Assembly (NCBI GenBank): GCA_007135125.1
Contig: SLJK01000057.1
Location: 3,612 to 67,611, forward strand
DNA length: 64,000 nt
Reading direction: 5' to 3'
Source: Syntrophomonadaceae bacterium
GTDB taxonomy: Bacteria; Bacillota; Dethiobacteria; DTU022; UBA8154
Notes under the pieces: generated by a model
What the model was told of the DNA's origin: nothing
Databases searched by the model: none
Seen by the model: the letters and a program-made list of their open reading frames with translations, nothing else
Position numbers and translations under genes: made by a program
Shown here: positions 1 to 64,000 of the stretch, in pieces
Layout: each line of letters begins with the position of its first letter
How positions within the stretch are numbered: the stretch's first letter is position 1

Positions 1-2
1 CA

Positions 3-560
3 GTGGACTATGATTCGGTAGGCCAGACAGGTGCCATCATGGGTTCCGGTGGGATGATTGTAATGGATGAAACAACCTGTATGGTGGATATGGCACGCTT
101 TTTCCTTGATTTTGTGCAAAACGAATCCTGTGGTAAATGCGTTCACTGCCGCCTGGGCACCAAGAGAATGCTGGAGATTTTGACACGTATTACCGAGGGT
201 AAAGCTCAACCCGAAGAACTGGATCTGTTGGAAGAACTGGCCTATAACGTCAAGGAAGGATCACTGTGCGGTCTGGGGCAAACCGGCCCCAATCCTGTGC
301 TGACAACTCTTAAATATTTCCGCGATGAGTACGAAGCACATATTATGGATCGCAGTTGTCCGGCCAAGGTATGCCGAGAGCTTCTAACATTTACTATAGA
401 TCCGGAGTTATGTAATGGCTGCCGACGCTGTGTAAAGCGCTGTCCGACAGAATGCATTACGGGTGAAAAGAAAGAACCCCATGTTATTGACCAGGATAAG
501 TGCATCAAATGTGGAAATTGCTATGATGCTTGCAAGTTTGATGCCGTTATAATGGAGTAA
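3..560 (+). CDS. NADH dehydrogenase NuoF/HndC-like flavoprotein subunit, C-terminal part (5' partial at window edge)
   Basis: ORF open to the window start. ESCGKCxxCRxG motif typical of the NuoF N3 [4Fe-4S] site, followed by two CxxCxxCxxxCP ferredoxin motifs. Confidence 0.7.
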
Positions 561-608
561 ATAAAATGCAGGGAATCAATTTTTTTATAAAGGGGTTGAG
601 TAGAACAT

Positions 609-3600
609 ATGAGTAAAGCACGAATTAACATAAATAGACAGGAACTTACTGGATATACCGACCAGACTATTTTAGAAGTTGCAAAAGAAAATAGCATAGA
701 AATTCCCACCCTTTGTTTTAGCGGCGAACTGGAAATATATGCTTCCTGCGGACTCTGCCTGGTTGAGGTAGAGGGAGCGCCTCGTCTCCTCAGGGCGTGC
801 GCCACAAAAATCACTGACGGGATGGTTATACAGACTGACAATGAAAAGATTAAAAAAGCTCGCAAATTGGCACTGGAGCTAATTCTTTCAGATCACGCAG
901 GAGACTGCCGCGCCCCCTGTGTGCTGGCCTGCCCTGCTAACTGTGATGCCCAGGGATATGCCGCCCTGGTGGCCAACGGCCAGTATAGGGAAGCATTGAA
1001 ATTGGTGAAAGAGTTCATGCCTATACCTGCTTGTATAGGGAGGGTTTGTCCGGCGCCCTGTGAGGACAATTGCCGCCGAAACCTAGTTGAAGATCCTGTC
1101 TCCATACGCTATTTCAAGCGTCTAATAGCTGATTTGGATTTAGCCAGTGATGATCCATATCGTCCGGAAGTAGAACCTGACACTGGAAAAAAGATAGCGG
1201 TGGTTGGCTCCGGCCCAGCGGGATTGACTGCTGCATATTTTCTACGGCGTAATGGTAACTCTGTAACCATATTTGAGTCTTTACCGGAGATGGGTGGTAT
1301 GCTGCGCTACGGTATCCCCGAGTACCGCCTTCCCAAGACCGTGCTGGATGCAGAAATTCAGCAGATCTTGGATCTGGGGGTGGAGGCAAAAACCGGTGTC
1401 CAATTGGGTGAGGATTTTAGTATTGATTACCTTTTCAAGAATGGTTTTGATGCTGTTTATTTGGCAATAGGTGCACAGAACAGCCGTAGGATGGGTGTTC
1501 CAGGTGAAGATATGCCCGGAATTTTAGGAGGAACAGAATTCTTAAGGGCGGTAATGCTTAATGAAGAAGTCAGCCTGGGAGAAAAGGTGGCCGTAATCGG
1601 TGGTGGAAATACAGCGATGGACGCTGCCAGGACAGCCAAGCGGCTGGGTTCAAAAGTCACCGTGGTTTATAGGAGGGCCAGGGAGCAGATGCCTGCTCAG
1701 GCAATAGAGGTGGACGAAGCAGAAGAAGAAGGAGTAGAGTTATACCTGCTGGCAAACCCGGTTAAAATCGAAGGGGACGGCAAAGTAGAAAAGATGGTTT
1801 GCCAAAAGATGCAGTTAGGAGAACCTGATGCATCGGGACGGCGTAGGCCCGAACCTATCCCTGATGAATATTTTACCCTGGAAGTGGATACTATCATCGC
1901 TGCCATCGGGCAGGATGTTGGAATTGAGAATATTAAGGATGATGTCGATATTGATAAGTGGAACACCATCCATATTGAAGAAGATACCTTTATCACCAAT
2001 GTTCCCGGTGTCTTTGCCGGTGGGGACGCTGTGACCGGCCCCGGAATAGCCATTGAAGCTATTGCTGCAGGGAAACGCGTCACCGAAGTAATTGAAAATT
2101 ACCTGGGCGGAAAAATGGCACCCTATAAAACTTATTATGATATTAAACAAGAAGATCTTACCGAAGAGGATTTTGCGGATAGGGAAAAACAGGAAAAAGT
2201 CAAAATGCCAATCACTGCTCCGGAGGTTCGTGTTCAGAACTTCCGTGAGGCAGAGCAGGGAATAAGCCCAGAGGATGCTTTGAAAGATGGACAGCGGTGT
2301 CTGGAGTGCGGTTGTTTTGATTCATTCGAGTGCAAACTTCGTGATTATGCTACAACCTACCAGGCCAGACCGGAACGTATCGGCGGAGAAAAACATGATT
2401 ATGAAACAGAGGTTCATCCCTTTATTATAAGAGACCAGAATAAATGTATTCTCTGTGGATTATGTGTACGAACCTGCAGTGAAATTATTGGGGCGGAGGC
2501 TCTGGGACTGGTTAACCGTGGATTTGATGCATATGTCAGCCCATCTTTAGACCTTCCGCTGGAGGAAACTTCCTGTATCGCTTGCGGTCAGTGTGTAGCG
2601 GCTTGCCCTACAGGTGCACTGGTTGAAAATATGCCCTTCGATAAGCCAGCTCCCTGGCAGTTTAAAGAAACGGTTTCTATTTGCGGTTACTGCGGTGTAG
2701 GATGCAGCCTGCAAGTGGAAACCATCGGTAATAAAATAGCCAGGATGGTGCCTTATGAAGGACCTGTCAATGAAAGCACTCTTTGTAGTAAAGGACGTTT
2801 CGGTTTCGATTTCGTTAATTCCGAGAACAGGTTAAAAACACCTCTCATCAAAGAAAACGGCCAACTTAAGGAGACAACCTGGAAAGATGCGCTTCTTTAT
2901 ATTTCCAAGAGAGCAAAGTCATTAAAGGCTCGCTTTGGCGGAGAAAGCATGGCTGTATTTGCCGGACCTCGCTACAGCAACGAGGAGAGCTACCTTATTC
3001 AAAAGTTTGCCCGTGGCGTTTTGGGCAGTAACAACATAAATAGCTTTGGCGAAAAGGACAATCCCCTGGCAGAGGTTTTGGGATGGGGAGCATCAACAAA
3101 TTCCTACCAGGAAATAGGTGCAGCTGATTTTATACTGGGCGTAGGAGTAGACTTTACAGACTACCCCATTGTTGCTTTAAAGATGAAGCTGGCCTCAGAA
3201 CAGGGTGGAAAAATGTGGTTGGTGGATAAAATAAAACCAAAGCTGGGCAGTTATGCCGAAAAAGTCTTTTTAGTTAATGAAAAAGCTGATACAGATATTT
3301 TTGTAGCTATGCTGGCCTATTCTTTACAAGAAGGCATTGTAGATAAAGGGTTTACAGGCACCTTTACATCTAATTTCAATGAGTTAAAAGAAAAACTTGA
3401 AAAGAAAAATATTGAGGAGCTGATAACCAACAGCGGCCTTACTAGAGATGACATCTCTACACTGGTGAAAGGTTATGCGGAAGCGAAAAAACCGCTACTG
3501 ATACTTGGTAGTAACAACTTGAGTTCCGAGGCAGCCCAGGTACTGGCCGGGCTAGCGATGCTGCTTGGCAAAGTGGGCAAGCCACGACAGGGAATTCTTA

Positions 3601-4334
3601 ACCTTCGAGGACGCTGTAACAGCCAGGGCATGCTTGATGCCGGTGTTTCTCCTTCTTATTTGAGCGGTTATCAAAAGGTAACTGATGAGCTCAGCAGGAA
3701 TAAATTTGCCCACACGTGGAAAGTCCAGCTGCCTCAAAAAGAGGGATTAAATACAGCGGAAGTACTGGATAACGTGGAAAATGGTAATATTAAGGGCTTA
3801 TTTGTCTTTGGTGAGGATCCAGACGCACCAACATCCCAAAAACTGGCTCAATCGGAATTTTTGGTAGTGCAAGACCTTTTCCTAACAGATCTGGCCAAAC
3901 AGGCTGATGTAGTTCTGCCAGCTGCCAGTTTTGCTGAAACAGAAGGAAGCTTTACAAATAGTGAGCGCCGGGTCCAAAAATTGCGGCCGGCCCTGGCATC
4001 CCCGGCCGGCAAACAAAATTGGGAAATAATGTTAGATTTAATGGAGATGACCGGGTTCCACCAGCAATTTTCATCGCCGGAAGATGTTTGGAATGAAATA
4101 AGGAAGTTATCACCTATTTTTGAAGAAATCACTTACGCCGAACTGGATAATGCTCCTTATTGGGGTGGTTCACCTGTATGCATGATTGACGAATTGGTTA
4201 ATGCCAACGGAAAACTAAAATTCATGCTGCCCGAAAAGGGAGTACCCGTTTTTGAGGAAATTACTATTGTTGACAGTGCTCTTAAATGGTACAGGGAATT
4301 TATGACGGAAAAAGGGCTTCAAAAACTGGTTTGA
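609..4334 (+). CDS. Multidomain Fe-S flavoprotein: 2Fe-2S ferredoxin N-terminus, GltD-like NAD(P)H/FAD domain, 2x[4Fe-4S], and a molybdopterin-oxidoreductase (NuoG/FdhA-like) domain with no apparent MGD C-terminal domain
   Basis: 1241-aa ORF. VVGSGPAGLTAAYFL Rossmann motif of glutamate synthase small-chain type. CxxCxxCxxxCP motifs. SICGYCGVGCS MopB Fe4S4 motif. No Sec/Cys-His active-site signature was visible. Confidence 0.6.
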   Translation: MSKARININRQELTGYTDQTILEVAKENSIEIPTLCFSGELEIYASCGLCLVEVEGAPRLLRACATKITDGMVIQTDNEKIKKARKLALELILSDHAGDCRAPCVLACPANCDAQGYAALVANGQYREALKLVKEFMPIPACIGRVCPAPCEDNCRRNLVEDPVSIRYFKRLIADLDLASDDPYRPEVEPDTGKKIAVVGSGPAGLTAAYFLRRNGNSVTIFESLPEMGGMLRYGIPEYRLPKTVLDAEIQQILDLGVEAKTGVQLGEDFSIDYLFKNGFDAVYLAIGAQNSRRMGVPGEDMPGILGGTEFLRAVMLNEEVSLGEKVAVIGGGNTAMDAARTAKRLGSKVTVVYRRAREQMPAQAIEVDEAEEEGVELYLLANPVKIEGDGKVEKMVCQKMQLGEPDASGRRRPEPIPDEYFTLEVDTIIAAIGQDVGIENIKDDVDIDKWNTIHIEEDTFITNVPGVFAGGDAVTGPGIAIEAIAAGKRVTEVIENYLGGKMAPYKTYYDIKQEDLTEEDFADREKQEKVKMPITAPEVRVQNFREAEQGISPEDALKDGQRCLECGCFDSFECKLRDYATTYQARPERIGGEKHDYETEVHPFIIRDQNKCILCGLCVRTCSEIIGAEALGLVNRGFDAYVSPSLDLPLEETSCIACGQCVAACPTGALVENMPFDKPAPWQFKETVSICGYCGVGCSLQVETIGNKIARMVPYEGPVNESTLCSKGRFGFDFVNSENRLKTPLIKENGQLKETTWKDALLYISKRAKSLKARFGGESMAVFAGPRYSNEESYLIQKFARGVLGSNNINSFGEKDNPLAEVLGWGASTNSYQEIGAADFILGVGVDFTDYPIVALKMKLASEQGGKMWLVDKIKPKLGSYAEKVFLVNEKADTDIFVAMLAYSLQEGIVDKGFTGTFTSNFNELKEKLEKKNIEELITNSGLTRDDISTLVKGYAEAKKPLLILGSNNLSSEAAQVLAGLAMLLGKVGKPRQGILNLRGRCNSQGMLDAGVSPSYLSGYQKVTDELSRNKFAHTWKVQLPQKEGLNTAEVLDNVENGNIKGLFVFGEDPDAPTSQKLAQSEFLVVQDLFLTDLAKQADVVLPAASFAETEGSFTNSERRVQKLRPALASPAGKQNWEIMLDLMEMTGFHQQFSSPEDVWNEIRKLSPIFEEITYAELDNAPYWGGSPVCMIDELVNANGKLKFMLPEKGVPVFEEITIVDSALKWYREFMTEKGLQKLV

Positions 4335-4393
4335 TGATATATTAGGCATTAACAGTTAACTGATATCTTATTAACAAAGGAGGAGGTTTATTA

Positions 4394-5278
4394 ATGGCAG
4401 CAAAAATTATTTCTGGTAAAGACGTAGCGGCGGAAATCAGGGCAGAATTAAAAGATCAGGTGGCAGATTTAAAGACAAAAGGTATTGTACCCGGGTTAGG
4501 TGTGGTCCTTGTAGGTGAAGATCCAGCATCGGTATCTTATGTTACCAGCAAGGCTAAAGGTTGTGAAGAAATTGGAATGTACGAAGAAACGGTTCGCCTT
4601 GATGCGGATACTCCTGAGGATGAAGTCCTGAAAGTAATCGATAGGATGAATAAAGATCCCAAGATCAGCGGGATCCTGGTTCAGCTTCCTCTCCCCGATC
4701 ATATCAGCGTAGAAAACGTTATCAGCTACATCTCCCCGGAGAAAGACGTTGATGGTTTTCACCCCGTCAACCTCGGCAAACTGTTACGAGGCGAACCCTG
4801 CCCACTACCCTGTACTCCTCATGGTGTCAAGCAGCTTCTGGAACGTTCAGGAAACGATCCTTCCGGCAAGCATGTAGTCATCTGTGGCCGCAGCAATATT
4901 GTGGGCAAACCGCTTGCAGCAATTCTTATGCAAAAAGCTAAAGGAGCCAATGCTGTGGTAACAGTGGTTCATACCGGTGCCAAAGATATACCCTATTATA
5001 CCAAGCAGGCTGATATCCTGGTGGCAGCTATGGGCAAGCCCGGAGCCATCACTGCAGACATGGTCAGTGAAGGAACTGTAGTTGTCGATGTAGGGGTTAA
5101 CCGGATTCCTGATGATACCAAAAAGAAAGGCTTCCGTCTTGCGGGAGATGTAGACTATGAACCCGTTGCCGAAAAAGCCTCTTACATTACCCCTGTGCCC
5201 GGTGGCGTAGGACCTATGACTGTAACTATGCTGCTTTATAATACGGTAGAAGCGGCTGTAAGACTTAACCAGGGTTAG
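4394..5278 (+). CDS. folD: Bifunctional methylene-THF dehydrogenase/methenyl-THF cyclohydrolase FolD (canonical copy)
   Basis: SYVTSKAKGCEE (YxxxK), KDVDGFHP, GRSNIVGKP and PVPGGVGPMT motifs all present. Strong RBS AAAGGAGGAGG upstream. Confidence 0.9.
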   Translation: MAAKIISGKDVAAEIRAELKDQVADLKTKGIVPGLGVVLVGEDPASVSYVTSKAKGCEEIGMYEETVRLDADTPEDEVLKVIDRMNKDPKISGILVQLPLPDHISVENVISYISPEKDVDGFHPVNLGKLLRGEPCPLPCTPHGVKQLLERSGNDPSGKHVVICGRSNIVGKPLAAILMQKAKGANAVVTVVHTGAKDIPYYTKQADILVAAMGKPGAITADMVSEGTVVVDVGVNRIPDDTKKKGFRLAGDVDYEPVAEKASYITPVPGGVGPMTVTMLLYNTVEAAVRLNQG

Positions 5279-5292
5279 GAGGTAGAACAATT

Positions 5293-6150
5293 TTGACTGC
5301 CAGGCTTATTAAAGGAGATGAGGTTGCCGAAGAAGTCAGGGCTGAAATTTCGTCAGAGCTAAAAGATCTATACGATGGCACTGGCTATGTAGCTGGGCTG
5401 GCAGTTATTGTTGTGGGAGAAAACCCTACTTCTTTAGCATATATTTCTAATTGTGAGAAACAGGGCGAAAAGATGGGGATTAGTATTCAAGTTCACCGTC
5501 TGGACCAAAATATATCTCAAGAAGAATTGCTTGAAATAATCGAAGAGCTAAATGATGATTTCTTCATACACGGTATTATGATCCAGATGCCCTTACCAGA
5601 ACATCTGGATCATAAAGTGATTGTAGAAACAATCGATCCGGACAAAGATGTTGAAGGAGTCCACCCGATTACTATGGGTAAACTTTTTAGTGATGAAAAA
5701 AGTTTTATACCATGTACTGCCCATAGTATTATGAAAATGATTGAACATACCAGGCAGCCTGTTTATGGAAAATCAGCAGTAATAATCGGCCGCAGCAATA
5801 TAGTAGGTAAACCGCTTTCTCTTTTACTTCTAAGAAGAAATGCTTCCATTACTATATGTCATACAGGCACAGTAAATTTACCAGATATCTGTCGGGAAGC
5901 AGATATAGTTGTGGCAGCAGCGGGCACTCCTTACATGGTAGAAGGAAACTGGATTAAGCAAGATGCAATTGTACTTGATGTTGGGGTTACCCAGGTGGAA
6001 GATAAAATGGTGGGTGATGTTAATTTCCAAGAATGCAGAGAAGTAGCCAGTTGGATTTCTCCTGTTCCCGGTGGGGTAGGGCCACTAACTATTACAATGC
6101 TGATGTGGAACACATTGGAAGCTTTTCGCAAAAAAATGGATCGAATTTAA
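5293..6150 (+). CDS. FolD-family paralog 2 (divergent; Cys where the catalytic Lys is expected)
   Basis: Full-length FolD fold with GRSNIVGKP and PVPGGVGP. AYISNCEKQGE replaces YVASKRK. KDVEG replaces KDVDG. TTG start after AGGAGG. Confidence 0.75.
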   Translation: MTARLIKGDEVAEEVRAEISSELKDLYDGTGYVAGLAVIVVGENPTSLAYISNCEKQGEKMGISIQVHRLDQNISQEELLEIIEELNDDFFIHGIMIQMPLPEHLDHKVIVETIDPDKDVEGVHPITMGKLFSDEKSFIPCTAHSIMKMIEHTRQPVYGKSAVIIGRSNIVGKPLSLLLLRRNASITICHTGTVNLPDICREADIVVAAAGTPYMVEGNWIKQDAIVLDVGVTQVEDKMVGDVNFQECREVASWISPVPGGVGPLTITMLMWNTLEAFRKKMDRI

Positions 6151-6273
6151 CGTTTCCTTGCGTAAAACATAGTAGTTAAACACCAGCAAATGCCGGGGGA
6201 TTCCTTTTGGATGGCCTATTCCCCCGGCATGTTACCTTTGAAAACATCTGGTGTTTTGAAGGGAGGTACAGAG

Positions 6274-7116
6274 TTGGCAGCAAATATTATTAGAGGAGAA
6301 ACTATTGCCCAAGAATTACATGACAATCTTAAACATGAAGTAGCAAAGTTAAAGGAAGACCGAGGAATAACTCCTTGCATGGCCATTATCGTGCTTAAAA
6401 GTCCTGTTTCCCGAATTCATGTAGCGCGCTTAAAAGAGAGAACAAGCCAGCAATTAGGAATAAAATGTCAAATATTTACCCTGCCGGAGACCACCACTGA
6501 GGAAGAGATAAACTATCTTACCGAACGTCTCAATACAGCTAAAGAAGTTCATGGTATCAATATACACCCCCTTACTCCCCATCTCAATCATACCCTTATT
6601 TCGCAGATGGTGGATCCCCGTAAAGATGTTGAAGGCCTAAACTTTTTAAATATGGGTGCCTTTTTGAGTGGGGATTTTAGGATGGTCCCGTTTGTAGCAA
6701 GAGGCATTATGAAATTAATCGAACACACGGGTGAAGATCTGGAAGGGAAAAGGGCTGTTGTTGTGGGACGCAGCCAGTTAGTCGGAGAACCAGTTTCCTT
6801 TTTGTTACTGGAACAAAATGCTACTGTCAGTGTGTGTCATTCCATGACCCCGGACCTATCCACTTTTACGAAAAAGGCTGATGTACTGGTCGTTTCAGCC
6901 GGTCAACCACGTATCATAAAAGGCAATATGGTCAAAGAAGGAGCCATCGTTATTGATGTTGGCGTTAATCAAGTTGGAACCAGGCTGATTGGCGATGTGG
7001 ATTATGATACCGTTAAAGATAAAGCAAGCTGGATTACTCCTGTACCGGGAGGAGTTGGTCCTGTAACCATAGCTATGCTCCTGGATAACCTTGTTAAAGC
7101 TGCCAAGTATTCATGA
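6274..7116 (+). CDS. FolD-family paralog 3 (divergent; His in place of the motif Tyr, altered DVDG region)
   Basis: GRSQLVGEP and PVPGGVGPVT conserved. RIHVARLKER in place of YVASKRK. KDVEGLNF in place of KDVDGFHP. Probable TTG start at 6274 after GGGAGG; the ORF track extends it to 6190. 4-nt overlap with xseA. Confidence 0.7.
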   Translation: MAANIIRGETIAQELHDNLKHEVAKLKEDRGITPCMAIIVLKSPVSRIHVARLKERTSQQLGIKCQIFTLPETTTEEEINYLTERLNTAKEVHGINIHPLTPHLNHTLISQMVDPRKDVEGLNFLNMGAFLSGDFRMVPFVARGIMKLIEHTGEDLEGKRAVVVGRSQLVGEPVSFLLLEQNATVSVCHSMTPDLSTFTKKADVLVVSAGQPRIIKGNMVKEGAIVIDVGVNQVGTRLIGDVDYDTVKDKASWITPVPGGVGPVTIAMLLDNLVKAAKYS

Positions 7117-8375
7117 GAGAAGCAGTAGTATATACCGTTACCCAGCTTAATCAACATATAAAAAGATTGCTTCTAAAAGACAACCTACTTCAAGAAGTTC
7201 TGGTGGTAGGAGAGATATCTAATTACAAACATCATACTCCTTCCGGACATATCTATTTCACTCTGAAAGATGAAAATAGCATACTACGCTGCGTCTTTTT
7301 CCGCCATAAAAACCGTGAACTAACATTTATTCCTGCTGAGGGAATGAGAGTCCTGGCCGGGGGAAATATTTCTCTTTATGAGCGCGGCGGAATCTACCAG
7401 CTTTACATTGCCAGTTTGGAACCTGAAGGACTTGGAGCTCTATATCTGGCTTATGAACAGTTAAAGGAAAGACTCGCCCAAGAAGGGCTTTTTGAAATAC
7501 AACATAAACGATTATTACCTTTTATCCCTCAAAAAATAGGCCTCATTACTTCTTCTTCCGGGGCCGCGGTAAGGGATTTTTTATCTGCACTGGGTAGAAG
7601 ATTTCCTTGCGTAGAAGTGCTCTTTAAGCCGGCAGCTGTACAGGGGACAGAAGCTCCGGCTCAGATCATAGATGCACTGGAAAAATTAGATCAAGAAGAT
7701 TTGGATGTTATTGTTATCACAAGAGGGGGCGGTTCCTTAGAAGAACTGTGGGCCTTGAATGATGAAAAGCTGGCCAGGGCAATTTTCCATTCCGGAACAC
7801 CTGTGGTGAGCGCAGTGGGTCATGAAACGGATTATACCATTGCTGATTTTGTAGCAGATATGAGAGCTTCAACCCCAACTGCCGCCGCCGAACTTATAAC
7901 TCCCCAAAAAGACGAACTGTTGAAAAACATTGAAGTTTTTAAATCTCGATTACAGGATGCCTGGCGATATAAGCAAAGAGAGAGAGACAATTTACTGGAA
8001 AGATTTGAACGTGCCGTAGCATTCAGGTATCCTTATGATAAAATAAATACCGGTAACCAGAGATTGGATGAACTCTGGGGGCGGCTGACCAGAAATATAT
8101 CAGTCCAGCTGCAAAAAAAAGCAGATAACTTACAGGGCAGCGCGAATAGGCTTAATAATTTAAACCCTTTGCAGGTCTTAAATAGAGGCTTCGCCTTTGT
8201 CATGGACAAAGAAAAGAAGCCGGTAAACGGTATTTCTGCCCTGGATCCGGGGCAAAATATTGAAGTGCTATTTAGTGACGGAATTGCTTTCTGTACAGTG
8301 GACAAAATTAGACAGAAAAAACTTTCTTCGGGAGAAGGGGGAGCAAATTGCCTGAAAAAGAAACGGAGCAGATGA
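7113..8375 (+). CDS. xseA: Exodeoxyribonuclease VII large subunit
   Basis: Length and N-terminal OB-fold region (VYTVTQLNQHIKRLL) typical of XseA. Synteny folD-xseA-xseB-ispA. Confidence 0.85.
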   Translation: MREAVVYTVTQLNQHIKRLLLKDNLLQEVLVVGEISNYKHHTPSGHIYFTLKDENSILRCVFFRHKNRELTFIPAEGMRVLAGGNISLYERGGIYQLYIASLEPEGLGALYLAYEQLKERLAQEGLFEIQHKRLLPFIPQKIGLITSSSGAAVRDFLSALGRRFPCVEVLFKPAAVQGTEAPAQIIDALEKLDQEDLDVIVITRGGGSLEELWALNDEKLARAIFHSGTPVVSAVGHETDYTIADFVADMRASTPTAAAELITPQKDELLKNIEVFKSRLQDAWRYKQRERDNLLERFERAVAFRYPYDKINTGNQRLDELWGRLTRNISVQLQKKADNLQGSANRLNNLNPLQVLNRGFAFVMDKEKKPVNGISALDPGQNIEVLFSDGIAFCTVDKIRQKKLSSGEGGANCLKKKRSR

Positions 8376-8581
8376 GCTTCGAAGAAGCATTACATAAACT
8401 GGAAGAATTAACAGAAAAGATGGAAAGGGGAGAGCTTACCCTGGAGGAATCCCTAAAATCTTTTGAGGAAGGTATACAGCTAACCAGCCATTGTCGAAAA
8501 CTGCTTGCAGAAGCTGAATATAAAGTAGAAAAACTATTGCAAACCGGAGAAAAAACTGAATTTGAGGAGTTTACTAGCTGA
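8348..8581 (+). CDS. xseB: Exodeoxyribonuclease VII small subunit
   Basis: 77-aa coiled-coil protein (SFEEALHKLEELTEKMERGELTLEESL). Overlaps the xseA 3' end. Confidence 0.85.
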   Translation: MPEKETEQMSFEEALHKLEELTEKMERGELTLEESLKSFEEGIQLTSHCRKLLAEAEYKVEKLLQTGEKTEFEEFTS

Positions 8582-8627
8582 GTAATTATTTTGAAGCACA
8601 GTTTTAAAAAGAATCGAGAGGGCAGAT

Positions 8628-9563
8628 ATGAAATTTCAAGATTTAATTGAAGATCGAATCAGGTCGGTAGACGCGGCTCTGAATTTTTATCTTCCGGGTG
8701 AAAATGTTTATCCTCAAACTATTCATCGTGCCATTCGCTATAGCGTTTTTGCAGGAGGAAAACGCATGAGGCCGTTATTGGCACTCTTTACCGCAGAACT
8801 TTTTAACCCTGACTGGAAAAGGGTGCTCCCAGCCAGCTGTGCCCTGGAACTAATTCATACCTATTCTCTGATTCATGATGACCTGCCTGCCATGGATAAT
8901 GATGATTACAGAAGAGGAAAGCCAACTTCTCATAAAGTTTTTGGGGAAGGTACTGCCATATTAGCCGGAGATGCTCTTCTAACATATGCTTTTAAAATTT
9001 TGGCCGGTCACACTTTTACTGAAAATGACTTCAATTATTCATATAATCACAATGTCACTTCACAACTAAAATTAAAAGTTATCTCTGATATATCAAGAGC
9101 TGCAGGTTTAGGTGGAATGATAAGCGGACAGGTAGTGGATATGGAATCAGAGTGCAAACAAGTTGACGAAGCCACTTTAGACTATATCAACATGCATAAA
9201 ACCGGGGCCCTGTTAGCTGTTTCCGCCAGAGCTGGAGCAATGCTGGGGGGGTGTTCTGATGAAGAAGCCCACATTATTAGTGTTTTTGGAACATACCTGG
9301 GAAAGGGCTTTCAACTTGTCGATGATCTTCTTGATGTGGAAGGTAATGAAGCAAGGATAGGAAAAGCCACTGGCAGTGACAGTAAGCAAGGAAAGGCAAC
9401 CTATATTTCTATATATGGCTCGGAGAAAATACGATATTTGCGGGATGAGCTTTATCAAAAGGCCCTTGAATCACTTGAACCGATTAAAAACAGGAACATT
9501 GGCAGCTCCAATCTTATGAATATCAGGGAACTGGCACGCACGATCCTTTACCGGGATCATTAG
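8628..9563 (+). CDS. ispA: Farnesyl/geranyl diphosphate synthase
   Basis: Two DDxxD motifs (LIHDDLPAMDNDDYRRG; FQLVDDLLDVEG). Confidence 0.9.
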   Translation: MKFQDLIEDRIRSVDAALNFYLPGENVYPQTIHRAIRYSVFAGGKRMRPLLALFTAELFNPDWKRVLPASCALELIHTYSLIHDDLPAMDNDDYRRGKPTSHKVFGEGTAILAGDALLTYAFKILAGHTFTENDFNYSYNHNVTSQLKLKVISDISRAAGLGGMISGQVVDMESECKQVDEATLDYINMHKTGALLAVSARAGAMLGGCSDEEAHIISVFGTYLGKGFQLVDDLLDVEGNEARIGKATGSDSKQGKATYISIYGSEKIRYLRDELYQKALESLEPIKNRNIGSSNLMNIRELARTILYRDH

Positions 9564-9574
9564 TGGTCTGCCTT

Positions 9575-10190
9575 GTGAGAACTGTTAAATTGTGCTATAA
9601 TTCTGTTGGATGTAGGTGGTGCAGTATCCTAGTTGGCAAACACTTCTGAAAACGGGCCTAAAAATCCGTTTAAGGGCACATCAATGAAGTCCCTGGTGCT
9701 GGCCGCTGAAGCCCAGTTGGGGGCTGGTGCTGGGGGTTAAGAAGGATGGGGCGATCTACAAAGGCATGTAGGCGTTGACCCTACCTTCGCGGAGACCTAA
9801 GATGGTGGTTCTTATCGAAAGGTAAGTTCTACTGCTTGGGGAAGAACCTGTGTGAGGCAGACGCTTTGCACAGTGTAGCCTGCCTTGAGTGGTGACGGGG
9901 GATAAGTGCTGTCTTTCAGGACTGGGAAACCGTCATTGAAAAGAGGCTAGGAAGTGTTCAATGCCAGCGAGGAAAACTCCTAGGCTGTTCCCATGGGGAG
10001 GCTCTATGGGGATTAAAGTGTGGTCTTAGTGGTAATCCAGCCCTGCTGTTGGCAACATGGCAGAGATGCTCTTAAAAGGTAACTGCCTTTCCGGTGACGG
10101 TGGGTGGGCATCTGGGAAATCCTGCTGGACCTTAAGCCGCAAAGTTTACTCATAGGGCTGCCACCTGCGTCTTTTTGTTATATCGTTGAG
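9575..10190 (+). ncRNA. ole: OLE (ornate large extremophilic) RNA, about 600 nt
   Basis: A ~630-nt gap with no ORF between ispA and a 4-TM membrane protein gene (oapA) that sits directly upstream of dxs. This is the characteristic ispA-ole-oapA-dxs-tlyA-nadK-recN arrangement described for OLE RNA loci. The sequence is GC-balanced and structured-looking. I could not run a covariance search. Confidence 0.7.
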
Positions 10191-10198
10191 GTGTTTAT

Positions 10199-10777
10199 TT
10201 GGCCAGAAGAACTGCAAAACAGAAAAAACGTGCATTGCGCTGGGCAATTATGGTTACTTTTTGGACTTTTCTGGTAGCCTTCGTTTTTGCACTGACCATG
10301 CGCTTCATTCTTCATGGTATACAGTCGATCATTATTTCTTTCCTGCTTCTTTTATTTATTATTTTTATCGGCGTACTCTTCGATACTATAGGCACGGCAG
10401 TAACAGCTGCCAACGAAACGCCGTTCCATTCCAAAGCCTCCAAAAAAGTTTATGGTGCGCAAAAAGGGATTTACCTGGTCCGGTATGCTGACCAGGTAGC
10501 TAACTTTTGCAATGATATGATTGGGGATATTAGCGGCGTGGTTAGCGGCGTGGTTGGTGCAGTAATTATTTTCAACCTGGTCCTGGCCCGGCCGGAACTG
10601 AGTGAAATATATTTAAGTATTATTTTAACCGCCGTAGTGGCTGCACTAACCGTGGGGGGAAAAGCGCTAGGAAAATATTTAGCAATCAGCAGGCCCACAG
10701 AAGTAGTGTTATTGTTTGCCCAGGTGCTTACCACTATAGAAAAAGTATCTTTAAGAAAGAAACAAAACAGGTATTAA
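10199..10777 (+). CDS. oapA: OLE-associated protein A (small polytopic membrane protein)
   Basis: 192 aa with about 4 predicted TM segments. TTG start after GAGGTG. Position immediately 3' of the OLE candidate and 5' of dxs. Confidence 0.65.
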   Translation: MARRTAKQKKRALRWAIMVTFWTFLVAFVFALTMRFILHGIQSIIISFLLLLFIIFIGVLFDTIGTAVTAANETPFHSKASKKVYGAQKGIYLVRYADQVANFCNDMIGDISGVVSGVVGAVIIFNLVLARPELSEIYLSIILTAVVAALTVGGKALGKYLAISRPTEVVLLFAQVLTTIEKVSLRKKQNRY

Positions 10778-10786
10778 ATTAATTAG

Positions 10787-12697
10787 GTGACGAAAAGCGG
10801 TGATCAATTGAGCAAACTGTTATCTGACATAGAACATCCCCAGTCTTTAAAAAAACTCAATAGCCAAGAGCTCAATCAACTTGCCCAAGAAATAAGGGAA
10901 TTAATCATCAACGTTGTTGCAAAAAAAGGAGGGCATTTAGCTTCCAGCCTGGGAGTTGTAGAACTTACTGTTGCCCTGCACAGCATTTTCCAAGCTCCTA
11001 AAGATAAAATTGTGTGGGATGTTGGACACCAGTGCTATGCCCATAAAATTTTGACCGGCAGAAAAGATTTATTCCAGGAAATGCGCAGCCTGGGTGGAAT
11101 AAGCGGTTTTCCTCGCAGAGAAGAAAGTCCTTATGATCCTTTTGGTACTGGTCACAGCAGCACTTCTCTCTCGGCAGCGCTGGGGATTGCCTTGGCCAGA
11201 GATCTGCGCCAGGAAGATTATAAAGTTATAGCTGTCATCGGTGACGGAGCCTTAACCGGTGGAATGGCTCTGGAAGCGCTTAACTATGCCGGAGAAATCG
11301 ATACTGATCTAATTGCTATTTTAAACGATAATAAACTTTCCATTGACCAAAATGTGGGAGGGTTGCCATCTCACCTGGCCAGGTTAAGGTCAGACCCCAA
11401 ATATTATCGCTTAAAAGAGGAATTGGAATTTTTTTTGGAACGTATTCCAGCTATTGGCAAAACTATGTTACGTTCCGCAGAACGCTTAAAAGACAGCGTA
11501 AAATATCTCTTGGTACCGGGTGTTCTTTTTGAAGAACTGGGATTTACGTACTTAGGACCGGTTGACGGACATAATATTTATAATCTTCAAGATTTGATGC
11601 GGCAGGCGCAAAAAATAAAAGGGCCTGTATTACTGCATGCAGTTACTCAAAAGGGTAAAGGTTATTCCCTCGCGGAAAAAGAGCCCTGTTACTTTCATGG
11701 AATCGGTCCATTCCATAAAGATACCGGGAAATTGCTGGTATCAGATTCCTCCAGCATCTCATATAGTGAAATTTTTGGTTCCTCCTTATTAAAAATGGCT
11801 GAAGATGATGAATCTATCGTTGCCATAACCGCTGCCATGGCCAGCGGGACAGGTTTAGAACCTTTTTCCCAGAAATACTCCCAACGTTTTTATGATGTAG
11901 GAATTGCCGAGCAAAATGCTGTAACTATGGGTGCTGGTATGGCTGCAGGTGGACGAAAACCTGTCATAGCAATCTACAGTACTTTTTTACAAAGAGCTTA
12001 TGATCAGATCCTGCATGATGTCTGCCTGCAAAAATTGCCTGTTGTTTTTGCCATTGACAGGGCAGGTGTTGTAGGAGAAGATGGTGAAACGCATAACGGC
12101 CTTTTTGACTATGCTTACCTCCGACATATGCCTGAAATTGTAGTAATGGCACCCACAAATGGCCAAGAAATTACCGCCATGCTTAAAACTGCTCTTACAC
12201 TGCAGGGACCTTCTGCAATAAGATATCCCAAGGGAAAAACATCGCCCCTTTCAAGTACAAAGATAGAAACATTGCTTCCTGGCAAAGGGGTTCTAGTAAA
12301 AGAAGGCAATGATCTTCTTATCCTGGCAGCAGGATCAATGCTTCCACGGGCCTTGGAAGCCTGGGAAGCGTTAAAACGGGAAAATATTTATTGTAGTGTT
12401 ATTAATCCGCGTTTTATTAAACCACTGGATAAAGAATTAATCTGTAAATGGGCTCAAACCTGCAAAAAAGTACTGACAGTAGAAGAGCATGTGTTAGCCG
12501 GAGGTTTTGGCAGTGCTGTCTTGGAGCTTTTTGAAGAAGAAAACATGACACAAATCAAAGTTAAACGTATGGGCATAAAGAATCCCTTTACAGGACAGGG
12601 CAGTCGAGAACAGATTTTAAAGCTAAATGGTCTTTCTACTGAGGGGATTGTGCAGGAGGCGATAAAGCTCTGTCAGGCAACGGCAAACATAAATTAA
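10787..12697 (+). CDS. dxs: 1-deoxy-D-xylulose-5-phosphate synthase
   Basis: 636 aa with TPP-binding GDG...N region (IGDGALTGGMALEALN) and transketolase-like C-terminus. The start may be the downstream in-frame TTG (MSKLLSD...). Confidence 0.9.
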   Translation: MTKSGDQLSKLLSDIEHPQSLKKLNSQELNQLAQEIRELIINVVAKKGGHLASSLGVVELTVALHSIFQAPKDKIVWDVGHQCYAHKILTGRKDLFQEMRSLGGISGFPRREESPYDPFGTGHSSTSLSAALGIALARDLRQEDYKVIAVIGDGALTGGMALEALNYAGEIDTDLIAILNDNKLSIDQNVGGLPSHLARLRSDPKYYRLKEELEFFLERIPAIGKTMLRSAERLKDSVKYLLVPGVLFEELGFTYLGPVDGHNIYNLQDLMRQAQKIKGPVLLHAVTQKGKGYSLAEKEPCYFHGIGPFHKDTGKLLVSDSSSISYSEIFGSSLLKMAEDDESIVAITAAMASGTGLEPFSQKYSQRFYDVGIAEQNAVTMGAGMAAGGRKPVIAIYSTFLQRAYDQILHDVCLQKLPVVFAIDRAGVVGEDGETHNGLFDYAYLRHMPEIVVMAPTNGQEITAMLKTALTLQGPSAIRYPKGKTSPLSSTKIETLLPGKGVLVKEGNDLLILAAGSMLPRALEAWEALKRENIYCSVINPRFIKPLDKELICKWAQTCKKVLTVEEHVLAGGFGSAVLELFEEENMTQIKVKRMGIKNPFTGQGSREQILKLNGLSTEGIVQEAIKLCQATANIN

Positions 12698-12789
12698 CTG
12701 AACGCGACGGAAAAACTAAAATTCGCCTTGACATATTCCTGGTAGAAAGTGAACTTGCACCAAATCGCAGCAAGGCTCGCGGGGAAATA

Positions 12790-13530
12790 ATGGCTGGCAA
12801 TGTATACGTGGATAATATCAAGCAGGACAAGCCCGGTTTTCTTGTTTCTTCTAAATCAAAAGTTGAAATTAGGGGTAAGTGTAATCCTTACGTTAGCAGG
12901 GGCGGGTTAAAACTGGAGAAAGCCCTGCAAAGCTTTTCTGTTTCCCTTACAGGAAAAACGGTACTGGATATCGGCGCATCTACAGGAGGCTTTACAGATT
13001 GTGCCCTGCTGCACGGGGCAGCTAAGGTTATCGCTCTGGATGTTGGTTATGGACAGTTGGATTGGAAATTAAGAAATCATCCGGATGTAGTAATCATGGA
13101 ACGTTTTAATGTGAGATATTTGAATGAGAAGCATCTACCTTTTAAACCGCAAGTAGCAACAGTTGATGTATCATTTATATCTTTGAAATTGGTACTGCCA
13201 GTCCTTTTTTCTTTAGAGTTCGAACAAATTATTGCCCTGGTAAAGCCCCAGTTTGAAGCTTCCCCTGACCGGGTAGGAAAACGGGGAGTTGTCAGGGATT
13301 TAAACATACATAAAGAAATTCTGGAAAAGGTAGTTGATATTTCCGTTGAACACAATTATATCGCACAGAACCTTACCTACTCTCCGATAAAGGGACCACA
13401 AGGCAATATTGAATACTTTATTTATCTAGAAAAGCCTAAAAACAAGGCAAGTGACACGGTACATCAGGAACCAAAGTCTTGTTTATCTGTTGAAAATGTA
13501 GTTCAGGAAGCTCACCGCAAATTATATTAA
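12790..13530 (+). CDS. tlyA: TlyA-family 16S/23S rRNA 2'-O-methyltransferase (hemolysin A-like); true start lies upstream of the listed ATG
   Basis: FtsJ-like methyltransferase core (DIGASTGGFTD). The S4 domain (IRLDIFLVESELAPNRSKARGEIMAGNVYVD) is encoded in frame upstream of ATG 12790, where no ATG/GTG/TTG exists. Confidence 0.8.
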   Translation: MAGNVYVDNIKQDKPGFLVSSKSKVEIRGKCNPYVSRGGLKLEKALQSFSVSLTGKTVLDIGASTGGFTDCALLHGAAKVIALDVGYGQLDWKLRNHPDVVIMERFNVRYLNEKHLPFKPQVATVDVSFISLKLVLPVLFSLEFEQIIALVKPQFEASPDRVGKRGVVRDLNIHKEILEKVVDISVEHNYIAQNLTYSPIKGPQGNIEYFIYLEKPKNKASDTVHQEPKSCLSVENVVQEAHRKLY

Positions 13531-13589
13531 AATTCACAATTAAAGGTGCATAAAACCATTTACTGGTGCAATGAAGGAGTGGTTCCTCT

Positions 13590-14438
13590 TTGTTTAAAGG
13601 TATAGGAATTGTCCCAAACTGGCAAAAAAATAATGTGCCGGAAGTTTTGGAGGAGATAAAATCTTTTTTCCGAAAACAAGATGTTCCTGTTTTTGTTGAG
13701 CCTGCCGCAGAACCTCTATTAAACCTGCCCACCCCTGTTATGGAATTCTCCGCATGGTCTAAAACTACAGACCTGGTTATTGTTGTCGGCGGTGATGGAA
13801 CTTTTTTGAGAGTAGCCAGGGAGTTAGCTCATACTTCACTGCCAATCTTGGGAATTAATTTAGGACATAAGGGGTTTTTGGCAGAGATTGAAGTTGATAA
13901 ATTGCTTCCCTCTTTACAAAAGCTGCTCGACGGCAATTTTTGCACAGGGGAACGGATGATGTTAAATACAGAAATTATCAGAGACAACCAGTCCATTGCT
14001 TCTTTTCTCTCCCTGAACGATGTGATCATTTCCAGGGGACCTTTTTCCAGGATTATTAAGTTGGATACCTACATAAATGAAGATTTTCTGGAAAGTTACC
14101 CTGGCGATGGAATGATTATCGCGAGCCCCACGGGCTCAACTGGTTATTCTCTTTCTGCAGGTGGCCCCATAGTTCACCCAGGCCTAAATGTTTTAGTAGT
14201 TACTCCCATATGCCCCCATCTACTCTACCAACGTTCTGTAATAGTTGACAAAGAAGATATTATTTCTATTGACGTAGCGACTTCTTCTGCAAAAATTTTT
14301 TTGACACTGGATGGGCAGGAGGGATTTTCCCTTAGCTATCGTGATTACATAAAAGTCCGTAAGGCAGACTATGTAACAAAAGTAATAACTTTTCCTGAAA
14401 ACAATTTTTATAAATTGCTGCATGATAAACTGATCTAA
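13590..14438 (+). CDS. nadK: NAD kinase
   Basis: GGDGT motif (VVGGDGTFL) and NE/D short motif. TTG start after GAAGGAG. Confidence 0.85.
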   Translation: MFKGIGIVPNWQKNNVPEVLEEIKSFFRKQDVPVFVEPAAEPLLNLPTPVMEFSAWSKTTDLVIVVGGDGTFLRVARELAHTSLPILGINLGHKGFLAEIEVDKLLPSLQKLLDGNFCTGERMMLNTEIIRDNQSIASFLSLNDVIISRGPFSRIIKLDTYINEDFLESYPGDGMIIASPTGSTGYSLSAGGPIVHPGLNVLVVTPICPHLLYQRSVIVDKEDIISIDVATSSAKIFLTLDGQEGFSLSYRDYIKVRKADYVTKVITFPENNFYKLLHDKLI

Positions 14439-14521
14439 TTAACTAACCCGGGAAACCCACTTATTTATGTAGAGCCATACCTTAACTAAGATCGATAGCT
14501 TTAATTAAAGGCGGTGTATTT

Positions 14522-16225
14522 GTGCTCTTAATGCTTAATTTGCGTGATTTTGCACTGATCGATTCTCTTACCCTGGATTTTTATCCCGGGTTGAATGTCC
14601 TAACTGGAGAAACCGGGGCAGGAAAATCAGTTATTATCGGTGCGATTGGTCTTATTTTGGGCGAAAGGGCTTCGACTGAGCATATAAGGGCTGGCAGCGA
14701 GCAGGCTTTTCTGGAGGCAGTTCTTTCTTTAGCTGATGCTCCTTCCCAGCTTAAAACAATAATGGAGCAGCATGGGATACCTGTTGAGGAAGAAATTATT
14801 ATATCCAGGGAAATATCTATAAGTGGTCGCAATATCTGCCGCGTAAACGGGCGCACCGTACCTCTAACGACACTAAAAGAACTCGGAAATTACTTAATTG
14901 ACCTTCACGGGCAGCACAGTCATCAATCTCTTCTGAAAACCGAGAGGCATCTTTTTCTTTTAGACGAGTTTGGTGACCTTGAGCTAATACAAACCAAACA
15001 AAAGCTCCAGAAACTATATGATCGGCGTCAAGAGGTTGCCGAAAAATTAAATTACCTGGGTGCCAGTGCGGATGAAAGGCTGAGACAGCTTGAATTGCTG
15101 CGATTTCAAAGGGACGAAATTATGAGCGCTTCTGTGAGTGCTGCCGAAGAACAAGAGCTATCTAAAAGACTTTCCCTGTTAGATAACAGGGAAAAACTAC
15201 TTCAAGTTTTAAACAAAGCCTATAACGATATATATGGTGGTGAATCATCCTCTATTTCTTGCCTGGACACTATAAATAACATTCAAGCAGAGCTTTCTTC
15301 TTTCAGCGACCTGGACTCTCAGATCGCTTATTTTGTGGATTCATTGGAACAGATAAGCGTCAGCCTTAATGAACTGGGACATGACTTATTTGGTTATCTG
15401 GAAAATTTAGAAGTTTTTCCCCAGGAAAGAGAAGAAATTGAAAGCAGGTTGGAATTGTACCGTCGCCTAAAAAATAAATACGGTGCTACGGTGGAAGAGC
15501 TGCTTTCCTTTGCTTCACGGTGCAAGCAAGAACTTGAAGCGCTCGAAGAAAACGAAAATAAGGCACTGCAGCTGGAAAAAGAACTGCAAGCCATAGAAGA
15601 GGAACTGCACAATGTTTCAGAACACCTTACTTCTATGCGGAAAAATGTTGCCCATCTACTGGAAAAAGAAGTTCAATCCATCATTGAGGAACTGGGTATG
15701 GAAAAGGGACGCTTTCATGTAAACATTTCTTCGCAAAACTCGATACAGCGTTCCGGAAAAGAAAAGGTGGAGTTTTTATTTTCTGCCAACCCGGGCGAAC
15801 CGCTAAAATCACTGGCCAAGATTATCTCTGCTGGTGAAATGTCTAGAGTTATGCTGAGCTTAAAATGCATACTGGCCAAGCAGGACAATATCCAGACCCT
15901 TATCTTTGATGAGATTGACAGCGGAATTGGCGGGAGGACTATCCAAAAGGTTTCAGAAAAAATGGCTAGTTTGGGCAATAATCACCAGGTAATTTGTGTT
16001 ACTCACAGCCCGCATATAGCTAGCGCAGCTCATCATCAATTTTATATTTTTAAAGAATTTAGGGAGGAACGGACGGTAACCTTTGTCGAGAAAATTAGCG
16101 GGGAAGAAAGGCTTTCAGAGATAGCACGTCTTTTAGATGGAGAAAGTACAAGCACAATTACCAGAAAACATGCACAGGAACTTTTACAAAAAGCAAAATA
16201 TATGGCAAACAATCAGGAGCATTAA
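14522..16225 (+). CDS. recN: DNA repair protein RecN
   Basis: Walker A (GETGAGKS), long coiled-coil, C-terminal signature/Walker B region. Probable start at ATG 14531. Confidence 0.9.
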   Translation: MLLMLNLRDFALIDSLTLDFYPGLNVLTGETGAGKSVIIGAIGLILGERASTEHIRAGSEQAFLEAVLSLADAPSQLKTIMEQHGIPVEEEIIISREISISGRNICRVNGRTVPLTTLKELGNYLIDLHGQHSHQSLLKTERHLFLLDEFGDLELIQTKQKLQKLYDRRQEVAEKLNYLGASADERLRQLELLRFQRDEIMSASVSAAEEQELSKRLSLLDNREKLLQVLNKAYNDIYGGESSSISCLDTINNIQAELSSFSDLDSQIAYFVDSLEQISVSLNELGHDLFGYLENLEVFPQEREEIESRLELYRRLKNKYGATVEELLSFASRCKQELEALEENENKALQLEKELQAIEEELHNVSEHLTSMRKNVAHLLEKEVQSIIEELGMEKGRFHVNISSQNSIQRSGKEKVEFLFSANPGEPLKSLAKIISAGEMSRVMLSLKCILAKQDNIQTLIFDEIDSGIGGRTIQKVSEKMASLGNNHQVICVTHSPHIASAAHHQFYIFKEFREERTVTFVEKISGEERLSEIARLLDGESTSTITRKHAQELLQKAKYMANNQEH

Positions 16226-16330
16226 AGACCCTACTACCTTTGTTTTATTTTCTATATAAAAGGATTTCATGGCACCTTTGTGGAATAACTTATTCATATT
16301 TCTGGATTTTTATTTAAGGGGTATACATTT

Positions 16331-17218
16331 ATGGAAGATCTGCTACAAAATTTTATTTACTACCTCTCTGTTGAAAAAGGACTGGCTCAAAATACCCTGG
16401 ATTCATACCGGCGTGATCTGAAAAAATTTACTCAATACTTGAAACGCCACCATATAACCGATGCAAAGGCTATTTCCAGAAAAAATATTTCCAATTATTT
16501 ACTTGAACAAAAAGAGTTGGGACATTCTTCTTCCACCATATCCAGGAATATAGCATCAATCCGTTCTTTTTTCCAGTTTCTTCTCATAGAACAGAAAATA
16601 AAGGATAATCCCTGTTCAGATCTGGATTCACCAAAGGCAGAAAAAAAACTTCCACATATCATATCTGCAAAGGACATTGATCTCCTTCTTGAGCAACCTC
16701 AAATAGGAGATATAATAGGAAGACGGGACAAGGCCATGTTAGAATTGCTTTATGCTACCGGTGTTAGGGTTACAGAACTTGTTTCACTGAATGTGGAAGA
16801 TATAAACTTAAAAATGGGTTTTCTGCGATGTAATGGAAAAGGGGGAAAAGAACGGATGGTCCCCTTAGGTTCGCTGGCTATAAAGAGTCTGCAGGACTAC
16901 CTTCGCAGCAGCAGGCCAGGTATACTTAAGAAAAGTGATAATAAGGCGCTTTTTGTCAATCAACATGGAAAACGTTTAACCAGGCAGGGATTCTGGAAGA
17001 TTTTAAAGAAGTACTGTCAAAGAGCAGGAATAAGTGGTGATATAACCCCCCATACTCTGCGCCACTCTTTCGCAACTCACTTGCTGGAAAACGGGGCTGA
17101 TCTACGGTCAGTACAGGAGATGTTGGGGCATGCTGACATTTCAACTACCCAGATTTATACCCAGATTAACAGAAGGAAAATACAGGAAATATATAATCAA
17201 ACTCATCCCAGGGCTTGA
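16331..17218 (+). CDS. xerD: Tyrosine recombinase XerD (chromosome dimer resolution)
   Basis: R..HxxR..Y catalytic region (HTLRHSFATHLLENGADLRSVQEMLGHADISTTQIYT). Conserved xerD-deoB-pdp neighbourhood. Confidence 0.85.
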   Translation: MEDLLQNFIYYLSVEKGLAQNTLDSYRRDLKKFTQYLKRHHITDAKAISRKNISNYLLEQKELGHSSSTISRNIASIRSFFQFLLIEQKIKDNPCSDLDSPKAEKKLPHIISAKDIDLLLEQPQIGDIIGRRDKAMLELLYATGVRVTELVSLNVEDINLKMGFLRCNGKGGKERMVPLGSLAIKSLQDYLRSSRPGILKKSDNKALFVNQHGKRLTRQGFWKILKKYCQRAGISGDITPHTLRHSFATHLLENGADLRSVQEMLGHADISTTQIYTQINRRKIQEIYNQTHPRA

Positions 17219-17236
17219 ATAAGGAGTGCAGCGTCC

Positions 17237-18427
17237 ATTCATAAAAACAGGGCTATTATCATTGTTTTAGATGGCGCAGGTGTAGGGGCTTTACCTGATT
17301 CCTTCAATTATGGGGATGAAGGAAGCAACACCCTTGGTCACATTCTTTCTTTAAGAGGGGATATGTACTTACCAAATCTGTTTTCACTGGGTCTGGAATC
17401 TATTCTTGGTTTGAAAAAAGGAGCAGAGGAAGAATACAAGGGAGCATTCGCTAAAATGGCACAACTTTCCCCTGCTAATGATACTACGTCAGGTCACTGG
17501 GAGCTGGCAGGACTCGTTCTGAAAAGCGCCTTCCCTGTTTATCCCCGGGGATTTCCGCAGGAAATAGTATTGTTATTCGAAAACTATATTGGCCGCAAGA
17601 TCCTTGGTAATGTTGTTTCATCAGGCACTGAAATTATTAAGCAGTTAGGAAAGAAGCATTTGCAGACGGGATTTCCTATCTTATATACCTCCGCAGATAG
17701 TGTTTTTCAACTGGCAGCTCATGAAAAAATAATTCCACTGGACACGTTGTATAACTGGTGTAGATTCGCGCGGGAAAATATTTTGGTTGAAGAACATGCA
17801 GTGGCAAGAGTCATCGCAAGGCCTTTTAATGGCGAAGAAGGTAATTTTTGGCGTACAGATGGCCGACGAGATTTTTCACTTGAGCCACCTGAACCCACCG
17901 TGTTGGACCTGTTAGTAGATTCCGGATTACAGGTATGGGCAGCTGGGAAAGTCAAAGATATTTTTGCCGGAAAGGGCGTAACTGTTCATCTTCCCGCATC
18001 GGGCAACGACAATATCATAAACTCAGTTACTACTGCACTGGAAAAAGATTTTAGCGGCCTTTTATGGGCTACCCTGGTCGATTTTGATATGTTATATGGC
18101 CATCGAAATGATGCAGCTGGCTTTGCAGATGCATTGGAAAATTTTGATCAGCAGCTTGGTGTGCTTATGCAAAAGGTCAAGAAAGATGATATCCTTTTCA
18201 TTACTGCTGATCACGGTTGTGATCCGACTTTTCAAGGGACAGACCATACCAGAGAATATGTACCGCTTTTCGTTTATGGTGAAGGAGTACAGCCGGTAGA
18301 TCTTGGTATACGGAAGAGCTTTGCAGATCTGGGACAGACTATAGCAGACATTTTAGGTTGTCAAAATACCAAAAACGGAAAGAGTTTCGCAGTAGAGTTG
18401 TTTGACAGGGGAGATGTAAATCTATGA
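17237..18427 (+). CDS. deoB: Phosphopentomutase; apparent AUU start
   Basis: The ORF track starts at an internal ATG (17363). The conserved N-terminus (IHKNRAIIIVLDGAGVGALPDSFNYGDEGSNTLGH) is in frame upstream. The frame is closed by the xerD stop at 17216. The only plausible initiator is ATT 17237, 10 nt after AAGGAG. Confidence 0.7.
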   Translation: MHKNRAIIIVLDGAGVGALPDSFNYGDEGSNTLGHILSLRGDMYLPNLFSLGLESILGLKKGAEEEYKGAFAKMAQLSPANDTTSGHWELAGLVLKSAFPVYPRGFPQEIVLLFENYIGRKILGNVVSSGTEIIKQLGKKHLQTGFPILYTSADSVFQLAAHEKIIPLDTLYNWCRFARENILVEEHAVARVIARPFNGEEGNFWRTDGRRDFSLEPPEPTVLDLLVDSGLQVWAAGKVKDIFAGKGVTVHLPASGNDNIINSVTTALEKDFSGLLWATLVDFDMLYGHRNDAAGFADALENFDQQLGVLMQKVKKDDILFITADHGCDPTFQGTDHTREYVPLFVYGEGVQPVDLGIRKSFADLGQTIADILGCQNTKNGKSFAVELFDRGDVNL

Positions 18428-19740
18428 GGGGATTAGATCTAATCTTAAAAAAAAGAAATGGTGAAAGCCTTTCACCCGATGAAATAAATTTTTTGGTTAA
18501 GCAATTCAATGAAGGCGTTATCCCTGATTACCAGATGGCTGCATTATTAATGGCAGTTTTTTTTCAAGGTTTCAGTAATAAAGAAACAAACGCACTTACT
18601 ACTGCCCTGGCAAGTTCTGGAGAAATGCTCGATTTTTCATTTTTGAGCGATATTGTGGTAGATAAACACAGCAGTGGGGGGGTTGGTGACAAAGTAACTT
18701 TGATCCTGGCACCTCTGGTTGCAGCTGCTGGGATTCCGGTTGCCAAACTTTCAGGCCGCAGTCTTGATTTTACAGGGGGCACTATTGACAAACTGGAAAG
18801 TATTCCCGGCTTTAATGCAAATCTTTCTATTGACCGTTTTATGGAGCTGGTCAGTGAACACGGGCTTGCTATTATGGCCCAAACAGACAGGATTACCCCT
18901 GCCGAAGGCAAACTGTACGCTCTGAGAGATGCTACAGGGACAGTTGATGACATTTCTCTTATTGCTGCATCTATCATGAGTAAAAAAATCGCTGCAGGTG
19001 CCAGCGCCATCTTACTGGATGTCAAAACAGGCAGCGGAGCCTTTATGCAGAGTAAAGATGAAGCATTTCATCTTGCTGAAACGATGATACGTATCGGAAA
19101 AGATCTGGGAAAACGTACAGTTGCCTTGATTACGGACATGAATCAACCCCTGGGATTTGCTGTCGGTAACGCTCTGGAGGTAAAAGAGGCAGTACATGTA
19201 TTACAGGGAGAAGGGCCGCGAGATGTAGAGCAGCTTTGCTTGATTCTAGGCGGGTACCTCATGGCTCTAACAGGCAAGGTCAGGAATGCGGAAGAAGGTC
19301 AGGTTCAATTATCCAGGCTCATCAACAGTGGGGCGGCCTATGAAAAATTCAAGCAACTAGTTGTGGCACAAGGTGGAGATAAAGCTTTTCTGGAGGATCT
19401 GTCACTGTTACCAAAAGCATCATATATACAGGAGATTCATGCCGGCAAGGATGGCTACCTGGTTGAAATTGACGCAAAAAGGGTTGGAAAAGCTGTATCA
19501 CTGCTGGGAGCAGGTCGCGCTTCTAAAGAACAGCAAATTGATCATGCAGTAGGGTTGGTATTAAACCACAAGGTGGGTGACAGCATCATAAAAGGTGAAA
19601 CGCTTGCATTTATACACAGCAATAATCAGGAAAACTTTGGAACTGCATTGAAAGAGTTATCCAATGCTTTTTCAATCAAAGCCGAAGCGGTTGAGATCCC
19701 ACCCCTTGTATATGGTGTGGTACCACCATTTCCCAGTTAA
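18424..19740 (+). CDS. pdp: Pyrimidine-nucleoside (thymidine) phosphorylase
   Basis: 438 aa with glycosyltransferase family 3 motifs (DKHSSGGVGDK). Start overlaps the deoB stop. Confidence 0.85.
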   Translation: MRGLDLILKKRNGESLSPDEINFLVKQFNEGVIPDYQMAALLMAVFFQGFSNKETNALTTALASSGEMLDFSFLSDIVVDKHSSGGVGDKVTLILAPLVAAAGIPVAKLSGRSLDFTGGTIDKLESIPGFNANLSIDRFMELVSEHGLAIMAQTDRITPAEGKLYALRDATGTVDDISLIAASIMSKKIAAGASAILLDVKTGSGAFMQSKDEAFHLAETMIRIGKDLGKRTVALITDMNQPLGFAVGNALEVKEAVHVLQGEGPRDVEQLCLILGGYLMALTGKVRNAEEGQVQLSRLINSGAAYEKFKQLVVAQGGDKAFLEDLSLLPKASYIQEIHAGKDGYLVEIDAKRVGKAVSLLGAGRASKEQQIDHAVGLVLNHKVGDSIIKGETLAFIHSNNQENFGTALKELSNAFSIKAEAVEIPPLVYGVVPPFPS

Positions 19741-19783
19741 AAATATTTTCAACGGCTTTGCCTAAAAGGATAAAAACCTATAT

Positions 19784-20923
19784 ATGAATAATATCACTCC
19801 CCTAATAAATGAAACGCTTTCCAGGGAAATGCAGTCTACCTTATTCCTGCTTAGCTCTTATGCACATAGATACTCTTTTACCGTTTACGCGGCAGGCGAT
19901 TTCGTGCGTAACCTTTTGCAGGGCAAAGAAAATCACTACATTAATTTAGTAGTAGAAAATTTTGCTATTGACTATGCCCGCAAACTGACAGAATTATTCC
20001 CAGGAAAAATCCATTGTTGTGACCGTATCGGAACTGCGAGGCTTGTAACCGCAAAAGGAGTAATTCTCGATATGGTAACCGCAAAGGATGAATTTTCCCC
20101 TTTTTCTTCTAATTCTAATGCTAGTGCGAAGGAAGAAAAGGCCAGCTTAAAAAGAAGCCTTTATAACAGGGACTTCACCATTAACGCCATCGCCTGTTCC
20201 CTCAACCGTGATGAGTATGGCAGACTTTATGACTTTTTTGGGGGGCTCCAGGACCTAAGACAACGAGAAATAAGGGTATTTAACAAGTTAAGCTTTGTTA
20301 ACGATCCCCTTCTTCTCCTGCGAGCTCTCTTACTGGCACAAAAGTTATCTTTTAAGTTGGAAGGTGAAACATTTTCTTTACTTCAAAGTGCATGTAAAAA
20401 TCATCAACTGCGTAAAATCAGCAAAGAAAAACTCTACAGAGAAATAGGGCAAATTTTTAATTCTAAGTACCCGTCTAAAATACTTAAGCAGCTGCATTCT
20501 CTGGGAGTACTGAGCTTCATTTTTCCCCGTGTGATATTTGACAGAGATATGATTAATAATATCGGGCGCTTGGAGACATTGTTGTTGGATAATTATTGGA
20601 TCAATAAACGGAATGATTTACATTTGTTCGTAGTTTATTTAAGCTTAATTATGCAAAACCTTTCCGAACACGATAGAAAGTATTTGCTTTATCTACTGAG
20701 GCTTCGAAAGCTTGAACGTCAAAAGATTGTAACCGTGCTTGATTCGCTGCCTCGCATAATAACACAAATAACGGCTCCTGAAATCTCTGAGGCAGATCTT
20801 AATTCACACCTAAAAATATTACCAAGAGAAGGCTTCCCTTTGGTAGAAGCTGTTTCTTGCTCCAGCATTGCAAGCAGGAGGATCAAACGCTACCTGGAAC
20901 ACCTTGATGATATCAAGCAATGA
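19784..20923 (+). CDS. Poly(A) polymerase/CCA-adding enzyme head-domain family protein, predicted catalytically inactive
   Basis: Head-domain similarity (DFTINAIAC). The GGxVRD...DxD motif is replaced by AGDFVRN...NLVVEN. Confidence 0.55.
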   Translation: MNNITPLINETLSREMQSTLFLLSSYAHRYSFTVYAAGDFVRNLLQGKENHYINLVVENFAIDYARKLTELFPGKIHCCDRIGTARLVTAKGVILDMVTAKDEFSPFSSNSNASAKEEKASLKRSLYNRDFTINAIACSLNRDEYGRLYDFFGGLQDLRQREIRVFNKLSFVNDPLLLLRALLLAQKLSFKLEGETFSLLQSACKNHQLRKISKEKLYREIGQIFNSKYPSKILKQLHSLGVLSFIFPRVIFDRDMINNIGRLETLLLDNYWINKRNDLHLFVVYLSLIMQNLSEHDRKYLLYLLRLRKLERQKIVTVLDSLPRIITQITAPEISEADLNSHLKILPREGFPLVEAVSCSSIASRRIKRYLEHLDDIKQ

Positions 20924-20955
20924 TGTAGAAACCTTCTGCACAGAAAGGAGAAAAA

Positions 20956-21606
20956 ATGATGGGACTATTTGGACCAGAAATGCTTTACCGAATTCCGGCG
21001 CTTTTAATTGCCGTAACCTTTCATGAATATGCACATGGTCGTATGGCACTGTTCTGGGGAGATCCCACTGCCAAGAGGCAGGGACGTTTAACACTCAACC
21101 CAATTTCTCACTTAGACCCCATTGGTGCATTGATGGTAATACTTGTGGGTTTTGGTTGGGCAAGGCCAGTGCCTGTTAATCCCTTTAATTTTTACGATCA
21201 AAGAAAAGGAATGTTCTGGGTTTCATTTGCTGGAATTGGAGCCAATCTGATTATAGCATTTATAGGAACATTAATATATTTCGTTTATTTGTTTAGCAGC
21301 CCGGATCCCCTTCTAATTGGCGGCGACGGATTTATTATAAATATAATTTATTCCATAATTGTAATCAATGTTTACCTGGCTATCTTTAACTTGGTACCAC
21401 TGCCACCGCTGGACGGATCAAAAATAATAAGCTCAGTCCTTCCTCCCCGGTATTTGGAACATTATCATGCCATAGAGCCTTATGCACCCATGATTTTGAT
21501 CCTGCTCTTAATAACTGTTTTGCCTGCGATACTCAGACCCATTGCTTTCTTAATTATCAGCGTTTTTGAAGTACTGGCCAGGTTTATGGTGGGGTTGATA
21601 TTTTAA
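20956..21606 (+). CDS. Peptidase M50 (site-2 protease family) membrane metalloprotease
   Basis: HEYAHG (HExxH) in a TM helix. Multiple TM segments. LDGS motif. Confidence 0.7.
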   Translation: MMGLFGPEMLYRIPALLIAVTFHEYAHGRMALFWGDPTAKRQGRLTLNPISHLDPIGALMVILVGFGWARPVPVNPFNFYDQRKGMFWVSFAGIGANLIIAFIGTLIYFVYLFSSPDPLLIGGDGFIINIIYSIIVINVYLAIFNLVPLPPLDGSKIISSVLPPRYLEHYHAIEPYAPMILILLLITVLPAILRPIAFLIISVFEVLARFMVGLIF

Positions 21607-21658
21607 ATACTCAGTGAATTTGTTTTGAATATTTACTTGGAAAGGATGATGTTGCCCT

Positions 21659-22651
21659 TTGACTGCAAAAAAAGGAGTAATTCTTAGCGGAATGCGACCT
21701 ACCGGTAGGCTCCACCTGGGAAATCTGTTTGGAGCCCTGGATAACTGGGTAAAATTACAGGAAGAATATAATTGTTTTTTTTGTGTAGTGGACTGGCACG
21801 CGTTAACAACTGCCTATGAAGATCCTGGTAATATAAGGGAAAACGTGAAGGAGATGGTCATTGACTGGATAAGCTGTGGCCTGGATCCTGAGAAATCAGT
21901 AATATTCAAACAGTCTGACGTAAAAGAGCATGCCGAGCTGCATCTGCTTCTGTCCATGCTAACCCCTATTTCCTGGCTTGAAAGAGTTCCCACCTATAAA
22001 GAACAGATTCAACAAATAGAAGGGCGCAACCTGGCTACTTATGGTTTTCTGGGTTACCCTCTTTTGCAAGCGGCTGATATTATGCTCTACAAGGCAGATG
22101 CAGTTCCCGTAGGTGAAGATCAGGCCCCTCATATTGAGTTCACCAGAGAAATTGCCCGTCGTTTTAACCATCTCTATGAACAGGAAATTTTTCCGGAACC
22201 AGCAACCTTACTGACAGAATATAAGGTTGTTCCAGGAGTGGATAATCGCAAAATGAGCAAAAGCTACAATAACATCATCGAGCTTTCTATTTCACCAGAC
22301 GAGATCTCCAAGCGGGTAAAAATGATGGTTACAGATACAGGTAGGATCAAGAAAAATGATCCTGGCAACCCTCATGTATGCAGCGTTTTCTCATTTCACC
22401 GTATATTTAACAAGGGTAACATGCTTGAGATTGAAGAAAGTTGTCAAAAAGGTCAAATTGGCTGTGTTCAGTGCAAACAGATAGTATCTGACTGGATGAA
22501 AGACCACCTTCAACCTATGTATGCTAAGCGCCGCGAACTTGAAAAAGACCCTCAACTCGTCTGGGAAATGCTTCAAGGAGGCCGGGAAAAAGCAGGGAAA
22601 GTTGCTCGGGAAACTATGGAAGCGGTACGCTCTGCTATGGGGCTTGCATAA
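21659..22651 (+). CDS. trpS: Tryptophan--tRNA ligase
   Basis: HLGN (HIGH-type) and KMSKS (KMSKSYNN) motifs. TTG start. Confidence 0.9.
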   Translation: MTAKKGVILSGMRPTGRLHLGNLFGALDNWVKLQEEYNCFFCVVDWHALTTAYEDPGNIRENVKEMVIDWISCGLDPEKSVIFKQSDVKEHAELHLLLSMLTPISWLERVPTYKEQIQQIEGRNLATYGFLGYPLLQAADIMLYKADAVPVGEDQAPHIEFTREIARRFNHLYEQEIFPEPATLLTEYKVVPGVDNRKMSKSYNNIIELSISPDEISKRVKMMVTDTGRIKKNDPGNPHVCSVFSFHRIFNKGNMLEIEESCQKGQIGCVQCKQIVSDWMKDHLQPMYAKRRELEKDPQLVWEMLQGGREKAGKVARETMEAVRSAMGLA

Positions 22652-22668
22652 GGGAAAGGTTTTCCCGA

Positions 22669-23577
22669 ATGGGGGAAAGAGTAGAAATGAGCTTATTGCC
22701 AGACAGGGTTGAGGGAAGCAAATATAATAACAATAATGTTGAAAACAGTACTTATTATGTTAAATTAGAAGCTTTCGAAGGTCCTTTCGATCTTCTCTAC
22801 CATTTGCTTACCAAAGAAAAAATTGATATCTGGGAAGTTCCTTTGGCATATATTACGGAACAATACTTAAAATATTTGCGGGGGATGCACGAACTCCAGA
22901 TTGCACCGGCAGGAGAATTTCTGGTAATGGCTACGTCCCTCTTACGTCTGAAATCTCGACTTCTTTTGCCACAAAAATCAGCAGGTATTGATGAAAAAGA
23001 GGAAGAAGCTTTTTATTTCGGGTCTAAGGAAGAGCTCGTTAATTCCTTACTTGAATACAAGCGTTTTAAAGAATTGTCTTTTTTTCTCAAGCAGAGGGAA
23101 GAACAACAACAAAAAATATTTTTACGCTCCTGGGGGCCGCCAAAGGTTTTTATTGTTACTCGCCAGTCTACTCTTTTTGCTTATCCACTTGATACTCTGG
23201 AACTAGCCATTCAAAATTTAAAGAAGAAAAAAAGTGCCGAAGAATCATACAATGCTATTCCAGCTCCGGAAGAATTTTCTTTGCGCCAGACTTTCCGGCG
23301 TATCATGGGGATAATTAAAAAGATTACCACTCTAAACTTTAGCTTTCGCGACTGCCTGGAGAAGGGTAACAGGAGCGATGTGGTTCAAACGTTCGCTGCC
23401 CTGTTAGAGCTGGCACGGCGCGGCAAAATATCTTTGCGCCAAGAAAAACTATTTGGAGAAATTTATATTTCGGGCAAAATAAGAAGAAATCAAAAAAAGA
23501 AACAAACCGTCGACCACAATAAAAATATTTTGGAGCGCTCGGGCAGCCGAGCATTTAGAAACGAAAGCCAGTTATAA
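22669..23577 (+). CDS. scpA: Segregation and condensation protein A
   Basis: N-terminal VKLEAFEGPFDLLYHLL motif. Followed by scpB. Confidence 0.85.
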   Translation: MGERVEMSLLPDRVEGSKYNNNNVENSTYYVKLEAFEGPFDLLYHLLTKEKIDIWEVPLAYITEQYLKYLRGMHELQIAPAGEFLVMATSLLRLKSRLLLPQKSAGIDEKEEEAFYFGSKEELVNSLLEYKRFKELSFFLKQREEQQQKIFLRSWGPPKVFIVTRQSTLFAYPLDTLELAIQNLKKKKSAEESYNAIPAPEEFSLRQTFRRIMGIIKKITTLNFSFRDCLEKGNRSDVVQTFAALLELARRGKISLRQEKLFGEIYISGKIRRNQKKKQTVDHNKNILERSGSRAFRNESQL

Positions 23578-23631
23578 TACATTTCACATATCGGATAATT
23601 GTTTAGGGGCGTTTAGGGGGTAACCGGTTGT

Positions 23632-24180
23632 ATGGCGGAAAGAAAACACGATACAGCAGCTTTGATAGAAGCTATTCTTTTTTTAAGTCAAGAGGCGATC
23701 ACTGGTAAAATGTTGCAGGAAATTTGCTCTGTTAACCCGGAAGAAATTGAAAAAGCTCTTCAAAAATTAAGGTGTGAACTACAGAAAACCGACAGAGGGT
23801 TAACTCTCCTGGAAACAGAGGCGGGATTCAGTTTGGGGACAAAACCTGAACTGGCTCCGGTGCTTAATAAGTTGCTGGAGGAAGAACACTCCCTGGCACC
23901 CCTATCTCAAGCTGCCCTGGAGACAATAGCTATCATTGCTATTAAACAACCTGTTACCAGGGTAGAAATAGAACACATCCGTGGGGTAAAAGCAGAGGGT
24001 GTTATTGAAAATCTGCTTAAAAGAGGACTTATACAAATTGCAGGACGCAAAGAAGTCCCTGGGAAACCCTTTTTATATCGTACTACAGATGAGTTCCTGC
24101 ATTATTTTGGATTATCAGATCTGGCTGAACTAGAACATCTGTCCAAAGAGCTGAGTCTCTTAAATCAGGAGAGTAAATAA
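23632..24180 (+). CDS. scpB: Segregation and condensation protein B
   Basis: 182-aa winged-helix protein. Synteny scpA-scpB-rluB. Confidence 0.85.
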   Translation: MAERKHDTAALIEAILFLSQEAITGKMLQEICSVNPEEIEKALQKLRCELQKTDRGLTLLETEAGFSLGTKPELAPVLNKLLEEEHSLAPLSQAALETIAIIAIKQPVTRVEIEHIRGVKAEGVIENLLKRGLIQIAGRKEVPGKPFLYRTTDEFLHYFGLSDLAELEHLSKELSLLNQESK

Positions 24181-24926
24181 TGCAGGAAAAGATCAGATTG
24201 CAAAAATATCTTGCCTCAGCTGGGCTGGCTTCACGACGTGCTGCGGAAGCAATGATTGCAAAAGGACGAGTAAAAGTTGATGGAAAAACAGTTACGCAAC
24301 AAGGAACGAAAGTCGATCCCCATATTAACGAAGTGAGCGTCGATGATCACCCGGTCAGCATGCTAAAAAATAAATATTATTATATTTTATTCAAACCCAG
24401 CGGGTATTTAACCAGCGTTAAGGATCCTTTTAATCGCCCCACAGTAATGGATCTACTACCTAAGAAGAAGGGACTTTTTCCGGTAGGAAGGCTTGATTTT
24501 GACACTACAGGTTTACTGCTGGCCACCAATGATGGGGAAATGGCCTTTCGCATAATGCATCCGCGATACAAGGTGCAGAAAAAGTATTTGGTCCTGGTAA
24601 AGGGTCTTATTTCGTCAAAAGCTCTTTTTTCCTTACGCAGAGGTACGCTTATAGAGGAGGAGATTAAGACTTCTCCGGCCAAAGTACAAGTTATCAACAA
24701 AAAGAGAGATTCGAACGAATCATTGCTGGAATTTATTATTCACGAAGGAAAAAACAGACAAATAAAACGTATGTGTTCTGCAGTAGGACACCCTGTTAAG
24801 TCTCTTCAAAGAACGGGGATTGCTTTTTTAACTCTCGAAGGTTTAGAGCCGGGTTCTTACCGGGCCTTGACTTCAGAAGAGGTAAAAAAACTAACTGAGC
24901 TGACCTTTAACCGCCAAAATGACTAA
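24180..24926 (+). CDS. rluB: Pseudouridine synthase, RsuA/RluB family
   Basis: N-terminal S4 domain (RLQKYLASAGLASRR) and catalytic GRLD motif. TAATG overlap with the scpB stop. Confidence 0.85.
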   Translation: MQEKIRLQKYLASAGLASRRAAEAMIAKGRVKVDGKTVTQQGTKVDPHINEVSVDDHPVSMLKNKYYYILFKPSGYLTSVKDPFNRPTVMDLLPKKKGLFPVGRLDFDTTGLLLATNDGEMAFRIMHPRYKVQKKYLVLVKGLISSKALFSLRRGTLIEEEIKTSPAKVQVINKKRDSNESLLEFIIHEGKNRQIKRMCSAVGHPVKSLQRTGIAFLTLEGLEPGSYRALTSEEVKKLTELTFNRQND

Positions 24927-25046
24927 AAGTAAATAATTAGAAAATTTATGCTCATTAAGCATGAAACTGGCAGGAAACGCCGCATTTTTCTCGAATAACA
25001 ACATATAACAACAATAAGAAGTGCTTAGGCAAGGAAGGGGTTAATT

Positions 25047-25550
25047 ATGCTCAAACCTGGAATTGATTCTTTGGAAAGGGGAAAAAAAGAAAAAAAAGAA
25101 GAACCCCAGGAGCTTCCCAAACAAGAAGAGAAGCTCAAATTCAAGGTGCGCTTTGATTACAAGGGCAAACCAAAGCCAGCCCGCTTTTTCTTCGGTGGCA
25201 AAAGAACAGAAGAAGTAGCCCATGAGATCAGGGAACAACAGCTCGGATTATGGCGTAATGTACCATTACAGGGCATATTTGTAGAGCATATTGATCTGGG
25301 TGATATTTATTTTGTTTACGATGATGATCTAGAAAGCGAAATGGCCTTTGCTCCCCTGGAACTGGTTGTCTCAGCTGATTCCTTTGAAGATATGCTGCGC
25401 TTTATTGTAAGAGAAGAATTTAGACGTATTGAAATACTTGAACCGACCAAAATTGTTTTAAGCACCAGGGAGGCGGAAAGGATGCTTTTTAAAATTAACG
25501 AAATCCTGCAAAACAAACTCTTGACCCGTAAAAGGGAGAATCATCGTTAA
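25047..25550 (+). CDS. Hypothetical protein, Lys/Glu-rich N-terminus
   Basis: 167-aa ORF with RBS GGAAGGGG. No family recognised. Confidence 0.4.
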   Translation: MLKPGIDSLERGKKEKKEEPQELPKQEEKLKFKVRFDYKGKPKPARFFFGGKRTEEVAHEIREQQLGLWRNVPLQGIFVEHIDLGDIYFVYDDDLESEMAFAPLELVVSADSFEDMLRFIVREEFRRIEILEPTKIVLSTREAERMLFKINEILQNKLLTRKRENHR

Positions 25551-25840
25551 AAATGTTTTCAATCTGCGATTAATACTTGTCAAAAAGGGCATAATAATAT
25601 ATGATTACATAAGGAAATTAATTTTAGTTTTTACGATAGTCTTTGGGTTCGTAAAGGGTGGTATAAAAGGTGCAAGTAGTACTCTTGCAAGGTGTTAGAG
25701 GGGAACAGGTGGCTGTTAGTATCCGGGTTTTTATTACACAGTGTCATGATTAATATGTAATTCGTGAACACTGTATGTAAAATATCCGGTTTTTTATTTT
25801 TTGCTTAAAATGAATGTGGGAGAATAAAGCAATGCAAATT

Positions 25841-26563
25841 GCCATAGATGGACCAGCCGGAGCAGGAAAAAGCAGTGTTGCCAGGGAAGTGGCTCGTCGG
25901 CTCAAGCTAGCATATTTAGATACTGGTGCAATGTACCGGGCAGTTACTTTGAAGGCACTGCAAAATAATGTCGATATCACTGACGGAGATGCTTTGGTTC
26001 TCCTTGCCAGGACCTCTAATATGGATATTCAGGTGGATGAGCAAGAGGGCAACCTGATTTATTGGGGTGGGGAAAATATAACAAGGGCAATCAGAAGCCC
26101 TGATGTAAATAAAAATGTTTCTGTGGTAGCCGAATCTCCCGAGCTAAGAAAAGAGCTGGTTTCTCTACAGAGAAAGATTGCTAAAAACGCTGTGGGAATC
26201 GTTATGGAGGGGAGAGACATAGGCACAAATGTTTTGCCTGGCGCTGACTATAAGTTTTTCTTAACTGCACAAGTTAATGAACGTGCCAGGAGGAGATGGA
26301 AAGAAATAAAAGAGAAAGATATTCAGTCAAGCTATTCTTTTGAGGAACTTGTAGAAGAGATTTCTACCCGGGACCGTATAGATCAAGGAAGAGCTGATTC
26401 TCCGCTGCTAATTGCTCCGGGGGCGTATATTCTTGATACAACCCCTTATCCTTTTCAGGAAGTTGTTGAAAAAGTCGTTACAGTGGTAAGAGAAGCTAAA
26501 ACAGCAGCAGAAAACAAAGATAGCAGTACTTGTGACAATGAGGTTAATTCAGATGTTTTATAG
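25841..26563 (+). CDS. cmk: Cytidylate kinase
   Basis: P-loop IAIDGPAGAGKSS. Likely start at ATG 25841 (MQIAIDGP) rather than 25814. Confidence 0.9.
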   Translation, partial: AIDGPAGAGKSSVAREVARRLKLAYLDTGAMYRAVTLKALQNNVDITDGDALVLLARTSNMDIQVDEQEGNLIYWGGENITRAIRSPDVNKNVSVVAESPELRKELVSLQRKIAKNAVGIVMEGRDIGTNVLPGADYKFFLTAQVNERARRRWKEIKEKDIQSSYSFEELVEEISTRDRIDQGRADSPLLIAPGAYILDTTPYPFQEVVEKVVTVVREAKTAAENKDSSTCDNEVNSDVL

Positions 26564-27149
26564 CTTTCTGCACATCTGTTTCCGTTGTTATTTCAAACTA
26601 CTTTTCCGCTACCAGATCTACGGTTCAGAAAACATTCCTTCCACCGGTGCTTTCATAATCTGTTCTAACCATACCAGCTGGTTTGATCCTCCGCTGGTAG
26701 GTTCCATAATACCCAGGGAAAAAAGGGTATATTTTATGGCAAAGGAAGAACTTTTTTCTATTTTTGTCCTTGGAAGAGCGATAAAGATGCTAGGGGCATT
26801 TCCAGTTAAAAGAGATACAGCAGACAGAAAAGCCATTACCAAAGCACTTCAGGTCCTGGAAGAAGGCCATGTGCTGGGCCTTTTTCCCGAAGGAACTCGC
26901 GTAAAAGCAGGAGATATTGGCAAGCCTTTTCACGGGCCCGCACTTATAGCTTTAAAGAGTAAAAAACCGGTGTTACCCATTAACATCAAATGGCCGTCCC
27001 GGTTTTTCAAGCCCCTGCAGGTATACATCGGAAAACCGCTGATTTTTAAGGAAGAAGGAAAAAGTAGAAAAGAGATACTTAACAACATAAGTATGGCAAT
27101 TATGCAAGAAATTAATAAGCTGCACCTGGAATTGCATGAGGAGGAATAA
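26532..27149 (+). CDS. plsC: 1-acyl-sn-glycerol-3-phosphate acyltransferase
   Basis: HxxxxD acyltransferase motif (NHTSWFD) and FPEGTR motif. Confidence 0.8.
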   Translation: MTMRLIQMFYSFLHICFRCYFKLLFRYQIYGSENIPSTGAFIICSNHTSWFDPPLVGSIIPREKRVYFMAKEELFSIFVLGRAIKMLGAFPVKRDTADRKAITKALQVLEEGHVLGLFPEGTRVKAGDIGKPFHGPALIALKSKKPVLPINIKWPSRFFKPLQVYIGKPLIFKEEGKSRKEILNNISMAIMQEINKLHLELHEEE

Positions 27150-27152
27150 TTT

Positions 27153-29252
27153 TTGGAGGTTGTCCTTGCCGAAAGTGCAGGTTTTTGTAAAGGGGTAGAG
27201 GATGCTATAAAAATAGCTTTGGAAAACGCATCCCTGGGGAAAACAGTTAGCACTCTTGGCCCTCTTGTTCACAACGAAGAGGTAATTGCGTATTTAGGCC
27301 GAAACAAGGTCAAATTCTACGATAATTTGGCTGATATACCGGAAGGAACGATCATTATCCGTACTCATGGAGTGGGTCCTGCTGTGCTTTCTGAATTGTA
27401 TAAAAGAGAAGACCTGGAAGTAATTGATGCTACCTGCCCACATGTAAAAAAAGTGCAGGAACTTGTCAGGAATTACGCGGATAGTGGTTATCAAGTCGTT
27501 ATTTATGGTGATATTAAGCATCCAGAGGTTAAAGCACTTATGGAATGGGCAGGTCCGCAAACGTTAGTAATATCACCAGGTGAAGTCGAACATGGTCATC
27601 TGGAACTCTCAGAAAAAGCTGTATTAATATCACAAACCACACAACAGGAGAATAGTTATGCTTCTTTGGCAAAGATATTAGAGGCAGAATATCCTCATCT
27701 AGTAGTACATAGCACCATTTGCAAAGCAGCAGCAAAAAGACAACTTGCTGCCTCAAAATTGGCAAATACGGTAGACTTGATGTTGGTAGTAGGTGACAAG
27801 AAAAGCTCAAACACCCACAAACTCACGCAAGTCTGTCGTGAAATAACACAAACCTATCAGGTTGCCGGAGCCCATGATATTGCTAGAGAGTGGCTGGTAG
27901 GTGCAAAGACTGTAGGGGTCACTGCCGGGGCTTCAACCCCTCATTGGAAGATAAAGGAGGTTATGGTTATGATGGAAAATGGAAGCTTTGAAGAAAAGGC
28001 AGCAGAGGAATTTTCTCCATCCCAGGAGGAACATAATCAGGAAGAAGTAAGCCAGGAAGAACTTGGCCAGGAAGAAATTAAAGAATATATGCCTGGTGAT
28101 GTAGTTACGGGAAAAGTTGTTCTGGTGGATGAAGAACAGGTTCTCGTTGACATTGGAGCCAAGTCTGAGGCTGTTCTCCCTAGAAAGGAAGTCTATTTAG
28201 AAGGTGATAACACACTGGATGAAATTTTTTCAAGGGGAGATAGTGTGGACGTGTTAGTTTTAAAAGCTAACGACCAGGAAGATAGAACAGTAGTATCACA
28301 GAAACGCTTGGAAAGGGAGCGTCGCTGGAAAGAACTGGAGGATGCCCTGGAAGACACTTCTAATTTAAGCGGAAACGTAAAAGAAGTTGTTCCTGCCGGC
28401 ATTATTATCGATCTTAAGAGTGGTATTGAAGGGTTCATGCCTGGCTCCCTGGTTGATCTTCGCTACATTCCTGATTTTCAAGAATTTTTAGGACAAGAAT
28501 TTTCCTTTAAAGTAGTGGAATTAAACAGAGAGCGCGATAAAGTAATATTGTCCAGAAAGCAAGCTCTGGAAGAAGAACAGGAACAACATAAACAGGAAAC
28601 CATTAACAACCTCACCGAAGGACAGATCATCTCCGGGGTTATAAAAAGGTTAACCGATTTTGGAGCCTTTGTAGATGTAGGTGGTATAGATGGTCTCGTG
28701 CATATCTCGGAGGTTTCCTGGCAGAGAGTAGGACACCCCCGTGAAATCTTAAAAGTTGGGGAAGAAGTTCAAGTTAAGGTTTTAGAAATAATACCGGAGA
28801 GGGAAAGAATAAGCCTCAGCATCAGGCAAGCACAGCCTGACCCCTGGAGCCAAATAGAAGAAAGATTGCAAGTAGGAGCAGTTGTAGAAGGCAAAGTGAC
28901 CCGAATTGTCAATTTTGGTGCTTTCGTGGAAATCATCCCGGGAGTTGAAGGGTTGGTTCATATTTCGCAGATGGCTGACTTTCATGTAAAACATCCTTCC
29001 GAAGTTCTCCAGGAAGGGGAAGAAGTTGAGGTTAAGATACTGGATATCAACAAAGAGGGTAAAAGAATAAGCCTCAGCATAAAAGAGGCACGTCCGGCAC
29101 CAAAAGATTATTCAGCATCCGCACAACAAAAAGATCAGGAAACTCAAAACGTAACCCTGGGCGATATCTTTGGCGACCTATTTCCTAACAACGTGAAAAA
29201 CGAACTACAAGATGCGGAAGATGAAGAAGATGATAATGGAAAAAACGAATAA
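27153..29252 (+). CDS. ispH: 4-hydroxy-3-methylbut-2-enyl diphosphate reductase fused to 30S ribosomal protein S1-like domains
   Basis: N-terminal ~280 aa LytB/IspH with three conserved Cys regions (GFCKGV, ATCPHV, TICKAA). C-terminal four S1 repeats and acidic tail. Follows cmk-plsC as in Clostridia. Confidence 0.85.
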   Translation: MEVVLAESAGFCKGVEDAIKIALENASLGKTVSTLGPLVHNEEVIAYLGRNKVKFYDNLADIPEGTIIIRTHGVGPAVLSELYKREDLEVIDATCPHVKKVQELVRNYADSGYQVVIYGDIKHPEVKALMEWAGPQTLVISPGEVEHGHLELSEKAVLISQTTQQENSYASLAKILEAEYPHLVVHSTICKAAAKRQLAASKLANTVDLMLVVGDKKSSNTHKLTQVCREITQTYQVAGAHDIAREWLVGAKTVGVTAGASTPHWKIKEVMVMMENGSFEEKAAEEFSPSQEEHNQEEVSQEELGQEEIKEYMPGDVVTGKVVLVDEEQVLVDIGAKSEAVLPRKEVYLEGDNTLDEIFSRGDSVDVLVLKANDQEDRTVVSQKRLERERRWKELEDALEDTSNLSGNVKEVVPAGIIIDLKSGIEGFMPGSLVDLRYIPDFQEFLGQEFSFKVVELNRERDKVILSRKQALEEEQEQHKQETINNLTEGQIISGVIKRLTDFGAFVDVGGIDGLVHISEVSWQRVGHPREILKVGEEVQVKVLEIIPERERISLSIRQAQPDPWSQIEERLQVGAVVEGKVTRIVNFGAFVEIIPGVEGLVHISQMADFHVKHPSEVLQEGEEVEVKILDINKEGKRISLSIKEARPAPKDYSASAQQKDQETQNVTLGDIFGDLFPNNVKNELQDAEDEEDDNGKNE

Positions 29253-29325
29253 TTTTAAAAATGCTACATGCTGTTCTTTCTGCTTTTTTAATTACTAAAA
29301 CCAGCATATTGTTCGGCAGATATAA

Positions 29326-29359
29326 AGGCCTGTTTCTTTTTCTAAGGAAACAGGCCTTA
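29326..29359. terminator. 12-bp perfect hairpin after ispH-rpsA (putative terminator)
   Basis: AAGGCCTGTTTC / GAAACAGGCCTT. The T-rich loop sits in place of a 3' U-tract. Confidence 0.45.
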
Positions 29360-29413
29360 CCTAATTAATTATCATTCTCGTTTAGGGAGACAAGCAGGTT
29401 ATAAAAGGAATCC

Positions 29414-29442
29414 TTGACACTTCAGCTAGTACATAGGATAAT
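29414..29442 (+). promoter_or_regulatory. Sigma-A-like promoter for the PDZ/DUF512-der-plsY-gpsA operon
   Basis: TTGACA, 17 nt, GATAAT. Confidence 0.5.
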
Positions 29443-29486
29443 GAGTTAGATCTTTTCAAGATTAGCCCCTTAAGAAAGTAAACATA

Positions 29487-30833
29487 TTGGTGGGTTTCGG
29501 AGAGTCACTTATGAATAGAGGATTTAAAGTAAAGAGCTTGGCGGAAGGTACACCTGCCCATAAAGCAGGTATAAAACAGGGAGACCGTATTCTGAAAATT
29601 AACGGGACTTCTTTTTTTGATGTTTTGGATTATAGTTACCTTTCTGCAGATGAAAAAGTAGAGTTGCAGTTTTACCGCAATGGCAATTTGCTACAAGTAA
29701 AAGTGGTAAAAGATATGGATGAAGACCTGGGAATAGAATTTTTCTCCCCGACCGTTAGTCCTCTTTATTTCTGTCGAAACAAATGCATCTTTTGCTTTAT
29801 AGACCAACAACCCGGTGGTATGCGTCTATCTCTGTATGAAAAAGATGATGATTATCGCCTTTCCTTTATTGATGGTAATTATGTTACCCTTACCAATGTA
29901 CAGGAAGCTGACCTTAAAAGAATAATCAGCATGAATATTTCACCCCTTTATATATCCATTCATGCCACGGATGGGGCAGTACGTAAAAAAATGATGGGGA
30001 ATGTGGCTGCCGGCAGAATAATGGAGCAACTGGCACAGCTGTCCGAAGCAGGTATTGAAATGCACGGCCAAGTTGTTGTATGTCCTGGCATAAATGATGG
30101 AGATGTTTTACAAAAAACAGTTTGGGAACTGGCTTCTTTGTATCCTCAACTAAAAACAATTGCCTTAGTTCCCGTAGGACTCACCAGGTACAGGGGAAAT
30201 TTAAAACCTCTAAAAAAAGTAACACAAAACAAAGCTCAGCAAATTGTTAAAGAGTATTCATCCCTGCAAAATGTATTTCAACAAGAAATAGGCTCGCCTT
30301 TTGTATACCTGGCAGATGACTTTTATCTTCTCTCCGGGGCATCCCTGCCTTCTCATGAACATTATGGGGATTATCACCAACTGGAAAATGGAGTGGGGCT
30401 GTGCCGATTGTTTTTAAACGAACTGCTTGACTGGAAGAGAAAAACTTCATTTGAGATAAAAAACAAAACACACATATCTATCGCTACAGGTCAGGCAGCA
30501 GCCCCTTTTCTTCAACTCTTTATAAGAGAACTTGAGAAGATCAAGAATTTGGAAACCGATCTACATATAATTGAAAACAGGTTCTGGGGTGGAAACGTAG
30601 ACGTAGCAGGTTTGTTAACTGGAAGAGACCTTTTTCATTCTTTATACCAAAAGAACCTGGGGGATTACCTTTTTATTTCTTCGGCCATGCTTAAGGCCGG
30701 GACAGATCTCTTTTTGGATGGAGTTAACTTGAAAGCTCTTTCGGTCCGCCTCCAAACACCTGTTGTCCCGGTCAATGCCCTAGGTGAAATAAGAAAATTT
30801 ATAGTTGGCCACACCAAAAATAAAGCGAGGTGA
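29487..30833 (+). CDS. PDZ domain plus DUF512 radical-SAM-like protein
   Basis: N-terminal PDZ (GIKQGDRILKING) followed by CRNKCIFC (Cx3Cx2C). Conserved position upstream of der in Clostridia. Confidence 0.65.
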   Translation: MVGFGESLMNRGFKVKSLAEGTPAHKAGIKQGDRILKINGTSFFDVLDYSYLSADEKVELQFYRNGNLLQVKVVKDMDEDLGIEFFSPTVSPLYFCRNKCIFCFIDQQPGGMRLSLYEKDDDYRLSFIDGNYVTLTNVQEADLKRIISMNISPLYISIHATDGAVRKKMMGNVAAGRIMEQLAQLSEAGIEMHGQVVVCPGINDGDVLQKTVWELASLYPQLKTIALVPVGLTRYRGNLKPLKKVTQNKAQQIVKEYSSLQNVFQQEIGSPFVYLADDFYLLSGASLPSHEHYGDYHQLENGVGLCRLFLNELLDWKRKTSFEIKNKTHISIATGQAAAPFLQLFIRELEKIKNLETDLHIIENRFWGGNVDVAGLLTGRDLFHSLYQKNLGDYLFISSAMLKAGTDLFLDGVNLKALSVRLQTPVVPVNALGEIRKFIVGHTKNKAR

Positions 30834-30837
30834 CTTT

Positions 30838-32169
30838 TTGAATACTCCGCTGGTGGCCCTTGTAGGGCGCCCCAATGTAGGAAAATCCACCCTTTTTAAC
30901 CGGCTTGTGGGAGCAAGGCAGGCCATAGAGGGAAAAACTCCCGGTGTAACCAGGGACAGGATCTTTGGTCGTGCCGAATGGCTTAACAGGGAATTTAGCG
31001 TTGTGGATACGGGCGGACTTACCTTTACAAATGATGAACCGTTGGAGAGCCAGGTTCAACAACAAACACACCTGGCCATAGCAGAAGCAACAGTGATCGT
31101 TTTTCTTCTGGACGGGCGTCAGGGAATTACACCTTTAGACGAAGAAATTGCCAATGAGCTGCGCCGCCAGGAAAAACCTGTCGTTTTGGTGGCCAATAAA
31201 GTAGAATCTCAGGAAATTAGCATAGCCGACTTTTTCAAATTGGGCCTTGGGGAACCTTTACCTGTTTCCGCAGCTCATGGCTTAAATACAGGCGATCTTT
31301 TGGATGTAATTGTTTCTTTTTTCCCTGCCACAAATTCAACGGAACAAATACCAGAGGATATTATTCGGATTGCTGTAGTAGGACGGCCCAACGTAGGCAA
31401 ATCTTCCTTTGTCAATACTATGCTGGGTGAAGAACGAGTAATCGTAAATAGTTCACCGGGCACCACCAGGGATTCCATTGATTTAATGTTAGAGATAAAC
31501 AATCAAAGATACATACTTGTTGATACGGCAGGTTTGCGGCGTAAAAGCAAAATAAAGGAGAGCATTGAGTACTATAGTTCAGTCCGTTCCTTAAAGGCGA
31601 TTGAAAATGCTGATATTGTGCTTCTTTTACTGGAGGCACAAGAAAAAGTGACAGAACAAGATAAGCGTATTGCGGGTTATATATTGGAAAGCGGAAAAGC
31701 TATGGTAATTGCTTTAAATAAATGGGACCTTATCAAAAAAGAGAGAAGGATTGATGGAGGAAAGAATATCAAAGAAGAGACAAAAGAAGCATTGAAATTT
31801 GTATCCTTTGCACCTCTCGTAACCACCTCTATATACGAACCCAAACATTTTAACAAATTATTTAATATATTTCAGGATGTATTTGCAAGTTACACCATGC
31901 GCATCTCTACTCCCATTTTAAATGAACTGCTTGCAGATGCACAGGCTATTAACCCCTTATCTTCATATAAAGGGCGAAGAGGAAAGATTTATTATTGCAC
32001 TCAACCACATATTAAGCCTCCTACCTTTGTTATTTTTGTTAATGACGCTTCTTTAATCCATTTTTCATACCTGCGTTATCTGGAAAACAGGTTCCGGGAG
32101 GCTTTCGGCTTTCAGGGCACACCCATCAGATTCTTGGTCAGGACAAGAAAACGAAAAGGAGAGGATTAG
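30838..32169 (+). CDS. der: Ribosome-biogenesis GTPase Der (EngA), tandem GTP-binding domains
   Basis: Two G-domains with GRPNVGKS P-loops, DTAG/DTGG motifs and a KH-like C-terminus. Probable TTG start at 30838. Confidence 0.9.
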   Translation: MNTPLVALVGRPNVGKSTLFNRLVGARQAIEGKTPGVTRDRIFGRAEWLNREFSVVDTGGLTFTNDEPLESQVQQQTHLAIAEATVIVFLLDGRQGITPLDEEIANELRRQEKPVVLVANKVESQEISIADFFKLGLGEPLPVSAAHGLNTGDLLDVIVSFFPATNSTEQIPEDIIRIAVVGRPNVGKSSFVNTMLGEERVIVNSSPGTTRDSIDLMLEINNQRYILVDTAGLRRKSKIKESIEYYSSVRSLKAIENADIVLLLLEAQEKVTEQDKRIAGYILESGKAMVIALNKWDLIKKERRIDGGKNIKEETKEALKFVSFAPLVTTSIYEPKHFNKLFNIFQDVFASYTMRISTPILNELLADAQAINPLSSYKGRRGKIYYCTQPHIKPPTFVIFVNDASLIHFSYLRYLENRFREAFGFQGTPIRFLVRTRKRKGED

Positions 32170-32170
32170 A

Positions 32171-32779
32171 TTGGCCTTTATGGCGGTGATTCTTTCTTAT
32201 TTAATTGGCTCTATATCTTTTGGATATCTTTTTGCCAGATTGTTCAGCAGCGTGGATATTCGGAGTTTAGGAAGCGGCAGCACCGGGGCCACCAATATAT
32301 CAAGGCTGTTGGGTCTGAAGATGGGGCTCGTTGTTCTTGTTTTGGATGTTTTAAAGGGCTTCATTGCTGTTTTTCTGGGAAATCTCGTGCTGCCTGGAAC
32401 CGCCTTTCCCTTACTATGCGGTTTAGTCGCCATTATAGGTCACAACTGGCCCGTATTTTTTGGGTTCAAAGGTGGACGAGGGGTTGCAACGACTCTGGGT
32501 GTTTTTCTCGGTTTTTCGCCCCTGCCGGCTCTTATAGTCCTGCTATTATTCTGCGTGATAGTAGCCATAACCCGTTATGTATCCCTGGGCTCACTTACCG
32601 GGAGCATTTGTATTCCGGTTTATATGCAGATAACGGCTTATCCCCCGGAGTATTTTCTTTTGGGCCTGGCTATATGTTTACTGATAATTATCAGGCATGC
32701 ACCAAATATAAAAAAATTGATCAACGGAACCGAATCTAAATTTGGAGAAAAAATTGACAGTACCCTGACGAAAAGGTAG
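32171..32779 (+). CDS. plsY: Glycerol-3-phosphate acyltransferase PlsY
   Basis: 202-aa polytopic membrane protein with the GSGxxGATN motif (GSGSTGATN). Confidence 0.85.
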   Translation: MAFMAVILSYLIGSISFGYLFARLFSSVDIRSLGSGSTGATNISRLLGLKMGLVVLVLDVLKGFIAVFLGNLVLPGTAFPLLCGLVAIIGHNWPVFFGFKGGRGVATTLGVFLGFSPLPALIVLLLFCVIVAITRYVSLGSLTGSICIPVYMQITAYPPEYFLLGLAICLLIIIRHAPNIKKLINGTESKFGEKIDSTLTKR

Positions 32780-32790
32780 GTGCTAATTTC

Positions 32791-33804
32791 ATGAAAATCG
32801 GTATAATTGGTGCCGGAAGCTGGGGAACGGCACTGGCAATTCTGCTTGGGAATAAAGGATTTAAAGTGGACCTCTGGGTCAGGAGAGCGTATTTGGCCGA
32901 AAAAATTGCTTCCACAGGCGAAAACCAGGAATACCTTTCGGGTTTTGCTTTGCCCAAAACAGTTCTTCCTACAGCAGACCCGGAAAAGGCAGTACGGGGA
33001 AAAGAGTTAGTAATACTGGCTGTTCCTTCTCATGCCGTAGGTGAAACAACGGCCAAAATAAAAGATTTTCTAGATAATAATTGTATTATTGTCAACACCG
33101 CCAAAGGAATAGCAGAAAAAGAACTGAAACGTCTTTCGCAGGTAATCGAATACGAACTATCCCCCGAAGTCAAAGCCAGAATCGCCGTTATATCCGGGCC
33201 CAATCACGCTGAAGAAGTAGTAAGAGGGATTCCCACAGCTACAGTAGTTTCCTCAAGGGACCAGCAAACAGCTGAAAAAGTGCAGGATATATTTATGGGC
33301 GCTAATTTTAGAGTATATACAAATACAGATTTAACAGGTGTTGAACTTGGGGGAGCTTTTAAAAATATTATTGCTATTGGAGCAGGTATATGTGAGGGGA
33401 TAGGGTTTGGTGACAATACCAAAGCAGCCCTCCTCACCCGGGGGCTGGTCGAGATTACCAGGATAGGTGTGGCCATGGGGGCAAGAAGCAATACATTCAG
33501 TGGTTTAACCGGGGTCGGCGATCTTTTTGTCACCTGCACAAGTACCCACAGCAGAAATCGCTACGTCGGATTAATGTTAGGAAAAGGTAACACCGTAACG
33601 GATATTACTTCATCGATGAAAATGGTGGCCGAGGGCATCAAAACAGCGAAGGCTGCCAAAGAATTGTCCCGGATCTACGAAGTAGAAATGCCCATATCCA
33701 ATGAAGTTTATGATATACTTTTCCAGGGCAAAACACCGCTTGAAGGAGTAAAAAGTTTGATGAGAAGAGATAAAACCTTTGAAATGGAGGATGTGGACTT
33801 TTAG
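32791..33804 (+). CDS. gpsA: NAD(P)H-dependent glycerol-3-phosphate dehydrogenase
   Basis: N-terminal Rossmann motif IGAGSWGTA. Synteny der-plsY-gpsA. Confidence 0.9.
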   Translation: MKIGIIGAGSWGTALAILLGNKGFKVDLWVRRAYLAEKIASTGENQEYLSGFALPKTVLPTADPEKAVRGKELVILAVPSHAVGETTAKIKDFLDNNCIIVNTAKGIAEKELKRLSQVIEYELSPEVKARIAVISGPNHAEEVVRGIPTATVVSSRDQQTAEKVQDIFMGANFRVYTNTDLTGVELGGAFKNIIAIGAGICEGIGFGDNTKAALLTRGLVEITRIGVAMGARSNTFSGLTGVGDLFVTCTSTHSRNRYVGLMLGKGNTVTDITSSMKMVAEGIKTAKAAKELSRIYEVEMPISNEVYDILFQGKTPLEGVKSLMRRDKTFEMEDVDF

Positions 33805-33843
33805 GGAAAAGGCGGTTTATGTAAGTTCACGGCAGATGAGAAA

Positions 33844-33874
33844 ACTGTATGGTAATAACTATACAGTTTTTTTA
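33844..33874 (+). terminator. Rho-independent terminator after gpsA
   Basis: ACTGTAT / ATACAGT stem followed by TTTTTTT. Confidence 0.7.
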
Positions 33875-34079
33875 TAAAGTAAATTTTAGAATTGTTAAGG
33901 TATTTAATAATTGCCTGTCAGCCGTAATAGAGCCAAAAAAAGGCGTCGGGTTGACAAATGTTAATAAATATATTAAGATAAGCTGTGAATATTAATATAT
34001 TTTAACAAAAAGCCAGGAAAATAATAGTTTAAGCGAAAAGACTATCCCGGGGCTTTTAAACAAATGAGGAGGAAGGAAA

Positions 34080-34976
34080 TTGCAGAAAGTAATTGTTTTT
34101 CTTTTAGTGCCGGCTCTACTGCTGGTATTTTCCTTTACAGTGATTTTTGCCGCAGAATCACCTGTCACTGAGGGGGAGAAAATAGTTTCAAACCAAAATT
34201 TTGTGTCTGATTATGAAGCACATCTTGCGGAAGAGAGGTTGCTGCAAAATGCTGCTTTTCAAGAGGCGAGAAGCGTGGAGCAAACCTTAGAATTTGATCC
34301 TCCGCCCCTGCTTCTGGACGGCGAAACCATGATCCCTCTAAAAACATTTTGTGAATACCTGGATATGGAGGTTTCTTGGAGCGAACAAACCAGAACAGTT
34401 ACGGTCAAAGATGGAACCTTTATACTCCGTTTCCCTGCAGAAAATGGCTCGGTTTACGTTAACGGGGCAGAGCTGGAAACAGACTATTCGTCAAAAATAA
34501 TTGAGGGCCATGCATATATTTCTCTGAATATGATCATGGGGATACTTGACCCCCTGCTCGAGTGGGAACAGGAAAGAAAAGAAATGTTCCTGCAACAGGT
34601 AGAAGAGCAGCTGGAAGAGTATGAAGTGCAAGAAGAGGCACACGAAAGCAATGTAAGTGATGATAGCAATAAAAGCGAGGTTGCCTATTCCACAAAGGGA
34701 GTAGCTTCCTGGTATGGAGGCAAATTTCATGGCAGGAACACTGCCAGCGGTGAAGTTTTTAACCAGAACGATTATACGGCAGCACACCGGGAACTGCCTT
34801 TTGGGACAAAGGTCAGGATTACTTTTTTAGGCACAGGGGAAAGCGTTAAAGTGCGCATAAATGACCGTGGACCGCATATCTCGGGAAGAATAATTGACCT
34901 CTCCAGGCGGGCAGCAGAGGATATAGGCCTTAAACCGCACGGCATTGGAACCGTAGAAATGCAAGTGCTCAAGTAA
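34080..34976 (+). CDS. Secreted protein with copper-amine-oxidase-N-like stalk domain and C-terminal RlpA-like double-psi beta-barrel
   Basis: Signal peptide. ASWYG...GEVF...TAAH...KVRI..RGP motifs typical of RlpA-like DPBB lytic transglycosylases. Confidence 0.65.
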   Translation: MQKVIVFLLVPALLLVFSFTVIFAAESPVTEGEKIVSNQNFVSDYEAHLAEERLLQNAAFQEARSVEQTLEFDPPPLLLDGETMIPLKTFCEYLDMEVSWSEQTRTVTVKDGTFILRFPAENGSVYVNGAELETDYSSKIIEGHAYISLNMIMGILDPLLEWEQERKEMFLQQVEEQLEEYEVQEEAHESNVSDDSNKSEVAYSTKGVASWYGGKFHGRNTASGEVFNQNDYTAAHRELPFGTKVRITFLGTGESVKVRINDRGPHISGRIIDLSRRAAEDIGLKPHGIGTVEMQVLK

Positions 34977-35006
34977 CGTATAGCAGCTACCCATTTTTCA
35001 TAAATA

Positions 35007-35041
35007 AAGCCCTGGGAACCTATTTCCCAGGGCTTTATTTA
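35007..35041 (+). terminator. Rho-independent terminator
   Basis: AAAGCCCTGGGA / TCCCAGGGCTTT hairpin followed by a T-run. Confidence 0.85.
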
Positions 35042-35228
35042 TGACTACTTTGAGCAGAAATCAAAGGTTTTCAGATGGCTTCAAAGAAAATATCTGTAGA
35101 GATTGAATATTTTTGCAATTATGCAGGATCTTAGGCTGCCATTATAGAAATATTTAATAATTAAAGATACTGCTTAGCTATTGCCTTTATAGTAAATTAT
35201 CAAATATAGAAAGGGTGATTGCAGATTC

Positions 35229-35972
35229 ATGGACCATTTTATCGTCCCTTTATTGAACTTATTTAGAGCAGCGGAAAGTGGAATTGTCCTTTCGGCCCAG
35301 GCTGAAGATCCGGGTGTTATTAGGGAAACAATCAATTACATTGCCCGGCGTATTGACTTAATCGGGGAGTTGATGCTTGAGCACCTCTGGTTGGTTATTA
35401 TAGCAATTGTCATAGCTGTTGTAGTATCAGTTGTAGTGGGCATAATTATCAGTTATTACGAGAGAAGTGCTCAGGCGGTGCTGTGGCTTTGCCAGATCTT
35501 GATGGTCATACCCAGTCTGGCTATGCTGGCATTTATGGTGCCTTTATTCGGGATTGGCTTTACGACCGGGGTGGTTGCCTTGATTCTTTACAGCCTGCTG
35601 CCGGTTGTTCGTAATACTTATACCGGCATCAGAGAGCTTAGCCCAGCAATTGTTGAGGCGGCTAAAGGTATGGGAATGACCGAATGGCGCATCTTGACCA
35701 AGATTAAAATACCACTGGCCACGCCCGTGATTATGGCCGGCATACGAACTGCAACTGTAATGGTTGTTGGTATTGCTGCGATTGCCGCCTACGTTGGTGC
35801 AGGTGGCTTGGGAGAGCTTATTTTCCAGGGTATTTCGAGAAGTAACGAACCGATGATTATTGTTGGTGCAATCGGCGTTTCCATTATCGCGCTTGCCTTC
35901 GACTTTCTTTTACATTGGGGCGAAAAACACTTTGCCGCAAAAGGCAAGCCAGGGGAGGTAACGGAAGAATGA
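35229..35972 (+). CDS. Osmoprotectant (glycine betaine/choline/carnitine, OpuC-type) ABC transporter permease
   Basis: ABC TM type-1 permease with an EAA-like loop. Operon with a CBS-ATPase, a second permease and an SBP. Confidence 0.8.
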   Translation: MDHFIVPLLNLFRAAESGIVLSAQAEDPGVIRETINYIARRIDLIGELMLEHLWLVIIAIVIAVVVSVVVGIIISYYERSAQAVLWLCQILMVIPSLAMLAFMVPLFGIGFTTGVVALILYSLLPVVRNTYTGIRELSPAIVEAAKGMGMTEWRILTKIKIPLATPVIMAGIRTATVMVVGIAAIAAYVGAGGLGELIFQGISRSNEPMIIVGAIGVSIIALAFDFLLHWGEKHFAAKGKPGEVTEE

Positions 35973-37081
35973 TTAAACTGGAAGGAATATCAAAAATATT
36001 TCCGGGACAAAAACATCACGCCGTAAAAAATTTAAATCTTGAGATAAACAAGGGAGATGTTTGTGTCTTGGTAGGCCCTTCTGGATGTGGCAAGACTACA
36101 ACCATGAAAATGATCAACCGTCTTTATGAACCCACCGAGGGGAAAATCTTTATCGGAGGTGAGGATGCGCTTAATAAGGATCTAATTAAGCTGCGCCTCG
36201 ATATCGGCTACGTTATCCAGGAAATTGGGCTATTTCCGCACATGACTATTGAACAAAATATAGCCACTGTTCCTAATGAAAAACACTGGCCTAAAGAAAA
36301 AACAAAAGAGAAGGTAGAAGAAGTGATGAACCTGGTCGGCCTTGATCCGAAAATTTTTAAGGATCGTTATCCTGCGGCTTTGAGTGGGGGGCAGCGGCAG
36401 CGGGTCGGAGTGGCCCGGGCAATGGTTGCTGATCCGCCGATTATGTTGATGGACGAACCATTCGGAGCGGTTGATCCGATTACTCGCGCCCGCTTGCAAA
36501 ATGAGTTTTTACGAATTCAGGAAGGCATGGAGAAAACGATTGTTTTTGTTACCCACGATATTGACGAAGCGATAAAGATGAGCGAAACAATTGTAGTAAT
36601 GAGGGAAGGTGAAATCGTTCAACATGCCACTCCAAGCGACCTTTTAAGTGCCCCTGCCGATGAGTTCGTCTCCAACCTGGTCGGCCGCAACCGTTCAATC
36701 AAACGTTTGCACCTGATCCGGATCCACGAGATTTTAGAAGAGCTGGGAAGGGTGAAACCGATTCCCGAGGATACGAAAACAGATGAAATCAAAAAGCGTT
36801 TAGATGAGAGTGCTACAAGGACAGTTATGGTTGTTGATAGCGATAATAAGTTGAAAGGGGTCATCGGGGTAAACGATCTGAAGCAAAAAACCGGTGAAGT
36901 GGCTGCCGATTATTACCAAGATGTCATGGAGACAATAACCAACGATGCTACTTTAAACGATGCTCTCTCGGTCATGCTTGAATGCGGAGAGGGTTATGTT
37001 GCTGTCGTTAATGAAAACAACCAGTACGAGGGAACAATAACCCTGGGCGACCTGCTCAACGTGGTTAAGGAGGATAGCTAA
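35969..37081 (+). CDS. Osmoprotectant ABC transporter ATP-binding protein with C-terminal CBS domains
   Basis: Walker A GPSGCGKTT, LSGGQRQRV signature, C-terminal CBS pair. ATG 35969 after GGGGAGG. Confidence 0.85.
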   Translation: MIKLEGISKIFPGQKHHAVKNLNLEINKGDVCVLVGPSGCGKTTTMKMINRLYEPTEGKIFIGGEDALNKDLIKLRLDIGYVIQEIGLFPHMTIEQNIATVPNEKHWPKEKTKEKVEEVMNLVGLDPKIFKDRYPAALSGGQRQRVGVARAMVADPPIMLMDEPFGAVDPITRARLQNEFLRIQEGMEKTIVFVTHDIDEAIKMSETIVVMREGEIVQHATPSDLLSAPADEFVSNLVGRNRSIKRLHLIRIHEILEELGRVKPIPEDTKTDEIKKRLDESATRTVMVVDSDNKLKGVIGVNDLKQKTGEVAADYYQDVMETITNDATLNDALSVMLECGEGYVAVVNENNQYEGTITLGDLLNVVKEDS

Positions 37082-37083
37082 CA

Positions 37084-37806
37084 ATGCTCCAAAACATTTG
37101 GAAATGGCTGATTATTCCGTTGATCATGATCGGTATCGGAACAGCAATTGTTATCTATGCAGTAAACAATCCCACCGATTCTATCGTAGCGCGCATGCTT
37201 ACTTATGAAAGAATATTCAGAGTTATTCGTGAGCACATGGCCCTACTTCTTATCTCGATGCTTGCTGCTACGTTCGTTGGTGTGGCAGCGGGGATTATGC
37301 TTTCCAGACCTCGACTTTACTATGCGGGTCGAGTCGTGGAAAATATTGTTAATGTAGGGCAGACTATTCCCAGCCTGGCTATTCTGGCTCTTTTCTTCAC
37401 GATCTTGGGTCTTGGTTTCAGAACAGCAGTTTTTGCCCTGTTCCTCTATTCAATACTTCCTATTCTAAGAAACACTTTTGCCGGTATTGACGGTGTCGAT
37501 TACAGTATTATTGAAGCAGCCAGGGGGATGGGCATGAATTCTTTTCGTATTTTAACGAAGATCGAACTGCCCATTGCTTTTCCAATTATTGTTGCCGGCA
37601 TACGGACAGCTGTTGTGATTAATGTAGGGGCAGCAACTCTGGCCACTTTTATAGCTGGTGGTGGTTTAGGTGATCTTATTGTCACCGGACTTTCTGTCCA
37701 CCGGGACATGATTATCGTTACCGGGGCAACCATAGCTGCTTTGACTGCTATTTTGCTTGATTATTTAATCGGGCGCGTAGAGGAGAAAATCGTTCGTTGG
37801 TCTTGA
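37084..37806 (+). CDS. Osmoprotectant ABC transporter permease (second)
   Basis: Paralogous to 35229..35972. Confidence 0.8.
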   Translation: MLQNIWKWLIIPLIMIGIGTAIVIYAVNNPTDSIVARMLTYERIFRVIREHMALLLISMLAATFVGVAAGIMLSRPRLYYAGRVVENIVNVGQTIPSLAILALFFTILGLGFRTAVFALFLYSILPILRNTFAGIDGVDYSIIEAARGMGMNSFRILTKIELPIAFPIIVAGIRTAVVINVGAATLATFIAGGGLGDLIVTGLSVHRDMIIVTGATIAALTAILLDYLIGRVEEKIVRWS

Positions 37807-37932
37807 AATGGATAAGCCGGTTTTTGAGTAAACAACAAGGTGTAAGGAATTTGATGTCTAGGAAGATAATTAAATTACAAAGTTTGGCTGTTTTTCCAAA
37901 ATCATTATATTAAAAGAGGGGGAGATTAATTT

Positions 37933-38850
37933 ATGACTATGAAAAGGGTGTTAGTAATATCTTTAGTCTTAGTCTTTTTAGCAGGGTCGATATTTATGAC
38001 GGGATGTGCACCGGATGAGGATGTAGTTACTATCGGTTCGAAAGAGTTTACCGAACAGTTGATCCTGGGCCAGATCGCGATCCATGCCCTGGAGGATCAT
38101 GGTATTCCGACCGAAGATGAAACCGGCTTGGGTGGAACTATAGTTGCCCGTGAAGCTCTGGAAAGAGGAGACCTAGATATGTACTGGGAATACACCGGAA
38201 CTGCGCTGGTTGAATTCTTTGGTATGGACGTGATCACCGATCCGGAAGAGTCCTACGCTACAGTTTCGGAAGCAGACCTCGAAAATGATCTGATCTGGCT
38301 GGACTATACTCCGTTTAACAACACCTACACAATTATGATGCGCCAGGAGGATGCTAATGAGTGGGGCATCGAGTCAATCAGCGACCTGGCCGAGGCAATC
38401 AATGAAGGCGTGGAAGCCCCGGAACCCGGTGAATGGACTTTCGCTACCGACCATGAGTATGAAGCACGTGATGATGGGTTAGAAGAGTTACAAATACATT
38501 ACGGTTTTGAGTTTGCAGATTATGATGTAATGGACCTCGGGGTTGTTTACGGTGCTTTAAGAGAAAAAGACCACCCGGTAGCCATGGGCTTTGCAACAGA
38601 TGCCCGCATTGCCGACTACAACCTGGTTAACCTGGTTGACGATCAGGAGTTCCACCCGGTCTATAACTGTGCACCGGTAGTGCGTCAGGAAGCACTGGAT
38701 GCTCATCCCGAGATACCAGACATTCTCAATCCTATTGCTGCAGCCTTGGATGAGGAAACCATGTCATCTTTGAACATGCAGGTTGACATTGAAGGTCAAA
38801 CTCCCAGTGAAGTGGCTGAAGAATGGCTGCTTGAGCAAGGTTTTATCTAA
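37933..38850 (+). CDS. Osmoprotectant-binding lipoprotein (OpuCC/OpuBC-like SBP)
   Basis: Lipoprotein signal (LAGSIFMTGC). Glycine-betaine-binding SBP fold. Confidence 0.75.
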   Translation: MTMKRVLVISLVLVFLAGSIFMTGCAPDEDVVTIGSKEFTEQLILGQIAIHALEDHGIPTEDETGLGGTIVAREALERGDLDMYWEYTGTALVEFFGMDVITDPEESYATVSEADLENDLIWLDYTPFNNTYTIMMRQEDANEWGIESISDLAEAINEGVEAPEPGEWTFATDHEYEARDDGLEELQIHYGFEFADYDVMDLGVVYGALREKDHPVAMGFATDARIADYNLVNLVDDQEFHPVYNCAPVVRQEALDAHPEIPDILNPIAAALDEETMSSLNMQVDIEGQTPSEVAEEWLLEQGFI

Positions 38851-38923
38851 TAAAGTAAAGGCAGATTCACGCTGCCCGTTACAGTAACTCTGAGTATGAG
38901 CTATGGGAAAACAGCCAGTATCA

Positions 38924-38961
38924 AGAGGGGCGAGCAGGAGCAGTCTTGCAGCCCCTCTTTT
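38924..38961 (+). terminator. Rho-independent terminator after the SBP gene
   Basis: AGAGGGGC / GCCCCTCT stem followed by TTTT. Confidence 0.75.
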
Positions 38962-39163
38962 AATCCACGCCTAACCCTTATAAATCAAAATTTTCTGATT
39001 GTCGGTTTAAATTAAAAAGCAATGTGATTGCATTACAATTGCATTGCTTCTTTTAGTTAAAATATTGTTAATTTATCTTGCTTGATTTGAAATTTTCCAG
39101 TATAGTAGTACTTACTAAACAATATTATTAACTGTAAAATAAAGGAAGGAGGCGCATGAACCA

Positions 39164-39448
39164 ATGGATAAAGAAGCCTATCAAAAAAAACTGGAAGCTC
39201 AATTAAAAGAATGGAAAGCCGAATTGGATAAATTAAAGGCCCAAGCAGAAAAGAAAGAAGCAGAAGCAAAAATTTCTTACCAGGACAAAATCAAGGACCT
39301 GGAGGCACAGTACCAAAAAATCAACGAAGAACTAAAAGGTCTTAAAGAGACAAGTTCTGAAACTTGGGAAGGTGTTAAAAAAGAGCTGGATAAAGGAACG
39401 GATGAGTTTAAGAAACAATTACAAGAAATATACTCTAAATTTAAATAA
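39164..39448 (+). CDS. Small coiled-coil protein (hypothetical)
   Basis: 94-aa K/E-rich heptad protein. RBS GGAAGGAGG. Followed by a terminator. Confidence 0.5.
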   Translation: MDKEAYQKKLEAQLKEWKAELDKLKAQAEKKEAEAKISYQDKIKDLEAQYQKINEELKGLKETSSETWEGVKKELDKGTDEFKKQLQEIYSKFK

Positions 39449-39463
39449 GTTATAATTAACGTA

Positions 39464-39500
39464 AAAAGCGAGAACTTGCAGTGCAGGGTTCTCGCTTTTT
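39464..39500 (+). terminator. Rho-independent terminator
   Basis: AGCGAGAAC / GTTCTCGCT stem followed by TTTTT. Confidence 0.8.
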
Positions 39501-39576
39501 ACGTTATTCATTTATAATTGATTTTGCCACAGGTAGCTGTATATATCAGCGGCCACATAAAAACAGGGAGGCAAAA

Positions 39577-39982
39577 ATGAGTGAACTGGTGACCATAAAA
39601 AATGACCTGTGGCAGTTTGCTGAACCGGAGAAAGCGAAAATATTGCAGCGCTTTTTTAAAGCTATCCCCGGCGGCTACGGGGAAGGGGACCGGTTCATAG
39701 GGGTTAAAGTGCCGTTCCAAAGGAAAATAGCCGGGAAATACTATAAAATAATCCCCCCGGAAGAAACAGCAAAATTGCTCCGGGACCCTTTTCATGAGTG
39801 TCGACTTACGGCACTGTTTATCCTTTGCCTGCAGTTTGAAAAAGGAGTCATTTTATCAAAAACCAGCAGCATATGCTTTTTTGCAAAAACATTATCGTAC
39901 GATGCCCCGCACTATGCTCCGTTATGCCATCGAAAAATTTGATCCCCGGTTAAGAAAGTTGTTTTTAAATGGAGAGATCTGA
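39577..39982 (+). pseudogene. DNA alkylation repair enzyme (AlkC/AlkD HEAT-like family) remnant, internally deleted and frameshifted
   Basis: N-terminal ~85 aa (ILQRFFKAIPGGYGEGDRFIGVKVPFQRKIAGKY) in one frame and a C-terminal-like piece (RYAIEKFDPRLRKLFLNGEI) in another. Total far shorter than the ~230-aa family. Confidence 0.55.
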
Positions 39983-40141
39983 TTCATCCAGGACCACATT
40001 TCCAAGCAAAAAAGCCCTTTCAAAAATGTTGGAAAAGTAATATGATGTTGAAAGGAAAACTGGAAGAAGGTTCAAGCTACAAGCATCTATAGTTTTGGTA
40101 CAGCGAGAAATCAAAAAACTGCAGTATGACCGCCTAGGAAG

Positions 40142-40879
40142 ATGGCTGGGAGGGGTTTGCTCTTTATCCCGCAGCGAGAGGAGAGCTGGGAATTGCCTAC
40201 AATTGTGCTCATTATTTTAATCATTATAATCTTTGCAGTTGTCTTGCTTGCGGGATTGCTCTTTATCCCTTTCAGATATAAAATTACGGGCAATTTTCGG
40301 GGAAGCAGTCTGGTTGCCAAATTACATCTAAAAGCGTTCGGATGTTTGGGTTTAAGCCTCCTCTACAAGGAAGATACATGGATGCTACATTTTTCAGTAT
40401 TTCAGGCTACTCTACCCTTTGTCTTCCCTTGGCAAAGAAAAGGGAAACTGAAAGAGAAAGGAGGAGAAGGAGACAAAGAAAAAGGGAAGTTTTCGTTCCA
40501 GGAATTCGTGAGGTATGCAAGGCACATAGCAGACCGGGAAATGCTGGCAGGGTTCTGGGATTTAGTCAAAAATCTGTTCAGGATATTTAAAATCCACTCC
40601 TTTAAAATCCAGGGTAAGGTGGGGTTTTATGAGCCTCATCTTACCGGGCAGCTGGCCGCCTTTCTTTACAGCGTAAAAAGTGCCTACCGGAATTACAGTT
40701 CAGATTTAGAACTGGTTTGGGATGAAGAAGTTTTGGACCTGGAAGTAAAAGCCGAAGGAAAATTCCTTTTTGCCGCTGTAATTTTCTACCTCCTACGCTT
40801 TTTGCTGTCCAAAAATACCCGTAGGGTTTGGAAAAAAATAAAAAAGGGAAAAAAGGCATCCCGGCTGGCAACTATATAA
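40142..40879 (+). CDS. DUF2953/YtfI-like sporulation membrane protein
   Basis: N-terminal TM segment. Lies upstream of a YtfJ/GerW-family gene, as ytfI-ytfJ does in Bacillus. Confidence 0.5.
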   Translation: MAGRGLLFIPQREESWELPTIVLIILIIIIFAVVLLAGLLFIPFRYKITGNFRGSSLVAKLHLKAFGCLGLSLLYKEDTWMLHFSVFQATLPFVFPWQRKGKLKEKGGEGDKEKGKFSFQEFVRYARHIADREMLAGFWDLVKNLFRIFKIHSFKIQGKVGFYEPHLTGQLAAFLYSVKSAYRNYSSDLELVWDEEVLDLEVKAEGKFLFAAVIFYLLRFLLSKNTRRVWKKIKKGKKASRLATI

Positions 40880-40938
40880 ACGTTCCAGGGGTATAGAAAA
40901 TTGAAAGTAAAAAATACCGAAAAACGGAGGGTAAACAG

Positions 40939-41301
40939 ATGGATACAGGCAGAAATATGATGGATTCAATGTTTGAAAAGCTGGATAAATTCCTGCGCAC
41001 AGAAACAGTGGTAGGAGAACCCATGCAGGTGGGTGAAATCACCATTATTCCTATTATTACCGTATCTTTTGGGGTGGGCGGAGGCGAAGGTGAAGGGAAG
41101 GACAAAGAAGGAAATGACGGAAAGGGGGCCGGTGGAGGATTAGGGTGCCGCATTTCTCCTACTGCCATGCTTATTATTAAGGAGGGGGAAGTAAGTGCAA
41201 TTCCTCTTGGTGTCAAAGGATCCCTGGAAAGAATAATGGAAATGGTCCCCGAGATCATCTCCAATATTAACATCGGCAAAAAATCATCCGGTAAAGAATA
41301 G
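40939..41301 (+). CDS. ytfJ: YtfJ/GerW-family sporulation protein
   Basis: VVGEPMQVGEITIIPIITVSFGVGGGEG...GGGLG glycine-rich core characteristic of Spore_YtfJ. Confidence 0.75.
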   Translation: MDTGRNMMDSMFEKLDKFLRTETVVGEPMQVGEITIIPIITVSFGVGGGEGEGKDKEGNDGKGAGGGLGCRISPTAMLIIKEGEVSAIPLGVKGSLERIMEMVPEIISNINIGKKSSGKE

Positions 41302-41631
41302 TTTAAAAGAAAGCCCTGTACGGGAACCTTCGGATACTAACAGTAAATTTAATTAAAAAGTTCAAGGCAGACGTTTGAAAAGAAAAAGCGAAAGTTTCCT
41401 CCCTGGAAGACAACACAGCTAGAACCGTTGCAGGCTGTTTTGTCTTCCATACGTTTTTAATATCTCCATAAAGAAAATAACTTTGTGGCAGATGGGCGGC
41501 TCTCTTGGTTCTACAATACATATAGTGCCACCGGAATAACAAAAATAACTTGAGGTATTATTATTTATCGGCACCTTCTACTAATCTATAAAAATGCTGT
41601 TATGGAGTTTACTTTTTAAGGATGTGAAAGA

Positions 41632-42696
41632 ATGAAAAATCAAAATATAGAAGCAAACATTGAGAATGCGTTTAGAGAGCAGATAAAAAAAGATCCCAAA
41701 GTAAAAAACGCATATTTACTGGTTCATTCAGAAAGTGCAGATATCCATATCAGCCTCGCAGAAGGCGCAACGGGCAATATACCGGCTCACCCGGAGCAAC
41801 CCAACTATATGGCCAGCGTGGGGAAGCTGTTTACCGCAACTTTGATTGGCATTCTCTTCGAAGAAGGAAAGTTAGCTTATAATGACCGTATTACCGCTTA
41901 TTTAGATGAAGAACTGACCAAGAACCTCCATGTTTACAAAGGAAAAAATTATACTGATGAGATTAAAATTAAGCACCTGTTAAGCCAAACCTCAGGTCTG
42001 TATGACAATTTTTGGCCGCTTCTGAAGAAGCTCATTAACGAGACCGATTTTAACATGGGTCCCCGGGAAGCCATCACTTGGGCTAAAAACAATTTAAAAC
42101 CCCATTTTCCTCCAGGCAAAGGTTTTAAATACTCTGACACCAATTATCACCTCTTGGGTTTAATTATTGAAAACATCACAGGAAAGCCCTTTCATGAAGT
42201 GCTGGCACAATATATTTTCAAGCCCCTAAGGATGAAGCACTCATACATGCTGAATTATTCCGAGCCGGCTGAAGCCAGCCCTTATCCTATGGCAGAATTC
42301 TACCATAAAGGCATCAAGGGTAATGACCTTAAAGGTTATGCCGGTATTGACTATGCCGGGGGTGGGGTAGTGGCTACCACTGAAGACCTGTTGAAATTCA
42401 TGAAAGCTTTAGTGAAATATCATTTGGTGACTAAAGAAACCCTGGAAATAATGAAGAACGACCGAGCAAAATACGGCCTGGGAATTGATTATGGATACGG
42501 AATTTGGCAATTCAAGACAATACCCTTGTTAATGCCGAAGAAACTTAATTCATGGGGAGTAGCGGGTGTAACGGGTGCTTTTATGTTTTATCACCCGGCA
42601 AAGGATACCTATCTTATCGGGAATTTTAATGATACCTCTTATGCGAGTAAGGGCCTAAGGTTTATGTTGTTGAAAGTGATCAAAAAGTTGTTTTAA
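41632..42696 (+). CDS. Serine hydrolase, beta-lactamase/PBP-like (class C type)
   Basis: SVGK (SxxK) nucleophile motif near the N-terminus. YxN-like region. 354 aa. Confidence 0.7.
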   Translation: MKNQNIEANIENAFREQIKKDPKVKNAYLLVHSESADIHISLAEGATGNIPAHPEQPNYMASVGKLFTATLIGILFEEGKLAYNDRITAYLDEELTKNLHVYKGKNYTDEIKIKHLLSQTSGLYDNFWPLLKKLINETDFNMGPREAITWAKNNLKPHFPPGKGFKYSDTNYHLLGLIIENITGKPFHEVLAQYIFKPLRMKHSYMLNYSEPAEASPYPMAEFYHKGIKGNDLKGYAGIDYAGGGVVATTEDLLKFMKALVKYHLVTKETLEIMKNDRAKYGLGIDYGYGIWQFKTIPLLMPKKLNSWGVAGVTGAFMFYHPAKDTYLIGNFNDTSYASKGLRFMLLKVIKKLF

Positions 42697-42825
42697 GAGC
42701 AACTATGGCCTTGAGCAAGCCTAACTTGCTTCTACTAATCCATACTACTGGCTGATTTTACCTATTTGAGATAGTTAGTAACTTGCTGCTATAATAATCG
42801 AGGGTCAGACTCTAGCAGAGGAAAT

Positions 42826-43710
42826 TTATGAGATAATCCCCTTATTATCCGGCAGAAATTTGATAATATGTCGGCGAAGATGTTTATAGGAGAGCGCCCC
42901 GGTGGTATGTCCTCTACTAATTGTTACCACGGGGCGGCTTCCATAAGATGCCTTCTGCAGCTCATACCGTATTATCTGATCAAAGCGAGCTAAGAGAGGG
43001 AATACATTGCTGTCCTCTCCAGCTTTAAACTCCTCTTCAAAATTTAACACCGGACCTATTGCTGCAGAGTTTTCTATAGCATGTTTTGCTACTGCCCTGC
43101 TGTAAATAGAATTTAAGAAAACATCGTCCATAGCTGTTCCGGCTAGCAAGGGAGTATAGAAATCAGCGCTGTTGAAGTGTATATGGTGCAGATTAGTGAT
43201 AAAACCGCCCAGGCTTGTACCAGCGACCAGGACTTGGCCTGTGCTATGCATCTTGTTGTATTGCACTAACTGCTCGATAAGACGGACAGAGACGGCAAGC
43301 ATCGCCACGAAATTAGCTAAAGTGCGGATCCCTTGCTGAAATTCTTTCATCGAACCGTGAAAAGGCGCCCGCACCAGAAATAAATTGAGAGGTATATTCC
43401 CTCTTTTTAGAGAAAAAATCCTTCTAAAACCATAGTCAAAAGGAATCTCGCTGGCACCGTGATGGTAAATGATAGAAGAACAACTTTTACCCTTCCACTG
43501 CGCCAGTCGGAAAGCTGCCTGCAGTTCTCCTACCAGCGTACCAGCAGAGAGTTCATAGTCTCCTTCACCTGTGATCTCCGGCAGTACAAGGCTTACATCC
43601 TGCAGATGCTCAGCAAATCCTTGAGAATGGATACTATCACGAAAATATTTAGGCATAAATTTTGCGCCCAAGCCCAGTGCTACCTTGTCTATTAACCCGT
43701 GGATGTTCAT
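42826..43710 (-). CDS. Alpha/beta-hydrolase (esterase/lipase-like)
   Basis: GTSLGG nucleophile elbow (GxSxG). 294 aa. Confidence 0.6.
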   Translation of the reverse strand: MNIHGLIDKVALGLGAKFMPKYFRDSIHSQGFAEHLQDVSLVLPEITGEGDYELSAGTLVGELQAAFRLAQWKGKSCSSIIYHHGASEIPFDYGFRRIFSLKRGNIPLNLFLVRAPFHGSMKEFQQGIRTLANFVAMLAVSVRLIEQLVQYNKMHSTGQVLVAGTSLGGFITNLHHIHFNSADFYTPLLAGTAMDDVFLNSIYSRAVAKHAIENSAAIGPVLNFEEEFKAGEDSNVFPLLARFDQIIRYELQKASYGSRPVVTISRGHTTGALSYKHLRRHIIKFLPDNKGIIS

Positions 43711-43955
43711 GAATGATGTATAAACTCCTTTAATTGAGGGTTTTTTATATTGTTATTATAATTATAGCTTATATTTACCGAAAAGAATGATTATCCATCT
43801 ATTTTTTTACAAAGTTTTTCAGGTATTATCTTTTGGGGTCTCTTGCCGGTGCGGTAGAGGGCAGAGGTGGTCAGGGACCGGGACCACTTCGACGCATCCC
43901 AAGTGCAACTCCGGGGGTATGTTCCCTTGTTCCTTGTCCCTTCTGCATGATGATA

Positions 43956-43984
43956 TTGACGGGTTTTGCCCGCAATGGTAAGAT
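43956..43984 (+). promoter_or_regulatory. Sigma-70-type promoter positioned to give a leaderless drrA-like transcript
   Basis: TTGACG, 17-nt spacer, TAAGAT. The -10 ends 6 nt before ATG 43991. Confidence 0.45.
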
Positions 43985-43990
43985 AAAATC

Positions 43991-44989
43991 ATGTCAAAAA
44001 GGATGCCTGGCTCTCAAACAGAACTTGCCGTGGAAACTCGTGCGCTGGTCAAAGTTTTTGGGCAAAACCGAGCAGTGGACGGGGTGGATCTGGAGATGCC
44101 CTGCGGCACCGTCTACGGTCTGTTGGGCCCTAACGGCGCCGGCAAAACCACCACCATACGCATGCTGTCCACCCTGCTGCAGCCAGATGGCGGCACCGCC
44201 CGGGTACTGGGTTATGACGTGGTACGCCAGGCAGACGCAGTGCGCAGCCGCATGAGCCTTACCGGGCAGTTTGCCTCGGCAGACGAAGATCTCACCGGTC
44301 AGGAAAACCTGGTGATGTTGGCCAGGTTGTGGGGTTTTTCCCGCATGCAGGCACGTTCACGGGCGGAAGAACTGCTGCACGCTTTTCATCTGGAGGATGC
44401 AGCCCGGCGCCAGGTAAAAAACTACTCCGGGGGGATGCGGCGGCGCCTTGATATTGCCGCCAGCATTATCATTACCCCGGAACTGCTTTTCCTGGATGAG
44501 CCCACTGCCGGCCTGGATCCTCGCAGTCGCAACCAGGTATGGAGTATTGTTCGTGCCCTGTTGGCAGAGGGTACTACGGTGTTGCTCACCACCCAATACC
44601 TGGAGGAGGCCGACCAACTCTGCGAAAGGATTGCCGTCATAGACCGGGGCAGGGTCATCGCCGAAGGTACCGGCGGTGAGCTCAAGGAGTCGGTAGGAAA
44701 GGGGACTCTGCTGGTGCGGCTGCGCCGGCCCGAACATCGGCCACGGGCTCAAGAGATTCTGCAGAGAGTTTTGAGCGATGTGACGCTGCACCAGTTGCTC
44801 GACCCTGCAGCGCTCTCGGCCCGCCTTAATCACACGGAGCGGGTGGCGGAAGCCCTGGCGGCATTGCAGCAGGCCGGTATCGCTGTAACTGAGTTTTCCC
44901 TGGGAAGGCCCAGCCTGGACGAGGTTTTTCTGGCGCTGACAGGACAGCCGGCAGAGGAGAAGACTACCGAAGGGGAGATTAACCATTGA
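43991..44989 (+). CDS. ABC transporter ATP-binding protein, DrrA/ABC-2 exporter type; >60% GC
   Basis: Walker [10 protein letters not shown], signature YSGGMRRRL, Walker B LLFLDEPT. Confidence 0.85.
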
Positions 44990-45834
44990 TAGAAACCCGG
45001 CAGACCACAGTACCGGTGCCGCAGGATATTCAGGAAGATCTGCAGTCCGCCCTTTTTTTGAGCACCCGCCCTCCTCGGCCCAGTCCCCTGGCTTCTTCTA
45101 TGGTTTTTGGATGGAGGGCGCTGCTGAAGATAAAATACGTCCCCGAGCAGATGTTTGATGTGACCATCTTCCCGGTCATGTTCACCCTTATGTTTACCTA
45201 TTTATTCGGCGGAGCCCTCGCCGGATCCACCAGTGATTACCTGCAGTTTCTTCTGCCGGGGATCCTGGTGCAGACGGTGGTGTTCCTCACTGTTTATACC
45301 GGCTTCGGGTTGAACACCGACATCACCAAGGGGATCTTCGACCGGGTACGTACCCTGCCTATCTGGCGTCCATCCGCTCTGGTAGGCGCTTTGCTGGGTG
45401 ATGCCATGCGTTACACTATCGCATCAATTATAGTGATAGGACTGGGGCTGTTGCTGGGATACCGCCCTCCTGGTGGCCCCGCCGGAGTACTGCTGGCTGT
45501 ATTGCTAATGCTGACCTTTGCCTTCAGCATGTCCTGGATCTGGACCATGCTGGGGCTAATCCTGCGAACACCCAACTCGGTCATGGGAGTAAGCATGACC
45601 ATCCTTTTCCCCCTGACCTTTGCCAGCAACATCTTTGTAGATCCGCAAACCATGCCCCCGTGGCTGGCATCTTTTGTTGACGTTAACCCTATCACCATCC
45701 TGGTGACTGCCATGCGGGGCCTTATTAACGGCAACGCCGCCGGCAGCGAAATTCTCCTGGCCCTGCTGGTGTCAGGCGGATTCCTCGCCATTTTCGCTCC
45801 TTTAACCATGCACTTCTACCACCATAAGAAATAG
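44986..45834 (+). CDS. ABC-2 family transporter permease (DrrB-like); high GC
   Basis: 6-TM ABC-2 permease. 4-nt overlap with the ATPase gene. Confidence 0.75.
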
Positions 45835-45839
45835 TGCCA

Positions 45840-46940
45840 TCATCTGCATAAATGCTTCCCCGAAGACCGCCGCACCTTTCCCTCTTGCGTTTGTTTTTTT
45901 ATCTCGATTATTTCCCGGTTAAATTTTTCAGTTTCTCCCAAAAAAGGGGTGTGGGCCGAATTATTGAATATTATTAACTCCTTTTGAGGGGCTTCCAGTT
46001 TCTCATAATATTCTTCTACCAGCCGGAGCGGGGTATTGTAGTCGTTATTGCCGACCAAAAAGAAAACAGGGACTTCCAGGTCGGGGATATGTTCCGGAAA
46101 ATTAACGCCGAGCATCTCCCCTTCCGGGTGCAAGGAAGCTCCTCCGCGGTTCATACCGTCCAGTAAGCGGTAGTAGTCCATAAATGTATATTCATCTGCC
46201 CGGAAGGATATAAAAGCCAATCGCCACATCTCTTTGTCAAAGTTTCCTCCATAGGAGCTTACCAGTTGGGCAAACTCCTTGTAGTCACTGTGTTTGTAAG
46301 GGGGCACACCTATTTCCCCTAACCGGTTCAAGCTGTCTTTATCCTTTCGTTTTTCTATTTCTTCTTCCAGCCACTCGTAAGCTATCTCAAGCTGCCTCCG
46401 GCTCTCCACTAACTGGCTTACCCCGATATAGGCGTGGAAATGCTCGGGATATTCAGCCGCCAGCTCCGTTCCCAGGTGTGTTCCCCAGGAATGGCCCAGC
46501 AGATATATTTTTTCCGTTTGCTGACGCTCTTTTAAATACTCTACCAGGTCCAGCGCATCGCTCTTAAACTGCTCGAAAGTCATGGTTTCTTCTTTAAAGC
46601 CTCGGTGGTTTGACTTGCCCGCCCCGCGCTGGTCCCAGTGCACCACCACAAACTCCTCTTCCAGATCTTCGTCTATGTGGTGCGACAATGACATCTGGGC
46701 AGCCCCGGGACCTCCGTGCAGCCATAAAAGGACCGGGTTGGAGACGTCTCTGCCGCGGATAGAGATCCACTGCTTCAAGTTACCTAGTTCTACCTCTTCC
46801 AGGGCTGCAATACTACCTGGCAATATGTTACCTTCTGCGTCTTTAAACTGCCTGGTGGAGGGGGTGACTCCCAGGCAAAGAACAGCGGCAAGAATTAATC
46901 CAGCCAAAGCGGCAGCTGAAAAGATCATAAATTTCTTCAA
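45840..46940 (-). CDS. Secreted alpha/beta-hydrolase, proline-iminopeptidase-like
   Basis: GHSWGT nucleophile elbow. Signal peptide MKKFMIFSAAALAGL if the TTG at 46940 is used. The ORF track extends it to 47009. Confidence 0.6.
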   Translation of the reverse strand: MKKFMIFSAAALAGLILAAVLCLGVTPSTRQFKDAEGNILPGSIAALEEVELGNLKQWISIRGRDVSNPVLLWLHGGPGAAQMSLSHHIDEDLEEEFVVVHWDQRGAGKSNHRGFKEETMTFEQFKSDALDLVEYLKERQQTEKIYLLGHSWGTHLGTELAAEYPEHFHAYIGVSQLVESRRQLEIAYEWLEEEIEKRKDKDSLNRLGEIGVPPYKHSDYKEFAQLVSSYGGNFDKEMWRLAFISFRADEYTFMDYYRLLDGMNRGGASLHPEGEMLGVNFPEHIPDLEVPVFFLVGNNDYNTPLRLVEEYYEKLEAPQKELIIFNNSAHTPFLGETEKFNREIIEIKKQTQEGKVRRSSGKHLCR

Positions 46941-47215
46941 TAGTTCTTTCCTCCCGCATTTTATGAATGTAAGAGAGAAATTCAAAAAAAGGCGGTTTAA
47001 TTTTAACATAAATCAACCCTTTTGCGTGCTCACCTTTGTAATTATCCTGGCAGGGTCCCCGGAAAAAGGGTTTGTACTAAATATCAATAATAAATATTGC
47101 GAAGCTTGTCTGCTTCATGGGAAAAACTGTCTTTCTATGTGCGCCCATTGCGATGTGCTTGGGAAAGGCTTATAATGAGTATAATTTTTACATATTCAAG
47201 GAGGGTAGATTATAA

Positions 47216-47413
47216 ATGGGAGATTTGAAATATTTATTCTTTGGTGCCGGTGTTTTGGGAAGTGTGTACGCTGCCAAACTGCACGAGGCCGGTGTTGATG
47301 TAACGGTTGTTGCCCGCGACAAAAGATTTGCGGATATTAAAGAACATGGTATCGTGCTGGAGCAGTTTAAAACGGTGAATGATGTATGTTGTAATAATTT
47401 TGCCCCGGTATAA
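47216..47413 (+). pseudogene. 2-dehydropantoate 2-reductase (PanE/ApbA) N-terminal fragment
   Basis: GAGVLGSVYAAKL Rossmann motif. Only about 55 aa of a ~300-aa family, ending inside the tRNA-Pro promoter. Confidence 0.55.
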
Positions 47414-47442
47414 TTGACTTTGCCACGGGCAGCTGTTATAAT
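47414..47442 (+). promoter_or_regulatory. Consensus sigma-A promoter of tRNA-Pro
   Basis: TTGACT, 17 nt, TATAAT, about 11 nt upstream of the mature tRNA 5' end. Confidence 0.7.
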
Positions 47443-47453
47443 ATCACTAACTA

Positions 47454-47530
47454 CGGGGCGTGGCGCAGTTTGGTAGCGCGCTTGACTGGGGGTCAAGAGG
47501 TCGCAGGTTCAAATCCTGTCGCTCCGACCA
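47454..47530 (+). tRNA. tRNA-Pro (anticodon GGG), CCA encoded
   Basis: Manual fold. Acceptor CGGGGCG/CGCUCCG. D-arm GCGC..GCGC. Anticodon stem CUUGA/UCAAG with loop CUGGGGG. T-arm GCAGG-UUCAAAU-CCUGU. 3' ACCA. Confidence 0.85.
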
Positions 47531-47601
47531 TAATATATGGGGCTTTTCAAACTTCTGAATTATACTCAGAAGTCCCTGAAAGGCCCTTTTGACATTAATT
47601 A

Positions 47602-47865
47602 ATGAGGTTTTATTCTATTGTAAATAGTAGTACCCAAGATAATGAGAAAACCTATAAACAATTGATGGAATGGCGCCAGGTAAAAATTGATGATATTAGA
47701 TTTAGCAAAAAACAAATGTGGCGATCAATATATTTTACTGTTCCTGTAATTGCTGCACTGATTGGTTTATATGTCTCAAGTGAGACAATAAGAAATGCAG
47801 ACACAGTAATCCAAATGAAATATATTTTTTTGTCATTTTCATTGATTGTTTCTGCTAACCCATAA
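47602..47865 (+). CDS. Hypothetical small membrane protein in an AT-rich tRNA-adjacent segment
   Basis: 87-aa ORF with one TM segment. About 30% GC context. Confidence 0.3.
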
Positions 47866-48042
47866 TGTATAAAAGCTGAATGGATGAATTTCGGCCGATA
47901 AAAAATAGCCCCTTAAAATAAAAGGTAATAATAACAGTTCAATAGTAAAGCAAACGGAAAAACATAACCCAAACAAGCAGGAAATACCGGCCTTTCTGAA
48001 GAATTTTGTGAATTAACAGAATAAAGGAGGTTTGAGATCTCC

Positions 48043-48610
48043 ATGACTGATTTTTATATGGAAGAGCTGCCTTACTTTGAAACAATAGCCTTGGAAATGG
48101 GAGTGCAAAAGGCAAAGATCATTGACACTAACACCATTTATTTAGGTGAATGGGCAATCTGGAAGTGTCGTTATGGTTGTCCCATGTATGCCAGGGATGC
48201 CTGCCATCAACCAGAGGCCCCCGGGATTGTGGAGATGCAAAGGATGCTCAGTGGCTACCATAAGGCACTGCTTATTAATGGTTATGAGGGTCCGGAGCTT
48301 TCCCGCATTGCTTTAAAACTGGAACATGAAGCATATAAACAGGGGTATTATAAAGCCTTTGCCCTGATTGCCCTTCCTTTTAGCAAAGGGTCTACCTGAA
48401 ACCCTGCCGAACCAGGGACTCAGGCTGGGTCCAAAGAGGCGGGGAATGAAGAAGGACGGCAGCAGGCAAAAATAACAGAGATACGGCCTATGATGGAAGC
48501 CTGTGGTATCGATGTATTTAAAACCGCCAGGCTTAACGGTTTCCAAATTTCAACACGCGAAGAGACTTACGCTACTTGGAATTACTTTGCCCTGGTTTTG
48601 CTAACATAAC
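48043..48610 (+). pseudogene. DUF2284-like predicted metal-binding protein interrupted by a single in-frame TGA at 48397
   Basis: The same frame is open 5' (118 aa, CRYGCPMYARDAC) and 3' (MMEACGIDVF...) of the TGA, giving ~188 aa if read through. Confidence 0.5.
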
Positions 48611-49137
48611 AAATACAAAAGGCAGGGGTGATTTGAGCTATCTTTTTCATCTCTGCAATCTCCCCTGCGAGTTCTATCATCTCTTTTTTCCAGCTATCCA
48701 AGGTCCTCTGTCACGAAAACACATCCCTTATGAAAGTTTTCTACCTCTACTTAGATTTATTTATATAAAACAAATGAAGCACCCTTGCCAAGAAGATAGC
48801 TCCAGGGATAACCAACAGAAAGAAAATAAGATATTCCATAAGTGCAGCTCCAGACTTATTTGCTCTTTTTCTTTAAATTTCTCCAGCAACACCTAGGGAG
48901 GGAGTATTAGTGAGTCTTTCTGACTTAACTACTACATTACGTGCCCATACCATCTTCCGAATAATTTTATATAGCCGAGGCAGCACAATTTTCTCGAAGA
49001 GCTGGAATCTCATAATACCAAAGGTTAACTCTATTCAGGGAATGGCTAGCACTCGACAGAAAAGTTGGCATCCGGGCGAGGGACCAGCGTGAATCGACCA
49101 AAATGGATCAATTTTTATCGGGCTAATTGCCCGTCAT

Positions 49138-49473
49138 TTATCCTTTAGGCGCATACCTAAAGGCCGCATATTCGATGATCACCCCATAGGCGATGCCGGC
49201 GAGGAAGCCCACTAAATCGTGAAACCCGGTGGAGCTGTAAAAGGCCAGGGAGACCAGCAAGCCCAGGAACCCGCCGCGTGTGAGCGCTTGCGGCAGCGCT
49301 TTCGTCCTGCCGGCCAGCCCAATGACCAGGCCCATAAGAAGCCGGTTGTACCAGAAGGCAAACAGGTAAAAGGCTTCCTCTTCAAATCCTGACCTGACCT
49401 GAGCGCCCAAGATACAGATCACGCCCAAGATAGCCCCTGCGGCTAGCGAGACCTTCATTCGTTTTGTCAACAA
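49138..49473 (-). CDS. Hypothetical membrane protein (GC-rich, possibly fragmentary)
   Basis: 111 aa, three hydrophobic segments, about 58% GC. Confidence 0.35.
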   Translation of the reverse strand: MLTKRMKVSLAAGAILGVICILGAQVRSGFEEEAFYLFAFWYNRLLMGLVIGLAGRTKALPQALTRGGFLGLLVSLAFYSSTGFHDLVGFLAGIAYGVIIEYAAFRYAPKG

Positions 49474-49537
49474 ATTATGATTCCTCCTCCTCCTTGCAGT
49501 TTCTTGATGAGACGGATAAATGACTTGTCAAAGTTCT

Positions 49538-49804
49538 CTAAAATCCCCGTGTCTGCCCCTGCCAAGGCGGGTCTTTTTTTACCTGGAATTCTTGTACCCC
49601 GGGGCCTCCCAGGTGGCGCAACCGCCAGATCCCGTAGAGATAACTGAGGATCAAAACCGGGATGGTCACCGGCCAGCCCAGCAGGGTGTTTGCCCAGCCC
49701 AGCCGGAAGGCATCCCCCTGCTGAAAGATGATGATTTGTACACCCAAACGCATCAGAAAAAAGGAAGCCCAAAACCAGGTCACCTCTCGATAGGCTGGTT
49801 TCAC
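49538..49804 (-). CDS. Hypothetical membrane protein (GC-rich, possibly the 5' part of one disrupted gene with 49138..49473)
   Basis: 88 aa, two hydrophobic segments. Same strand and GC as its neighbour. Confidence 0.3.
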   Translation of the reverse strand: MKPAYREVTWFWASFFLMRLGVQIIIFQQGDAFRLGWANTLLGWPVTIPVLILSYLYGIWRLRHLGGPGVQEFQVKKDPPWQGQTRGF

Positions 49805-50045
49805 ATCTAATTATTTGCTGCTGGTTATGTATTTTTTCCTTTCTTTATCTTACACTGAAAACAGTGGAATATCAATTGCGAACTTCATTGCATGCGAGAT
49901 AAACCGCAAACAACATTATCCACGGTCCCCAGGGTTGACCCATGCAGGGGATTTTGGAAATAGTTGTTTTCACTCCTGCAAAATTTTATGCTAAAATAAA
50001 AAATAAGGGCCTGATTGAAATAAAAAGCCGGCCGAAAGGGGAAAA

Positions 50046-50750
50046 ATGTTTAAAACACTTTTATTCGATCTGGACGGAACGCTCCTGTCCCTGGACAGGG
50101 ATGAATTTATCAACCGTTACCTGGAAAGCGTTGCCTCTTATTTTGCTCATCTATGTGAACCGGCCGTTTTTATAAAAGTATTGCTGCAGAGCACCCAGGC
50201 GATGATGATGAACAAAAAACCGGATAAGACCAATGAAGAAGTGTTCTGGGATGATTTTATCCGGCGTATGGGTCGGTCCCGGGCAGAACTACTACCCCTC
50301 TTTACAGATTACTACTTCCATAATTTCCCTGCACTGCAGCGTTATACTCGTCCTGAGCCAATAGTCCGTCAGATGGTGGAAGCGGTATTTGCACAAAATA
50401 AAGAGGTCGTTATCGCCACTAACCCAGTATTTCCGGAAACAGCCATCCGGCACCGCTTGAAGTGGGCCGGGATTGATCACCTGCCTTTTCGCCTGGTCAC
50501 AACCTACGAAAACACCCACTTTTGTAAACCGTATCCCGAATACTATGCAGAAATTCTCAGGGAACTGGATCGTGATCCCCGGGAATGTATAATGATTGGG
50601 AATGACACCCGCGAAGACCTGGCCGCGGCACATTTAGGCATTGCCACTTACCTGGTAAAAAACAACCTGATCATGGATGACGGAGATTCTTACTTTGCTG
50701 ATTACGAAGGCTACCTGGAGGATCTGCACCAGTTTATCTGTAGTTTTTAG
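50046..50750 (+). CDS. HAD-superfamily hydrolase
   Basis: Motif I LFDLDGTL and motif IV GNDTREDL. Confidence 0.8.
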   Translation: MFKTLLFDLDGTLLSLDRDEFINRYLESVASYFAHLCEPAVFIKVLLQSTQAMMMNKKPDKTNEEVFWDDFIRRMGRSRAELLPLFTDYYFHNFPALQRYTRPEPIVRQMVEAVFAQNKEVVIATNPVFPETAIRHRLKWAGIDHLPFRLVTTYENTHFCKPYPEYYAEILRELDRDPRECIMIGNDTREDLAAAHLGIATYLVKNNLIMDDGDSYFADYEGYLEDLHQFICSF

Positions 50751-50837
50751 CTTCCCTGTATGGCCGGCAAGAATTAGTGTTGCAAAAGTTGAAGATAAAT
50801 TAAAATAGATATGTAGGAAAAGCCCGATGAAAAGCAC

Positions 50838-52442
50838 TTAATGTTTGCCCAGCACTATCTGTGACAGTTTGTTAGCATGATCAGCAACCTTTTTCAGATT
50901 ACTCAATATATCGAGGCAGTTCACACCTACATCTGGCAAACACTCCTGCTGTTTTATCCGGTTAATAAGATTCTGGCGCAAATTATCTTTCAACTCATCC
51001 ACTTCATTATCCATTTTTACCACTTCTTTTGCCAGTTCTTTGTTTTCATCTGAAAAGGCCCTGATGGCTTTTTCGAACATTTCGTCTACCTTTTCGTAAA
51101 GGGAGTAAACTTCGTTCACGGTTGTGTTGCTTGACTCTATCTTTTTGTCAAGGGTCGCCTCCGCTAATTCAAGTATATTTTGGGAATAGTCCCCAATACG
51201 TTCCAGATTATTGGCAGCGCTCATCAGTCCGGATATGGTCGTTGACTGTTGAAGCGTAAGAGACTGCTGAGAGAGGTTTTGCATGTAAAGATAGATTGAC
51301 TCCTCCAAACCATCTATCAGTTCTTTCTTCTGGTTTATGTGGGCGATTTTTTTCCTGTCGCCGTAGTAAAAAAAATCTATCGATTCTCTCACCATTTCCC
51401 TGGCAATATTTGCCATGCGAAAAAGTTCCTGTCTGGTAGCTTGAATGCCGGCGACAGGGGTTCTCAGCACCTTTTTATCCAGGTACTTTGGGCCGAACTC
51501 AAGGCTTGTCTCTTTTCCCGGAACCGCGAATTCCACGAGACGGACAAAATATTTATAAAATGGGAAAACGAGCACCGTATTCATAATGTTAAAAAAGCTG
51601 TGGGCGTTAGCCGTTTGACGTGCCACAGTGTCTCCCATTTGCAAAACCAGGCTTGTAAAAGGCCCAATAATAAGCAGGACAATCCCAACTCCAAGCAGGT
51701 TAAAAATAATATGGGCCATGGCAGTTCTTCGTGCTGCCAGGGAGGTTCCCAAACCTGCTATCAGCACCGTTATGCTGGTACCCACGTTAACCCCCAAAAT
51801 AAGCGGTATTGCTGCTTCCAGCGTGATTAGATCCTGCAGCGTAAGCGCTATAATAACTCCTGTGGCACCTGTGCTGCTTTGAATGGCAGCAGTGAATATC
51901 GCTGAACTAAGTACTCCTAGCAATGGATTCTCGGCAAAACCTACCAGTAAATCTAAAAATAAGGTGCTTTCCCGCAGAGAATACATGGCTTCCGACATGG
52001 TGCTCATGCCCAGGAAAAGCAGACCAAATCCCAAAATAGATTGGCCCAGATATTGATAAAACCTCTTTTGCGCAATAAAATTGAGCAGGGCTCCTATGCC
52101 GATGGCTGGAAGGGCTAAATAATCAAGCTCGAATGAAATTATCTGCGCAGTAACGGTAGTCCCGATATTGGCTCCCATAATGGCACCCATGGCCTGTGAA
52201 AGGTTCATTAGACCGGTGTTAACTAAGCCCACTAACATTATGGTGGTAGTACTGCTGCTCTGAACAAGAACGGTTACCATTATTCCGGTCAAGACACCGA
52301 TGATAGGCTTACTGGTAAGGACCTCGATGGTGCGCTTAAGTCTGTCACCAGCCACTTTTTGCATCCCGGAAGACATTATCTGTAAACCGTATATGAAAAG
52401 ACCCAGGCCTCCCAAAAGCCCTATAATTACGAACCAGTCCAT
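50838..52442 (-). CDS. Na+/phosphate cotransporter family protein with PhoU-like C-terminal domain
   Basis: Duplicated N-terminal Na/Pi repeats (SSSTTTIM.. / SSTGATGVI..) and a C-terminal PhoU-like helical region. Confidence 0.75.
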   Translation of the reverse strand: MDWFVIIGLLGGLGLFIYGLQIMSSGMQKVAGDRLKRTIEVLTSKPIIGVLTGIMVTVLVQSSSTTTIMLVGLVNTGLMNLSQAMGAIMGANIGTTVTAQIISFELDYLALPAIGIGALLNFIAQKRFYQYLGQSILGFGLLFLGMSTMSEAMYSLRESTLFLDLLVGFAENPLLGVLSSAIFTAAIQSSTGATGVIIALTLQDLITLEAAIPLILGVNVGTSITVLIAGLGTSLAARRTAMAHIIFNLLGVGIVLLIIGPFTSLVLQMGDTVARQTANAHSFFNIMNTVLVFPFYKYFVRLVEFAVPGKETSLEFGPKYLDKKVLRTPVAGIQATRQELFRMANIAREMVRESIDFFYYGDRKKIAHINQKKELIDGLEESIYLYMQNLSQQSLTLQQSTTISGLMSAANNLERIGDYSQNILELAEATLDKKIESSNTTVNEVYSLYEKVDEMFEKAIRAFSDENKELAKEVVKMDNEVDELKDNLRQNLINRIKQQECLPDVGVNCLDILSNLKKVADHANKLSQIVLGKH

Positions 52443-53045
52443 TTAAGCGTAATCCCTCCAGTAAAACGTCTTACAGGATTAACCTAAATATATAGATCAA
52501 CTATTTTAGTCATAATGCTTGTTTTATAAACCGTTCTTGATCCAGGCTTCATTTCCTTTTCTTTGCTACTACCATTACGAGGAACCGCAAATTAGATTTT
52601 TAAACTCTATTTGTAATTATAATTTCCATAATTTATCCTGAGCTCCTGCCTACGCAAGATGCTTTCCCGACAATTTAAAACATACTTATTTCGGCACACC
52701 CTACGAAATAAAACCTCAGGGTGATTCCCCATTAAAAAACATTGGCAGTAAAAATTACTGCTTATTTTAACTTGCCCAAATATTTTGGCATTTGCAAAGA
52801 AAAAAAGATTTGGCCGGGGATGGGGGGTGCGGAATCCAAGTTGAACCGCATCAAATTGCGTAGCGCAAAAGTGGTGGGTACTGTGGTCCTTATAAAGAAC
52901 CTAGAAGCTATTTTACATATGTTGGTGGGAAATTTTACCTGCTAAGTCTTGTCACATTGGGGCTGCTGTTTTTCAAGGATGACAGGAACAAAGATATTTT
53001 ATCCTTCAGCTGTAATGGGAAAGCTTAATCAGCCAGGCCAATGGT

Positions 53046-54242
53046 TTAACGGAACAGCCCGGGGTTGATACGGATTATTTTGTCGTCATCAGGAGCGGGA
53101 CTGCCACGACCATCACGGTTGCTGGTAAGAAGATAAAAATAGCCTTCCGGGCCTAATACTACATTTCTTAGACGTCCATACTCATCCTGCAGGTGGCTTT
53201 TGACTTCAACGACTTCAGTGCCTGAGAGCACTGCTTCATAAAGCGTGGCACCGCGCAGCCCGGCAAAAAATATACTGCCGTCGTAATAAACAGCTCCTGA
53301 AGGCGCCCACGTTTCGTCAGTCCCTGAGTGCATTGCCGGGTCTTCCATCCCCGGAGCACTCTGATCGCCTTCAATTGCAGGCCACCCATAGTTCTTGCCG
53401 GATTCAATGTGATTAAGCTCATCCTGGGCAATCGGTCCGTGTTCCGTGGCCCACAAGTTGCTTTCACTGTCCCAGGCAAGCCCCTGGGGATTGCGATGAC
53501 CGTAAGAATACACTTCAGATCCAAAGGGGTTGTCATCCGGGATGGATCCATCATCTTCAAGACGCAAGATTTTTCCGGCCAAGGAATCACGATCCTGCGA
53601 GAGATCCGGAACGCCGGCATCACCGGTAGCGATGTAAAGCAAGCTGTCAGGTCCAAAGGCCATACGACCTCCGTCGTGGGTGGTTCCACCGGGTATATCG
53701 TCAATGATGACGGTATCCTTTGAGAGTTCCCCGTCAATAAAGTGGTACCGCTCCACGCGATTAATCAGCCCACCTTCAACCCGTGCTGTGAGGTAAAGAT
53801 AAAGATAGTTGTTTTCCGTAAAGTCAGGGTGAAGAGCCATACCAAGCAGGCCGCCTTCACCAGCATGTTCTACGCGTTCAATTTGCATTGATTCCACCTG
53901 ACCATCTTCAGATACGTAAAGCAGGTTTCCGGCACGTTCAGTTACCAGCTTTTCGCCGTCAGGCAGAAAGACCAGCTCCCAGGGGATGCTAAGGTTATCT
54001 AAAACCACTTCGCGCTCGGGGCCTTCAGGAATAGTAATTTCTTGGCCGTTTTCATCAATAATTTCTGGTTCTAATTTTCCCGGTACTTCCCGGTCCTGTT
54101 CCAACCGATCATTTTCTTCCAATTCTTCCAGTATTTCATCGTCTTCACCTGCTGTTAACCATCCAGGTTGCTGATAAAAAAGATATACTACCCCTATTAC
54201 AGCAACTAAGAAAATCACCCACAGCAAATTTCTATTTTTCAT
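53046..54242 (-). CDS. Membrane-anchored PQQ-type glucose/sorbosone dehydrogenase-family beta-propeller protein
   Basis: HGGRMAFGPD, YSYGHRNPQGLAWD and GDQSAPG motifs of the soluble aldose sugar dehydrogenase (YliI) family. The ORF track extends it to 54368. Confidence 0.65.
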   Translation of the reverse strand: MKNRNLLWVIFLVAVIGVVYLFYQQPGWLTAGEDDEILEELEENDRLEQDREVPGKLEPEIIDENGQEITIPEGPEREVVLDNLSIPWELVFLPDGEKLVTERAGNLLYVSEDGQVESMQIERVEHAGEGGLLGMALHPDFTENNYLYLYLTARVEGGLINRVERYHFIDGELSKDTVIIDDIPGGTTHDGGRMAFGPDSLLYIATGDAGVPDLSQDRDSLAGKILRLEDDGSIPDDNPFGSEVYSYGHRNPQGLAWDSESNLWATEHGPIAQDELNHIESGKNYGWPAIEGDQSAPGMEDPAMHSGTDETWAPSGAVYYDGSIFFAGLRGATLYEAVLSGTEVVEVKSHLQDEYGRLRNVVLGPEGYFYLLTSNRDGRGSPAPDDDKIIRINPGLFR

Positions 54243-54466
54243 AAAACCCACACCGCTAACTTGCCTGACCCTGTAATCAAGGCAGGTAAGGCGGCTTCCT
54301 CCTTCCACTAAGATTCTTACATCTAGAAGAGAGCATGACGATTGTTTAAACATCAGTTGACCAGGCATGGATCTTGGGTGGCCACTATCGTCCTATTCCT
54401 ACCGCTGCACTGGTTAAAAGTTTTACCGGCTATCATCGGCAAAGTTAGGGCTGGGCTAAAAGGGGG

Positions 54467-55930
54467 TCAAGCTCCCAGTGCTTCAATTAATTCGTCAAGC
54501 TCTTTCAAACCGGTATATTCAGGATCGAGCACGGTTGTTACCCCTCGTCCGTAAGCTCCTATCGCTTCGCCGATTCCCCCAGTAAAAGTGGGGAAGGAAT
54601 AGATCATGGAACGCAACTTTGATATTGGTATACGGGCATGCACAGCCAGAGTAAGCAGGCCGAGAATTTCCCCACCTGGTGGCCCGACTGCCGTTGCCCC
54701 AACCAGGGTACCGGTCCTGCGGTCAGCAATCAACTTGATAACCCCACCGCTAATGCCGTGCAACATGCCACGAAAAGTCGCCGCTATCTGCTTGGTTACA
54801 ACGGCCACATCAAACCCTGCTTCCCTGGCTGCAGACTCAGTCAAACCAACTGAACCTACCTCGGGATCTGTAAAAGTAACTTGAGGCACGGAATGATATT
54901 CTGCTGGTGGATGGACTTTGCCAAGAATATCAGCAGCTATAATAGCCGATTGATAGAGGGCTACATGGGTAAGCATTGCTTTGCCTGTCACATCCCCCAT
55001 AGCCCAGACACCGTCGGCTGCACGCATCCGTTCATCGACTTCAATAAATTTTGCTGAACTATCAAGCCCGGCAGATTCAAGACCCAGGTTGGTCAAATCA
55101 GGTTTCCGGCCGGTGGCAAGAACAAGGCGCTCAGATGACAGCTCTACACCCCCGTCTAACCTGGTAATAATTGAACTGCCACGGAGCTCTACTTCCTTTA
55201 TCTTCACTCCTTTATGCACTTTAATGCCATCATCGGCAAAAGCCTTTTCCACTATCTCAGAAGCTTCAGGCTCCTCTACTCTCAACAAACGATCGCCACG
55301 CACCACTATTGTAACCCTGACCCCAAACCTGGCCAGCACCTGGCCCAGCTCACAACCGGCACCACCTCCGCCCAGGATAACGATTGATTCTGGTAAACTA
55401 TCGGCCTCAATTATGTCGTCAGTTGTCCAGTACTTAACCTTGTCGAGACCGGGAACCGGAGGTATTACAGGCTTCGCTCCGGTTGCAACCACGACACCCT
55501 TTCGTGCAGTGAAGCTTTTGTCACCCACCGTAACAGTACGCGGCCCTGTCAGCTTACCTTTTCCGTGTATCAAGCGTCCACCACGCTTCTCATATCTTTC
55601 TACCGCGCCTGCGTCGTTCCACCCCCCGGTTAGCTGACGAACCCGCCCCGCTGTCTGGTTCCAGTCGGAAGAAGTGCGGGCTTGGCCGGACATACCGTTT
55701 ACTCGATCAGCTTCCTTTAATAAATTTGCCCCACGGACCATCATTTTTGAAGGAAGACACCCATAAAAAGGGCAAGTGCCGCCTACCAAAGCGGCCTCAA
55801 TCCCAACTACATCAAGGCCGGCGTCAAGTAGCTGCAGTGAGAGATCTTCTCCACAGGTCCCAACGCCCAGCACAATCACATCAACATAATCGTCATGAGC
55901 TGCCGCCGGATTACCATTTGTATTCATCAT
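54467..55930 (-). CDS. FAD-dependent pyridine nucleotide-disulfide oxidoreductase (dihydrolipoamide-dehydrogenase/mercuric-reductase class)
   Basis: GVGTCGEDLS FAD motif, redox-active GGTCPFYGCLPSK disulfide, second Rossmann ILGGGGAGCE, C-terminal dimerisation domain. High GC. Confidence 0.75.
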   Translation of the reverse strand: MMNTNGNPAAAHDDYVDVIVLGVGTCGEDLSLQLLDAGLDVVGIEAALVGGTCPFYGCLPSKMMVRGANLLKEADRVNGMSGQARTSSDWNQTAGRVRQLTGGWNDAGAVERYEKRGGRLIHGKGKLTGPRTVTVGDKSFTARKGVVVATGAKPVIPPVPGLDKVKYWTTDDIIEADSLPESIVILGGGGAGCELGQVLARFGVRVTIVVRGDRLLRVEEPEASEIVEKAFADDGIKVHKGVKIKEVELRGSSIITRLDGGVELSSERLVLATGRKPDLTNLGLESAGLDSSAKFIEVDERMRAADGVWAMGDVTGKAMLTHVALYQSAIIAADILGKVHPPAEYHSVPQVTFTDPEVGSVGLTESAAREAGFDVAVVTKQIAATFRGMLHGISGGVIKLIADRRTGTLVGATAVGPPGGEILGLLTLAVHARIPISKLRSMIYSFPTFTGGIGEAIGAYGRGVTTVLDPEYTGLKELDELIEALGA

Positions 55931-56327
55931 TCAAACCCTCCTTATTGATCTTGATAATTACTCAGCCATTATAAATCAATTCACTCTGCGTACTCCCGGA
56001 TTCCGTGTTATACTCCGAGCAAACATCGCTTTCCAAATAAACTAATAAAAGGTTAAACCAAACAATACCAATATTTATATAATAAAAACCCCCATTCTGC
56101 CATGAGTTCATTCTCATTTTTAGATGGGGGGTGATAAAAATAACCAATCAGGTTTCTCCAAAACCGGCGCTGTTTTGTTCTAAATTAACCCAGATTAATA
56201 AGTATTTTAATCCTGAGATTCCTGCAGGGAAATGCTATAATCGTGGGGAAGTAAAATCATGGTTGAGTATTCTCCCATATTTTAACGGGGATCTTCTTCT
56301 GGAGAGGTATTTTATGGGGGGAAGAAA

Positions 56328-57137
56328 TTGCCTGCACCTGTTTTTTTCCGCGACGATTACTATAAAGGAATAGGGATATCAAAAGGTTTGGCCCGTGGAG
56401 TACAAGTGATGACGGATGGTGTAGATTTAACCCAAGAAGGGATGGGCCTGGGTACAATCGCCATTAGATCTAAAGGTTACACCTATTTTTCGCAGAATAG
56501 CAAAGTAGCCTGGATAGATTCGCAGAATATGCTTTTGGATTATGTAATTGATACAGTGCACTTATCAAGTTACAAGAATGTAGCCTATCCATTGATTACC
56601 AGGATTAGAGAGTTAGGGGTCGTTTTGTATCGTTTGTTGCCTGCTTTCCAAAAAGTAATGTTACTGACAGGCACCAAAGTTCGTCGATTCTTGGGGGTCA
56701 AAACTATATTTGTGCCTGTTCCTCCACTGGCGCGTGCACAGTTTCATTTCAAGTTTGGCACTAATAGAGTTGAGGTATGCTTAAAATTTTATGCTATCGA
56801 TAAGGACATTGATGAGATTTTTATTATGAACGAATTGGGTGCTGACTTTTTCGACTGTGGATGGAAGGCAGGTTGTCTTACCAAACCCCCGTCAGGCTGG
56901 GAAGTCTTAGAAGACACAAATAGTTTACCTTCCCTTTATAGCTCTAATGAGCATTTACGTTACTCACTTTCTGATATAATAGTAAATCAGGAATTGCCTT
57001 TTAAAGTATGTTGGGGACGAGAACAAATTGAGGATTTGTGTTGGGCTGGGTTTACCATTCAAATCAATCCAGTCGTTTCCTCAATTTCCGGTATAATTTG
57101 TCGATATACACTCATTTTTGAAGATGCTGATAATTAA
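56328..57137 (+). CDS. Hypothetical protein, translationally coupled to the B12-radical SAM gene
   Basis: 269-aa ORF with TTG start. An alternative frame (56131..56373) overlaps its 5' end. Confidence 0.4.
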   Translation: MPAPVFFRDDYYKGIGISKGLARGVQVMTDGVDLTQEGMGLGTIAIRSKGYTYFSQNSKVAWIDSQNMLLDYVIDTVHLSSYKNVAYPLITRIRELGVVLYRLLPAFQKVMLLTGTKVRRFLGVKTIFVPVPPLARAQFHFKFGTNRVEVCLKFYAIDKDIDEIFIMNELGADFFDCGWKAGCLTKPPSGWEVLEDTNSLPSLYSSNEHLRYSLSDIIVNQELPFKVCWGREQIEDLCWAGFTIQINPVVSSISGIICRYTLIFEDADN

Positions 57138-57147
57138 GGGGTCGCAT

Positions 57148-58446
57148 ATGGAGAAAAGAGTTGTACTGGTTTATCCATATTTTCGGTATAAAGACCCGGT
57201 TTCCAAGCTATTTCCACCGTTAGGCATCGCCTATCTTGCCAGTCAGTTAAAAGAATATTCAATAGACGTCTACGTTATCGACTGTACTTTTGAGACCATA
57301 GATACTGCTGTAGAAAAGATTGTCTCCTTAAAACCTGCCATCATTGGGATGTCTATCATGGTATCATTGAGCCGGAGTTCCTTTGATATCGCTGCTCAAC
57401 TCCAGGCTTCTCTACCAGATACTATATTGGTAGCAGGGGGGGCATTACCCTCCGTTTATCCAGACCATTATTTTCGTCATTTTGACCTGGTATTTCAGGG
57501 GGAAAGCGACTTAATATTCTCCAGATTTTGTCGTGATTATTTGAATAGCAGTGATAAAATTGACTTTCTTAATCGCATTGATATACATGATTACCCGGGT
57601 ATTTGTATTAATACATCTAAAGGAATTATTTCAAGTCCAGCCGTGCACCACGACTCTAATATTCTTGACACTCTCCCCAGACCGGACCGTAGTTTTTTTC
57701 CACATGATCTATACCAGCTGCATTGGCATAACTCTCACCAAACCCCTCAAGCCAGTATAATGGTAACCCGCGGCTGTCCCCTTACCTGTGACTTTTGCTC
57801 TAAACCAGTATGGGGAAGTGTTTATCGTAAATTAGATTTAGATAATGTGTTTCTAGAAATCGATGATATTATTGATTACGGCTATGAAAGGCTTTGGATC
57901 GCAGATGATTCCTTTACTCTTGATCTATATTACCTGCGGGAATTCTGTCAACAAAAGCTATCACGAGGAATCAACATCGAATGGACATGTCTGTCCCGCA
58001 CCCGCGGCATAGATAAGGAAACGGTAGATTTAATGAAAGAGGCGGGTTGTGAAAAAGTATATCTGGGGCTTGAATCAGGCAGTGATGAAACATTACGCTT
58101 GATGGGCAAAAAAAGCACGGTCCAAGATGGGATCGATGCTGTTAAGGTATTAACTCAAGCAGGAATTAGTGCTGCCGGCTTTTTCATTGTAGGATATCCC
58201 GGAGAAACTGTAGGTTCAATAGAAAAGACCTTTTCCTTGGCATTAAGCCTTCCTTTAGAAGAACTTTCCATTAACGTGCCCCTACCATTACCCGGTTCGG
58301 CTCTTTATTCGAAGGTTTGTCATCTTAATTCCGATGAAGACTGGGAAATAGCAAGCGCTGCAAGCTTTGTATATAAATCAGAGCACAACCAGGATTGGCT
58401 GAAGAAGCGAATTAAAGAAACCCTGGCGAGTTTCAAGGAACGTTAA
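57148..58446 (+). CDS. B12-binding-domain radical SAM protein (class B)
   Basis: N-terminal cobalamin-binding-like Rossmann domain. CPLTCDFC (Cx3Cx2C). ATG 57148 after AAGGGG. Confidence 0.8.
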   Translation: MEKRVVLVYPYFRYKDPVSKLFPPLGIAYLASQLKEYSIDVYVIDCTFETIDTAVEKIVSLKPAIIGMSIMVSLSRSSFDIAAQLQASLPDTILVAGGALPSVYPDHYFRHFDLVFQGESDLIFSRFCRDYLNSSDKIDFLNRIDIHDYPGICINTSKGIISSPAVHHDSNILDTLPRPDRSFFPHDLYQLHWHNSHQTPQASIMVTRGCPLTCDFCSKPVWGSVYRKLDLDNVFLEIDDIIDYGYERLWIADDSFTLDLYYLREFCQQKLSRGINIEWTCLSRTRGIDKETVDLMKEAGCEKVYLGLESGSDETLRLMGKKSTVQDGIDAVKVLTQAGISAAGFFIVGYPGETVGSIEKTFSLALSLPLEELSINVPLPLPGSALYSKVCHLNSDEDWEIASAASFVYKSEHNQDWLKKRIKETLASFKER

Positions 58447-58682
58447 TAAACCATCTTGGATATAAACCTTTGTACAATATAGTTGTTTTCACTCCTGCAA
58501 AATTTTATGCTAAAATAAAAAATAAGGGCCTAATTGAAATAAAAACCGGCCGAAAGGGGAAGCGGTCTTTGCACAGGAAAAAATAGAAGTAGGATGGGCA
58601 GCCGATGTATTATTTTGCCTTTTTGAAAAAGAGCACTGAGTTCGTCTATCCATATAAGGATAAGTAATAGGGGGGCAAAGCA

Positions 58683-59381
58683 ATGGTTCACAGGGTCAAC
58701 AGGGAAACTTACATAGTTATCGGCTGCGGTCATTTTGGTCATAGGGCTGTGCAAGCCCTTAAAAGTCTATCTCCATCGCCCCGGGTCATAGCGGTTGATC
58801 GTGATAGGAATCAACTCCGAGCGGTAGAAAGGCGAGCAGATCAGGTTCATCACGGGGACGGTATACATTACCTGGCAGGGTTGCCTGAGTCGCAGGCGGT
58901 TTCATATTGGATAGTGCCTGCTTTACCCCTGCATTTAGCTTTGGAATGGATGCTGTATACACTGAACAGGGCAGGCGCCACCTACACAGCAGAAAGGTTG
59001 CCGTTGCCAAAGGCATTTAACCCGAGAAAGGTATTGTGGCAGCACTGTACCCCCACTGGAACATTTTATTGCAGCCTTAGTGATTTTACCTGCCCGGACG
59101 ATTGCCCTGAACCAGAGGAATACTGCTATGTAACACAGCAGCCTCGTCCAACTCCTCTATACCTGATCCTGAAGGAAATAACATGCGCTGGGTACCATTC
59201 CCTGGTCGTACGCAGCCGAATTATCGTGCCCGGAGTAGGCGGCTACCCCTTTGCTGATTTGCTGACGTTGCGCTCCTTTTTATTAAGCAATGAGGGTAAT
59301 TATTTGTTGAGTACAGCATGCACTTGCCATGGTATTGCTGGCGCCATTTCTATTTTTGCAAAAGAAAAGCAGGAGAAGTAG
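58683..59381 (+). CDS. Hypothetical protein: N-terminal NAD(P)-binding-like GxGxxG (IVIGCGHFG) plus Cys-rich central region
   Basis: 232-aa ORF, RBS GGGGGG, higher GC. Motifs CPDDCPEPEEYC and CTCHG. Confidence 0.45.
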   Translation: MVHRVNRETYIVIGCGHFGHRAVQALKSLSPSPRVIAVDRDRNQLRAVERRADQVHHGDGIHYLAGLPESQAVSYWIVPALPLHLALEWMLYTLNRAGATYTAERLPLPKAFNPRKVLWQHCTPTGTFYCSLSDFTCPDDCPEPEEYCYVTQQPRPTPLYLILKEITCAGYHSLVVRSRIIVPGVGGYPFADLLTLRSFLLSNEGNYLLSTACTCHGIAGAISIFAKEKQEK

Positions 59382-60010
59382 ATGCTGGAATGCTTATGCC
59401 ATTTTGTTATAAGCTGGCAATCAGCTCTGCGGCAACCAGCCCAACGTTGACAATGCACCCTATAATGCTAAAATATTCTAAATGCCGCTACTATTTCTAT
59501 GCTTTTAGTAGTACTAAGCTTAACGAAAATAGTTTTTGTGAAAACAAAAGGAAAAATTACCAATGTCAGAAGCTCCATCCCCAGAAGTTAACTCTCCAGC
59601 ATGAGGAAAGAGCTTTTTACCTCACGTACGGGTAAAGGAAAAAGTGTTGTGTGGCAAAGAGAAGACCCCTGCGACAGACAAAAACTACGATCCGTGCCCC
59701 GGAATCCCAAAAATCCAGGATTAATGAATTTCTGGAGAAAATAGGGGATGCAAGCGTAAGGTGCGGTATTGATGAAAATGACGTGTGCCACCTCATTGAA
59801 AGAATTACGGGAAGAAAAGAATAACCGGATTAAAGAAAACTCTAAGGAGCCGAAGAGCCACTCGGCTCCTTAGAGTTCTAGCCCATGGTAGAAGAAACTG
59901 GAGAAATTGAAGACACATAGACCGGAGCGACTGTAAGGGGAACAAAAATTATCAGTGCTATTAGGGACGGTCTGAACTGAGGACTTTATTAAAGGACATT
60001 TTAATTCAAT

Positions 60011-60046
60011 GGCGCTCCTATGATATAACAGGAGCGCCATTTTTTA
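60011..60046 (+). terminator. Rho-independent terminator
   Basis: GGCGCTCCT / AGGAGCGCC stem followed by ATTTTTT. Confidence 0.8.
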
Positions 60047-60326
60047 TGCAGTCGAGAATTGGTTTGTGCACATCTTCTTGCATATCATACATGATTGGCT
60101 GAATAGGAAGCAGCAGCAAAAGCAGGAAAATATTTTATAACGGGCAGGAAGTATAAGGCAACAAATGGAACTATAAAATATTATTTAGATCAATTGCATA
60201 TATTGCAATAATTTATGGGGAGATGGAGTAAATGTGGGGGTTGTAGGGTGTAAGAAGAGATACCAGCCACCTTTCGCCTGCAATCGTTTCCTTTGAAGCT
60301 GTTTTGACAATTAAGTAACGAGACAG

Positions 60327-61382
60327 TTGGGAGGCATCCGGGAAAACTATATGGGCAAAAAAAGTACGGCGAAATTAAAGGGATTGTCTTTTCTGAGAAA
60401 AGCCCTTTTTAACAGTAAGGTTAAAAAGAGGCCCATCTTTCTCTCTCATCTGATAACAACCCGCTGTAACTGCAGTTGCCCCATGTGCCTGTGGCGAGAT
60501 AATAACCCGGACTTGGAGATGAGCACGGTGGAAGTTTTAAACTTTTACCGTGACAGCGCCAGAGAAGGGTTTGTCTCCACGGGGATATGGGGAGGAGAGC
60601 CACTTCTGCGCAACGACCTGGAGGAAATATTGCGGGGCGCACACAGGGCGGGCCTTACAACTGTACTACTTACCAATGGTTATTACTTAGAAGAGCGCCT
60701 GGAAGAGCTCTCGCCCTGGCTGGATAGCGTGGTCCTTTCCCTGGACTACCCCGGTGAGGAGCACGACCGCATGAGAGGATGCCCCGGCCTTTATCAGAAG
60801 GTAACAAGATCTGTAGAACTGCTGCGCTCTCGCCACCCCCATATCAAAATACTTGTTAACTGCCTGCTGCACCGCGGGAACGAGAGAAACATTCCAGCCC
60901 TTGCCGACCTGGTGAAAGAGATGGAGGTTTCCTTTTACGTTTGTCCGGTAAAGGCGGAGGAACTGCCCGGGGAGGGGGGCCGCTCTGTTGAAGGCTGGGA
61001 GGCAGAGGGAGAGGACGAAAAGGAGGCCGTGCGCCAGCTGCTTCGTTTAAAAAAAGAGGGTTATCCGCTGAACAATTCTTATACCTACCTGCGGGAATTT
61101 TTGGGGCAGAAAAAGCCTTTCACTTGCCATCTTCCCCTTGTAGCACTGCTGGTGCGCCCGGACGGTGAGGTGGTTAATTGCTTGGATCCTGCAAATCCGC
61201 CGGGAAATGTTAGGAAGCAGTCTGTAGGACAGATCTTGCGAGGTGCCGCTTATAGGAAAATGCGCTTGGGGGCAAGGGAATGCCAACACTGCAATAACCC
61301 CAATGTGGTGGAGACTTCTTACCTTTGGGAGTTGAGAAGGGAACCTTTAATAAACGCCCTGAGCGTGCTTTCCAGGAGATAA
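60327..61382 (+). CDS. Radical SAM protein with C-terminal auxiliary Cys cluster (twitch/SPASM-like)
   Basis: CNCSCPMC (Cx3Cx2C with an extra Cys), GGEPLL, C-terminal C...C...CxxC. Confidence 0.75.
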   Translation: MGGIRENYMGKKSTAKLKGLSFLRKALFNSKVKKRPIFLSHLITTRCNCSCPMCLWRDNNPDLEMSTVEVLNFYRDSAREGFVSTGIWGGEPLLRNDLEEILRGAHRAGLTTVLLTNGYYLEERLEELSPWLDSVVLSLDYPGEEHDRMRGCPGLYQKVTRSVELLRSRHPHIKILVNCLLHRGNERNIPALADLVKEMEVSFYVCPVKAEELPGEGGRSVEGWEAEGEDEKEAVRQLLRLKKEGYPLNNSYTYLREFLGQKKPFTCHLPLVALLVRPDGEVVNCLDPANPPGNVRKQSVGQILRGAAYRKMRLGARECQHCNNPNVVETSYLWELRREPLINALSVLSRR

Positions 61383-61512
61383 ATACAATTTCCCTGGCAA
61401 GCCGGTACCTGGGGAAAAAAGGTGTTCTGATGATATTTTCCCGTAGCGTGGGAGGCAGGGAAGATGGCGGTCAGTTTTTGTTCACAAAAAAGTATAGGGG
61501 GATAAACAGACA

Positions 61513-62535
61513 GTGCTTTCGCGCCGGAAAAAAGTTGCCCGCCTTTTTCGCAAAATAGTTCTGGGACGCCTTGCAGGCAGCGGCCCCTTTTTCCTCTCAC
61601 ACCTGGTAACGGCAAGGTGTAATTGCCGTTGTCCCGGTTGCTTGTGGAGGGACAATAACTCAGCAGAGATGGGGACGCAAGAGGTAGAGGATCTGTACAG
61701 GGCAGCCGCTAAAAGGGGCTTTGTGGCCAATGTCCTGTGGGGAGGGGAGCCCCTCTTGCGAAAAGACCTTCCCCGTTTATGCAGCACTTCGCAGCTGGAA
61801 AGGATGCTAACTGTGGTTATCACCAACGGCTATTACCTGGCGGAGCGCTGCGAAGAACTGGTGCCCCATGTAGACGGCCTGATCATATCCCTGGACTACG
61901 CCCGTCCCGAGAATCATGACGCTTACCGCCGTTGCCCGGGGTTGTTCGCCAGGGCTGTAGAGGGGATCCGGCGAGTGCGTTCCCGTTATCCAAAAGTGAG
62001 GGTATTCCTGAATTGCCTGCTGCATCGCGGCAACGAAGAAGAAGTGGAAGAAGTAGCTTGCCTGGGCCGGGAACTGGGTGTCTCTGTCTTTTTTTCGCCG
62101 GCCATGGAAGGGCTCTCTCTCGAAAACGGTTTTCATAATAAGGAGGCCCTGCCTGTACCGGAAAGCCTCCGAAAAGCAGCAGCCCGCCTGCTGGAACTGA
62201 AAAAGAGCGGTCTGCCTGTAAACAACTCTCGCCGTTACCTGCAAGAGTACTTACTCGAGGGTCAGGGCTTCAGCTGCCGAGTGCCGCTGGTTTTCATGAC
62301 CGTCATGGCCGACGGCACCGCACTCAACTGCTTTACACCGGAGCGGCCGCTAGGAAACATCAGGGAGGAGGGTTTCGAAGGGATCCTGGACAAACAGAGC
62401 CGGAAAAAACTCCTCCATCTTGGACAAAGGTGTCAAAAATGTATCGTCCCGGACGTGGTGGACACATCCTTTATTTGGCAGCTGAGCCCGGAGCCTCTTT
62501 ATAACGCGTTGCGGGTTTTCCTTAAGGGAGAATAG
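61513..62535 (+). CDS. Radical SAM protein, tandem paralog of the preceding gene
   Basis: CNCRCPGC, GGEPLL, C-terminal C...C...CxxC. Roughly 50% identical to 60327..61382. GTG start. Confidence 0.75.
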   Translation: MLSRRKKVARLFRKIVLGRLAGSGPFFLSHLVTARCNCRCPGCLWRDNNSAEMGTQEVEDLYRAAAKRGFVANVLWGGEPLLRKDLPRLCSTSQLERMLTVVITNGYYLAERCEELVPHVDGLIISLDYARPENHDAYRRCPGLFARAVEGIRRVRSRYPKVRVFLNCLLHRGNEEEVEEVACLGRELGVSVFFSPAMEGLSLENGFHNKEALPVPESLRKAAARLLELKKSGLPVNNSRRYLQEYLLEGQGFSCRVPLVFMTVMADGTALNCFTPERPLGNIREEGFEGILDKQSRKKLLHLGQRCQKCIVPDVVDTSFIWQLSPEPLYNALRVFLKGE

Positions 62536-62854
62536 ATGAATGGAAACGAAAGACTATATTAAATACATGGGATTTTGACAAAAATATAAAGAAATAGCGG
62601 TTTGAAACTTTTTTTATGGTTCAAAATTATGCGAATATTACATAATAGGCAGGAAATATAAGACAAATATGGAACTATAAACTATAAAAAAATTATTAGC
62701 TCAATAGAGTATATTACAGCAATTTGTGAGGGGAAGGTGATCAGTATAGTAGATCTTATCCTCGCTTTAATTCCCAAAAATGAATGAGCTTCCTCATCGT
62801 CTTATCAGGACAAGGCTCGGAAGAAAAGACTTCAAAATATTAGGAGGTATTATT

Positions 62855-64000
62855 ATGGAAGCTTTAACCGGCGGTGCACTGCTGGCCAAACTCCTCAAAA
62901 ATGCAGGGGTAAAATATGTATTTGGGGTCCCCGGGGGGCAGCTTTTCCCTTTTATGGATGCTGTATCACGGGATGAAGAGATGACTTTTATCACCACAAG
63001 GCACGAGCAAAACGGCGCCCACATGGCAGATGCCGTAGCCAGGTTGACGGGTAAACCCGCAGCCTGTTTCGGGACCACCGGTCCCGGAGCCACAAACATG
63101 TTTCCAGGAGTGGCGGCAGCCTCTGCCGACAATATTCCCATCTTCGTTATCACCCCCAACAACCAGTCTTTTTGTGTATATCCCAGCATCGGTTCACTGC
63201 AGGACGGAGACCACTTCCAGATGTACAAGACAGTCACCAAGTGGAATGCCGTGGTAAACAGCAGGGAAAGGATATCGGAACTGGTAGCCACGGCCTTGAG
63301 ACATGCCACAAATGGCAGGCCCGGTCCTGTCCACCTGGATTTTCCTACCGATGTGCTCTTTGAGACGGCTGAAGAGGATGTCTCTCCCAGGTTTTACCGT
63401 TCCCAGAAGCCCAGAAGCGAGCCCCGGCAGGTGGAACTTGTGGCTAAAATGCTTAAGGAAGCAAAAAGGCCCCTCCTTTTGGCAGGGGGTGGGGTGGTAA
63501 GGTCGCAAGCATGGGAAGAATTCCGCAAAGTTGCCACAATGGGAATTCCCGCTACAACAACTCCCATGGGCGACGGATGCGTAGACTTAAAAAGCAATTA
63601 TTACTTTGGAGGGGCCGGCTGGCTGGGCGGTGAACCGGTCATCAAGGCTCTTTCCCGGGCCGATGTGCTCGTGGCAGTGGGATGTCGTTTTTCTACATGG
63701 ATGGGGCACGGCAGGCCACCCATCTTCGGTAATGCAGGAGAACAAAAAATTATCCAGGTGGACATCAAAGGGGAGGTAATTGGACAAAATGCCCCTGTAG
63801 AGCTGGGCATCGTCTCCGACGCCAAACTATTTCTTGAAGAGCTGGAAGAGGCCCTGCGGAATATTTCCCTGGACAACAAGGAGGAGTGGGATAGCTGGGG
63901 AAATGAACTTGCCGGCAGCTACAAGAGTTACATGGGTGAATTGATGCAGCTGGCGGACCAGTCCTCAGATCCCATGAACGAAGCAACAGCTCTAAGGGAG
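62855..64000 (+). CDS. Thiamine-diphosphate-dependent enzyme of the acetolactate synthase family (3' partial at window edge)
   Basis: ORF open to the window end, RBS AGGAGG. N-terminal TPP_enzyme_N (GVKYVFGVPGGQ..) and central domains. Not in the ORF track because it has no stop. Confidence 0.7.
   Translation, partial: MEALTGGALLAKLLKNAGVKYVFGVPGGQLFPFMDAVSRDEEMTFITTRHEQNGAHMADAVARLTGKPAACFGTTGPGATNMFPGVAAASADNIPIFVITPNNQSFCVYPSIGSLQDGDHFQMYKTVTKWNAVVNSRERISELVATALRHATNGRPGPVHLDFPTDVLFETAEEDVSPRFYRSQKPRSEPRQVELVAKMLKEAKRPLLLAGGGVVRSQAWEEFRKVATMGIPATTTPMGDGCVDLKSNYYFGGAGWLGGEPVIKALSRADVLVAVGCRFSTWMGHGRPPIFGNAGEQKIIQVDIKGEVIGQNAPVELGIVSDAKLFLEELEEALRNISLDNKEEWDSWGNELAGSYKSYMGELMQLADQSSDPMNEATALRE

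Follow-up and report, generated by a model that had tools for sequence, protein, structure and literature searches.

Three radical SAM (rSAM) genes and three further genes lie close together on one strand at the end of the window (the whole 64,000-nt stretch of DNA that was analysed), which raises the question of whether they encode a single biosynthetic pathway, as a first-pass annotation of this DNA had proposed. All six open reading frames were recovered on the + strand within 8 kb, and Pfam Radical_SAM matches in the three rSAM products, together with the domains found in their neighbours, upheld the annotated gene content. The genes are treated below as four units.

56328..57137, + strand: unit 1, 269-aa protein of an undescribed family, partner directly upstream of the B12-rSAM gene
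57148..58446, + strand: unit 1, class B radical SAM enzyme (B12-rSAM), 432 aa, with PF02310, PF04055 and the motif CPLTCDFC
58683..59381, + strand: unit 2, AF_1314_C-family protein, 232 aa, with TrkA_N and precomputed PF27252 matches
60351..61382, + strand: unit 3, rSAM subtype 1 (rSAM-1) with a twitch-like auxiliary site, 343 aa, Pfam Radical_SAM and SPASM
61513..62535, + strand: unit 3, rSAM subtype 2 (rSAM-2) with a twitch-like auxiliary site, 340 aa, Pfam Radical_SAM and SPASM
62855..64000, + strand: unit 4, thiamine diphosphate (ThDP)-dependent enzyme of the ALS/HACL superfamily, cut by the window end

The host is an uncultured anaerobic member of the Bacillota from soda-lake sediment, and the stretch is an accessory, compositionally patchy part of its genome. 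GC3 was 36–37% in unit 1, 49% in unit 2, 58–62% in unit 3 and 57% in unit 4, giving three classes (36–37%, 49% and 57–62%) in agreement with the accessory, GC-mosaic context described earlier. DNA homology to relatives ended at the borders of each unit, the close relatives being sampled as short metagenome contigs only. Since the rSAM genes and their neighbours are inherited separately elsewhere, we conclude that the 7.7-kb stretch probably joins, on one strand, four units with separate inheritance, a patchwork rather than a single biosynthetic gene cluster.

Family typing of units 2 to 4

None of the proteins of the stretch reached a curated NCBIfam cut-off, which removed AhbC/D, NirJ, PqqE, PhpK, BchE and IlvB as identities. 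For the three rSAM enzymes this agreed with the earlier view that they match no nameable housekeeping pathway (the AhbC/AhbD, NirJ, MoaA and PqqE cut-offs were all missed), and the AhbC/AhbD assignment that had been considered as a counter-case did not materialise.

The two enzymes of unit 3 were 43% identical and represent two subtypes of one uncharacterised rSAM family; rSAM-1 has an alternative start at 60327. Both passed the SPASM Pfam model (34.6 and 26.2 bits versus 21.5), and precomputed DUF3463 matches exist for many of the subtype-2 homologues. Their best scores, in bits over cut-off, were 99–109/306 for TIGR03961 (PTO1314), about 47/225 for HpnH, 65/284 for MoaA, 62/381 for PqqE, 66/650 for AhbC, 55–56/500 for AhbD and 59/515 for NirJ, and each of these families was rejected on that ground. 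The CNC[SR]CP[MG]CLWRDN motif previously called unusual was present in both paralogs and, read as RCNC[SR]CP[MG]CLWRDN, is the canonical CX3CX2C plus one extra Cys, all four Cys being invariant in the family. The C-terminal auxiliary site also stood, but as four invariant Cys (CX12GX4C...CX2C) rather than the triad first described, corresponding to a truncated SPASM or twitch-like site; the seven-Cys SPASM motif (CX9-15GX4C...CX2CX5CX3C...C), which binds two auxiliary clusters, was not found in the family. The twin rSAMs resemble SPASM/twitch enzymes (SkfB, 6EFN; BlsE, 7VOB; PqqE; TIGR03961; HpnH, DUF3463) in that a Cys-rich auxiliary-cluster domain lies C-terminal to the rSAM core, but differ from SPASM enzymes in the number of auxiliary Cys and in having an additional, invariant Cys within the SAM-cluster motif. 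With AhbC, AhbD and NirJ (alternative haem, haem d1) they share general rSAM/SPASM core similarity only.

The product of unit 2, annotated at first as a Cys-rich NAD-binding-like protein, indeed combines an N-terminal GxGxxG Rossmann domain (TrkA_N, 30 bits) with a Cys-rich C-terminal domain, and precomputed PF27252 (AF_1314_C) matches to this protein and to 29 of 29 homologues place it in that family. C137, C141, C148, C215 and H216 are invariant; the Cys-rich domain is probably a metal or Fe-S site, and the whole, a stand-alone protein, is probably a redox protein.

The ThDP gene starts at 62855 and runs off the window, as had been noted. Its TPP_enzyme_N and TPP_enzyme_M domains lie within the stretch, and identical contigs supply the full gene, which encodes 570 aa and includes TPP_enzyme_C. 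This three-domain layout is that of the ALS/2-hydroxyacyl-CoA lyase superfamily, and the best PDB matches were BbmA, catabolic ALS and HACL/oxalyl-CoA decarboxylase (E about 1e-72). Unlike ALS, the full-length protein reached no curated model, with best scores of 376/538 bits for TIGR00118 and 368/509 for PRK08322, and no ilvN small-subunit gene, ilvC or other ilv neighbour adjoined its gene. Biosynthetic IlvB was rejected on the TIGR00118 score and the lack of an adjacent ilvN; within the ALS superfamily the enzyme is an orphan. The cluster was found not to extend past 64000. The next gene 3' of the ThDP gene has a product that begins like a membrane protein, and its sole family match, to YedE/FdhT, was very weak (E 0.0027, 17 bits versus a cut-off of 350).

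Neighbourhoods of the genes in related loci

We examined gene neighbourhoods in about 130 related foreign loci (41 + 84 + 5), in which conserved co-localisation of the component families was not found. The 84 loci of the twin-rSAM family comprised 73 with subtype 2 and 11 with subtype 1. Where at least 1.1 kb of sequence flanked the gene on the relevant side, a partner rSAM was absent throughout (51 of 51 subtype-2 loci, upstream; 10 of 10 subtype-1 loci, downstream). The sole other tandem was in L059, and apart from it the family members in these foreign loci are singletons. The nearest relatives of rSAM-1 were 55–57% identical singletons from soda-lake metagenomes, while rSAM-2 was 57–59% identical to soda-lake singletons and 47–51% identical to a large clade, three members of which are named Dehalococcoidia or Chloroflexota. 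Because one copy stands alone in most genomes, the rSAM enzymes are independent of the remaining genes in the stretch; the tandem itself is a real sub-unit, seen in one other lineage.

The remaining units gave the same picture. Genes for B12-rSAM, the 269-aa protein and the AF_1314_C protein were near the twin-rSAM family in 0 of 84 foreign loci, and the twin rSAMs, the AF_1314_C protein and the ThDP enzyme were near 269-aa homologues in 0 of 41. Homologues of the AF_1314_C protein, 57–75% identical, occupied other neighbourhoods (SfsA / AF_1314_C / glutaredoxin, or URO-D ... abhydrolase), and the DNA homology of unit 2 to relatives spanned 58683–59354 only.

Signals between the units

Six further features lie between the genes.

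58479..58561, + strand: 84-nt repeated promoter-like module, a 97.6% copy of 49960–50043
59651..59824, + strand: 57-aa ORF of doubtful status, with a promoter-like site upstream
59839..59876, no strand assigned: perfect 15-bp hairpin (-30.3 kcal/mol, z -5.4)
60008..60048, + strand: intrinsic terminator with a 12-bp GC-rich stem (-23 kcal/mol, z -4.7)
60129..60226, + strand: upstream module copy A, shared with the ThDP gene
62634..62737, + strand: upstream module copy B, 5' of the ThDP gene, shared with the rSAM pair

The perfect hairpin, which is followed by TTTTCTTTAAT when read on the minus strand, looks like a minus-strand terminator. The GC-rich stem is followed by AUUUUUUAU, a + strand U-run, and this terminator shields the rSAM pair from upstream transcription. 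Both structures fall between the third and fourth genes; at the B12-rSAM/AF_1314_C and rSAM-2/ThDP junctions no terminator was detected, so read-through transcription is possible there.

The same gap bears on RiPP-type chemistry, one of the routes named in the first-pass annotation, in which the rSAM pair would mature a small precursor peptide encoded at 59.4–60.3 kb. The 57-aa ORF, which has a promoter-like site, a strong one, 5' of it (59447–59474) and the rSAM genes downstream, would be a candidate, since peptide maturation is typical of rSAM/SPASM enzymes, and SkfB is the best solved match of the pair. We nevertheless regard this reading as highly improbable: the terminator separates the ORF from the rSAM genes, the ORF belongs to no family and none of the 84 related rSAM genes is accompanied by a homologue of it, the small ORFs upstream of the rSAMs are not conserved between loci, the auxiliary Cys number only four, and the RiPP models of NCBIfam all stayed far from cut-off. 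Unlike SPASM and HpnH systems, members of the twin-rSAM family are usually singletons that lack a precursor peptide or hopanoid genes.

The duplicated promoter modules reported earlier were confirmed. The one at 58479–58561 lies 120 nt 5' of the AF_1314_C-family gene, matches 49960–50043, which sits 5' of a HAD hydrolase gene, over 84 nt (chance expectation about 0), and contains the promoter-like site TTCACT-17-TAAAAT with an upstream TG at 58488–58516. Copies A and B were 71% identical over 105 nt with an exact 19-mer core (chance expectation 0.08), and copy A holds the promoter-like site TTTAGA-17-AATAAT with an upstream TG. That the ThDP gene and the rSAM pair have this module in common points to a degree of shared control and makes local co-regulation possible; in this lineage alone, units 3 and 4 may have been acquired jointly or be co-regulated. 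A stronger version holds that the tandem and the ThDP enzyme are the only functional co-regulated unit here, the ThDP enzyme supplying or consuming a 2-oxo-acid-derived intermediate for the rSAMs, and it would fit the shared module, the similar GC3 of the two units and the lack of a detected terminator in between. We consider it unlikely, as the tandem in L059 precedes an opposite-strand Clp-type ATPase gene and not a ThDP gene, and a ThDP gene was near the twin-rSAM family in only 2 of 84 foreign loci, as an ALS-family member 31–33% identical to the one studied here, which in one of them (L009) is part of an ilvD/ilvB/ilvN/ilvC operon. In addition, the functionally unrelated HAD hydrolase and AF_1314_C genes also have a promoter module in common, so module sharing may be a habit of this genome rather than a functional signal.

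These signals also bear on the original proposal that all six genes constitute one lineage-specific pathway making a cofactor or natural product. Its appeal lies in the common strand and close spacing, the accessory context, the uncharacterised nature of all the enzymes and the absence of a detected terminator at two of three junctions; moreover, a pathway recently assembled in this single lineage would be expected to show the same absence of conservation elsewhere, which counts against a patchwork. We judge one pathway to be very unlikely, because no two units co-occurred in the roughly 130 foreign loci, homology blocks stop at unit borders, two strong hairpins (59.84 and 60.01–60.05 kb) intervene, the genes fall into three GC3 classes, every unit comes with a promoter-like module of its own, and searches for a PepM motif, a precursor peptide and tailoring genes found none. 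The phosphonate-type chemistry once suggested fared no better, the PEP mutase motif EDKxxxxxNS being absent from all frames of the 64-kb window and the gene downstream of the ThDP gene being the membrane-protein-like one described above. We retain the patchwork of four units as the probable reading; two sub-units within it, the cassette of unit 1 and the rSAM tandem, are real.

The two-gene cassette of unit 1

The only firmly linked part of the stretch is the cassette of the 269-aa protein and B12-rSAM. In bacteria and archaea alike, every locus with enough downstream sequence (at least 300 nt; 37 of 37) had a B12-rSAM orthologue directly 3' of the gene for the 269-aa homologue (alignment-to-alignment gaps of 3–288 nt), adjacency and order being invariant across taxa, and no further conserved neighbour gene family was found around the cassette in those loci. 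The carriers, a majority of them bacteria, include anaerobic bacteria and methanogens; they comprised Syntrophomonadaceae, Peptostreptococcales, Acidobacteriota and Thermoleophilia, and among archaea Methanoregula, Methanosphaerula, Methanospirillum, Methanomassiliicoccus and Borrarchaeum. The MAG itself carries another copy, whose DNA is 86% identical over 56293–58424 only and whose neighbours are a rhodanese gene and an integrase fragment. In the window, B12-rSAM starts with ATG at 57148, 10 nt past the stop codon of the 269-aa gene, or alternatively with TTG at 57118, overlapping that gene.

Domain searches bore out the class B assignment, with an N-terminal cobalamin-binding domain (PF02310 B12-binding, 58.2 bits against a cut-off of 32.1) and a CX3CX2C-bearing rSAM core (PF04055 Radical_SAM, 91.7 bits); the CPLTCDFC motif was kept in 23 orthologues. 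No named equivalog was reached, the scores in bits over cut-off being 131/600 for PhpK, 118/575 for Sden_1168, 113/481 for BchE, 99/578 for HpnJ, 95/360 for MgmA (TIGR04014), 91/450 for BzaD, 77/650 for HpnR and 68/500 for AprD4, and all of these were rejected as identities. The closest solved structures were AprD4 (6fd2, E 1e-17), whose NCBIfam name is that of a diol-dehydratase and not a methyltransferase, and MgmA (9ccb, E 2.8e-17). B12-rSAM shares with MgmA, AprD4, PhpK and BchE the N-terminal B12-binding domain, the CX3CX2C core and a size of about 430 aa, but its best NCBIfam scores are 3 to 5 times below the cut-offs, and it always comes with a dedicated partner of about 270 aa that is found in none of those systems. 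MgmA is the MCR glutamine C-methyltransferase (PDB 9CCB; PMC11796369), whereas B12-rSAM is present in bacteria without MCR.

The 269-aa protein had no Pfam or NCBIfam match, and no sequence-level relation to Pfam or PDB entries was found. Its AF2 model shows a galactose-mutarotase-like supersandwich fold, likened to aldose 1-epimerases and to the accessory domains of GH38, GH2 and PL8 enzymes, but with 3–13% sequence identity to its structural matches. The catalytic site of aldose 1-epimerases contains His; as the 269-aa family has no invariant His, such a site cannot be conserved in it. B12-rSAM represents a new subfamily, and the 269-aa protein is likewise new.

An architectural precedent is offered by the Ted/Hgs pair of archaeal lipid modification, in which a B12-rSAM tetraether desaturase is encoded with an overlapping AttH-like hydratase gene, Ted homologues being reported in Methanomassiliicoccus luminyensis and Asgard archaea and the search sizes being at least 500 aa for Ted and at least 300 aa for Hgs (bioRxiv 10.1101/2025.10.20.683597). 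Both systems tightly couple a B12-rSAM to a beta-rich non-rSAM partner gene, and the cassette likewise occurs in Methanomassiliicoccus and Asgard archaea, the two groups with reported Ted homologues. The cassette differs in its 432-aa rSAM, in a partner that lacks an AttH or CrtC Pfam match and has a predicted mutarotase-like fold, and in its mostly bacterial carriers. Bacteria are not known to contain GDGTs. With neither an AttH-like partner nor a Ted-type rSAM of about 500 aa, the cassette was not assigned to Ted/Hgs, a distinction drawn on protein size, partner family and fold.

As to mechanism, B12-rSAM would cleave SAM at the [4Fe-4S] cluster of CX3CX2C and, with cobalamin predicted to be held in the N-terminal domain, would most likely methylate or otherwise functionalise an unactivated carbon, while the 269-aa partner would bind, deliver or further process the substrate, its modelled fold hinting at a sugar-like ligand. 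This putative chemistry draws on superfamily membership and on a predicted fold with only 3–10% identity to structural matches.

Carriage of the cassette by syntrophic or anaerobic Bacillota, Acidobacteriota, Thermoleophilia, Methanomicrobiales, Methanomassiliicoccales and an Asgard archaeon suggests exchange. We tentatively propose that the cassette may be a new two-component cobalamin rSAM system, exchanged among its carriers, in which the rSAM reaction would be chemically new and its substrate, sugar-like or lipid-like, would be presented or processed by a novel supersandwich protein. Separately, the two tandem rSAMs may together form a heteromeric enzyme, in which case their family would be a new one marked by four Cys in the SAM-cluster motif.

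Gene content and family assignment

We found six open reading frames on the forward strand at the right end of the window, with the positions and domains described in the first-pass annotation, which had read them as a candidate radical-SAM (rSAM) biosynthetic cluster.

Genes of the region (window positions)
56328-57137, + strand: 269-aa protein gene; no match in Pfam or NCBIfam
57148-58446 (alternative TTG start at 57118), + strand: B12-rSAM gene; B12-binding and Radical_SAM domains
58683-59381, + strand: AF_1314_C gene; weak TrkA_N Rossmann match, precomputed assignment PF27252 AF_1314_C
60351-61382, + strand: rSAM-1 gene; Radical_SAM and SPASM
61513-62535, + strand: rSAM-2 gene; Radical_SAM and SPASM
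From 62855 past the window end, + strand: ThDP enzyme gene

Sequence past position 64000 was read from the identical, shorter metagenome contigs L001 and L002, on which the ThDP gene product is 570 aa in full. The product of the next gene begins like a membrane protein and matches YedE/FdhT alone, very weakly; nothing rSAM-related follows on these contigs, and the suggested continuation of the cluster beyond the window was not recovered.

None of the six proteins reached the curated NCBIfam cut-off of any model; therefore AhbC/AhbD or another housekeeping identity, the counter-case that the first-pass annotation had itself raised and that we tested, does not apply. The ThDP enzyme is not assignable within the ALS/HACL superfamily, and nothing relevant was found in the literature on AF_1314, PTO1314 or TIGR03961. 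A known defence system was also considered and rejected, as PADLOC returned generic rSAM-core similarity only (viperins, PDC-M51A).

The twin rSAM proteins share 43% identity and form two subtypes of a single family. Their CNC[SR]CP[MG]C motif, which had been called unusual, is present and all four of its cysteines are invariant family-wide, but it is the canonical CX3CX2C plus one extra cysteine. The C-terminal auxiliary cysteines, described as a triad, are likewise present, as four invariant residues (CX12GX4C...CX2C) that make up a truncated SPASM or twitch-like site. A fourth CX3CX2C reading frame (29487-30833, + strand, 448 aa, CRNKCIFC) belongs to the window's conserved, leading-strand portion.

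Neighbourhoods, intergenic elements and composition

Among 84 foreign loci of the twin-rSAM family, 73 carried subtype 2 and 11 subtype 1. Wherever at least 1.1 kb of sequence was available upstream (51 subtype-2 loci) or downstream (10 subtype-1 loci), the tandem partner was absent, and rSAM-2 was nearer to foreign singletons (57-59% identity) than to the neighbouring rSAM-1, which has separate relatives at 55-57%. The only other tandem was found at locus L059, where the subtype-1 gene ends 20 nt upstream of the subtype-2 gene. The L059 contig belongs to metagenome Ga0207421, which also supplied L057, whose sequence is identical to the window; the tandem is thus real but rare, and we regard it as a second, weaker unit. 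The large subtype-2 clade has its own conserved synteny, with three matches named Dehalococcoidia or Chloroflexota, locus L009 among them. Near the family, an ABC ATPase family occurred in 45/84 loci and an ABC-2 permease family in 34/84, and the ATPase gene began about 40-50 nt after the subtype-2 gene in L009 and about a dozen other loci inspected (within L061-L124); this adjacency could reflect a functional link or lineage synteny alone.

No B12-rSAM, 269-aa homologue or AF_1314_C gene was present in any of the 84 foreign loci, and the remaining four genes of the region were missing from the surroundings of every examined 269-aa/B12-rSAM locus. Homologues of AF_1314_C with 57-59% identity share a conserved gene order, SfsA / AF_1314_C / glutaredoxin. 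A 75%-identical homologue has URO-D/GcvH genes to one side and, to the other, abhydrolase, MerR-thioredoxin and TRAP transporter genes; DNA homology at this locus was limited to the gene itself.

Intergenic elements of the region (window positions)
58479-58561: 84-nt module, downstream of the B12-rSAM gene and before the AF_1314_C gene; 97.6% identical to 49960-50043
59447-59474: strong, near-consensus promoter-like site, TTGACA-16-TAAAAT with an upstream TG
59651-59824: doubtful 57-aa reading frame, homologue-free in all database libraries and loci searched
59839-59876: perfect 15-bp hairpin, -30 kcal/mol, z -5.4, with a T-run on the minus strand
60008-60048: textbook intrinsic terminator, -23 kcal/mol, z -4.7
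60129-60226: copy A of a ~105-nt module, preceding the rSAM pair
62634-62737: copy B of the same module, preceding the ThDP gene; 71-75% identical to copy A

The AF_1314_C gene and the rSAM tandem, at least, are probably transcribed separately; the 970-nt gap between them holds the promoter-like site, the 57-aa reading frame, the hairpin and the terminator, and its 59447-59876 stretch could hold an sRNA or a small orphan gene, or could be a remnant. The 84-nt module includes a promoter-like site whose -10 element is extended, and its other copy stands before an unrelated HAD hydrolase gene; either a promoter was duplicated recently or the module is a repeat dispersed between genes. Rfam searches (gathering score over the whole window; E up to 1 over 55.9-64 kb) detected neither riboswitches nor leaders among the intergenic modules, and the sole intergenic match, of a miRNA to the hairpin, was a chance match.

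Third-position GC content fell into three classes: 36-37% for the 269-aa and B12-rSAM genes, 49% for AF_1314_C, and 58-62% for the rSAM pair with 57% for the ThDP gene. The exact 19-mer core of the ~105-nt module occurs twice (chance expectation 0.08), and a TTGCA-N5-TGCAA inverted repeat is found in copy A only. Co-regulation of the rSAM tandem and the ThDP gene in this lineage only, which the paired modules might suggest, seems unlikely to us; an ALS-family ThDP gene was present in 2/84 foreign loci, in L009 within an ilvD/ilvB/ilvN/ilvC operon.

These results indicated that the six genes are probably a patchwork of four units (the 269-aa/B12-rSAM pair, AF_1314_C, the rSAM tandem and the ThDP gene) with separate histories, borders and composition. 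The enzymes are uncharacterised and the region accessory, as had been proposed, but the single cluster did not survive these comparisons, and we consider one true pathway of all six genes highly improbable. Two of the natural-product chemistries suggested for it fared no better, as a PepM motif, expected for phosphonates, was absent from the window and the small reading frames that might encode RiPP precursors lack conservation.

Host and the rest of the window

A full-length OLE (ornate large extremophilic) RNA was found at 9600-10180 on the + strand (466 bits, E 1e-133), and the reading frame directly downstream (10199-10777) may encode an OLE-associated protein. The window sequence also recurs identically in MAGs and metagenome contigs, some bearing record names of the form 'SL_...SED', taken here to denote soda-lake sediment. 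An anaerobic, extremophilic member of the Bacillota is therefore the most likely host. A DrrA-type ABC ATPase and ABC-2 permease at 43991-45834 (55-60% GC, GC3 66%, against about 42.5% GC for the genome) are probably a recent foreign acquisition; kinship with the ABC genes of the subtype-2 clade was rejected, the ATPase showing generic similarity of about 47% and the permease no match. A tRNA gene (47454-47527, + strand), a possible island insertion site, lies about where uniform-GC leading-strand genes give way to patchy, mixed-strand accessory ones, with no integrase among the reading frames scanned.

The two-gene cassette

The 269-aa and B12-rSAM genes are separated by 10 nt; counted from the TTG start, they overlap. 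The 269-aa family is small by sequence search: profile searches of 1.84 billion representatives yielded 420 clusters (E up to 1e-3, counted at 50% identity), all of them stand-alone proteins of about 270 aa. Among the 269-aa loci inspected, four from metagenomes and 36 from named genomes, a B12-rSAM orthologue lay directly downstream on the same strand in all 37 with at least 300 nt of downstream sequence, at a spacing of 3-288 nt and with 31-85% identity, and the orthologues are strongly conserved over their entire length. Carriers include bacteria (Syntrophomonadaceae, Peptostreptococcales, Acidobacteriota, Deltaproteobacteria, Thermoleophilia) and archaea (Methanoregula, Methanosphaerula subterraneus (CP170508, from a complete genome), Methanospirillum, Methanocalculus, Methanomassiliicoccus and an Asgard MAG). 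The pair at 56.3-58.4 kb is therefore firmly supported as a functional unit.

A second copy was found in MAG GCA_003563065.1 (locus L140, PWSW01000047.1, 3091-5222); another contig of this MAG has the region's right half in identical form. The 86% DNA identity of the second copy is confined to 56293-58424, and its flanks are a rhodanese gene and a fragment of a phage integrase. The copy may be paralogous or mobile, or else reflect strain mixture in the bin. Distant 269-aa homologues (22-26% identity) in Thermoleophilia MAGs (L045-L054) stand among two or three B12-rSAM paralogues, possibly an expanded form of the cassette. No third conserved gene emerged from the clustering of neighbours, which picked up lineage synteny and a multi-PAS artefact alone, and an apparent fusion of the two genes was produced by merged ORF calls.

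The B12-rSAM protein represents a new subfamily whose nearest solved relatives are AprD4 and MgmA (each about 1e-17 over the core). In our preferred reading, the 269-aa partner would assist a cobalamin rSAM, which most likely would be a C-methyltransferase; the ligand, sugar-like or another small molecule, would be bound or further processed by the partner. Alternatively, the partner might itself be the substrate of a post-translational modification, by analogy with MgmA, the glutamine C-methyltransferase of MCR (PMC11796369). An architectural precedent for the cassette is the recently described Ted/Hgs pair, in which the gene of a B12-rSAM desaturase overlaps that of an AttH-like hydratase (bioRxiv 10.1101/2025.10.20.683597); the cassette nevertheless belongs to a different family, its partner is not AttH-like, its rSAM is shorter and most of its carriers are bacterial.

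The mosaic result halts pursuit of a "three rSAM plus ThDP" natural-product cluster as a unit and shifts attention to the comparatively supported part, a rare, strictly linked cassette that joins an undescribed protein family to an undescribed B12-rSAM subfamily in anaerobes of both domains, bacteria and archaea, methanogens among them. Specialists would not find the cassette itself surprising, given the very large number of uncharacterised rSAM subfamilies. Unprecedented chemistry has been recurrent among B12-rSAM enzymes, and a subfamily with an obligate partner is therefore a well-defined subject for biochemistry. Strict linkage, a new partner family and cross-domain distribution make the cassette a reasonable biochemical target.
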